Source: Candidatus Heimdallarchaeota archaeon (GTDB lineage Archaea; Asgardarchaeota; Heimdallarchaeia; Heimdallarchaeales; Heimdallarchaeaceae). From it: a stretch of DNA of 40,826 nt. Positions 1 through 40,826 of this stretch are shown here, one piece after another. The position numbers and the translations under genes are program-made. The notes beneath the pieces are model-generated. The model was not told the DNA's origin. It saw nothing but the letters and a program-made list of their open reading frames with translations, and made no database searches. The DNA is taken from contig JABCTC010000032.1 in NCBI GenBank assembly GCA_018238545.1, positions 1-40,826 of the forward strand. The letters run 5' to 3'. Numbering within the stretch: the stretch's first letter is position 1; each line of letters opens with the position of its first letter.

Positions 1-97
1 CATATTAAGTTATTTCACAGGGTAAATCCGTATAATCAGTGTTCTATTCTTTTAAAACAAAACTAAATAATAACCATAGTAAAACAAGGAATAAATC

Positions 98-547
98 ATG
101 GATCCAAAAGATGTAACATTACTTTTAGTTGAAGATAATCCGGATGACGTCGAGTTAACATTAGGGGTATTTAAAAAACATCATGTGGTTAACAATATTA
201 TCGTGGCTAAAGACGGCGAGGAGGCTCTGGACGTCATATTCCAACACGGCAAAGAAAATAAGACGCAGCGGAGACCGGATTTGATATTATTAGATCTTAA
301 GCTGCCAAAAGTTGATGGATTGGAAGTTCTTAGGCAGGTTAAAAGTAATTCAAAAACAAAACATATTCCTGTGGTTGTTTTAACTTCTTCAAAAGAAGAG
401 AAAGATATTGTGGAAAGTTACCGCCTCGGCCTTAACAGCTATATTCGCAAACCGGTCAATTTTGAAGACTTTAGCGAAATAGTAAAGCAATTGAGTTTAT
501 ACTGGTTGTTGTTAAATGAACAGCCCTCCTCGAATATTGATTATTGA
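98..547 (+). CDS. Single-domain response regulator (receiver domain, Rcp1-like)
   Basis: LLVEDNPDD, DLILLDLKLP (phospho-Asp), VVVLTSS and YIRKP receiver motifs; AAGGA RBS upstream of the ATG. Confidence 0.95.
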   Translation: MDPKDVTLLLVEDNPDDVELTLGVFKKHHVVNNIIVAKDGEEALDVIFQHGKENKTQRRPDLILLDLKLPKVDGLEVLRQVKSNSKTKHIPVVVLTSSKEEKDIVESYRLGLNSYIRKPVNFEDFSEIVKQLSLYWLLLNEQPSSNIDY

Positions 548-561
548 TGATTTAAAGAAAG

Positions 562-616
562 TTTAAGTGCCTAAAGTGACTAAAGTGACTAAAGTGAACT
601 AAAGTTACTAAACTGA
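562..616. repeat. Intergenic 9-bp tandem repeat (CTAAAGTGA), ~6 degenerate copies
   Basis: ctaaagtga at 571, 580 and 589; ctaaagtta at 599; ctaaactga at 608; ttaagtgc before the first copy. Confidence 0.9.
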
Positions 617-707
617 ACAATTTTTTAGTCGTTGGCTGGCGGGTGGTGTGAAATTTTAAATTGATGTCTACCCGATTCATGTGTTAAGCTCTAAAAAGGA
701 AAAAATT

Positions 708-1943
708 ATGGACAAGAAAACATTACGTCTGCTAATTCTTGAAGATAATCCGGACGACGCTGAGTTAGAAGTAATAGAACTGGAGAAGGAAGGATTTGTT
801 TTAAATTGGAACATAGTAGACACGGAGCAAGCCTTCATAAAAGCATTATCAGAAAACCCAGATATTATCCTTGCCGATTATAAAGTCCCGTCTTTCGGTG
901 GAATGCCTGCCTTGCAGATAAAAATGGAAATCGCTCCTGATATTCCTTTCATCATCGTCTCCGGTACAATAGGCGAGGATGTTGCTGTTGAATGTATGAA
1001 AGCCGGCGCCACGGATTATGTTTTAAAAGACAGGCTGCCCCGTTTAGGTTCGGTAGTAAAACGGGCGCTTGAAGAAGCGGAAATATATAGTAAGCGCAAG
1101 CTGGCGGAAAAAAAACTCAGAGCTTCTGAAAAACGTTTCCGTATCTTATTTGAATCCGCTAAAGATGGTTTTTTCCTGATTAATAAAAAGGGGGACTATG
1201 TTGACGTCAATCCTGCCGGTTGTAAGATGTTCGGATATACGCGCCGTGAATTTCTGCAATCCGATATCCGCTTGATTCTGTTCCCGGAGGATATTGATAA
1301 TGCTTTTAAGAATACAATCTATGATCTAATAATTATACCTTCTTCATTCATAGGTATGAAAGAAGTAGAGATGAAAAAAGAAGATCTAGAAAAAACAGAA
1401 GCACAAGTTGTAGTTATAGGAGAAATTTTTGAATATCTTTTAGAAGAGGTAAAGGATATTCCTCTTTTAGTTGTTGAAAGCGAGAAAGTAAATATTGACA
1501 TGTTGTGGAAAAACATTTGCCTTTTTCTAGGTAATAGCACTCAACTAAGTAAAATGAGTGAAACTGCCTTAAGATTTAGTTTAAAGGACACAGAGATAAA
1601 GGGGCTAGTTAACATTTCTCGTAATTTTCACGAAGAAAAAACTGATGATGAATTTGAGCAATTTGTTAACAAAAATACAAAAGAACTCAAGAGGTTTGTG
1701 CAAGCTAATTCAGAGATTTTCAAAGAAGTTAATAAATTAAAGGAATTTAATCTTATAACAACTGATAAGATAGTTGACATAAAAAATCAACTGACAGTGT
1801 GTGGCAAAGATCATGGATTCTTAATGATTTATATGCCAACTAAACACTCAAGTCTTGCAGGATTCTTCATTGAGTTTCTAGAAGATCCAGAGATAACTTT
1901 TCCAATTATGATTATTAAAAAGAAAATAACCCCCCTATTATAG
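708..1943 (+). CDS. Apparent chimeric ORF: receiver + partial PAS domain (to ~1310) fused to a degenerate tandem universal-stress-protein-like C-terminal part
   Basis: REC motifs (LILEDNPDD, DIILADY, DYVLKD). PAS start (RFRILFESAKDG...VNPAGCKMFGY) stops mid-domain at PEDIDNAFK. It continues with YDLIII...IPLLVV and FPIMIIK strands typical of USP folds. CpG-rich codons disappear after ~1310. ATG 708 preferred over GTG 681. Confidence 0.7.
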   Translation: MDKKTLRLLILEDNPDDAELEVIELEKEGFVLNWNIVDTEQAFIKALSENPDIILADYKVPSFGGMPALQIKMEIAPDIPFIIVSGTIGEDVAVECMKAGATDYVLKDRLPRLGSVVKRALEEAEIYSKRKLAEKKLRASEKRFRILFESAKDGFFLINKKGDYVDVNPAGCKMFGYTRREFLQSDIRLILFPEDIDNAFKNTIYDLIIIPSSFIGMKEVEMKKEDLEKTEAQVVVIGEIFEYLLEEVKDIPLLVVESEKVNIDMLWKNICLFLGNSTQLSKMSETALRFSLKDTEIKGLVNISRNFHEEKTDDEFEQFVNKNTKELKRFVQANSEIFKEVNKLKEFNLITTDKIVDIKNQLTVCGKDHGFLMIYMPTKHSSLAGFFIEFLEDPEITFPIMIIKKKITPLL

Positions 1944-2152
1944 AAAAGGAAAAAGAAGAGATACCAGAAGAAATAAACAAGAAAGAGAAGATATAAAGAC
2001 AAAGAGGTTATGATTGAATAGGAACGAAAAGAATGAGATGTATTGTCTCATGCTCTTGAATAAGAAATGAACAGAGCAAATGTTTCTATATTTCAAAAAC
2101 AGTTCAGGATTGAACTCAATTCTGAAAAAAGAAAATTTACAAAGGTGAACAA

Positions 2153-3562
2153 TTGTCAGAGCCATTAAATCTGTTAGGAGAATTACAGTGGATTGGAACA
2201 ATACTTATTGTAATAATCGTGCTAATCACAATTGTTTTACTAACAAAAGAGGGAATTGATTCTACAAAAGTCACAGCTTCTGGTGCCTTAGCAGTTTCAT
2301 TATTGTATCTAGTACTTATGGATTGGGAGAAAGGTTTTGTCGAAAACTTAGGATTTGAAGAAGTACCTGAGCATTTTCTGGAAGCTTTGGCACAAACAGT
2401 GAACATAGAAGCTATACTAATTATCTTCTCTATAGGAATAATTGTTGCGATTACAAAAGGGGCAGGGTTCTTTGACTTTGTATCACTATATATTGTTAAA
2501 ATGACTAAAGGTGATCCAAAAAAACTACTCGTAGCATTAGGTGGATTAACATTCTTTGTTTCAATGTTTTTTGATAATCTAAGTGCAATAATTCTATTAG
2601 GATCATTAACAGTAGTTACATGTAAACAGCTAGAACTTAACCCAGAACCTTATGTGTTGTTCGTAGGTATAAATACCATAATTGGTGGTCTGCCAACCCC
2701 TGTTTCATCGATACCTAATATTATCTTTTTTAACTTGTATCCAGAGACAAACATGAACTTCATAACATTTACAGCTTATATGTTTCCTATTGCAATTCTT
2801 TTCTTTGGGCTTGCTACAGTATTTTTCTTCCTTATGTATAAGAAGCAACTAAGAATCAAAGTTACAGATGAGAAAAGAGAGCAGATGGGAAGAATTAATC
2901 CTTGGTCAGGGATTTCTGATAGAAAGAACATCTGGAAATCAACAATTCTGCTTGGATTTCTTTTTGTAGGATTTTTACTTACAAGTATTAAGAGTAATCC
3001 TCTAGATGTAGCTATTACAGCTCTAATAACAGTGTTTTTCGGTCTTTTTCTTTTCAAAACAGATTTGAAGCGTTATCTTAGAGAAGGAGTCGAATGGGAG
3101 ATGATTATTTTCGCTATTGCTCTTTTCGTTCTAATGGGACTTTTAACAGCTGCAGGAGCTTTGCTACCATTAACTGATATACTTACAGGGATATTAGGTA
3201 CAAACCCCACAACAGGAGGGTTAATTTTAGTCGCAACAATAATCGGTGCTGTAGGATTATTTATAGCAGGATTTTTGAATAGTTTTTCAGCTGCACTTAT
3301 TTTCTCTTATATCTATCAAGCTTTAGAATTAGGGGTGGCAACAGGAGTAGGTTTGTGGATTGGTTTTGTTCTTTCTGGGAATATTGGTGGAGCATTGACA
3401 CCTCTTGGATCAATTACTATTCTAATGTCACTAGAGATATTAAGAAGGGAAGGATATCCTATTTCTTTTCTCAAATACGTAAAGAAGATGTTACCTTTAA
3501 CATTAGTTTGTGGAGTGGTGGGTGTGCTCTATTCAATCGCTCTAATAGCTTTGGGTTTTTAG
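2153..3562 (+). CDS. ArsB/NhaD (SLC13/IT superfamily) permease
   Basis: ~12 TM segments; SMFFDN, IGGLPTPVSSIPNII and GNIGGALTPLGS signature hairpins; VEWEMIIF motif. Confidence 0.88.
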   Translation: MSEPLNLLGELQWIGTILIVIIVLITIVLLTKEGIDSTKVTASGALAVSLLYLVLMDWEKGFVENLGFEEVPEHFLEALAQTVNIEAILIIFSIGIIVAITKGAGFFDFVSLYIVKMTKGDPKKLLVALGGLTFFVSMFFDNLSAIILLGSLTVVTCKQLELNPEPYVLFVGINTIIGGLPTPVSSIPNIIFFNLYPETNMNFITFTAYMFPIAILFFGLATVFFFLMYKKQLRIKVTDEKREQMGRINPWSGISDRKNIWKSTILLGFLFVGFLLTSIKSNPLDVAITALITVFFGLFLFKTDLKRYLREGVEWEMIIFAIALFVLMGLLTAAGALLPLTDILTGILGTNPTTGGLILVATIIGAVGLFIAGFLNSFSAALIFSYIYQALELGVATGVGLWIGFVLSGNIGGALTPLGSITILMSLEILRREGYPISFLKYVKKMLPLTLVCGVVGVLYSIALIALGF

Positions 3563-3713
3563 TAATCTAGGTGGTTCAAAAGAGAAAGAAATCAAACATA
3601 TATTAGCAACTAAGGAGAAAAATAACTTCCAATAAATTACTGGATTAACACCATTTGATTGCAAAAATAGTTTAGTTTCGTTTTCAATCATAATATAAAC
3701 TAATATTGGTTTT

Positions 3714-4559
3714 TTATGCAGAATCTTTAGTAGTGCAAATTTCTAATATACTTGGTGGTTCTTCATCCGTCTTTGTTACTGTTAACCAATTTGTTATTGC
3801 TACTAGTTCTTCAAGAAATTGTTTAACTCCTTTTTCGTATCCTGAGCAGAGTCTTACTAACTGCGTTTCAGTTTCTAGAAATATTCCCCACCGTTGGTAT
3901 TTTTTAGATAAGTTTTTTACATCATATTTCATAATTGCTAATTGATATTCTGGTGAAAGAGGAAATGTATAACTGAATCTATCTCTTTTCGCTGTACGAC
4001 CGTAAATTAATATTTCCTTCTTATTCTGATCGATTATTATATTTGTATATGTTGTTAAGAGAATATATAAAAACCAAATGATAAAAACAGAAGGCCAGAC
4101 TATTACTGGTAAGATAGTTGGCAACCCATATTTTATAGAAGGAATCAATTGATCGGAAATAGATAAGGAAGGAATCCAAACAAAAATGATTAGTAAAACA
4201 TAAGCTATTGTTGTAGTAATTGTTCCAATAATAGCTACTAACCAATTCATGCCCATAATAAACCGTCTTTCTCGTTTTCTTGGTTTTATTAGAAACGCTA
4301 TCGCACTTGATGTAAAACTAATCCATCCTCCTGCAATAATAATCATTAGAAAACTGATGAGATTAAAGATATCGTACCAATACACTCTATATCTTGAAGT
4401 AATTATTAATCCCCATAACAGAAAAATAGATGCAAAAATAAACAGAATAAATGATATCAGTACTAAACTCTTAAATGACTTTTTCCGAGAGAAATTCCAA
4501 ATTTGTAAATCTTCTTCATCTTGAGAAAAAAACTTTGGAGATGAATTAATTCCTTTCAT
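3714..4559 (-). CDS. Integral membrane protein (4 TM plus soluble C-terminal beta domain); candidate immunity protein
   Basis: Four hydrophobic segments then a polar ~105-aa tail; GGAG upstream; starts 51 bp after the 4611 stop on the same strand. Confidence 0.7.
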   Translation of the reverse strand: MKGINSSPKFFSQDEEDLQIWNFSRKKSFKSLVLISFILFIFASIFLLWGLIITSRYRVYWYDIFNLISFLMIIIAGGWISFTSSAIAFLIKPRKRERRFIMGMNWLVAIIGTITTTIAYVLLIIFVWIPSLSISDQLIPSIKYGLPTILPVIVWPSVFIIWFLYILLTTYTNIIIDQNKKEILIYGRTAKRDRFSYTFPLSPEYQLAIMKYDVKNLSKKYQRWGIFLETETQLVRLCSGYEKGVKQFLEELVAITNWLTVTKTDEEPPSILEICTTKDSA

Positions 4560-4610
4560 TTCAAATCCATCTCCATATTCAATATTTTAATGTTTTTGGA
4601 TGGTTTAATT

Positions 4611-5724
4611 TTATCCTCCAAACATCCAAGCTGGCATATTGCATATATCGTCAACATCGGTGATGTCCGAAATAGAGCCTATTACCCACCATACAACTGT
4701 TAGAACAATTGAAATAATTTGCAACACTTTAAGGGCTAGAGCAGTTCCAGCTGTTGCTGCTACGGCAGCGGCTTGAGCAGTCACATCTGCAATTGCTGCA
4801 GCTGCTAAGTACCAAGCTATTTTTGGGATCAGTTTAGTGCAGATAAAATTCACTATAGCTGGTAAAAATGCCAGGAATGCGCTACCTATCATTGCAACAC
4901 TGCTCATATGATTAAATAATACAGCAAAGAAATTAGCACAAGCACTAAAGAAACTTAAACCTGCTGCGCTGATTACTTCTGCGACCTTAGCCACTATCCA
5001 AATCGATGAAAAGGTAAGTAAAGCTCCTATTACAACCATAGCAAGATTGCCGCAGTTCCATACGGTTTCTACAATTCCCCAACCACCTGATGGGCCAAAA
5101 GGATTACGTACAATGTAGGTAACTGTAGGTGTTGGTGGTGTTGGTGGTGGGGCCGCTCCTCCTCCATCATCTATCAGCACTACAAGTTCTTCTTTCTGAA
5201 CTGTTCCTGATACGATATTAATTGCTCTTACAAGCAGTTTGTCGATAATCGTCTGAGATTTCGTTATTATATATGATGTAAACAATCCTCCAATTACTGC
5301 ATCGATTGATCCTTCAAATGTAAACACATCTGTTTCTTCTAGAACTGTTTGTTTCAATAGATTCTTCGAATCACAAGACAATACTACATCCTTAGCAGGA
5401 GTTTTTTCAATATTTGAAGCGAAATCGACCCAAGACATCTGGAAATTCTCTGTTTCAATACCTTGATCATTACCATGACCTATCCATATTACAGGGCCAA
5501 AACAATGACTAATTTTTAAGGAAAATTCCAATGAATTATATTCCAAGATAGAAGGATTTGGTACATCTTCTCTAATTGCTAAATATGCTTTTATCTATAG
5601 CATTATTATCTCCCATCTTTACGATGGTAACTCCCATAACAGGCGACGTTATCGCTGTTATTACACTCATACTCATTACAAGAACAATGAGCAGAGAAAT
5701 TCTATATTTGTTTCTAATTTGCAT
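4611..5724 (-). CDS. Secreted precursor: signal peptide, clan CD-like protease domain, Pro linker, hydrophobic helical domain (one frameshift near 5582)
   Basis: GAGGT RBS and ATG at 5724 give MQIRNKYRISLLIVLVMSMSVITAITSPVMG..., stopping at 5572. Removing one T of the TTT at 5581-5583 joins it to AIREDVPNPSILEYNSLEF (ORF 4611-5546), giving ~370 aa. Motifs IWIGHG and VVLSCDS. Confidence 0.75.
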
Positions 5725-6145
5725 TTTTATACCTCATATTTAGCAAAATTGTAATCAAATGTATATCCTATCTTTGTTACTTCTCCACGTCCACATTTTG
5801 CCAAAATAACATGTACATTAGCCAGTATTTAAAATATATGTTTCACATAATCATTAACTTAATAGATATACCCGTTTATAGAATCATTTAAACGAATGTT
5901 TGTGGAAAGAAAGAAGGATAAATTGTCTTCTTTCAACTTGTAATTTATCTTTTCTGAAGACAGTTATTTGTCACATAATGTTACAGATACCAACATATTT
6001 TTTTCAGTAGTTTTTTACATGTAAAACATATGATAGAGAATTTAGCTGATTGTTTCTGATTTTATTCGATTGAGTTATCTGAAAAACACTTAATATTGTT
6101 TAAGAGAACATGAATCATTAATATTAAAGATTTCGAGAGATAAAC

Positions 6146-7546
6146 TTGAAGCTTCAATCCCCTTCATCAGAAGAAGCACCAACAATACCTAGGAGATTAG
6201 TTACTCTAGATTTTCTTAGAGGTGTAGCTATTTTTGGAATGACTCTTTTTCACATTCTTTTCAAAATGTATGATATTGAAGGATTTATGGCAAATCAAGA
6301 AGAGATACTAAATTTTCCTATAGTTTTGCTGATAATAATGGGATTATTTGCTTATCTCGGATCTTGGTACGGGTTCTTCTTGTTTATCTCTTCAGTGGTG
6401 AATTCTTATACTTTCATAAGAAAAGCAAAAACAGATGTTATCCCTTCAAAATTACTTTTTAAGCAAATTACGACAGGAGTAGCTCTTATAATATTAGCTT
6501 ACTTCATAGAAGGAATCTTGGGATACTATGGGGATATTGGATATTCAATAAGAAGATTAGAATGGACGAATTTTGCTTACTTCAAAGTCGAAATTCTTTG
6601 GTTTCAAACCTTGCAGATTATTGGTATATGTCTAGTAATTAATGGTGTACTCCTATACCTTTTGATGCGTAACAATGGCTTTGAGAAAGTGATAAGAAAT
6701 ATTGTTATTTTTGCATGTCTCATTTTATTTGTTCTTGTTCTTACTCCATTTATTTCTAACTGGATATCAAACTCTACTTGGTTATATCCTTCAGAAGAAA
6801 CTAGTTGGCCTGACATAGAGTTTGTTTATCATAATAGATCTGCTAGAACTTGGTTCTTAACAATCATTAATGGTCCTAAACAACCTCTCTTCCCATATCT
6901 TGCTTCTTCTTTCATGGGATCGCTTATAGGAATGCTTCTTGCAGAACCAAAACTTCCGAAAAGAAAACTTCTGTGGTTAAGTCTTGTAGGTATTTTATAT
7001 ATAGCTGCAGGTGTAATCTTAATTGTTCTAGGATTACCTTTCACTTTTCTTGAACAACCTCCCGCAATAACAACTTACCTACTTAGATTAGGAGGGCAGG
7101 TTTGTTTATTAATGGCCCTTCTAGCTTTAATAGAATATAGAGGGGAGGGTAAAATCTTTGCGAATAGAAGAATTGTTAAATTCTTTAGAAGATGGTCAAT
7201 CCTTTCATTAACAATCTATTCCTTGCAAATATTAGAACTACTTCCAAGATGGATTCTGTCTCTCATTTTACAAAAACAATCGGGATACGATTTCATGGAA
7301 GAAGGAATAATAGGTAGAGGGCAAGAGTTGTGGATGTTTCTGGCAATAACTTACATATTATTGTTCTATGAATTAGTGGTTAGATTGTTTATTCAATTCA
7401 AGATGAAAGGTTCCTTTGAATGGTTGTTAGTTAAACTACAGAATCTATTCAAAGGAGTCAAATCTTCAAAAATTGTCTCTGATTTATTAGGTGATGAAAT
7501 TCAGTGGATTAATTTCAATAATAGCAAAGTAAAAGAAAAAAGATAA
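6146..7546 (+). CDS. Membrane acyltransferase-like protein (heparan-alpha-glucosaminide N-acetyltransferase/DUF1624-like)
   Basis: RRLVTLDFLRGVAIFGM..H N-terminal motif, TLQIIG, PLFPY, SLTIY, GSFEW; polytopic. Confidence 0.8.
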   Translation: MKLQSPSSEEAPTIPRRLVTLDFLRGVAIFGMTLFHILFKMYDIEGFMANQEEILNFPIVLLIIMGLFAYLGSWYGFFLFISSVVNSYTFIRKAKTDVIPSKLLFKQITTGVALIILAYFIEGILGYYGDIGYSIRRLEWTNFAYFKVEILWFQTLQIIGICLVINGVLLYLLMRNNGFEKVIRNIVIFACLILFVLVLTPFISNWISNSTWLYPSEETSWPDIEFVYHNRSARTWFLTIINGPKQPLFPYLASSFMGSLIGMLLAEPKLPKRKLLWLSLVGILYIAAGVILIVLGLPFTFLEQPPAITTYLLRLGGQVCLLMALLALIEYRGEGKIFANRRIVKFFRRWSILSLTIYSLQILELLPRWILSLILQKQSGYDFMEEGIIGRGQELWMFLAITYILLFYELVVRLFIQFKMKGSFEWLLVKLQNLFKGVKSSKIVSDLLGDEIQWINFNNSKVKEKR

Positions 7547-7552
7547 GAGGAG

Positions 7553-8824
7553 TTATTTAGATATTTTTCGTCTGTATGCGACCAAAAGAACAAGTATACT
7601 AATACTTGAAATAGAGATTATTAATGTGTAGCCTGTAATAAAATTAGTTCTCGGTATACAATACTGAATTGTATTTTCTACTTTATCATTCTCTCTATCT
7701 CTCATTAATTCGTAACGGTAAAAATGTCCTTCTGAAGTAGGGAGAATTTTAATGTATCTTAATATATCTGAACTTACAGCAACTTCATCTGTAAACTCTA
7801 TTCTTTCTTCATAAAGAACTTCTTTTGCAGAGTTTAATAAGTGTAAATTGATTATAGATGTTTTCTCTCCTGTATCAGAAACAAAATCGTCTTCAAGAGT
7901 AGTGAAACCTAAAAAACCATTTTCAATAGCAATACTGTAGCCATCAAGACCACGATTAGGAGTCTCTGCTTCAATTGTTAGCTCCCAATCAAAATTTCCA
8001 TCCACTTTACAAAGTTTCATAAATAGTTTAGAACAATAAGTAATAACTACCAGCAAAACATTTTCCTTAAAAGCTATCAAATATTTACTCTCTAGAGAGA
8101 TTAGTGAAATCGTTGGATCATCTATTCTAATCATTTTTTGCCAAATTTCCTCTCCATTCTCATCATCAAGGTAATACAGAACGCCTTCATTCTCAACATA
8201 GATATTTCCATAACTGTTTTTACAAAAACCAAAAATCGTGCCATCTGGATTAAGAGCTATTGTTCTATTCCAAAGTTTCTCTCCTGTAGTACTAAATTTA
8301 GCTAACTGAATGCGGTCTAACTCAGTGTTTAATGAATCGTATTCTCCTTGGTATTCTAATATAGCAAAATAAATACAATCGCTATCAACATAGTAGAGAT
8401 CTCCAAAAAATTCCCCTTCAAAGTAGCTTGAGAGATTTATATTGTATGTTGAAATAAAGATGAGTTCATTTGAATACTGTGATATTGTAAATGTTTCTTC
8501 TTCGGTATCTATAAAATAATATTTACCAAAATCATCCATTCGATATCTGTAGTTGCTAGGTTCTGGATTAAGGGTTTTATCAAAAATCTCTGTTCCTTCC
8601 TTTGAAACCTTAGAAAAGTATATTTCAATTTCATCAGAATTTAAATAAGAGAGATATAGATTATCATCAACATCAACAGATAAGCCATTAAGTGAAAACT
8701 TCTCCAGTTCTATTTCCCATCGAACACTGTAAGATGCTGCTGTACAGAACACTGGTGAAATAACTAAAAGAAAAAGTAAAACCAATACACCAGAAGCAAA
8801 AAGATTTTTTTTGTGGATTCTCAT
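7553..8824 (-). CDS. Secreted, C-terminally anchored beta-propeller-like surface protein
   Basis: Signal peptide; repeated 'K..G...W' blade motifs (KFSTTGEKLW, ENGEEIW, DGNFDW); TGY-TM-RRK tail. Confidence 0.7.
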   Translation of the reverse strand: MRIHKKNLFASGVLVLLFLLVISPVFCTAASYSVRWEIELEKFSLNGLSVDVDDNLYLSYLNSDEIEIYFSKVSKEGTEIFDKTLNPEPSNYRYRMDDFGKYYFIDTEEETFTISQYSNELIFISTYNINLSSYFEGEFFGDLYYVDSDCIYFAILEYQGEYDSLNTELDRIQLAKFSTTGEKLWNRTIALNPDGTIFGFCKNSYGNIYVENEGVLYYLDDENGEEIWQKMIRIDDPTISLISLESKYLIAFKENVLLVVITYCSKLFMKLCKVDGNFDWELTIEAETPNRGLDGYSIAIENGFLGFTTLEDDFVSDTGEKTSIINLHLLNSAKEVLYEERIEFTDEVAVSSDILRYIKILPTSEGHFYRYELMRDRENDKVENTIQYCIPRTNFITGYTLIISISSISILVLLVAYRRKISK

Positions 8825-8892
8825 TTAAATTCCCAACTTGTCAAGATATATTTGTACACGGGATTATTTAATACTTATTGAATGATTTAAGG

Positions 8893-9396
8893 TTAAAGGA
8901 TGATGTAAGCTCTTTGTATGCTATTTGAGCACCTAAAAGATGGCTGTTTCAGTCCATATTTATCACTGGAAGTGCCTTATTGTTTATCTTCTCTATTGGA
9001 TTACTCTGGGGAATTAATGGTGAAGAAGGTCTTGTTGGATCGTACTTGTTTGCGATTAGTGCACTCATAGTGTTAATTGTAACTATTTTCTTCCCCTTAG
9101 GTGAAGGAGGAGAATTAAATACAATACGAGGTAAATTGCATCTTATTCTTATAGTAGTATCAGGAATAGTAGTCATCATATCAATGGTCTTTTTGTGGTT
9201 TAGCACAAAATCATTAGAAGGTTGGATTGGGTTTGCTTGGTTCTCTTTTGCTTCAGCTATAATATCTTTGATACTTGTGGTAATATCAGGAATCTTCGTT
9301 GGCGGGAAGTATATGGGTTTGGTAGAAAGGTTCATGGTCAGTTTCTTTCAGATATACTACTTTGTTATCAGTCTCATAGTGTTTCTAAGAAATTAA
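8893..9396 (+). pseudogene. DUF998-like membrane protein remnant (5'-truncated, in-frame TGA at 8926)
   Basis: Frame reads LKDDVSSLYAI*APKRWLF...FFPL...GKLH...GLVER, matching DUF998-type 'S.L.A.GAP', H and 'GL.ER' motifs; no start codon or first TM found. Confidence 0.65.
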
Positions 9397-9471
9397 TGAT
9401 TTGTAGGAAATTGTTGACCAAACCATACGTTTTTTATTTGATGCCTCGCAAAGTTTTACGAGTGATTTACT

Positions 9472-10884
9472 TTGTCAAACTACATTATATCCGATGCAAC
9501 AAAAATTATAGAACTTATTGATAAATTTCCTTTTCTAGAGAGACTATTAGATGAATTAGATCCTATCCTAAAACGTTTTCAAAACCCTATTCTACGTAAA
9601 ACAGTGGGTAGAAAAGCTACAATGACTGATGTGGCCAATCTCATTCATCAAGATCTCAAATCTGTAATAGATTATTTTTCAAGCAAAATTGAACAAAATA
9701 CAGAAACCAAAGTGGATGTGCAAATTGGTTCTACAAGTACAAGTGGTTTTGAAGATGAACAAGTACGAAAGAGGGAAATGCTCAAAGCTCTTGTGCTTGA
9801 ACTTCATGCAGGGGGGGAAAAATCCGCATTGAAAGCTCGGTTCAAGGAGATATTAGGGGATGTAGAAGCTACTGATATTGCTTCAATGGAACAAGAGTTG
9901 ATCAATTCTGGAGAACTTACTGTCGATCAAATCACCTTATTATGTGATCTACATGTAGGAATCTTTGAAGATACATTGGAAAAAAAACAGACACCTCAAG
10001 AAACTCCAGGTCACCCAATACACACCTATATGGAAGAAAATCGTGCTGCGGAAGAGTTAATTAAAAGTATTAGAGAAAATCCAACTCCAGAATTAGTTCG
10101 AAAACTAGCAGATATTGAGATTCACTATACTAGACTGGAAAACCAACTATTTCCTATATTGGAGAAGAACTTATTTGAAGGACCAACTCAAGTCATGTGG
10201 GCAAAACATGATGAAGTTCGACAATTGATTCGTCAAGGAAGCGAAGTTGATGCAGAAGAATTTGCTACACAAGTAGAAGACATGATATTTAAAGAAGAAA
10301 CAATACTTTTCCCAACAAGTTTAGAATTGTTGGACATTCAAGATTGGCAAAAAGTGAAAAATGGAGAAGAAGAAATAGGTTTTGCTTGGGTTACGCCAGG
10401 AGATGAATGGAAACCCGTTACACCAGAATTAATACATCAAATAGAAGAAAAACCTATACCTGTAGATACCTTGGATGTACAAACTGGTAAACTTACTCTA
10501 GAACAAATCAATTTGATTATGACTAATCTTCCAGTTGAAATATCTTTCATTAATGAGAATGATGAAGTAATATACTACTCAGATACCAAGGAACGAATTT
10601 TTCCCCGCAGTCCAGGTATTATAGGTAGAAAAGTCCAAAGATGTCACCCTCCAAAAAGCCTTGACAAAGTTATGCAAATTATAGAAGCTTTCAGAACTGG
10701 TCAAAAAGATGTTGCTGAGTTCTGGATAAATATGGGTGACAAATTTGTCCACATACGCTACTTTGCAGTAAGAGATAACTCTGGCAATTATAGAGGAACA
10801 TTAGAAATCATGCAAGATGTTTCTTCTATTCGCGCTCTTGAAGGGGAAAGAAGATTAGTTAATTGGGGAGAAAATACTAAGTAA
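9472..10884 (+). CDS. DUF1858/DUF438 + hemerythrin + PAS domain protein
   Basis: LCDLH, GHPIHTYMEEN, HYTRLENQLFP, MWAKHDEVR, MIFKEETILFP; C-terminal PAS with IGRKVQRCHPPKS. Confidence 0.92.
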   Translation: MSNYIISDATKIIELIDKFPFLERLLDELDPILKRFQNPILRKTVGRKATMTDVANLIHQDLKSVIDYFSSKIEQNTETKVDVQIGSTSTSGFEDEQVRKREMLKALVLELHAGGEKSALKARFKEILGDVEATDIASMEQELINSGELTVDQITLLCDLHVGIFEDTLEKKQTPQETPGHPIHTYMEENRAAEELIKSIRENPTPELVRKLADIEIHYTRLENQLFPILEKNLFEGPTQVMWAKHDEVRQLIRQGSEVDAEEFATQVEDMIFKEETILFPTSLELLDIQDWQKVKNGEEEIGFAWVTPGDEWKPVTPELIHQIEEKPIPVDTLDVQTGKLTLEQINLIMTNLPVEISFINENDEVIYYSDTKERIFPRSPGIIGRKVQRCHPPKSLDKVMQIIEAFRTGQKDVAEFWINMGDKFVHIRYFAVRDNSGNYRGTLEIMQDVSSIRALEGERRLVNWGENTK

Positions 10885-10998
10885 CAGGAAATTCCCCTTT
10901 CTTTCTTATTTATTCCCTTAGTATTTTCTATTGCTATCAAGTGGCTCTTTAACTTTAGAGCGACATACTTTTTATACTAAAATTTGATAATTATAGAT

Positions 10999-11193
10999 AT
11001 GGCATCTTTAAAGCCTAATCAAGAAAGGGTGAAGCAGCGAAGAGAAGAAGTTATGAGATCTGCTTTAAGAGCTCGAAAATTCACAGAAGAGGAACTCACT
11101 AGAGAAACTGCTAATTTTATCAAGTTTGCATATTCTCTCAAAGAAATAAAAATTCAATGGAAATCTGAGGATGGTAGTGAAAATGACAGTTGA
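10999..11193 (+). CDS. Small basic helical protein, probable partner of the downstream nucleotidyltransferase
   Basis: 64 aa from ATG 10999, overlapping the next gene; TTTTTATA box ~25 bp upstream. Confidence 0.55.
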   Translation: MASLKPNQERVKQRREEVMRSALRARKFTEEELTRETANFIKFAYSLKEIKIQWKSEDGSENDS

Positions 11194-11758
11194 TCCTATA
11201 TCTGAAAGTCTGAAGCGTTTGGTTAAGTATTTTAACTCTCGAAAAATCCCTTATGTTGTTGTAGGGGGGGTTTCTGTTTTTGTTTTAGGGAGGACTAGAT
11301 TTACAATGGATGTCGACATCATCCTAGATCATACAAAATTAGATAGAGGGGATTTCGTAGATTATTTGCAAAACAATAACTTTGACGCATCTTTAACCGA
11401 TTTTGAGGGATTTGATGAAAATTCTCACTGTTCATTTTTTTATAAAAGCGGCATGTTTAGGATTGATATCAAAGGAGCATATTCTGAATTGGAACTTGAA
11501 AGCATAAAAATGGCTATAGATGGAATTTATAATGATATAAAACTCAAAATCAATAATCCAACCAATCTAATTCTATACAAACTTCAATTTGGCTCTGAAC
11601 AGGATTACGAAGACGCTTTAGCTGTATACATTAGAAATAAAGGGAGAATAGATGCCAATTTCTTGAAAGAAAAAGCTCGAAAAATGAAAATTGAAAATCA
11701 ACTTGATTTATTCCTAAAAGATGTTACTGAGTTTCTTAAAAAAGAAGGAGTAGAATAA
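11171..11758 (+). CDS. Nucleotidyltransferase (DUF6036/AbiEii-like, Pol-beta superfamily)
   Basis: YVVVGGVSV...RFTMDVD, IDI, LILYKL...QDYEDA. Confidence 0.85.
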   Translation: MVVKMTVDPISESLKRLVKYFNSRKIPYVVVGGVSVFVLGRTRFTMDVDIILDHTKLDRGDFVDYLQNNNFDASLTDFEGFDENSHCSFFYKSGMFRIDIKGAYSELELESIKMAIDGIYNDIKLKINNPTNLILYKLQFGSEQDYEDALAVYIRNKGRIDANFLKEKARKMKIENQLDLFLKDVTEFLKKEGVE

Positions 11759-11804
11759 AATATTCATTTTTCTATGAAACTTTTATAATTCTAATTGAAC
11801 CAAA

Positions 11805-12765
11805 TTACCTCTTATAATACTCTGAAAGAAACTTATTGTTCCACCTGAAAACCATATCGTCCCAATCCTCAAATTCTTTGGAAAGATCTGAGGGATTTAT
11901 TTCTGTTATATCCCGTTTTTCTTCAAAATATTTTTTTGACAGTTTAAGAATTTCCTTGATATACTTGATTTGCTGGTATACTTCTTTCTTAGTGGCTATT
12001 GGTCCATGACCAGGAATGAAATATTCTATATCTTTCTCAACAAGTATTTGCATGAAATCATTCCATCGCTTAGGATCACCACTACCTATCCAAGGATAAC
12101 AATTACTAAATAACAAATCGCCTATGAAACACACCTTTTGTTTTTCTATTGTCATTAGGATATCAGTAGAAGAGTGTGCATTTTCTACAACCTCAAGTAT
12201 CGCAACATCGGAATTTCCCCGAAGTCTTACTGGATCCCTTTTCGAAATCATTTTTCTAGGTGGTGTTACTTTAATTCCTTTATTTTTCAAATTATAGACA
12301 AAATTTAATTCATTATCTAGATTTTTTTTTAGTTTCATCTTCCTCATTTTGAATTTCCAAGAGCCTATTTTCCACCCAATCTTCTGGTAATTCAGCTACC
12401 CTATCTAGAGTTTCTTGAAATTTATTAACGGCAGACCTTGTTTGATGTGTTGAAACAATATAAGAAACGAATTCTTTGAATACTTGATTACCAACAAAGT
12501 GATCAGAATGTTCATGACTGTTAACAACATAAGATGGCACTCCTCCCGTAATTTCTTTTATGCAATCAAGTAAATCTTTTGCAGCTCCCAGACTCAGAAA
12601 AGTATCAAAAACGATGACCATACCATCTATATCTACAAATCCCGCATTTGATCCTGTTCTAGCACCTTCTTTTTCAATTGCTGCATAACATGAATCATTA
12701 AGTTTGTATAAAGTAAAAAAATCAGAATTGCAATCCATTTTATTTATAGAGTTCATATTATACAC
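11805..12765 (-). pseudogene. MBL-fold metallo-hydrolase (cyclase-like), split by a frameshift in an A9 run
   Basis: 5' ORF has SNAG, VFDT, NSHEHSDHFVGN; 3' ORF has AHS, FIGDL, IPGHG. Removing one A from the run at 12322-12330 fuses them; may be a sequencing error. Confidence 0.85.
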
Positions 12766-12944
12766 TCGTTTTCAAATGAAGTTCAGATAGTTATAAATAT
12801 TTACGAAATAACTCCTTTTAAGCGATTCTTTAAGGTTTTCAATTTTGTTGAAATGATTTTTATAGCTAATATCAGATGTTTGCTCGATTTAACATTTAGT
12901 TTTGCATATTAAACTAAGAATCATATGTCAAAAAAGAATAAGAG

Positions 12945-13685
12945 ATGAAATTGTTGACCAAGGAAATTGCTGTAAAAACTAAGGGCTTGATAAGAAGTTT
13001 TGAGTTTGGTGAATCGGAAGTTTATGCATTAAATGGGGTTGATTTGGAGGTATATAAGGGAGAATTTGTTGTTGTGTTAGGACCTTCAGGCGCAGGTAAA
13101 ACAACCTTGCTTAACATGATTGGAGGAATAGATCTACCTTCTGAAGGAGAGGTTTTTGTTGGGGAAGAAAATATAACAAACTACACAACTAATGAAATGA
13201 ACACATTCCGAAGAAATGAAGTAGGGTGGGTTTTCCAATTTTTCAATATTGTTGCCAGTCTTAGAGCTTGGGAAAATGTTGGATTAGCTTTGGAATTTCA
13301 AGGAGTTAAAGATAAACATGAAGTGCGACGCAGATCATTTGAAGAACTTAAGAAGGTTGGATTGGAAGGTAAAGAATACCGTTTTCCTTCACAACTTTCA
13401 GGAGGAGAACAACAGCGCGTTGCGATTGCTAGAGCACTGGTAAAAAACCCTAAGATATTAGTTGCAGATGAACCTACTGGTAATCTGGATTTTGTTACTG
13501 GTCAAAGCATTGCAGAATTATTGCGAGAACTAAATGAAAAGGAAAAAACAACGTTAATTGTTGTTTCTCATGATATAAGCATAACGCAATATGCTGACAG
13601 AGTATTTCATCTTCGTATGGGTAAAATAGAGAAAATAGAGGAAAACCCCACAGATAACGGAACAAAAAAGGTAAGAGTAGAGTAA
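12945..13685 (+). CDS. ABC transporter ATP-binding protein (LolD/MacB-type)
   Basis: [30 protein letters not shown]. Confidence 0.95.
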
Positions 13686-13686
13686 G

Positions 13687-16173
13687 ATGAAGATTCTATC
13701 GAAAAAATTATTTCGTGAAATTTGGAGGAATAAATTTCGTTCAATTTCGATAGTTTTAGTTATTGCAATATCTATAGCTCTGTTATCAGGTTTAAGAGCA
13801 GGTCATCCTATTCTATTTAATACCTATGAACTCAACCAAAATTACTATAATGTTGCTGATGGAACCTTCTCTTTTTTGGAGCCAGTAGTAGACACCAATG
13901 TTTCTACAATTAAAACAAATTCGAGTTTTCTTGATGAATTTTCATTAGATCGCGTCGAAAGCAGAATTTACTTCATGACTGAGATACAATTTAAAGGAGA
14001 AATATTCCCTGCAGTAGTTATCGGTGTTAATTTCCCGAATCAGCTAAATCAACTAGTTATCGAAGAGAAATCATCAGAAATTACTGATGAATCAACAATT
14101 TTAGATTCAAATACAAGTTGTTTGGTTGAAACTCATTTTGCGGGTAGGGCAATGGAATTTCTTGGACAAAATGTTAGCCTGAACGATGAGCTTTCAATAA
14201 CATTTCCAGAAGAAACAACCAATTTTACAATTAAGGGAATTGCTCAAGATTCTTACTACTCATATATAGTTGATGAAGTAACTAATTTACCACTTTTTGG
14301 TAATATGGCAATTATCTGGATTAATCTTCAAATTGCACAAAATTTTCTGTTTGAAGGGGAAAATATGGTTAATCAGTTGTTATTTACTGTTGATGAACGA
14401 TTTAACAGAGAGATGATTCTAACGGCAGCAGATGGAATTTCTTCTTATTTAACCTCGAATGGTATCTCTCCGAGTACTTTGAAATTTGTGCTTTTTGATG
14501 AAACACCAGAATATAAGATGTTTGAAGGTGATGCTGGTGCTGTTGACAAAATGGGGACGATTTTTGGTATTATCGGTATGATTATCACTATTGTCATCAT
14601 CTTCAATACTCTAAGCAAGATGATTAATGCTCAACGGAAGAATATTGGTCTATTTCTTTCAATGGGATCAAAAAAAGGTAAAATTCTATTTCATTATTCA
14701 AGTATAACTCTTATTTTAAGCTCATTTGGTATAATAATAGGTATTCCTTTAGCTTATGGATTAGCAATCGGTATGGCTAAATTAACAACTGGATTGTATG
14801 GATTTCACCAGATAGCCATGACAATTCCAGTCTTAGAATTTGTTTATGGAGGAGTTATAACCTTATCAGTAAGCTTCCTTTGTTCCATATTCAGTGCTTT
14901 GTCAATTGCATCTGCAACACCAAGAGAAGCTATGAGTGCTGTGTTTACTAGGATTAAAACAACAGGTAAATCGGTAGCTGAAAGAATGCTTGGATGGATT
15001 CCTTTATTCAAATCCATTCACATGGTTGTCCCCCTAAGAGAAGTATTTCTAAAGAAAAGAAAGAGCTTGATAACCATCCTTGCTTTGATTACTTCAATGA
15101 TTTTCCTTGTAAACTCGTTAGCTATGGTTAGTAACGTCTTTGCAGTGATGACGGATAATTTTGAAGAATACAATGCGTATGATGTCCAAGTAATTTTTGA
15201 AACTCCTGTTTCAATTAATAATATCAAAAATTTTATGGAAGAACATAATCCAGAAGTTTTGGATGATGTTGATACCTATGAAGTATTTGTTGGGATTTAT
15301 ACAAAAATCATTCATAACAATGAAATGTTAAGTTGGACTGAATTAGTGTGTTATCAAGAAAACTCTTCTTTAAGAAATTTCAATGTTATCGAAGGAGAAT
15401 TTGAACAAAATTCGGATTTAAACAATGAAACGGTATTGCTTGGCAATACCATTGCTGGGAAGTATGATGTAAAAATAGGTGATGAGATCGAAATTGGAAT
15501 TCTTGGTAATTATTCAGTGACTGTTACAGGATTAGTGGGAGAACTAATTGACTATGCAGTTATGTGGACTTATGAATCCTTTCAGGAGAGTCATGCTAAT
15601 CACTTATTTGGAATCCCAGATAATTGGGTAAATGGAGTGATTTTTACTATAACTGATGAAGCAGATCTGCAAGCAATCCGAGAAGAATTTGGAGAGAGAT
15701 TCAATGTAACTTTGTGGTCAGAATCAGAAACAGTTAGAGAGTCTGTGTTTGGTATGATGGAAGCAGTATTAGGAATTATGATGCTATTCTTGGGAATAGG
15801 GATACTAATTGGTGTATTGTTTAGTTTTCAATCAATGTACATGGCTTTTGTGGATAGACATCAAGATTTTCTGTCATTTAAAGCAATGGGTACTAAAACG
15901 AAGTATTTGAGAAACATGATATTCTGGGAGAACGCGATTCTAAGCACGATTAGTCTAATCTTAACCATACCATTTGGATACTTGACTTATGTTTGGTCAA
16001 TGGATTATATGATGGGAGACACATTTTACATGCCAACAACAATTCCTGGATATACTTGGCCTATTGTACTATTAGTTTCGTTCTTCTCACTCTGGTTAGC
16101 AACGTTTAAGTTAATGAGAAAAATCAAGAAGATGAACCTAGCTGATGAATTAAGACAATCTGGCTCAAGTTGA
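13687..16173 (+). CDS. FtsX-like ABC transporter permease (two FtsX repeats)
   Basis: Two sets of large extracytoplasmic domain + 3 TM; QRKNIGLFLSMG and RHQDFLSFKAMG motifs; abuts the ATPase gene. Confidence 0.92.
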   Translation: MKILSKKLFREIWRNKFRSISIVLVIAISIALLSGLRAGHPILFNTYELNQNYYNVADGTFSFLEPVVDTNVSTIKTNSSFLDEFSLDRVESRIYFMTEIQFKGEIFPAVVIGVNFPNQLNQLVIEEKSSEITDESTILDSNTSCLVETHFAGRAMEFLGQNVSLNDELSITFPEETTNFTIKGIAQDSYYSYIVDEVTNLPLFGNMAIIWINLQIAQNFLFEGENMVNQLLFTVDERFNREMILTAADGISSYLTSNGISPSTLKFVLFDETPEYKMFEGDAGAVDKMGTIFGIIGMIITIVIIFNTLSKMINAQRKNIGLFLSMGSKKGKILFHYSSITLILSSFGIIIGIPLAYGLAIGMAKLTTGLYGFHQIAMTIPVLEFVYGGVITLSVSFLCSIFSALSIASATPREAMSAVFTRIKTTGKSVAERMLGWIPLFKSIHMVVPLREVFLKKRKSLITILALITSMIFLVNSLAMVSNVFAVMTDNFEEYNAYDVQVIFETPVSINNIKNFMEEHNPEVLDDVDTYEVFVGIYTKIIHNNEMLSWTELVCYQENSSLRNFNVIEGEFEQNSDLNNETVLLGNTIAGKYDVKIGDEIEIGILGNYSVTVTGLVGELIDYAVMWTYESFQESHANHLFGIPDNWVNGVIFTITDEADLQAIREEFGERFNVTLWSESETVRESVFGMMEAVLGIMMLFLGIGILIGVLFSFQSMYMAFVDRHQDFLSFKAMGTKTKYLRNMIFWENAILSTISLILTIPFGYLTYVWSMDYMMGDTFYMPTTIPGYTWPIVLLVSFFSLWLATFKLMRKIKKMNLADELRQSGSS

Positions 16174-16301
16174 AAGGAAGGATATATTTCCCTCTGTTTT
16201 TATGAATATATTTTTGTCTTTTTGTCTTATTAGCTTGTAAAACTAGTAACATTTTCGAGATAGTACGGGTGTTTTTATAGTGAACTCTGGGTTAACGAAG
16301 G

Positions 16302-16730
16302 ATGACAAAAGTACTGCGTGCAGAGCGTATAGAAGTGGAATATCATCCAGCACTGAGCAGAATCTGTCATCAAGCAAAAAATCTCTATAATCGGGCAAAT
16401 TTTCTGATAAAAACCTCTTTGAAGCAAACAAGTAAACTTCTCTTTTACTATGATCTTGACAGACAGTTGAAACAGGAGGGGTGCTACAGAGTCCTTCCTG
16501 CTCATGTTGCCCAACAAACTCTCAAACTCCTTTCTAGAACCTGGAAAAGCTATTTCCGAGCTAAACAAGAGTGGAAAAAGGAACCCAGCTTGTTTTTTGC
16601 CATGCCTAAGCCACCCAATTATAAGAAGAAGGATGGGGAAGTAGTAGCTATCTTCACCAATCAACAGGCGAAGATAGCCAATGGATGGATAGTGTTGGGG
16701 ACAACTAAACTATTCATTTTTTCAATCTAG
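16302..16730 (+). mobile_element. tnpB: Truncated IS200/IS605-family tnpB (N-terminal ~130 aa, no RuvC)
   Basis: CHQAKNLYNRAN, LPAHVAQQTLK, WKSYF, PKPPNYKKKDG typical of TnpB N-termini; similarity ends ~16700; locally higher GC. Confidence 0.88.
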
Positions 16731-16758
16731 GGAAGGTTGACTTGTTTTGAATAGTTTA
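16706..16758. other. Imperfect hairpin between convergent genes
   Basis: taaactattca (16706-16716) pairs with tgaatagttta (16748-16758); inner tcaatct/aggttga stem. Confidence 0.6.
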
Positions 16759-16793
16759 AAGCCATTCTTTGGAAAAAAAGGGTTCAGCTTTTT

Positions 16794-17159
16794 TTATACC
16801 CAAGCTGCATGATTTCGATCATAAGTTCCTGAAGCTTTCAACTGAAAACTTGGTGCTACTTTTTCAAAGAAATTCTTTACCCCGAAAACCACTGCTTGAA
16901 ATTCAGAAACAAAATTATCAAAGTTTGTTGTTTGTAGCAAATCATTTTCAGAGAAAAGATTACCAAAACCATCTATTGAGTATGTTACTTCAAATAGATT
17001 CCAATTTTCTTTAAGAAGTGCTAAGTGCATGTCCTTTGAAACCTTATCATTTTCCGCTATCATCGCTACTATCTTAATCCATGTTTCAGGGAAAACAATA
17101 ATTGTAACTAGAAACTTGTTTCCATCGATTTCATAAGGGAGAATATAAGCACGTCTCAT
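16794..17159 (-). CDS. YbjN-like (type III chaperone fold) protein
   Basis: ALLKENWNLFEVTYSIDGFGN resembles the YbjN 'LL..N.....F.lD..G' pattern. Confidence 0.6.
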   Translation of the reverse strand: MRRAYILPYEIDGNKFLVTIIVFPETWIKIVAMIAENDKVSKDMHLALLKENWNLFEVTYSIDGFGNLFSENDLLQTTNFDNFVSEFQAVVFGVKNFFEKVAPSFQLKASGTYDRNHAAWV

Positions 17160-17226
17160 TTTTCTTTTTTTTACATCCTTTAAATAAAGTTTATAGATAA
17201 GAACAGCATAATTTCATATTGATAAG

Positions 17227-17847
17227 ATGAAAAAGATAGCAATTTATGTTTTTAATAATGTAGAAGAATTGGGATTAGATATCGTCTATAATATCTTAAA
17301 GAAAACGAAAATACTCAAAAACCGAGGAATTCTTCCAATTGATCAACCCTTAGATGTCGAGCTTATTTCCGATAAACAGTTAGTTGTTGGTACTAAAGAT
17401 ATGCAAATCACTCCGCACCAAGTTGGTTTAGATTTTGATGATTATGACATTCTCGTCATACCAGGAGGAAAAGGCATCAACACCATTATTCAGAATCAAG
17501 AAATTCTGGATAAAGTAATAGAATTTGGTCAGAAAAAATTAATCTGCACAATTGGTTTAGGTTCTCTCGTTCTTGCTCATGCTGGATTATTAAAAAATAA
17601 AAAAGCAACTACTCATCATAAGCATTTTCAAAGGTTGCAAAAATATTGTAAGGTTGTAAACAAACGCGTGGTTATTTCTGATAACATAATAACAGCTGGA
17701 GGCATGCTCTGTGCTGTCGATTTAGCAGAAAAAATTATTGAAAGGTGTTATTCAAAAAGCATTGCAGATATTGTTCTAGAATATATAGAATCTCACAGAA
17801 AATCTAAAGGAATTAGAATAATTTTAGGAGAAATAGACGAGGAATAG
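17227..17847 (+). CDS. DJ-1/PfpI family protein
   Basis: VEEL, YDILVIPGG, LAHAGLL.NKKATTH, RVV.SDNIITAGG. Confidence 0.9.
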   Translation: MKKIAIYVFNNVEELGLDIVYNILKKTKILKNRGILPIDQPLDVELISDKQLVVGTKDMQITPHQVGLDFDDYDILVIPGGKGINTIIQNQEILDKVIEFGQKKLICTIGLGSLVLAHAGLLKNKKATTHHKHFQRLQKYCKVVNKRVVISDNIITAGGMLCAVDLAEKIIERCYSKSIADIVLEYIESHRKSKGIRIILGEIDEE

Positions 17848-17871
17848 CTAGAAAATCAAACTGTAAACTTC

Positions 17872-18270
17872 TTACATTTCTATTACTTCAATTTTGAATT
17901 TCTTAGCTAATTTTGCTTGATTCCTATCTGAAGTTATTAAACTTGCTTTTTCCTCTAATGCTAGCAGAATGTAAAGCATATCATATATTGGTACTCCTTC
18001 TTGGATTGAAAATTTAAATGCTTCATCAATGTACTCAGAGGAATTGTGCAAAATAAGAACATCTTCACAAAGCATTTGTAGTGCCTTGAACTTCTTTATC
18101 GCATCCCCCTTGGTTATTCTTTTCAGATAATGATTTTTCCATATAGCGTTCGTTGCCTCTAATTGAATTAACTCCAAGCTGTGCCCTAACAGTAGATATT
18201 CTTCTATTTGTTCCCACCCTTTCTCTCTCAAAACATATTTAGAGAGAACAGATGCATCAATGACTATCAC
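17872..18270 (-). CDS. vapC: PIN-domain toxin VapC
   Basis: VIDAS, E.TNAIWK, IYDMLY, LITSD acidic PIN residues. Confidence 0.92.
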   Translation of the reverse strand: MIVIDASVLSKYVLREKGWEQIEEYLLLGHSLELIQLEATNAIWKNHYLKRITKGDAIKKFKALQMLCEDVLILHNSSEYIDEAFKFSIQEGVPIYDMLYILLALEEKASLITSDRNQAKLAKKFKIEVIEM

Positions 18271-18487
18271 GATCTTCCCTCACCGTTTTCATTGCAGTTC
18301 CTCTAGGTACACTTGCTGTTTTCGCCAATATTTGATGCACCTCTTCTAGTCTGTTTTTGCTTTCTATTTCCCTTATCTTTCTTGATATATATTCCCTTAA
18401 CTCCTTACTCCATTCAACTTGATCCTTGTATTTCTTCATTTGTTCTCTCAATTCTTCTGGAAGTTTGAATGACATAGTAGTACTCAT
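18257..18487 (-). CDS. vapB: RHH antitoxin VapB
   Basis: TMSFKLPEEL...VEWSKELR...VREDRDSH; overlaps vapC. Confidence 0.9.
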   Translation of the reverse strand: MSTTMSFKLPEELREQMKKYKDQVEWSKELREYISRKIREIESKNRLEEVHQILAKTASVPRGTAMKTVREDRDSH

Positions 18488-18571
18488 AGTATCACCAAAG
18501 AGTATACTAAATCGTAATACTTAAACCTTTTCTTAACAGGAGAAGCAATTAGATTTTCAACCAAAAAAATT

Positions 18572-20383
18572 CTAGTCTGTAAACACTTCACTTATTTCTG
18601 ATATCCATTCTGCTGATTGATGCTTGAAATATGTCTCATAAAGTTCAGAATAGAGCCCTTTCTCTTTAATTAAGGTGTCATGATTTCCTTCTTCAACAAT
18701 TTTTCCTTGATCCATAACAATTATCCTATCAGAATTCTTTATGGTAGTAAGCCTATGAGCTATGACAATTGACGTTCTGTCTGCTAGCAGCTTATCTAAC
18801 GCTTCTTGTATCTTCCATTCGGTATAGGCGTCAACAGCAGCTGTGGCCTCATCGAGTATCAGTATTTTGGGATTAGCTAATAGTGTTCTTGCAAAAGATA
18901 TCATTTGTCTTTGACCAGCTGAAAGACCTTTACCTCTTTCACCTAATTCTGTCTCTAGACCATCGGGTAAAGCGTCAATAAATTCCTGTGCAGCTACAAT
19001 GTTGATAACTTTCTCAACTTCTTCCTTGCTGGCTGTAGGGTGACCGTAACGGATGTTATCTAGAACAGTTCCACTGAAAAGAAAAACATCTTGACTAACT
19101 AAACCTATCTGTGATCGCAGATTATGCAGGTCATATTCGCGAATATCGACATCATCGATTTTGATGGAACCTTTGTTAATATCATAAAAACGCATCAAAA
19201 GAGAAGCAATAGTCGTCTTACCCGCCCCTGTGTGACCAACGACTGCTATAGATTCTCCTGCTTTAATATCTAGATTAATATCTCTTAGAACAGGCACACC
19301 TTCTTCATATTGTTGATGAACTTCCTCGAAAGAGATATGTCCTTTCAGTTTCTTAATGACAGGACTTTCAGGATTACTGATTTCTATTTCTGCATCAACT
19401 ATACTGAATATCCTCTCCATTGCAGCAAAACCGCTTTGAATAGTAGAGAACTGAGAAGCTACACGAACTAGAGGATAAAGAAATCTGTTTAGTAATAACA
19501 AGAAAAGGAGAATGGTTGAAGCAGTAGCTAAATTACCAAAAATAAGCGAGCTTCCATAGAGGGTTATACCAAAGACTCCAAGAGTACTGATTCCGTCCAT
19601 CAGGGGCCAGACTCCCATGACAGCGAATGCTCTTTTCTTAGCGTATTTGAAAGTATCATTGTTTATTACTTCAAATTCCTCTTTGGACTTCTCTTCTCTA
19701 CCAAAGGCTTTAGCGATAGATATTCCTGATACACTTTCTTGGAATGAAGCATTTACTGCTCCAATAGCAGCCCTCCAATCCCCTGTCGTCCTTCTTGTTA
19801 TTCTTCTAAAGGTTAGAGCGACCAAAAACACAAACGGGGCCATGATAAGTGTAACAAGTGTTAGTCTCCAATTGACTATAAACATCCATCCTAAAACTGT
19901 TACTAGAATTAGCAGGTTCGAAACAAATTGTGTGACAACATTGAGCATGTCAGATAGCTCTTGAGAATCATTTGTTACCCTACTCATTATTTGCCCTGTT
20001 GCTTGTTTATCAAAGAACATCAAATCTTGTTCTTGCAAACTTATGTATGTTTCAATTTGTATTTGTTTGATAACTTTCTGTGTTACAATTGTTACCATTA
20101 TCCCTAGAACAACTTGAAGTCCCCATAGGAATAGTGATAGTAACACATATCCAATTGCATAAGGTAAAACCGCTAACCATCCCGCTTCTACTTCTAATAA
20201 ATCGAAAGCGCTTTGCACCATAATAGGTGGGAATATTGTTACAACAGCTGATGCAATGATACCTATTATGATGAACATCAACATAGTCTTGAACGGTCCC
20301 AAATATCCCAAAAATCTTTTAATCAACTCGATGTCGGAATATTGTCGATCGTAATCAACTTTGGGTCCTAGATTTCGCATCAT
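18572..20383 (-). CDS. ABC exporter, fused permease/ATPase subunit B
   Basis: 6 TM; GHTGAGKTT, LSAGQRQ, LDEAT, IAHRL. Confidence 0.95.
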   Translation of the reverse strand: MMRNLGPKVDYDRQYSDIELIKRFLGYLGPFKTMLMFIIIGIIASAVVTIFPPIMVQSAFDLLEVEAGWLAVLPYAIGYVLLSLFLWGLQVVLGIMVTIVTQKVIKQIQIETYISLQEQDLMFFDKQATGQIMSRVTNDSQELSDMLNVVTQFVSNLLILVTVLGWMFIVNWRLTLVTLIMAPFVFLVALTFRRITRRTTGDWRAAIGAVNASFQESVSGISIAKAFGREEKSKEEFEVINNDTFKYAKKRAFAVMGVWPLMDGISTLGVFGITLYGSSLIFGNLATASTILLFLLLLNRFLYPLVRVASQFSTIQSGFAAMERIFSIVDAEIEISNPESPVIKKLKGHISFEEVHQQYEEGVPVLRDINLDIKAGESIAVVGHTGAGKTTIASLLMRFYDINKGSIKIDDVDIREYDLHNLRSQIGLVSQDVFLFSGTVLDNIRYGHPTASKEEVEKVINIVAAQEFIDALPDGLETELGERGKGLSAGQRQMISFARTLLANPKILILDEATAAVDAYTEWKIQEALDKLLADRTSIVIAHRLTTIKNSDRIIVMDQGKIVEEGNHDTLIKEKGLYSELYETYFKHQSAEWISEISEVFTD

Positions 20384-20384
20384 C

Positions 20385-22205
20385 TTATTTTTCCTCCCTA
20401 ATTTTCATTGGTGGTAACTCTGAAAATCTCTCAAATAACCTTCTATAATCTTCATTGGTTAGAATCAAATCATCATGAGTACCGTAATCTATCAGATGGC
20501 CATTTCTTAGGACTATAATTGCATCTGCATTTTTGATTGTTGCCAGTCTGTGGGTAATAATGAAAGTTGTACGATTTTTCAACACATTAGCTATAGCTGT
20601 TTGTATCTTTCTTTCTGTTTCTGCATCGATTGCACTACTAGCATCATCAAGAATAAGTATTGAGGGGTCAACTAAGAGGGCTCTTGCTATAGCTATGCGC
20701 TGCTTTTGTCCTCCTGAGAGGGTAACACCTCTTTCGCCTACAACCGTGTCATAGCCGTTCTCAAAACCTAAAATAAACTCGTGAGATTGAGCTAGTTTTG
20801 CGACCTTCTCTATCTCTTCTAAAGTAGCATCCGGTTTTCCGTAAGCGATGTTATCTCTTATCGTTTTACTGAAAAGAAATATCTCTTGTTCTATCACACC
20901 AATATTCTCACGAAGATTAGATAGGCACATGTCTTTGATGTTGATTCCATCGATAAATATCGCACCTTCTGTTGGATCATAGAGACGCATTAATAGCTTC
21001 ATCAGGGTTGACTTACCAGATCCAGGATTACCTATTATTGCTACAGTTGAACCTCCCTTAACTTCAAATTTTATCTTCTCTAGAGAATTCTTCCTACTAC
21101 TTTCTCCATTGTATGAGAAGGATACATTGTCAAATTTTATTGTTCCTTGAACATCTTTTAGTTCTACGGGGGAGGAAGGTTCGGGAACATATTCTTCTCT
21201 TACCATCATTTCATGTATTCTCTTTGCAGCTGCCATGCCTACTTGAAACTGTGTGATCGTCCAGCCAAATTGCCAGGTTGGCATCATTAAAGTCATCATT
21301 AGGAATACATAAGTTACTAGTTCGCCTATGGTCAAATTTCCTGCTGTCACCTCATAGGAACCCCATAAAAAGCTAAGGGCGATAAGCAGAACGGTTATTG
21401 CTACGGCGTAATATTTTGCTGCAATAATGCCTCTTTGAGTGTTTATGTCTCGCAATTTATCAGTTTCATCATCGAATTTCTTAATTTCATCTTCTTCTTT
21501 AACGAAATTTCTGATAACCCTAATCCCTGTTAAACTTTCTTGTAATCTTGAATTCAGCAACCCATTTTGTTCCATTTGAGCTCTAGAAATTGGTCGAAGT
21601 TTTTTATTATAATCCCTAATAGCAATAATGTAAAAGGGTAGAGCAACAAGCAAAAGTAAGGTCAATTTTGGACTTACCCAGATCATCAATGAAACAGAAA
21701 ATATAAGAGTAAAAGATGCTTCAAACAAGAATTTTATTCCAGGTGAGATGAATATATTCATCTGACGAGAATCGTAAGTTGCGCGAGACATGATATCTCC
21801 TATCTTCACTCTATCATGAAATTCTTGGCTCTTTTCTAACATATTTTCATAGAAATCTTTAGTAACATTTTTTGTTACTTTGTGAGCTAATATTTCATTA
21901 ACGTAGCTTTGAGTGAAATCAGCACCAGCTCTCACAATCCCTGCTACAGCAATTAGTACTCCAGTAGCTATTAATCCTTGGAATGCAGGAGCGTTTAGCC
22001 TAATAATAACGAATCCCGAGGAGGTAAGAAAATCATTTATAGCTCCTGTTTGCTTAACTAATTCCTCAAAAATATCCCCTACAAACAATGGAGTGATTGA
22101 AACTGTCCCTATGAAAATTATGAGAAATGTCATCAATATTGTAAATAACATTTTCTCTCTCATGAGATGTTTCATAAACCATTTTTTGTAGCTCAAACTA
22201 ACCAT
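20385..22205 (-). CDS. ABC exporter, fused permease/ATPase subunit A (degenerate site)
   Basis: 6 TM; GNPGSGKST, LSGGQKQR, LDDASS (E-to-D change typical of heterodimeric exporters). Confidence 0.95.
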   Translation of the reverse strand: MVSLSYKKWFMKHLMREKMLFTILMTFLIIFIGTVSITPLFVGDIFEELVKQTGAINDFLTSSGFVIIRLNAPAFQGLIATGVLIAVAGIVRAGADFTQSYVNEILAHKVTKNVTKDFYENMLEKSQEFHDRVKIGDIMSRATYDSRQMNIFISPGIKFLFEASFTLIFSVSLMIWVSPKLTLLLLVALPFYIIAIRDYNKKLRPISRAQMEQNGLLNSRLQESLTGIRVIRNFVKEEDEIKKFDDETDKLRDINTQRGIIAAKYYAVAITVLLIALSFLWGSYEVTAGNLTIGELVTYVFLMMTLMMPTWQFGWTITQFQVGMAAAKRIHEMMVREEYVPEPSSPVELKDVQGTIKFDNVSFSYNGESSRKNSLEKIKFEVKGGSTVAIIGNPGSGKSTLMKLLMRLYDPTEGAIFIDGINIKDMCLSNLRENIGVIEQEIFLFSKTIRDNIAYGKPDATLEEIEKVAKLAQSHEFILGFENGYDTVVGERGVTLSGGQKQRIAIARALLVDPSILILDDASSAIDAETERKIQTAIANVLKNRTTFIITHRLATIKNADAIIVLRNGHLIDYGTHDDLILTNEDYRRLFERFSELPPMKIREEK

Positions 22206-22315
22206 TCCTTTAGTCTATTTTCCCAACGATGAAAACTCCAATATTTATAATTTGCCAAACTGCTGTTTCCTTGAAATATAGCACAGTTTAAAAAACGAGT
22301 TGATTTGCTATTTCA

Positions 22316-22828
22316 ATGACAGAACAAAACTTTTTCAGAAGATTTGAACCTGCTGTCCCTAAAATATTTCATTATTCTATCGCTGGGTTGATGTGGATAA
22401 GCGTTGGGGCAATGCTGACTATTTTCGCTTCTGAATGGTTACACGACGCTACTGATCAACCTGTTTGGTTGATTATTTTAATGATATTCACAGGTTTGGT
22501 ACTTGCATTTCTTATCTTTTTCTTCGGTTTTTCTAAAATTGTTAAGAAGAACATTAAGAGAATTGTTTCAAAACCTGAGAAGTTCTGCATCTTTGCTTTT
22601 ATCTCTTGGTCTTCTTATCTCATTATTCCTATTATGGTTTCTTTAGGTATTCTTTTGCGAAACTGTCCTTTTTTTCCAAAACACTTCCTTGCAGCAGTCT
22701 ACATAGGAATAGGTGGTGGACTTATTTTTTCTAGTTCTAGTTATTTAATCAAAATCTATCAGGATATTAAAGATAAAAAAGAAGATAAGAACGCTGAAGA
22801 TGGAAAAACTGAAAACAAAAAGGAATAG
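22316..22828 (+). CDS. Conserved-looking 4-TM membrane protein
   Basis: AGLMW..VG.ML, FSKIVKKNIKRI, CIFAF.SW.SY, YIGIGGGL. Confidence 0.75.
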   Translation: MTEQNFFRRFEPAVPKIFHYSIAGLMWISVGAMLTIFASEWLHDATDQPVWLIILMIFTGLVLAFLIFFFGFSKIVKKNIKRIVSKPEKFCIFAFISWSSYLIIPIMVSLGILLRNCPFFPKHFLAAVYIGIGGGLIFSSSSYLIKIYQDIKDKKEDKNAEDGKTENKKE

Positions 22829-22840
22829 TTTTATTTCAGG

Positions 22841-24136
22841 TTATTTTGGTAATCCTTGCAACGGTGAGAAGTAAACTATTTTTCCATTTTCAACCATGAT
22901 TTTACCATCTTTTATTACATGACTGAAATTCATGTAATTTGTAATTCGATTGATATCTTCTAATGGGTTTTGATTACATATCACTAAATCAGCTAGTTTT
23001 CCTTTCTCAAGAGAACCTATTTGCTCGTCCATCCATATAGCTTTGGCACCTTCTATAGTAGCTGCTTGTAACGCTTGAGTTGGTGTCATTCCAACATCCT
23101 CAACCATCAATCTAACTTCATTTCCCGTATTCCCGTGATAATTTCCAGGTGTACCAGCATCAGTTCCTATAGCTATCTTCACACCTTTCTCAAAAGCTAA
23201 TTTGTGACTGATTTTCATTTGTTTATCTACTTCTATAGTTTTCTTCTGTATTTCTGGAGGCATGATTTTCATCAATGTTGGGCTAACTAAGCTCATTGCA
23301 GCTGTTTGAGTAGGAATCAGATAGGTTTTGTGTTTAACCATGAGATCAACAGCTTCTTCATCCAAGAAACTACCATGTTCGACAGTATCGATACCTGCTT
23401 TAGTGGCTTTGATTATTCCAGCTTTCCCATGTGCATGGCATGCTACATGCATATCATTCCTGTGTGCTTCTTCCACAATAGCTTCTAATTCTTCTTCTGT
23501 CCACAAAGTGAAACTTACTTTGGATTCAATTCCATGTAAAACTCCACCAGTTGTAGCTGTTTTAACAAATTGAGCACCTCGATATTTCAAGTCTCTAACA
23601 GCATGTTTCACAGCATCTACTCCAAAAAGAACTTGATCATTTTCTCTTTCAAAATTAATTATAGGGTCTGGTGAAACAGATTCTTGATTTCCCCATTGCC
23701 ATATACCTTTATCAGATGTGACCAATCTTGGACCTGCTAGTACTCCTTGATCAAGAATCCTTCGTAAAGCTGGAGCTATTCCCGGGTAGCAGCCAGCATC
23801 TCTTACACAAGTGAAACCAGTTTGCAGGTGTTTTTGAACATTGTTTAATGCATTGTAGTGATACATGTCTGTTTTTGTTCTTAGAATCTCTCTTTCAAAT
23901 TGAGGGCTACCTGTTGCATAAATATGAACATGACATTCAACCATTCCAGGCATCACCAATTTACCTGAAGCATCTATTATTTGATCTCCTTCCTCCTTCT
24001 CAAAATTATCAGTTGACCCTACCCAGAGAATTGTTCTATCTTTGATTACAACACTTGTGTTTGGTAGAACATTTCCAGAAATAGAATCAAAAACATCTCC
24101 TGATTTGACAACTAATCTTTTCTCGTGCACAGTCAT
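22841..24136 (-). CDS. Metal-dependent amidohydrolase (Xaa-Pro dipeptidase-like)
   Basis: PGMVECHVH, GFTCVRDAG, VK, HAHG, EHGS, GTDAG, GKLAD; ATG 24136 (MTVHEK) is the likely start. Confidence 0.92.
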   Translation of the reverse strand: MTVHEKRLVVKSGDVFDSISGNVLPNTSVVIKDRTILWVGSTDNFEKEEGDQIIDASGKLVMPGMVECHVHIYATGSPQFEREILRTKTDMYHYNALNNVQKHLQTGFTCVRDAGCYPGIAPALRRILDQGVLAGPRLVTSDKGIWQWGNQESVSPDPIINFERENDQVLFGVDAVKHAVRDLKYRGAQFVKTATTGGVLHGIESKVSFTLWTEEELEAIVEEAHRNDMHVACHAHGKAGIIKATKAGIDTVEHGSFLDEEAVDLMVKHKTYLIPTQTAAMSLVSPTLMKIMPPEIQKKTIEVDKQMKISHKLAFEKGVKIAIGTDAGTPGNYHGNTGNEVRLMVEDVGMTPTQALQAATIEGAKAIWMDEQIGSLEKGKLADLVICNQNPLEDINRITNYMNFSHVIKDGKIMVENGKIVYFSPLQGLPK

Positions 24137-24210
24137 AATGAAGCGATTATTATGTAATTTAAAAACTTTAGGCGGGATGAAACATCCCAAAAAAAGCTAT
24201 TTAGGCAGAA

Positions 24211-25293
24211 TCAATTTTTTCTCTTTTTTTTAAAAGTGAATATACTAGTTAGCGTTAGAAGTACTGTAATAGTTATGAAGATAGGAAATCCTGATGATTC
24301 TTCTAGCCCTAAGCCCTTCACCTTTAATATCTCTAATCCAACTCCTTCATTAATCAAGTAGACATATTCATTCCTTATTTCTAACTCTTGAGCATATCCT
24401 TCTGTTTCATATTCTGCTATCAGTACCGGAGTTGTCTTATCTGATACATCAAACAGCTGTAATCCTTCTAAATCGTTTCCAAGAAAGACAGTATCTTTAA
24501 TAACTACAAGTGCTACAGATTGTTCATCTTCATCATATTCGCCAATTAATGTAGGATTCGAAAAATCTGTTAAATCCACTATTGATAGTCCTTCATATGC
24601 TCCTGCTAGATACGCAATATCGTCCTGAACCTTGATATCATAGCACAACTTGGTTGTATCATAATAAGCTACTAAAAGAGGTGAACTAGGATCTGAGTAA
24701 TCGTACACTTCAAGATTACTAGTTGAGGAAGTATGGTTCCAGATAAGAATGTAAGCATAAGTCTCTTCGATAACGAAGTTGTGGGCATTTCCATTACGCA
24801 CAATTCTGCTTAGATTTACTGGATTACTTGGATCAGAAACATCTAGAATATTGAACCCATCATCTCTTCCAACGAATACAAGATCTTCATAAATACCCAT
24901 TGCGCCAGTTCTCAATCCAACAAATTCACCTAGTTTTACTGCGTTAACTGGGTCAATTACATTATAAATTTGTAAGCCTTCAGACCATGCGGGAATATAA
25001 GCTATACCGTCTTTAACCTCAAAATAATGTGGTCTGTAAATGTGAAAATAGGCAACATACTCTGGATTCTCAGGATCACTTATATTAATTGAATGCATAA
25101 GACTTTGACCATAATCAGCAACATATGCATAGTCTCCATCTAAGGCAACATCAAATAGAAGACCGCCAAGTTCAACAACCGCTACCTGCTCTATTGAAAC
25201 AGAAGCAGCAGACAGAAGAGTATAAAAAGAACCTAGTAATATTACCAAACCAAACACTAAACCAAACATATTACTTAGTTTTTTATTTCTCAT
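24211..25293 (-). CDS. LVIVD-repeat surface protein with C-terminal anchor
   Basis: Repeated YAYVA...GL.I.DVSDP.NP units; signal peptide; SGF-TM-KKKRKN tail. Confidence 0.9.
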   Translation of the reverse strand: MRNKKLSNMFGLVFGLVILLGSFYTLLSAASVSIEQVAVVELGGLLFDVALDGDYAYVADYGQSLMHSINISDPENPEYVAYFHIYRPHYFEVKDGIAYIPAWSEGLQIYNVIDPVNAVKLGEFVGLRTGAMGIYEDLVFVGRDDGFNILDVSDPSNPVNLSRIVRNGNAHNFVIEETYAYILIWNHTSSTSNLEVYDYSDPSSPLLVAYYDTTKLCYDIKVQDDIAYLAGAYEGLSIVDLTDFSNPTLIGEYDEDEQSVALVVIKDTVFLGNDLEGLQLFDVSDKTTPVLIAEYETEGYAQELEIRNEYVYLINEGVGLEILKVKGLGLEESSGFPIFITITVLLTLTSIFTFKKKRKN

Positions 25294-25384
25294 TTTTATA
25301 CAATAATTTCAACCTTTATGCACTTATTAATGTAATCAAATTTTTTTCAGAAATATTTTTAGCAGTTTGAACAAATATCTGTAT

Positions 25385-25837
25385 ATGGAATACAAAGATA
25401 AAATACTTAGAAGGATAGAAAAGCTAGAAACCTCAACAAAAATGTTTCTAGATTTACCTAACGAGACAAATCTCCCTAATGGGTGGGGAAAGAGGGAACT
25501 CGCGATTCATCTTTTTTCTTGGGATAGTGCATTGGTAGAATTTGCTGATAATTTAAGAAAGGGGAAAACTTTCGATTGGAAAGAAATTCATCCAGAAGAT
25601 TTAGATCTTAATGAAGTGAATAAAGGACATTTAGTTGAGAACGAGGATCTTACTTTTGAGGAAGCCATTGAAGCTTTTACAGATACTAGAATGGAGTTAA
25701 TTGCTACGTATGTAGATATAGTTAACAGTCACTTTCAAGATGAGAAATCTTTCACAGATTATTTCACTATGTGGATGCATGATGAACATCATCTAAAACA
25801 AGCTGGAATTGATACAAAAAAACTTGAAGAGAAATAA
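25385..25837 (+). CDS. DinB/DfsB-like four-helix bundle protein
   Basis: WGKRELAIHLFSWD, N..., H..HH metal-site pattern. Confidence 0.75.
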   Translation: MEYKDKILRRIEKLETSTKMFLDLPNETNLPNGWGKRELAIHLFSWDSALVEFADNLRKGKTFDWKEIHPEDLDLNEVNKGHLVENEDLTFEEAIEAFTDTRMELIATYVDIVNSHFQDEKSFTDYFTMWMHDEHHLKQAGIDTKKLEEK

Positions 25838-25850
25838 ACTCTTCACTTTT

Positions 25851-26243
25851 TTATGCAGTTTGTGTTTGTGTTTTTGTTTGTCCTACAAGATATAATATCC
25901 CGCCAACGAAAACGAATATGCCTCCAGTACCTCCAGTGATGAAACCTATTACAATAAGAACAATAGCTAACCAAACAACATCCTTGATCCAAGGACCAGT
26001 TTTTGTCTGTTTTTGTAACCAATCCCAAACTAAGAATAATACTAAAAGACCTAAAATTAGCATAATCAATCCATTTAGCCAGAAAAGATTTGTAAATGCA
26101 AGAAAAGATACGCTTCCAACTACCCTTAACGCGTTTACAGCTTGGGCAATCATAGTTAATATACCTTGAATAACAAGGATAAATCCTCCAATCAATGTGT
26201 TGATATATCCACAGGTTGAACCACAGATTTTAATATTTGACAT
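25851..26243 (-). CDS. Small membrane protein
   Basis: 3-4 TM; GGIFVFVGGIL. Confidence 0.7.
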   Translation of the reverse strand: MSNIKICGSTCGYINTLIGGFILVIQGILTMIAQAVNALRVVGSVSFLAFTNLFWLNGLIMLILGLLVLFLVWDWLQKQTKTGPWIKDVVWLAIVLIVIGFITGGTGGIFVFVGGILYLVGQTKTQTQTA

Positions 26244-26392
26244 ATATAATATTGTGGAATTGGTCTATATAAATATGAAGTTCTCACTCCTTAAAGTAAT
26301 ATGAATTGCTGTTTGATGGTACTATTCTAATGAAGCTTATTAGTGTTCGTAAACTTCGTACAACTGAAAAGAATCTGAAAAATGTGAATCAA

Positions 26393-26569
26393 ATGATAAA
26401 AAAAACACTCGTTGGAGTAACTGGTCTATTAATCATTTTGGCAGTAAGTATTCCAACCATCATCTATTTCACTGGAGACAAACAACTTTCTCTAGTATCT
26501 AGTTTTAACATAGGGGATGTATCAGAGTTTCTAAATAAGTATCATTTCTTTCCAAAATTCAGCTGGTAA
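26393..26569 (+). pseudogene. 5' remnant of a secreted (possibly LVIVD-type) protein gene
   Basis: MIKK + signal anchor + LSLVSSFNIG, then abrupt end overlapping a convergent fragment. Confidence 0.45.
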
Positions 26570-26728
26570 GACCGCCAATTTCCATATTCTTCCTTCAAAA
26601 TTAATCCTGGGTTCCATCCACTTTTGGTAATTTTCATTGTAGTAATTGATATAGAATTCTAATAAGAGATTCTCATCAAGTTGTTGAAGTAATTCCCTAA
26701 ATGTCAGTTCTTCCTCTTCTTTCCCCAT
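26531..26728 (-). CDS. Short or truncated hypothetical protein beginning MGKEEEELTF
   Basis: 65-aa ORF from ATG 26728; its start lies inside repeat copy 1. Confidence 0.45.
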   Translation of the reverse strand: MGKEEEELTFRELLQQLDENLLLEFYINYYNENYQKWMEPRINFEGRIWKLAVLPAEFWKEMILI

Positions 26729-26743
26729 AACAATCAACTTTCT
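26707..26743. repeat. ~37-bp direct repeat, copy 1
   Basis: gttcttcctcttctttccccataacaatcaactttct. Confidence 0.9.
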
Positions 26744-26762
26744 CAGAATTTATTTATAACTC

Positions 26763-26799
26763 TTCTTCCTCTTCTTTACCTATAGCAGTCAAACTTTTT
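26763..26799. repeat. ~37-bp direct repeat, copy 2
   Basis: ttcttcctcttctttacctatagcagtcaaacttttt. Confidence 0.85.
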
Positions 26800-26839
26800 C
26801 TAATAAGTACAAAACCATTAAAAGGATATATGATGCGAA

Positions 26840-27109
26840 TTATCGATATGCCTTCTTTCTATGTGCAATATTTATTACAACAACTGCTTGCTTTTTAATA
26901 TAAATTCTGTACAAAATTCTATAATAGCCAATTCTGAGTCTATATGTATTGTCTCTTCCTTGTAGTTTACGAGAAGAGACAAGAAATGGTTCATTAAGTG
27001 TTTCCAAAAAATCTTTTATCTGTTGTTTAATCTTCTTAGGCAGTTTTTCCAATTTTTTTGATGCAGATGGTATGAGGTAAACCCTAAAACTCTCGTCCTC
27101 TACCATCAT
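26840..27109 (-). CDS. relE: RelE/ParE family toxin
   Basis: KKLEKLP, KLQG..NTYRLRIGYYRILY, IAHRKKAY. Confidence 0.93.
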   Translation of the reverse strand: MMVEDESFRVYLIPSASKKLEKLPKKIKQQIKDFLETLNEPFLVSSRKLQGRDNTYRLRIGYYRILYRIYIKKQAVVVINIAHRKKAYR

Positions 27110-27297
27110 TTCACCCTGACTAACTCATCAAATCTGTCATTATTGACAATTTCATCAGCTTGTTCAAGTAGTTTTTTTTCTTCTTCAGTTAGATCTTCAT
27201 CTTCTATGAGGAAGTGTAATAATACTTCTATCTTGTTGATTTTCTTCTCAAGAAAAGCAATTTTGTTTGCTAAAGATTCAACATTTTCAATGGTCAT
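27106..27297 (-). CDS. Acidic antitoxin (RelB-like)
   Basis: 63 aa with EDLTEEEKKLL; ATGA overlap with relE. Confidence 0.8.
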   Translation of the reverse strand: MTIENVESLANKIAFLEKKINKIEVLLHFLIEDEDLTEEEKKLLEQADEIVNNDRFDELVRVK

Positions 27298-27398
27298 TAT
27301 TATCTAGAATGAATGTTGCACAAAAGTATTTAATGTTTATTATCTAAAAGGGAAGAAATTTCAAAAGACTAATTCTATTATTATTGATTCGAAAGTAG

Positions 27399-27435
27399 GT
27401 TCTTCCTCTTCTTTCCCCATAGCAGTCAACTTTCT
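27399..27435. repeat. ~37-bp direct repeat, copy 3
   Basis: gttcttcctcttctttccccatagcagtcaactttct (35/37 identical to copy 1). Confidence 0.9.
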
Positions 27436-27596
27436 TTGTTTTACAAAATATATCTATTAATTAATTGATAAAAAAGGTTTGGGAGAGATTTGTTTCCTAT
27501 CACATTGATGAAGCCTTTACTGCTTTCTGTACTTGCATTCTAGTTTCAGCTTGGTCAAAATACGAAAAAAAACTGCAGCGCGATTACAATCGTATT

Positions 27597-27632
27597 ATCT
27601 TACCACACAAAATAAATTTTACGTGGTAAGAT
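27597..27632. other. Inverted repeat/hairpin downstream of the D-aminoacylase gene
   Basis: atcttaccac-ac-aaaat-aa-atttt-ac-gtggtaagat. Confidence 0.65.
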
Positions 27633-27665
27633 TTTCCAAAAAAATTCTTGTTTGATTTGAAAATT

Positions 27666-29291
27666 TTATTGTTTTCTTAGGATTTTTCCTTCTAGAACCT
27701 CTTGTTGTTTTCCTTTCTCCACAGCTATCTTACCATTTACAATAACATACTCTATTCCTGTTGAGAATCTATGCGGTTCTTCATATGTAGCTTCATCAAT
27801 AATAGTTTCAGGATCGAAAATTACTATATCAGCCCAGTAATTTTTCTTTATTAGTCCTCGTTCTTCTAAACGTAATTTCTTCGCTGGGAATCCGGTCATT
27901 TTCCAAATTGCTTCTTCTAAAGACAACCATTTTTCTTCTCTAACATATTTCCCTAACACTCTTGGAAAAGTACCATAAAATCTTGGATGGGGTTTGCCAT
28001 GACTTAAAGGACCTTTAGGAGAAACACCTAAGCCATCAGTTGCAATCATACTATACTCACTTGTCATTATCCTTCTGATGTCTTCTTCACCCATACTTTC
28101 AATAGTAATCCAAACCTCACCTTTTTCATCAAGAATTAGGTTGAAAAGAGTTTCAAAATCATCTTCTAGATTGTGTATTTTTGTTATTTCAACTATATTT
28201 TTCCCTTCAATTTCTAACCATTTATCAGTCTTAACAGAAGCAATGAAGATTTTCTCAAAACCTTGATGTTTAGCAAAGTTCTCGTGATCAGTTAATCCTT
28301 CTTCCATCTCGTTTTTGATTTTCTCTCTAACATTCTTATCACTCAATCTCTTAAGTATTGATCCAATCCCACCAACATGAACCCATGGAGGGAGAATTGT
28401 GATCAGCGAGGTCATGCTTCGATTGTAAGGGTATTGATCACATGTTATATCTAATCCTCTTTGATTTGCTTCATGTATAATCTGTAATGTTTTCTTACTT
28501 AATCCCCAATTGGTTATACCTGAAGCTTTGTGATGAGCAATTTGTCCTCTTTTGCAACCTGACTCTTCAACAATTCGAATGAATTCTTCTACAGCTTCAA
28601 CAACTTTCTCTCCCTCATCTCGTATATGGGAAAAGTATACTTTATCATATTTTGCAACTATCTTTGCGAGTTCAATCACTTCTTCTGTTTTGGCATAAAC
28701 TTGAGGAGAATAGATTAAACCTGCACTCATACCAAACGCTCCAGCATCTAGTGCTTCTTCGACATAGGATTGCATTTTAACTATCTCTTCAGCTGTTGGA
28801 GGGCGATCTTCATATCCCGGTCCTCCAGCAAGACGAATAGCACCAAAACCAACAACAGGAGCAATATTCATCGAACATTTTCCTTTCTCAAGTTCTTTTA
28901 GATAATCTTCAAAGCTCCTCCAAGATAAATCAATCTCAACACCAGGAGGACTCCACATATCAACTTCCTTTTTAAAAAGAGTATAAGTTTCGTCACTGAT
29001 AGGTGCGAGGGAAGAACCACATTGACCAACCGTTGCGGTTGTTATACCTTGAGTAATCATGGATTCAAGTTTGTTACTAATTGGAATATTGCTGTCAGAA
29101 TGACTGTGAATATCAATAAAACCAGGTGCGATAACTAACCCTTTTGCGTCAATAACTATGGATGCTTCATCAGATATTACTTCTTCAATATTGGTAATTT
29201 TACCATTTTTTATAGCTAAATCAGATAAATAAGCTGAATCTCCCGAACCGTCAACAATTCTCCCATTGTGAATAACAATATCGTAAAACAT
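27666..29291 (-). CDS. N-acyl-D-amino-acid deacylase (D-aminoacylase)
   Basis: PGFIDIHSHSD, GQCG, SHIRDE, HHK, DQYPY, PHPRFYGTFPR, ADIVIFD. Confidence 0.95.
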   Translation of the reverse strand: MFYDIVIHNGRIVDGSGDSAYLSDLAIKNGKITNIEEVISDEASIVIDAKGLVIAPGFIDIHSHSDSNIPISNKLESMITQGITTATVGQCGSSLAPISDETYTLFKKEVDMWSPPGVEIDLSWRSFEDYLKELEKGKCSMNIAPVVGFGAIRLAGGPGYEDRPPTAEEIVKMQSYVEEALDAGAFGMSAGLIYSPQVYAKTEEVIELAKIVAKYDKVYFSHIRDEGEKVVEAVEEFIRIVEESGCKRGQIAHHKASGITNWGLSKKTLQIIHEANQRGLDITCDQYPYNRSMTSLITILPPWVHVGGIGSILKRLSDKNVREKIKNEMEEGLTDHENFAKHQGFEKIFIASVKTDKWLEIEGKNIVEITKIHNLEDDFETLFNLILDEKGEVWITIESMGEEDIRRIMTSEYSMIATDGLGVSPKGPLSHGKPHPRFYGTFPRVLGKYVREEKWLSLEEAIWKMTGFPAKKLRLEERGLIKKNYWADIVIFDPETIIDEATYEEPHRFSTGIEYVIVNGKIAVEKGKQQEVLEGKILRKQ

Positions 29292-29306
29292 TATACTCGA
29301 ATGAAT

Positions 29307-30041
29307 TCACCCAACCTTGTTTATAACTATTCCCTCTTCCTTTGGACGTCCTATCAATATAATTAGAGTAAATAAATTTGCAAAAGGAATTAGCATTAAT
29401 AATATAGCTAGCATTGGTTTCCTTTTCATAAATCCTTTCAAATCATTAGATTGCATTGTGCCAAAATTATTTTCATTATAAATTTCCGCAAAGGCAACAA
29501 CTCTAAAATAGAAATTGGAGAATAGATAAAAGAGACCACAAAATACAAAAAGCAATACAGGAAGTATAAGGAGATAAAAGGGAAAAGAATCAAATAATAC
29601 AAAAAAGAATGATATGAAAAATGCGATGAAGATATGTCCAATTAAGAAAACTAATTCAATTAGAATGTACTCATTCAAAACATATGAATTCTTAAAAAAT
29701 ATTCTGTTGAAATCACTATTCCCTTTATAGAGAACCAGAAACAAGCTAGTTAAGAAGAATGTTAACCCCATGAGTAGAAAGACTATTGAAAGAAAATTCA
29801 TCCATTTGTATAATGGGAAATGGGTAGGTACAAAAAAAGCTGAGATGAAAAGAATCAATGATAATGAAATGAAAATCACTCCTCCTATTAAGCAATTTTC
29901 AACGTCTTTTGTTCTGTCTGTTTTAAACAAGTCACCATACTTTTCTCTTTTCAATCTATATTTCCGTTTTACATGTTCAAACATCACATCAAAATCACTA
30001 GGGACAAACACACAGAAGAAATAATGTCTTTGAAAGTACAT
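29307..30041 (-). CDS. Hypothetical membrane protein
   Basis: ~5 TM; LMLIPFANL motif; true start possibly later (MFEHVK). Confidence 0.65.
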   Translation of the reverse strand: MYFQRHYFFCVFVPSDFDVMFEHVKRKYRLKREKYGDLFKTDRTKDVENCLIGGVIFISLSLILFISAFFVPTHFPLYKWMNFLSIVFLLMGLTFFLTSLFLVLYKGNSDFNRIFFKNSYVLNEYILIELVFLIGHIFIAFFISFFFVLFDSFPFYLLILPVLLFVFCGLFYLFSNFYFRVVAFAEIYNENNFGTMQSNDLKGFMKRKPMLAILLMLIPFANLFTLIILIGRPKEEGIVINKVG

Positions 30042-30114
30042 GTAAATTCAATTAGATAATAAGAAAATTATAGTTAAAAAGTTATGCAATAAAAAAGAGA
30101 AAAGAGGAGGAAAA

Positions 30115-31813
30115 TTATCTTCTTCTTTTCAGAAATATGGTTGTAGTTATTCCTCCAGATACTACAACTAGACCAGCAATCGACAAACCTATTACAAGAC
30201 CTAAATTAAAGCCTGATTTCAATATTGTAAAATGAGTATAACCTGCAAATTCATTGCCTATTTTGAGTTCTAAACCAGTTTCATCCAAATCACTTGAGAG
30301 AAGAAATTCAATAGACAAATCAACATTGCTTGCAGCAGGTATAGCGTTAACAGAAGCTACAATAAATCCCGTAGTTGTTAGAACATTAATTTTTTCTACT
30401 GTACTTAGTCGAGGACTCCAATTCATACAACCAAAATCTAAACCTATTTTACTTCCAGCTTTTGTCCCACCAGCTGTTACTTCTATATCAATTTGAAGGC
30501 TTGGAGTATTGTCAAGCAGATAAAAGAATCCAGGTTTAACATCTTCCCACAGAGCTTGAATATAATCTGATTCAGGAGTGAAGTAGCCGTAGATTTCTGT
30601 CCATTCTATAACTCTATGTGTTGAATTATCTACAATGATTGTTTCAGCAGAAGCACTTACTGATGAAGCGTTACGATATAATTCGAAAGTTATTGGTGCA
30701 ATTGATCCCCTTGCATGATAAAGCCAGTTGTCCCACCCTCCAGCTAGAGCACTTGTAGCTGCAACAGGGTTAGGAGTTTTTGAATTATAATAAATACCCA
30801 AATTGAAAGATGGGGGCAAGATCTCAGAATAATCTTGCACCATGTCATAGTAAAGAGTTGGTTCGGCCCAACCTCCTGTAGGATTATCAGCAAAGAATGT
30901 TGCATTAATTCCTGAATGAAGGGAATAAGCCATAGCAAATCGGTGCTTTAGAGCAAAGTCTCTGAAAGCTTGTGTTTCTGGCTCTGAAAAAGGAGCATTT
31001 CCCGGATAAACTTGTGAAGTGGTTTCAGGCTCCCAGCTTACTCCGTCTCTCCAGAACATATCATAATTTCTGTTGAGATCAGTGTGACCAATAGGATCTT
31101 CATTTATCTGACCGTCTCCATCATTGTCGATGCCTTCATAGTAAGTATGAGAATAGGATAATTACTCACCTATTTTTTCATACACATCAAAAGAGGAGAT
31201 CACGCCATCTAAATTTACATCTTCCCAAGTGTCTTCGTCAAACAGACCATCCGAGTCATCATCCCAAGACCGAAGATTCTTCCTTAACCAATGATCGTTT
31301 TCATCAACATATCTATCTAGACCGTCAGGGTTCAGTGTGGGTATAACATAGATCTCTTGGTTGTCAATAAAACTTGTAATGTCATCATCTACTTGATAAT
31401 TGTTGAGCAAATAGATTATGAATCGCAGTGCAGCTTCTGCGGAAATAGGTTCCATTGCATGATGTTGAGCAACTACAAGTGTTTTAGCTTTCTGATTTGT
31501 TCTTAATTCGTTTGTAATCTTCAGAGCAGTAAGATTCTTACCCAAATAGCTTTGCCCTATTACTTCCATATCTATCAATTCAGGAACTAACTCATGAAAT
31601 CTGTTTATTTCCTCATCAATCTCTGTAGAATTGTGATAAATATTGTAGTATAACAAAGAAAGATTGTCCCAATCCCTTTCCAATTCTGGATAAATTTCCA
31701 TTTGAATAATTATCACTCTTCAAGCCATAAGCTTCCAAAGAGAATCCAGAAAGTAGAATAATAGAAAAGAGAAATAAGAAACTTAACCTTGTTTGAACTT
31801 TATTTCTACGCAT
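30115..31813 (-). pseudogene. Secreted, membrane-anchored M14 zinc carboxypeptidase (frameshift ~31700, in-frame TAA at 31162-31164)
   Basis: Signal peptide ORF from 31813; HAMEP, NPDG, RKN. Reading through the TAA gives LSYSHTYYEGIDNDGDG...DLNRNYD in frame with PFSEPET, SLHS, FELY; SGF-TM-KRRR tail. Confidence 0.9.
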
Positions 31814-31925
31814 AGTCGAATATTAGATTGAACACTTAAATAGTTTAAGCAAACCAAAATATGCTATTTTATCTCCGCCAAACAATCTTCAATAAACTTA
31901 TAGAGGTCTTAATTCTCCTCCCCTC

Positions 31926-32825
31926 ATGAGAGATAAAAGCAGTCAGATAATTCCCGTTCAACCAGAGGACGATTTACCTCTAGTAGACTGCCATTGCCAT
32001 TACCCTGATAAAGAGCCATATAGGAAACCTTTGATGTCTCATCAAGCTGAATATGATCATTTTTTTGAGGAGAATAAAGGTCAATTTATTATCACATCGG
32101 GAAGCGAATGGGACTACGATTTCATACAAGAATTCATGGAAACACATGATAGAATGTATTTTACAATGGGAGTAGTAAACCCTTCAGACAGACGTTCATC
32201 AGAGAAATTTAATGCTAAACGTAGAGAATATATAGATTTTCTAATTAATAACACAGATAAATACATTGCAATTGGAGAGTTTGGCTTAGATTTTCATCAC
32301 GCTAAAACCCTAAAGATGAGAAAAGAACAAGTCCATCAATTTAAAAAGATAGTACAAGAAACAAAACAATTGAACAAACCTTATGTTTTGCATGTTAGAA
32401 ACCCTAGTGAAAAGGATGTTGATCAGAAAAATCCTGACCACGAATATAATGGCGCAACAATTTGTAATAGAATCATACTAGACATTCTCGAAGAAGAAGA
32501 AATACCTCCCTCGAAAGTTATGTGGCACTGTTTTTCAGGACCAGTTGAGTGGGGACCAAAAATTGCTGAAAAAGGGTATTATTTATCGGTGCCATCATCA
32601 GCGTATGGATTTAAAAGATGGCGAAGAAACATCAAAGGAATCCCTTTAGAGAATATTTTGACAGAAACAGATGCATGTTTCCAACACCCTTTCAAGATGG
32701 GAACTTTTAACACTCCTGCAAATGTGAAATATTCAATTGCGGCTATAGCTCATGAAAAAGAAATTACACAAAAACAAGTAGCTGATCAAGTTCTAGTGAA
32801 TGCAAAGAAGTTATTTGGAATTTAA
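31926..32825 (+). CDS. tatD: TatD family nuclease
   Basis: DCHCH, IGEFGLDF, LHVR, HCFSG, LTETD. Confidence 0.92.
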   Translation: MRDKSSQIIPVQPEDDLPLVDCHCHYPDKEPYRKPLMSHQAEYDHFFEENKGQFIITSGSEWDYDFIQEFMETHDRMYFTMGVVNPSDRRSSEKFNAKRREYIDFLINNTDKYIAIGEFGLDFHHAKTLKMRKEQVHQFKKIVQETKQLNKPYVLHVRNPSEKDVDQKNPDHEYNGATICNRIILDILEEEEIPPSKVMWHCFSGPVEWGPKIAEKGYYLSVPSSAYGFKRWRRNIKGIPLENILTETDACFQHPFKMGTFNTPANVKYSIAAIAHEKEITQKQVADQVLVNAKKLFGI

Positions 32826-32893
32826 TTCATTCATTATATGATTTGAGAAGAGTTGTTAAAAAAGAAAAAAAGAAAGGATAAGAGTAATTTAAG

Positions 32894-34390
32894 TCAGCTT
32901 ATTTTTCTTCGAGTTCTAGAAGTTTTAAATGCCTTACCAAACGAAGCTAAAATCACGATTGATAGAAGGAGAAAACCATAGAAGGGGGGAACGTTTATCC
33001 CTAGTTCAGGAATTACGATATAACCATCTGATCGTTTGTAGAAGATATCATAGTCTGTTCCACTTCCAGCATAATCAGTTATATCCCACCAAGATATATG
33101 CACATTCCCCGTAGAATCGATAGCAATGGAGGGAGACCCAGAATGATCTGAACTTTCGGTGGAAACCACTTCTGAAGTTGACCAAGTGGAGGTAGAAACG
33201 TTCCAACATTTGTAAAATATATCAAAATCTGTTCCGCTCCCAGCATAATCTGTCCAATCAGACCAGGTTATATGGACACTCCCTGCAACATCAACAATGA
33301 TTGAGGGCTGCACAGAAAGATTCGTACTCTCAGTTGAAATGATTTCACCGGCAGTCCAAGTTAATAAAGTAGCATCCCAGCGTTTGTAGAAAATATCTTC
33401 ATCTGTTCCGCTCCCAGCATAATCAGTAGCATCATTCCACGCTAGGTGCACATTTCCAGCAGAATCCACAGATAGAAAAACATGGTTAGTCCAATATATA
33501 CTCTCAGAGGAAACGAACTCAGTAGTTGTCCAGACGGATGTAGTAGCGTTCCAGCGTTTATAGAAAATGTCACCATCTGTTCCAGCACCAGCATAATCAG
33601 TAGCATCTATCCACGCTATGTGTACATTCCCTGAAAAATCAGTACCAAGCGAAGGTTCAACAGAAAGATCTGCACTCTCCGTAGAAACTACTTCTGTGGA
33701 TGTCCATAAGGAGGTAGTAGCGTTCCAGCGTTTATAGAAAATGTCCCAGTCTGTTCCCGCACCAGCATAATCAGTTTCATCATGCCATGCTATATGGACA
33801 TTACCCAAAGTATCGACAGCAAGAGAAGGAGTATGAGAATATGCAGTGCTCTCCGTGGACACAACTTCTGTAATGGTCCATAAGGAAGTAGAAATATTCC
33901 AGCGTTTGTAAAAAATATCATTACCTCCAGATCCTGCATAGTCAGTAGCATCTATCCATGATATGTGGACATTACCTTCAATATCCACACCAAGAAAGGG
34001 AGTATGAGAATTTTCCGTGCTTTCGGTGGAAACAACCTCTGTTGTGCTCCATGTGGAAGTAGAAGCATTCCAGCGTTTGTAGAAAATATCTTGATCTGTT
34101 CCCGCAGAATCATAATCAGTAAAATCATCCCAAACTATATGCACATTCCCCGCAGCATCAATAACAATCGAGTTTATCAAGCTATCTTCTGTACTCTCTG
34201 TGGAAACTACGTCCGTTGTGGTCCAAGCAAAAGTAGATTGAGCATAGGCACCTTTAGGTGCATGAGTAGTAGTATCACCTTGTAGAATTTTTGTACTATG
34301 AAAAGTCAACAAACAAGTAATTATCAAAAAACTGATAATTAGAAAACTGAAGATTTTATTTTTTTTTGAATTATCATACTTCTTTATCAT
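32894..34390 (-). CDS. Secreted seven-repeat (probable 7-bladed beta-propeller) surface protein
   Basis: Signal peptide; 7 x ~59-aa units 'EVVSTES...PS..D..GNVHI.W.D.TDYAG.GTD.DIFYKRW'; IPEL...TM-basic tail. Confidence 0.9.
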   Translation of the reverse strand: MIKKYDNSKKNKIFSFLIISFLIITCLLTFHSTKILQGDTTTHAPKGAYAQSTFAWTTTDVVSTESTEDSLINSIVIDAAGNVHIVWDDFTDYDSAGTDQDIFYKRWNASTSTWSTTEVVSTESTENSHTPFLGVDIEGNVHISWIDATDYAGSGGNDIFYKRWNISTSLWTITEVVSTESTAYSHTPSLAVDTLGNVHIAWHDETDYAGAGTDWDIFYKRWNATTSLWTSTEVVSTESADLSVEPSLGTDFSGNVHIAWIDATDYAGAGTDGDIFYKRWNATTSVWTTTEFVSSESIYWTNHVFLSVDSAGNVHLAWNDATDYAGSGTDEDIFYKRWDATLLTWTAGEIISTESTNLSVQPSIIVDVAGSVHITWSDWTDYAGSGTDFDIFYKCWNVSTSTWSTSEVVSTESSDHSGSPSIAIDSTGNVHISWWDITDYAGSGTDYDIFYKRSDGYIVIPELGINVPPFYGFLLLSIVILASFGKAFKTSRTRRKIS

Positions 34391-34612
34391 TTAAACAACC
34401 TCTTTGCTATTTTTATTCTGTTTAGAATATATGAAGCTCTTAAGATAAACATCATTCAACTTGCAATTTAAGCATTTTCCCTCTATCTTACTTCTGAAGA
34501 CTTATCACTATCAACCTCACAAATAATTTGTAACCTTTTGCAGTTTTTCTTCTATTTAGTAGTTTGACCAGAAGGAGTTTCTTTGAATGAAAAAAGTTGT
34601 TTGGAGTTTAAT

Positions 34613-35491
34613 TCATTCATTTTGTTTTTTACTTTTGTTTAGATTTCTCATTTCTTCAAGTATGATATTTCCAAAGACTTCATTATGTGTATCGTCTTTA
34701 TTAGGAACTGGTCTATACTTTGAACCAGGTATGAAGTTTATCATCTTCTTTATTGATTCTGTATCATGTTCAGGATCATCTTGAGCTCCTACAATGATGA
34801 CTGGGGACTTGATTCCATTTACTGATTCCCGCTTCATCTCATAATCAGGTAGGAATGATTCTAGTCTTTTCATCCAATTTAGATAATACCTTTGCAACAG
34901 CCTACTTAATGTATGAATTCTACTTCTCCCAGATTCTTTATCCCTTCTAAATCTGAATTTGTAAAAAAGATAAACCAATGGTTTTTGGGCAATAATAAAC
35001 CAATGAGGTAAGTAAGTTGCAGTAATTTTACGTTTTTTATTTTCTTTATATTTGATTTGAGGAGAAGAGTGAACAGAAAGAAAAGGTCGAAAATCATGTT
35101 TACTCATTGATGCTAAGACACCTACTGAAGAAATAGATGAACCAGCTATTACACATCTCTTAGAATCCAACTTTAAAGCATTAAATGCCAAGATGAAATC
35201 TTCTCCCAATGTTTCTATGGTAAAAATTTTTTCTTCTGAAGGAGAAGAAAACTCCTTTTCTCTAGATTCTATGAAAAAGATGTGGTGGTTTTTCCTTAAA
35301 ACCTTAATAGATTCTCTCCAAAGAAAAATGTAAGAGATAAATCCAGAGTAAAATACAATGTTCATCGAATCATCAGAGGGATTTTCTGCTTGAAGAAGTA
35401 AAACCCTAAGTTTAACACCATTAGTTAATTCAAGAAACTTCTTTTCTGCTTCATTTTCAAGAAAATATTCATTCGCTGGTCTTCGAACCAT
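34613..35491 (-). CDS. Alpha/beta fold hydrolase
   Basis: FYSGF oxyanion region, IAGSSIS nucleophile elbow, GAQDD and TH; ATG 35491 is the likely start. Confidence 0.75.
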   Translation of the reverse strand: MVRRPANEYFLENEAEKKFLELTNGVKLRVLLLQAENPSDDSMNIVFYSGFISYIFLWRESIKVLRKNHHIFFIESREKEFSSPSEEKIFTIETLGEDFILAFNALKLDSKRCVIAGSSISSVGVLASMSKHDFRPFLSVHSSPQIKYKENKKRKITATYLPHWFIIAQKPLVYLFYKFRFRRDKESGRSRIHTLSRLLQRYYLNWMKRLESFLPDYEMKRESVNGIKSPVIIVGAQDDPEHDTESIKKMINFIPGSKYRPVPNKDDTHNEVFGNIILEEMRNLNKSKKQNE

Positions 35492-35601
35492 AGAGCATAG
35501 TTTAAACACGTTATTTTTATATTTTTGCAGTTCTTGATGTTTTGAGACGTAAAATATAGAATAGCCACAATACTTATTGGTGTAAAACCAATATTCAAAA
35601 C

Positions 35602-36600
35602 ATGGTTAAAGAAGGCACTCTACGAACACCTGATTCTAGGTTCGAAAATCTTCAAGACTACGGCTTTAGGCCTTTCTATTTTGTTATCGACGGGTATAGA
35701 ATCCATTATCTAGATGAAGGAGAGAAAAATTCCCCACCTATACTACTATTACATGGAGAACCCTCATGGAGTTATCTTTATAGAAAAATGATTCCTATTT
35801 TGGTAGAAGCTGGTTTTAGAGTTATAGTTCCAGACTTGTTAGGTTTTGGCAAATCTGACAAACCTATTGAAACAAAATCTTATTCTTATCAGTTTCATGT
35901 AGATATGATGACTGAACTTGTTAGAGGATTAGATCTTCAAGATATTACCTTCTTTGGTCAAGATTGGGGTGGATTGATAGGACTCCGTGTGGTAGCAGAA
36001 GACCAAAAACGTTTTGCTAGAATAGCTGTTGGCAATACAGGTCTACCAGCTGAAAAAGGTATCAAAGGCAGGATAGGTTACACAGTATTTAAGTTTCAAG
36101 TTGCAAAGTTGAAAAGATTACCTGAAGAAGAATTAATCAAAGATATAACTTTCTTGAAATGGGTAGCTTACACGCAAAAAGTGGAAGATTTACCTATAGG
36201 TGAGATACTTCAAAGAGCTACTGTAACAGAATTATCTCCTGAAGTTATCAAAGCTTATGAAGCTCCTTTTCCAGACTCGACCTACAAAGCAGGAGCAAAA
36301 ATAATGCCAAAACTTGTTGCTTCTCAGTTGATAGAGAATCAAAAGGTTTGGGATGAAGTATTTTCTAGTTGGAAGAAACCATTTTTGTTAACATTTAGTG
36401 ACAGTGATCCTATTACAGGTGGTGGCGATAAGGTTTTTCTCGAAAAAATCCCAGGTACAAAAAAGCAAAAACACGTGACTATCAAAAAGGCAGGACACTT
36501 CCTGCAAGAAGACAAAGGAGAAGAGTTGGCAGAGATACTAGTTAAATTTATCAAACAGAAAAAGGCAAAGAAAAAGAAGAAGAAAAAGAAGAAGAAATAA
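35602..36600 (+). CDS. Haloalkane dehalogenase (HLD-I-like) with poly-Lys tail
   Basis: LRTPDSRF, LHGEPSWSYLYR, GQDWGGLIG, FSDSDPIT, GHFLQED. Confidence 0.93.
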   Translation: MVKEGTLRTPDSRFENLQDYGFRPFYFVIDGYRIHYLDEGEKNSPPILLLHGEPSWSYLYRKMIPILVEAGFRVIVPDLLGFGKSDKPIETKSYSYQFHVDMMTELVRGLDLQDITFFGQDWGGLIGLRVVAEDQKRFARIAVGNTGLPAEKGIKGRIGYTVFKFQVAKLKRLPEEELIKDITFLKWVAYTQKVEDLPIGEILQRATVTELSPEVIKAYEAPFPDSTYKAGAKIMPKLVASQLIENQKVWDEVFSSWKKPFLLTFSDSDPITGGGDKVFLEKIPGTKKQKHVTIKKAGHFLQEDKGEELAEILVKFIKQKKAKKKKKKKKKK

Positions 36601-36682
36601 AGGTAAATTTAGTTAAATTGTATATCAATTGATATTGCCTTTCTAATATCAAACCTTAAAAAAACAAAATTGGATTTGTTTC

Positions 36683-37327
36683 ATGATGACTGCTGAAAAA
36701 CTGTTCAAACGCCAAGAAATATTGAAACTTGTCGAAAAGTATTTTGGTGAGTCAGAAATAGGTTTAGAGCACCTAAACGGGCAATTGTATGTTTTCTTTC
36801 ATGGGTTTTTAGCAGATAAAATACTTTTCACTCAAGAGATAGATGTCTTCATACCATTCGAAGAAGTATATATGGGACAAAAAATTAACGAAAAATCCTA
36901 TTTGAGAGATAAAATAGTTCTAGAGCAATACATCGAATTTTACTTCGAAAAGGAGGAAAACTTCCCAACTATGAGTTTTAGCTCAAAAAAAGTCTCATCT
37001 ATTAAAGAAGCTCATAATGGTATGAAAAAGAATTGTGAAAAGATGATGAAATTCTTAGAAGGTTTGTCCTCTAAGTATGACGGGGAAGTAAAGTATACTT
37101 ATCAAGATCGAAGATATAAAGACAAATGGCTGCAAAAGAAAGCTTTCCATACACCCACTAAACCTGAAGAAAATACAGGACCAGCTGCTATGGGTTACTT
37201 TGTGGAAGAGAAACTTATCGAAAACGAGCAATTACTTTCAAAAGACACTTTAGAGATAATCTGTGCAAAAGATTCTCTACTCGAGATATTCGAAAAGTTT
37301 TGTGAATTCATTGAGCAGTATGATTAG
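36683..37327 (+). CDS. Hypothetical protein
   Basis: 214-aa ORF with normal codon style; no family recognised. Confidence 0.7.
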   Translation: MMTAEKLFKRQEILKLVEKYFGESEIGLEHLNGQLYVFFHGFLADKILFTQEIDVFIPFEEVYMGQKINEKSYLRDKIVLEQYIEFYFEKEENFPTMSFSSKKVSSIKEAHNGMKKNCEKMMKFLEGLSSKYDGEVKYTYQDRRYKDKWLQKKAFHTPTKPEENTGPAAMGYFVEEKLIENEQLLSKDTLEIICAKDSLLEIFEKFCEFIEQYD

Positions 37328-37339
37328 ATTTTTGCTAAA

Positions 37340-37690
37340 TTAGGCAACAACTTTGTACAAATTATCTCGCAAAATATCATCAACAAATATCTCGTTTTTC
37401 TTTAGATGAACAATATCACAAGATTTCATTTTCTCTGTCAAATTGTCTTCGATATCATCTGCGATAACAATACAGACATGTCTACTCATCTCAAAATCCA
37501 AATTATTCAATCGTTCCTCAATCTCTTCAATTTGTTGAGAAGTGACCATATCTTCGAAAAATTGCACAAAAACATAGAATGTATCCTTTTTTAGAACTAG
37601 CTCACACACATCAATGAATATTGACTCTTTCCTGAATCCAAAGCTTCTGAAGAATTTAGATAATTTTTCCTTCAATAGATCCGAGTACAT
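37340..37690 (-). CDS. Hypothetical protein (possible degenerate restriction-endonuclease fold)
   Basis: FFRSFGF...ELVLKK..YVFVQ...CIVIA pattern recalls Mrr-like PD-(D/E)XK domains without a full active site. Confidence 0.55.
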   Translation of the reverse strand: MYSDLLKEKLSKFFRSFGFRKESIFIDVCELVLKKDTFYVFVQFFEDMVTSQQIEEIEERLNNLDFEMSRHVCIVIADDIEDNLTEKMKSCDIVHLKKNEIFVDDILRDNLYKVVA

Positions 37691-37759
37691 TCAAGAGAAC
37701 TATAATGATTACACTATAAAGAATTTTTCTGCTAAAATTGGTTAAATGGATGAAAAATA

Positions 37760-38092
37760 CTAATCTTTAGGTATCAATTTAACAGTTACTTTCTTCTGTT
37801 TCTTATCTTTAGGTGGTTTTTTAGAATTTTCTGCATCTTTTGATGCTAAAAGCTCTTCATCATCGATTAAATCATCACAGGCTTTTTCACACTTTCTTCT
37901 ATATGCGAACCAATACAAGAATCCAACAAAGAATGCTCCACCAAGAATATTGCCAAGAGTTACAGGAAGGAGATTGTTAAGGAAGAATGAACTCCAAGTA
38001 AGGTTAGAAATATCTAAAGAACCAATAACGCTAGCAACAGGATCAGCTGTTGATAGTAGAATGCCAAGAGGAATGAAATACATGTTAGCTAC
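37760..38092 (-). pseudogene. 3' fragment of a formate/nitrite transporter gene
   Basis: [10 protein letters not shown]...[14 protein letters not shown] is the FNT C-terminal signature; in-frame TAG immediately upstream. Confidence 0.88.
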
Positions 38093-38192
38093 CTATTACG
38101 GATTCAACCTCTGCAGAATTACTAAAAATTACAATCAAACTGATAACAAGTATTAATGAAATACACATAACTGAAAGTCTCTTCCCATTCAT
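38085..38192 (-). pseudogene. 5' remnant (signal peptide) of a secreted protein gene
   Basis: GAGGTG RBS + [35 protein letters not shown]. Confidence 0.6.
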
Positions 38193-38301
38193 GACACCTC
38201 GTAGAAAGTATGAGCACATATAAGCTATTTCTAGAAATTAGATGCAAAAATATTAAAACAACCAATTCATGGGAATGGAATTACTAAGGAGATCCACCAA
38301 A

Positions 38302-39219
38302 ATGAAAAAAGACATTCCATTTTTAGTTATCAACCCTAATGCAAATGAAGGTAAAATTGCAAAAAAAATAGAAGAGATTTTAGTAATTTCAAAGGAAGTT
38401 CTAGGGGAATTTGATTACAAACTAACTACAGAACTAGGCGAAGGCATACCAATTTCTAAACAAGCAATAAAAGAAGGTTTCACTACAATTATAGCTGTTG
38501 GAGGGGATGGTACGCTAAATGAAGTCGTTAATGCAGTTGCAAACACAGATGTAAAAATAGGATTAGTACCAACTGGTGGATCTTGCGACGCATATCAAAC
38601 TCATGGGATTCCTTTAGACCTACGAAGTTCATTGAAAATTGTTGCTAAAGGACACACAGAAAAAGTACCCATCGGTATTGCTAAGGGGGACAAGAGCAGA
38701 TATTTTATTGATATGGTTAATAGTGGGCTTGCGGGATATGTAAATGATCATGAGCCTACATGGGGAAAGCCATGGTTAAAAGGAAATTTGCGTTATACAA
38801 TTATGGCATTTGAAGCAGCATTCAAGTTCAAAGCGCCTATTTCAAAAGTTACAGTGGATGATCAAATTCGAGAAGCACGTTTAGCATATTTTGCATCTGG
38901 TTTCAGTAACATCGTTGCTGGGTATAAATTACTTCCTGGAAATCATCCGAAAAAAGGTAAACTAGGAGTAGCAATAATTAAGGACATAAAAGGTTTCAGA
39001 TTTCTATATTCGATGATGAAATTAATGGTGCAAAGCATAGAAAAAAATAAAAATGCTGAGGTATTTTATGGGGGTACTGTAATAATTGAAAGCGAAACGC
39101 CCATGACTTGGGTAGTTGAAGGAGAAATTTTCTCAACAAAGTCTACTAAGATAGAAATTTGTATTCATACAGAAGAAGTGAATTTGATAATCCCTAAGGA
39201 TTGGAAATATGGACAGTGA
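38302..39219 (+). CDS. Diacylglycerol kinase family lipid kinase
   Basis: INPNA, AVGGDGTLNEVVN, PTGGSCD, EGE; ATG 38302 is the likely start. Confidence 0.9.
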   Translation: MKKDIPFLVINPNANEGKIAKKIEEILVISKEVLGEFDYKLTTELGEGIPISKQAIKEGFTTIIAVGGDGTLNEVVNAVANTDVKIGLVPTGGSCDAYQTHGIPLDLRSSLKIVAKGHTEKVPIGIAKGDKSRYFIDMVNSGLAGYVNDHEPTWGKPWLKGNLRYTIMAFEAAFKFKAPISKVTVDDQIREARLAYFASGFSNIVAGYKLLPGNHPKKGKLGVAIIKDIKGFRFLYSMMKLMVQSIEKNKNAEVFYGGTVIIESETPMTWVVEGEIFSTKSTKIEICIHTEEVNLIIPKDWKYGQ

Positions 39220-39395
39220 ACTAATTCCAAATGATGATGAAAACATAGCTTACTTCAAGGTAATTACTTTTTATTCGAATTATTTTCTTTGGTGAAACAC
39301 TTTTTTTACATTAATCTATTGTTAAAAAAGCTACCACCTATATATATCAATTTGAGGAATAGTAGACTGAATTAGCAATAAAAGGTTGAAGACAA

Positions 39396-40826
39396 ATGGC
39401 TACATCACTAGATTCTTTACCATTATTAAGAAATGGAGAGGAGTATCTAAGTCAAAGCAGAAAAACTTTGATTGGTACAAAAGGGGAAAAACTGCTAGAC
39501 GTTTCTATGTCACCTGAAATCCACATTCAGATGAGTTTACCAATTAACAAAAAAGCAGGTTTTTCACTATTACAAGATTTAAGCATAGATGAAATTATAG
39601 ACATTTATGTTGATGCTGGAAGAATTTTCGCCCAGGATATGTTAATCAATAACATCTCGACCTCACTGGAAGATTTTGCAGAATTGATCACGCGCTCAAC
39701 AGGAATGCCGATCAGCTATGTTAACAACGCCCTGAACATGATACCTCATGTATTCAAGAAAAGAGAATTGAAAAGGATTCTCAAAGCAAACAGCCCTACA
39801 GGAAATCTAGATATTTATGATAATAACGTTGGGGTAAGAGGAAACACTCGTTTTGGTTGGAGTCCAAGAGGTAGAAATGTTGGCGTTGCACTACCTGGGA
39901 ATCATCCAGGAGTTTCACTTATGGGTGCTCTTATGCCTCTTTTCAAGATGCCTACAATTATTCGAGCATCTTCTAATGAACCCTTCACTTCCTTCCGTAT
40001 TTGCAAAAGTTTGTGGGAAGCAGGATTACCCCCTGAATCATTATTCCACTTTGTCACAGATCACTCGGTAGTAGACACTATCGTTAGAAAAAGTGACCTA
40101 GGAGTGATATTTGGCTCAGAATGGATCCTAAAAGCTTACGAACATAATGAGAATATCAAGACATATGGACCAGGAAAAAGCAAGATACTAATCGATATTG
40201 AAAATATGTCTCCCACTCTACAAGAACTATCTCAAGAAATAGCTTATAGAAGCATCTCTTTAGATGGTGGTAGAGGTTGTATTAATGCAAGTGGCATCGT
40301 GTTTAGTGGAGACGATGGTTATGAGGAATTTCGAGATAATTTAGCTCAAAAATTAGCTTCTGCGGAACCTTTAGATCCAATGAATCCACGTGCAGAGATT
40401 CCAGCTATGAATCCTGACGCTGCAAGAGGACTTTACAAATTCATTAAAAGTCGGATGGATGACAGAATAACTAATATTACAGCTAAATTCAGAGACTCAG
40501 AAGACTTTCTAGTTATAAAAGACGATTTAGCATATCTTATGCCGACTTTACTTGAGTTGGGAGAAGAACACCAAATGAGAACTGATGAATATCCATTTTC
40601 TTTTGGAACGATAACCAAACCAGATGATTACTATCCTGAGGAACTTCTAGAAAATTCCTTATCTGTAGGCTATCTTACAGATAATCCAGTAAAAACTAAA
40701 AAATTACTTCGTAATCCAACTATCCAGAAAGTTTTCGTAAATGATCAAACATTCTTAATGGATATAGCAGCGCCTCATGAAGGATTTAATGCGGAGTTTC
40801 TGTATCGAAGTAAAGCTACAAACTAT
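39396..40826 (+). CDS. Aldehyde dehydrogenase/acyl-reductase-like protein (GriD/EhpG-like), open at the window end
   Basis: 477 codons from ATG 39396 (MATSLDSLPLLRNG) to the window end, absent from the ORF track because no stop is reached; LPGNHPGV, EPFT, GPGKSKILI, GGRGCINAS, EYPF, PHEG motifs. Confidence 0.85.
   Translation, partial: MATSLDSLPLLRNGEEYLSQSRKTLIGTKGEKLLDVSMSPEIHIQMSLPINKKAGFSLLQDLSIDEIIDIYVDAGRIFAQDMLINNISTSLEDFAELITRSTGMPISYVNNALNMIPHVFKKRELKRILKANSPTGNLDIYDNNVGVRGNTRFGWSPRGRNVGVALPGNHPGVSLMGALMPLFKMPTIIRASSNEPFTSFRICKSLWEAGLPPESLFHFVTDHSVVDTIVRKSDLGVIFGSEWILKAYEHNENIKTYGPGKSKILIDIENMSPTLQELSQEIAYRSISLDGGRGCINASGIVFSGDDGYEEFRDNLAQKLASAEPLDPMNPRAEIPAMNPDAARGLYKFIKSRMDDRITNITAKFRDSEDFLVIKDDLAYLMPTLLELGEEHQMRTDEYPFSFGTITKPDDYYPEELLENSLSVGYLTDNPVKTKKLLRNPTIQKVFVNDQTFLMDIAAPHEGFNAEFLYRSKATNY

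Follow-up and report, generated by a model that had tools for sequence, protein, structure and literature searches.

The broken gene and its neighbour

The window, a stretch of 40,826 nucleotides that forms part of an assembly of Candidatus Heimdallarchaeota archaeon (contig JABCTC010000032.1), carries one gene in two pieces on its minus strand, namely a 50 aa ORF with a signal peptide (5724-5572) and a 311 aa ORF (5546-4611). A co-oriented membrane protein gene lies 51 bp downstream. The features of the locus are the following:

5572-5724, minus strand: 5' fragment of the broken gene, with the start codon, the signal peptide, the first beta-strand and the start of helix 1
5581-5583, minus strand: TTT run with one extra T relative to the intact orthologues P0012-P0014, which splits the gene
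4611-5594, minus strand: remaining open frame with 327 open codons; the 311 aa ORF is called from the TTG at 5546 and its stop codon lies at 4613-4611
5184-5634, minus strand: predicted clan-CD-like alpha/beta domain, residues about 31-180 of the intact protein, spanning the frameshift
5079-5183, minus strand: Asp-Gly3-Ala2-Pro/Thr linker with the short stretch that leads up to the first membrane helix, a subfamily feature modelled with low confidence
4659-5075, minus strand: hydrophobic C-terminal domain with five predicted helices, the variable module of the family
4614-4667, minus strand: acidic tail at the C-terminus, S-D-I-T-D-V-D-D-I-C-N-M-P-A-W-M-F-G-G, which is the form of the family's D-x-x-D-x-D/N tail in window-type proteins
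3714-4559, minus strand: co-oriented 281 aa membrane protein, a candidate cognate partner or immunity protein

The 50 aa ORF has a GAGGT 7 nt upstream of its start and ends at a TAG codon made by the frameshift. It matches residues 1-48 of the intact orthologues, and its signal peptide consists of a basic n-region with three basic residues and a hydrophobic core of 17 residues, which is followed by a conserved S/T-P-V. The orthologues P0012, P0013 and P0014 read AIDKSILAIRED, which the window matches only after one T is dropped from the TTT run. They are 364-370 aa long and in frame throughout, with P0012 (370 aa) being 99% identical to the window protein. The paralogue P0004 (355 aa; contig C26 of the same genome) is also intact, with signal peptide and domain in a single frame. 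These proteins bear out the original prediction that the deletion of one base joins the two ORFs, and the length of the orthologues supports the single exported product of ~370 aa which it had proposed.

As the frameshift is absent from the orthologues, it is either a mutation specific to the strain or a fault in the assembly. Programmed frameshifting is ruled out, because the frame is uninterrupted in both the orthologues and the paralogue. Unless the assembly is at fault for the extra T, the window copy is thus broken, and with the gene split in this way automatic annotation yields a 'hypothetical protein' of 311 aa that has no signal peptide. Repeats around the window locus are limited to short AT-rich chance matches, in contrast to the cassette of the paralogue.

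The remaining features on which the prediction had been built are also present in the window: the His and the Cys codon (5477-5475 in PVIWIGHG and 5375-5373 in VVLSCDS), 34 residues apart, the VFTFEGSID segment, the LIDDGGGAAPPPTPPTPT linker and the four Cys residues of the hydrophobic part. The underlying observation is therefore confirmed in all its features and coordinates.

The downstream gene is co-oriented and starts at 4559, as had been described. Its protein was said to have four transmembrane (TM) segments; the crude hydropathy scan gives five hydrophobic segments, so that we describe it as a protein with 4-5 TM segments and a soluble tail of ~100 aa. Orthologues of this protein adjoin window-type genes in G010 and G022. 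More distant homologues were found by profile search next to window-type C-terminal domains in G044 and G045 (E = 2e-7 and 5e-7), which belong to another family of the order. Window-type C-terminal domains with P0002-like neighbours are thus found in two families. Neither the broken gene nor the downstream gene has a significant match in Pfam, NCBIfam, PADLOC, PHROGs or the PDB sequence search, with single sequences and profiles.

A widespread family with a conserved N-terminal domain

The family of the window protein comprises at least 463 cluster representatives (E ≤ 1e-3). Within the class it occurs in 36 out of 82 genomes. For the phylum the figure is 123 out of 399, about a third of the Asgard genomes sampled; many of these have several copies, the maximum being 9-12 matches in one genome. 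The overall size and layout are constant (320-400 aa), and pseudogenes are frequent. No description of the family was found in the literature searched, whose coverage of archaeal toxin surveys is incomplete. It is a large, widespread and apparently undescribed Asgard family, which is missing from the curated libraries that we searched. Ig or PKD domains are seen in rare long members only, and the common form of 350 aa has no adhesion or contact domains.

Five residues of the N-terminal domain are strictly or nearly invariant in the family: the His (5477-5475), a Gly at H+5, the Cys (5375-5373), a Ser at C+2 and an Asp (5303-5301). Among 118 diverse members, His83 and Cys117 are 100% conserved, Gly84 is conserved in 93%, and Gly84, Gly88, Ser119 and Asp141 each reach at least 93%. 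The order His-Gly followed by Cys is also kept in 22 N-terminal domains taken from whole genomes.

We modelled the domain with AF2 from the alignment of the 118 sequences, which gave a pLDDT of 96-98 over residues of about 30-175. The model has strands at residues 33-36, 58-61, 78-81 and 112-115, of which the third is followed by G-H-G and the fourth by S-C, so that the His directly follows strand three and the Cys directly follows strand four. The best match found by VIA-align is the SAVED-CHAT structure 8tl0_A with a Z score of 10.2, 140-142 residues aligned and the whole domain covered, in two independent models. The runners-up are LacI half-domains (Z 8.5-8.7), legumain (7.8-8.0) and OaAEP1 (7.5), and CHAT is the sole match which spans the whole domain contiguously. 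In Foldseek, the leading rows include CHAT, the MARTX cysteine protease domain (CPD), legumain, PIGK and caspase-7, with E values of 0.002 to about 0.05.

On the sequence level, Peptidase_C25 is the only Pfam family matched by more than one member. The match covers the stretch from the His to the Cys and stays below threshold: its best instance has E = 0.0017 and 18 bits, while the cut-off is 23. Aligning the family to Asgard CHAT domains with hhalign places the two His in register, and likewise the two Cys, at a probability of only 4-12% and E values of 0.002-0.009. No member among the 118 and 22 scanned reaches the gathering score of CHAT (Pfam: PF12770), a model which readily finds the true CHAT genes of the same class. 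We therefore do not file the domain as CHAT and call it CHAT-like in its predicted fold only; no other curated family matches it above threshold either.

Taken together, the models support a caspase/CHAT (clan CD) fold with invariant His and Cys, and the original prediction of a caspase-like fold gains from both the CHAT match and the conservation in the 118 members. Instead, the domain might have a generic flavodoxin/Rossmann-like scaffold and serve in binding or as a different enzyme that depends on Cys and His, its likeness to clan CD being convergent. The structural scores are moderate: halves of LacI and other periplasmic-binding-protein-like (PBP) domains, PurE and DJ-1 come close behind CHAT in VIA-align (Z 7.2-8.7), the Foldseek E values are modest and Pfam gives nothing above threshold, all of which would fit such a domain. 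It would fit less well with the order of His and Cys, their positions after the third and fourth modelled strand, and the 34-residue spacing with a Gly after the His and a small residue at C+2, which agree with clan CD and with the Asgard CHAT alignment. The contiguous cover by CHAT alone and a recurrent sub-threshold Pfam match that is itself a clan CD family also speak for a peptidase. We consider the non-peptidase explanation improbable, and infer that the N-terminal domain is an active peptidase. If the preferred explanation given below is right, clan CD would gain a further peptidase family, minimal in size with its 150 residues.

Variation of the C-terminal module and its candidate partner

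Paralogues in the genera g13 and g8 have N-terminal domains which are 62-77% identical, combined with C-terminal domains that cannot be aligned (BLAST E > 0.1). Within the genome of the window, the N-terminal domains of the paralogues are 50% identical and the C-terminal domains are again unalignable. The break between the conserved and the variable part falls right after the motif F-x-G-x-(I/V)-D-A. A conserved N-terminal domain with a variable C-terminal one had been predicted, and the paralogues agree with this rather than with an invariant anchor.

Besides the C-terminal domain, the downstream gene varies as well. In 23 out of 34 complete genes, a gene of the same orientation whose product has two or more TM segments follows within 130 bp, compared with backgrounds of 11.5% and 19%; in 11 such a neighbour is missing. 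The same neighbour type was found in 45 of 90 pairs of loci with similar C-terminal domains and in 7 of 690 other pairs; these loci come from related genomes, so the counts overstate independence. The predicted linkage and co-variation of the two genes are both upheld by these comparisons.

The partner genes belong to many unrelated families, with 25 clusters for 40 loci. Four genera have one partner family in common (~280 aa, 6 TM), and tandem arrays in which family genes and 6TM genes alternate (gene, 6TM, gene, 6TM) occur. The 281 aa protein of the window was considered as a member of this 6TM family and rejected (hmmsearch score -12.5); it forms a family of its own. In the cluster G044:C4, four 5'-truncated copies start at the same residue and each is followed by its own small TM gene, and in G010 a gene remnant adjoins an intact partner gene.

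The C-terminal domain has 3-5 segments with a Kyte-Doolittle value of at least 1.6 and is thus strongly hydrophobic. In the intact protein its helices are predicted at residues 217-238, 243-269, 275-301, 304-323 and 327-355. A toxin domain was looked for in Pfam, NCBIfam, PADLOC and PHROGs, and the C-terminal domain matches nothing there. In the ESM Atlas search with this domain no score exceeded 0.83, a value at the level of noise, and we do not count the colicin cluster at rank 19 as evidence. The D-x-x-D-x-D/N tail is present in 53 of the 118 members, so the C-terminal domains are not wholly unrelated. Together with the constant overall size, the shared tail suggests a common structural role of the C-terminal domain rather than a set of unrelated toxins.

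The original prediction suggested that self-cleavage might take place at the Asp-Gly bond of the linker. A site of this type after the N-terminal domain (hydrophobic residue, Asp or Glu, small residue, Gly) is found in only 29 of the 118 members, which makes it a subfamily trait and does not support it as the cleavage site of the whole family. In some members a Hint-like autoprocessing domain lies directly after the acidic tail, so that processing at the tail is possible too. With about five strongly hydrophobic helices behind a Sec-type signal, the protein is expected to insert into the membrane of its producer, and simple release of the C-terminal domain as a payload is therefore doubtful. 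No delivery apparatus and no trafficking or secretion-system domain was seen besides the Sec-type signal peptide.

Such stable insertion would be predicted for a membrane-anchored extracytoplasmic protease, with the C-terminal domain as anchor or regulator in the producer's own membrane and the neighbour as accessory subunit, partner or substrate. The variability of the C-terminal domain would then stem not from toxicity but from relaxed constraint on TM sequences, or from viruses that drive an arms race at the cell surface. The constant size and layout and the acidic motif shared by the 53 members also suit an anchored protease, and the 6TM partner family of four genera resembles a fixed subunit. 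We regard this alternative as unlikely, since one and the same genome combines closely similar N-terminal domains with unalignable C-terminal ones, and the change from one to the other is abrupt, which a mere anchor would not lead us to expect. The many unrelated partner families also count against it, and conflict systems are a better fit for the tandem arrays, the frequent pseudogenes and the truncated cassettes with small TM genes of their own.

Another alternative is a pair for self/non-self (kin) recognition, in which the variable membrane modules and their partners are identity determinants at cell-cell contact and the protease processes or signals. IdsD/IdsE of Proteus offers an analogue. 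Specificity that apparently resides in membrane helices, co-varying cognate partners, many alleles per genome and the lack of a recognisable toxin fold would all be in keeping with such a pair. The absence of adhesion or contact domains from the common form is not, and the likeness to Ids/Tra is one of analogy only; we rate kin recognition as very unlikely.

Our preferred explanation, for which we judge the case nearly balanced, is that the window holds a frameshifted two-gene cassette of a polymorphic membrane-acting effector and its cognate membrane protein, which would act as protector or partner. The first gene encodes three parts: a Sec-type signal peptide, an extracytoplasmic Cys/His domain that is minimal at ~150 aa, and several hydrophobic helices, which form the C-terminal module and are exchanged among paralogues as a cassette. 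The second gene encodes a multi-TM protein whose type is tied to the type of the C-terminal module. In this cassette the N-terminal domain would cleave its own chain, the C-terminal module would damage membranes and the downstream protein would protect the producer. Its bacterial counterparts would be those polymorphic toxin–immunity systems whose protein is processed by a caspase-like peptidase located just before the variable C-terminal toxin.

More tentatively, it is possible that the family as a whole represents Asgard polymorphic effector-immunity cassettes, with a Sec-exported, self-processing clan CD protease, interchangeable membrane-inserting modules and a cognate multi-TM neutraliser. 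The interpretation given in the original prediction is thus partly supported, and most of what it had named as contrary to it, such as a different fold, unconserved His and Cys, an invariant anchor or an unlinked neighbour, is not what we found.

Asgard archaea are the closest prokaryotic relatives of eukaryotes. Little is known about competition or mutual recognition among them, hence the interest of the family. If the explanation is true, the cassettes would serve in conflict or kin discrimination without the need for a dedicated secretion machine. They would also lend themselves to tests of antagonism or identity between archaeal cells, as a tractable system of two genes, and would exemplify the modular exchange of membrane domains.

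Comparison with known systems

The best structural match is to the CHAT proteases (Pfam: PF12770; SAVED-CHAT 8tl0, Craspase), with which the Asgard domain shares the order and the context of the catalytic His-Gly and Cys. It differs from them in being about half as long (150 against 289 positions) and without a Pfam CHAT match. Furthermore, it is predicted to be extracytoplasmic and its fusion partner is a membrane domain; the contexts of the solved CHATs are SAVED or TPR/gRAMP, according to their structure titles.

The CPD of MARTX and large clostridial toxins (C80; 3gcd, 3eeb) is likewise a small clan CD domain (~200 aa) and one of the leading Foldseek matches. It cuts its own polypeptide and thereby frees neighbouring domains. 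It is activated by InsP6, which is implausible outside an archaeal cell. Moreover, it has no sequence match to the Asgard domain, and the toxins that carry it are soluble and built of several domains.

CdiA-CT/CdiI of E. coli EC93, Tse4/Tsi4 and TspA/TsaI are pairs in which a contact-dependent or T6SS/T7SS toxin depolarises membranes and the immunity protein resides in the membrane. These resemble the Asgard cassette in having a hydrophobic helical C-terminal effector and a small multi-TM protein encoded directly downstream. Unlike it, they ride dedicated delivery machines and none is known to have an N-terminal clan CD domain beside a signal peptide, and no homology of the window cassette to any of the three pairs was detected.

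An archaeal example is the halocin C8 precursor ProC8, which is exported and cleaved by an unknown protease to a hydrophobic C-terminal antimicrobial part (bioRxiv 10.64898/2026.07.27.741052). Like it, the window protein is predicted to be exported and has a hydrophobic C-terminal part. ProC8 uses the Tat pathway, its N-terminal part is the immunity protein and its product has 76 aa (bioRxiv 10.64898/2026.07.27.741052), whereas the window protein has a Sec-type signal and its immunity candidate is encoded by a separate gene. NCBIfam, the expected home of the halocin model TIGR04449, gave no match at all.

In polymorphic toxin systems, caspase-like releasing peptidases are found directly upstream of the C-terminal toxins, and classical systems of this kind are reported to be scarce in archaea (Zhang et al. 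2012, PMC3482391). The Asgard proteins, whose hosts are archaea, differ from them in that the peptidase-like domain is the only conserved domain, without RHS or filamentous repeats and without a T5SS, T6SS or T7SS trafficking domain. Their variable modules are all hydrophobic and multi-helical with no known toxin fold, and their multi-TM partners are unrelated to known Imm families. What they have in common with the Tox-Caspase proteins is a clan-CD-like domain immediately before the variable C-terminal module, with a conserved N-terminal and a swapped C-terminal part. They further share with polymorphic toxins the cognate gene directly downstream, the truncated C-terminal cassettes, the arrays and the fast decay of the loci.

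The interrupted window gene

The window gene lies on the minus strand and is divided between two reading frames.

Features of the window gene
5724-5572, minus strand: 5' ORF of 50 codons, starting MQIRNKYR and continuing into a hydrophobic core of 17 residues; GAGGT lies 7 nt ahead of the start, and the stop is TAG
Open from 5594, with a 311-aa ORF at 5546-4611, minus strand: second frame (ORF reading)
His codon 5477 and Cys codon 5375, minus strand: His/Cys pair, spaced 34 residues apart

Besides the His/Cys pair, each feature listed in the original prediction is present as stated, namely the motif VFTFEGSID, the linker D-D-G-G-G-A-A-P-P-P-T-P-P-T-P-T, four Cys in the hydrophobic part and, 51 bp after the stop, the start of a gene for a 281-aa membrane protein (P0002). 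Among 5.8 billion proteins searched by word index are three intact orthologues of 364-370 aa (99%, 86% and 81% identity), and contig C26 of the window's genome encodes an intact paralogue of 355 aa. In all three orthologues the junction reads ...AIDKSILAIRED..., which the window matches exactly once one T is dropped from TTT at 5581-5583, so that the signal-peptide ORF and the 311-aa ORF are indeed joined by a one-base deletion, as had been proposed. Because orthologues and paralogue are intact and the window fits after removal of the T, the locus is one gene carrying a one-base insertion, and conserved recoding was rejected. The extra T reflects either a genuine mutation or an error of assembly.

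A clan-CD-like N-terminal domain

Sequence searches of Pfam, NCBIfam and the PDB with the N-domain gave no match. We rely here on an AlphaFold2 model built on a 118-sequence alignment, with residues 30-175 at pLDDT 96-98. The model places strands at residues 33-36 and 58-61, each leading into a helix, and a further strand at 78-81 with G-H-G after it. A beta hairpin and a helix then lead to the strand at 112-115, after which come S-C, a helix, a short strand and two more helices; an earlier model on 9 sequences has the same topology. Both models were compared exhaustively with 48,161 PDB representatives, and for both the top match is the SAVED-CHAT protease 8tl0_A (Z 10.2, 140-142 aligned residues, whole domain contiguous). 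LacI-type half-domains come next (Z 8.5-8.7, over 103-116 residues from separate parts of the chain), followed by legumain (Z 7.8-8.0) and the AEP ligase OaAEP1 (Z 7.5). The leading Foldseek rows include CHAT, the MARTX cysteine protease domain, legumain, PIGK and caspase-7, with E-values of only ~0.002-0.05 and flavodoxin-like folds mixed among them.

His83 and Cys117 are invariant across the 118 diverse members, and Gly84, Gly88, Ser119 and Asp141 are conserved in at least 93%. Peptidase_C25, of clan CD, is the only Pfam family matched by more than one member; these matches are below threshold and span exactly the His-to-Cys region. Compared profile to profile with ten Asgard CHAT domains, the family scores weakly (probability 4-12%), and in the alignment His falls on His and Cys on Cys. 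The first rank of CHAT and the invariant pair uphold the suggestion of a caspase-like domain, and we conclude that the N-domain is a divergent, minimal clan-CD-like domain outside every curated family. It is predicted, with good confidence, to be an active cysteine peptidase.

Family spread, variable C-terminal modules and downstream genes

When the N-domain profile was run with HMMER against all 1.84 billion cluster representatives, 463 family members scored E<=1e-3, of which 254 reach E<=1e-10. Their length is 320-400 aa in almost every case, with the domain at residues ~30-185, and the named records are Candidatus Heimdallarchaeota MAGs. Whole-genome searches detect the family in 36 of 82 genomes within the class and, across the phylum, in 123 of 399 genomes and 44 of 85 genera; single genomes contain up to 9-12 matches. 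One full-length member also sits on a 2.1-kb contig bearing the label Candidatus Pacearchaeota (JAFCGI010000050.1, 2105 bases), which is probably a binning error and not a DPANN occurrence.

Most members start with a hydrophobic signal, followed by the domain and then by 3-5 hydrophobic helices, and in 53 of 118 a D-x-x-D-x-D/N tail follows the last helix. An Asp-preceded Gly/Pro linker is present in only about a quarter of the 118 sequences, so the suggested D|G cleavage site lacks family-wide conservation. In the long members P0090, P0104 and P0136 the acidic tail is followed by a Gly run and a Hint-like domain starting G|C-V-x-x-x-T (PT-HINT E 0.008, Hom_end_hint E 0.005, both below threshold), which, judged from sequence, would be a second autoprocessing-type domain within the family. 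These three proteins also carry Big_7 Ig domains, and P0141 has PKD domains.

The two paralogues of the window's genome share 50% identity in the N-domain, beyond which they cannot be aligned. Paralogues in genera g13 and g8 share 62-77% identity in their N-domains, while their C-domains give BLAST E>0.1; they are also alike in the signal peptide and the region 5' of the start, and similarity drops off directly past the F-x-G-x-(I/V)-D-A motif. This is the expected pattern of a conserved N-domain with a variable C-domain. In g13 (L052, L058, L059, L062, L023 and L025) conservation reaches ~10-50 codon-equivalents upstream of the start codon, and therefore the duplicated unit includes the 5' region.

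A linked, co-varying downstream gene had likewise been predicted, and the neighbourhoods agree with this. For 34 complete family genes the fetched DNA includes a neighbour; in 23 of these cases a co-oriented gene encoding two or more TM segments lies within 130 bp downstream, against 11.5% of all long genes and 19% of membrane genes in the window's own genome (same crude gene calls). The neighbours include many unrelated families. Neighbour type is shared by 45 of 90 locus pairs with similar C-domains versus 7 of 690 others, a statistic inflated by related genomes. One 280-aa 6-TM family, to which the window's downstream protein does not belong, accompanies 'IVG-tail' C-domains in four genera. 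Orthologues of the window's downstream protein adjoin window-type genes in two congeners, and its profile finds distant homologues (E 2e-7 and 5e-7) next to window-type C-domains in another family belonging to the order. In genus g14 (L024, L027, L028, L029) the family gene ends ..Y-Y-x-A-W-F-x-x-L-M-x-F, and by gene calls the partner is instead a membrane protein of 310-415 aa, itself conserved, whose gene runs on the other strand and faces the 3' end of the family gene.

Some cassettes are arrayed. L051 (G071:C30:1-4067) holds, in tandem on one strand, a family gene, a 290-aa 6-TM gene, a family gene and a 300-aa 6-TM gene. The 20-kb cluster L050 (G044:C4:893000-912900) has a single full-length family gene alongside four copies truncated at the 5' end, which share one start point just before the Cys strand (..K-S-S-x-x-Q-R-H-F-F-L-S-C-D-S), lack signal peptide and His, and are each followed by their own, different small TM gene; a fifth fragment has a window-type tail and then a 282-aa P0002-like gene. 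Two copies of the same small gene, one start-less and one intact, bracket the intact paralogue's cassette (L002, G000:C26:30729-34610, at 433-624 and 3509-3748); the window locus has no flanking repeats of this kind.

Decay is common, with in-frame stops in many family matches, and the frameshifted window copy is a further case. At L020 of a congener (G010:C107:195830-199282, 1570-2893) a window-type gene is reduced to its last 142-180 codons, directly after an unrelated 495-aa gene, and the downstream 281-aa partner gene is intact and 91% identical; here the effector is a remnant and the partner has been kept. L037 (G076:C3:14177-18007, 1495-2355), from a different family of the class, encodes a homologue with 38% identity to the window's downstream protein, and in G076 it has no adjacent family gene.

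Comparison with polymorphic toxin systems

In polymorphic toxin systems a caspase-like 'releasing' peptidase lies immediately upstream of a variable C-terminal module, and such systems are reported to be scarce in archaea (PMC3482391). The family matches their definition, including the caspase-like domain immediately 5' of the variable module, and we therefore favour, tentatively and at slightly under even confidence, the composite reading of the cassette as a polymorphic effector that acts on membranes, paired with a cognate membrane protein as its partner. This reading is weakest on delivery: with so hydrophobic a C-module, Sec would be expected to place it in the membrane of the producer itself, and the cassette contains nothing like a delivery device. 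The conserved acidic tail and the constant size also allow non-toxic readings, either a tethered exo-protease with a partner subunit, which we regard as unlikely, or an identity or kin-recognition pair, which appears considerably less probable again.

No description of the family was found in a literature search that did not extend to the key survey, Makarova et al. 2019. Set against polymorphic toxin systems, the logic of a peptidase, a variable effector and a cognate neighbour is already known; new are the domain family, the all-membrane modules, the absence of other trafficking parts and the Asgard host.
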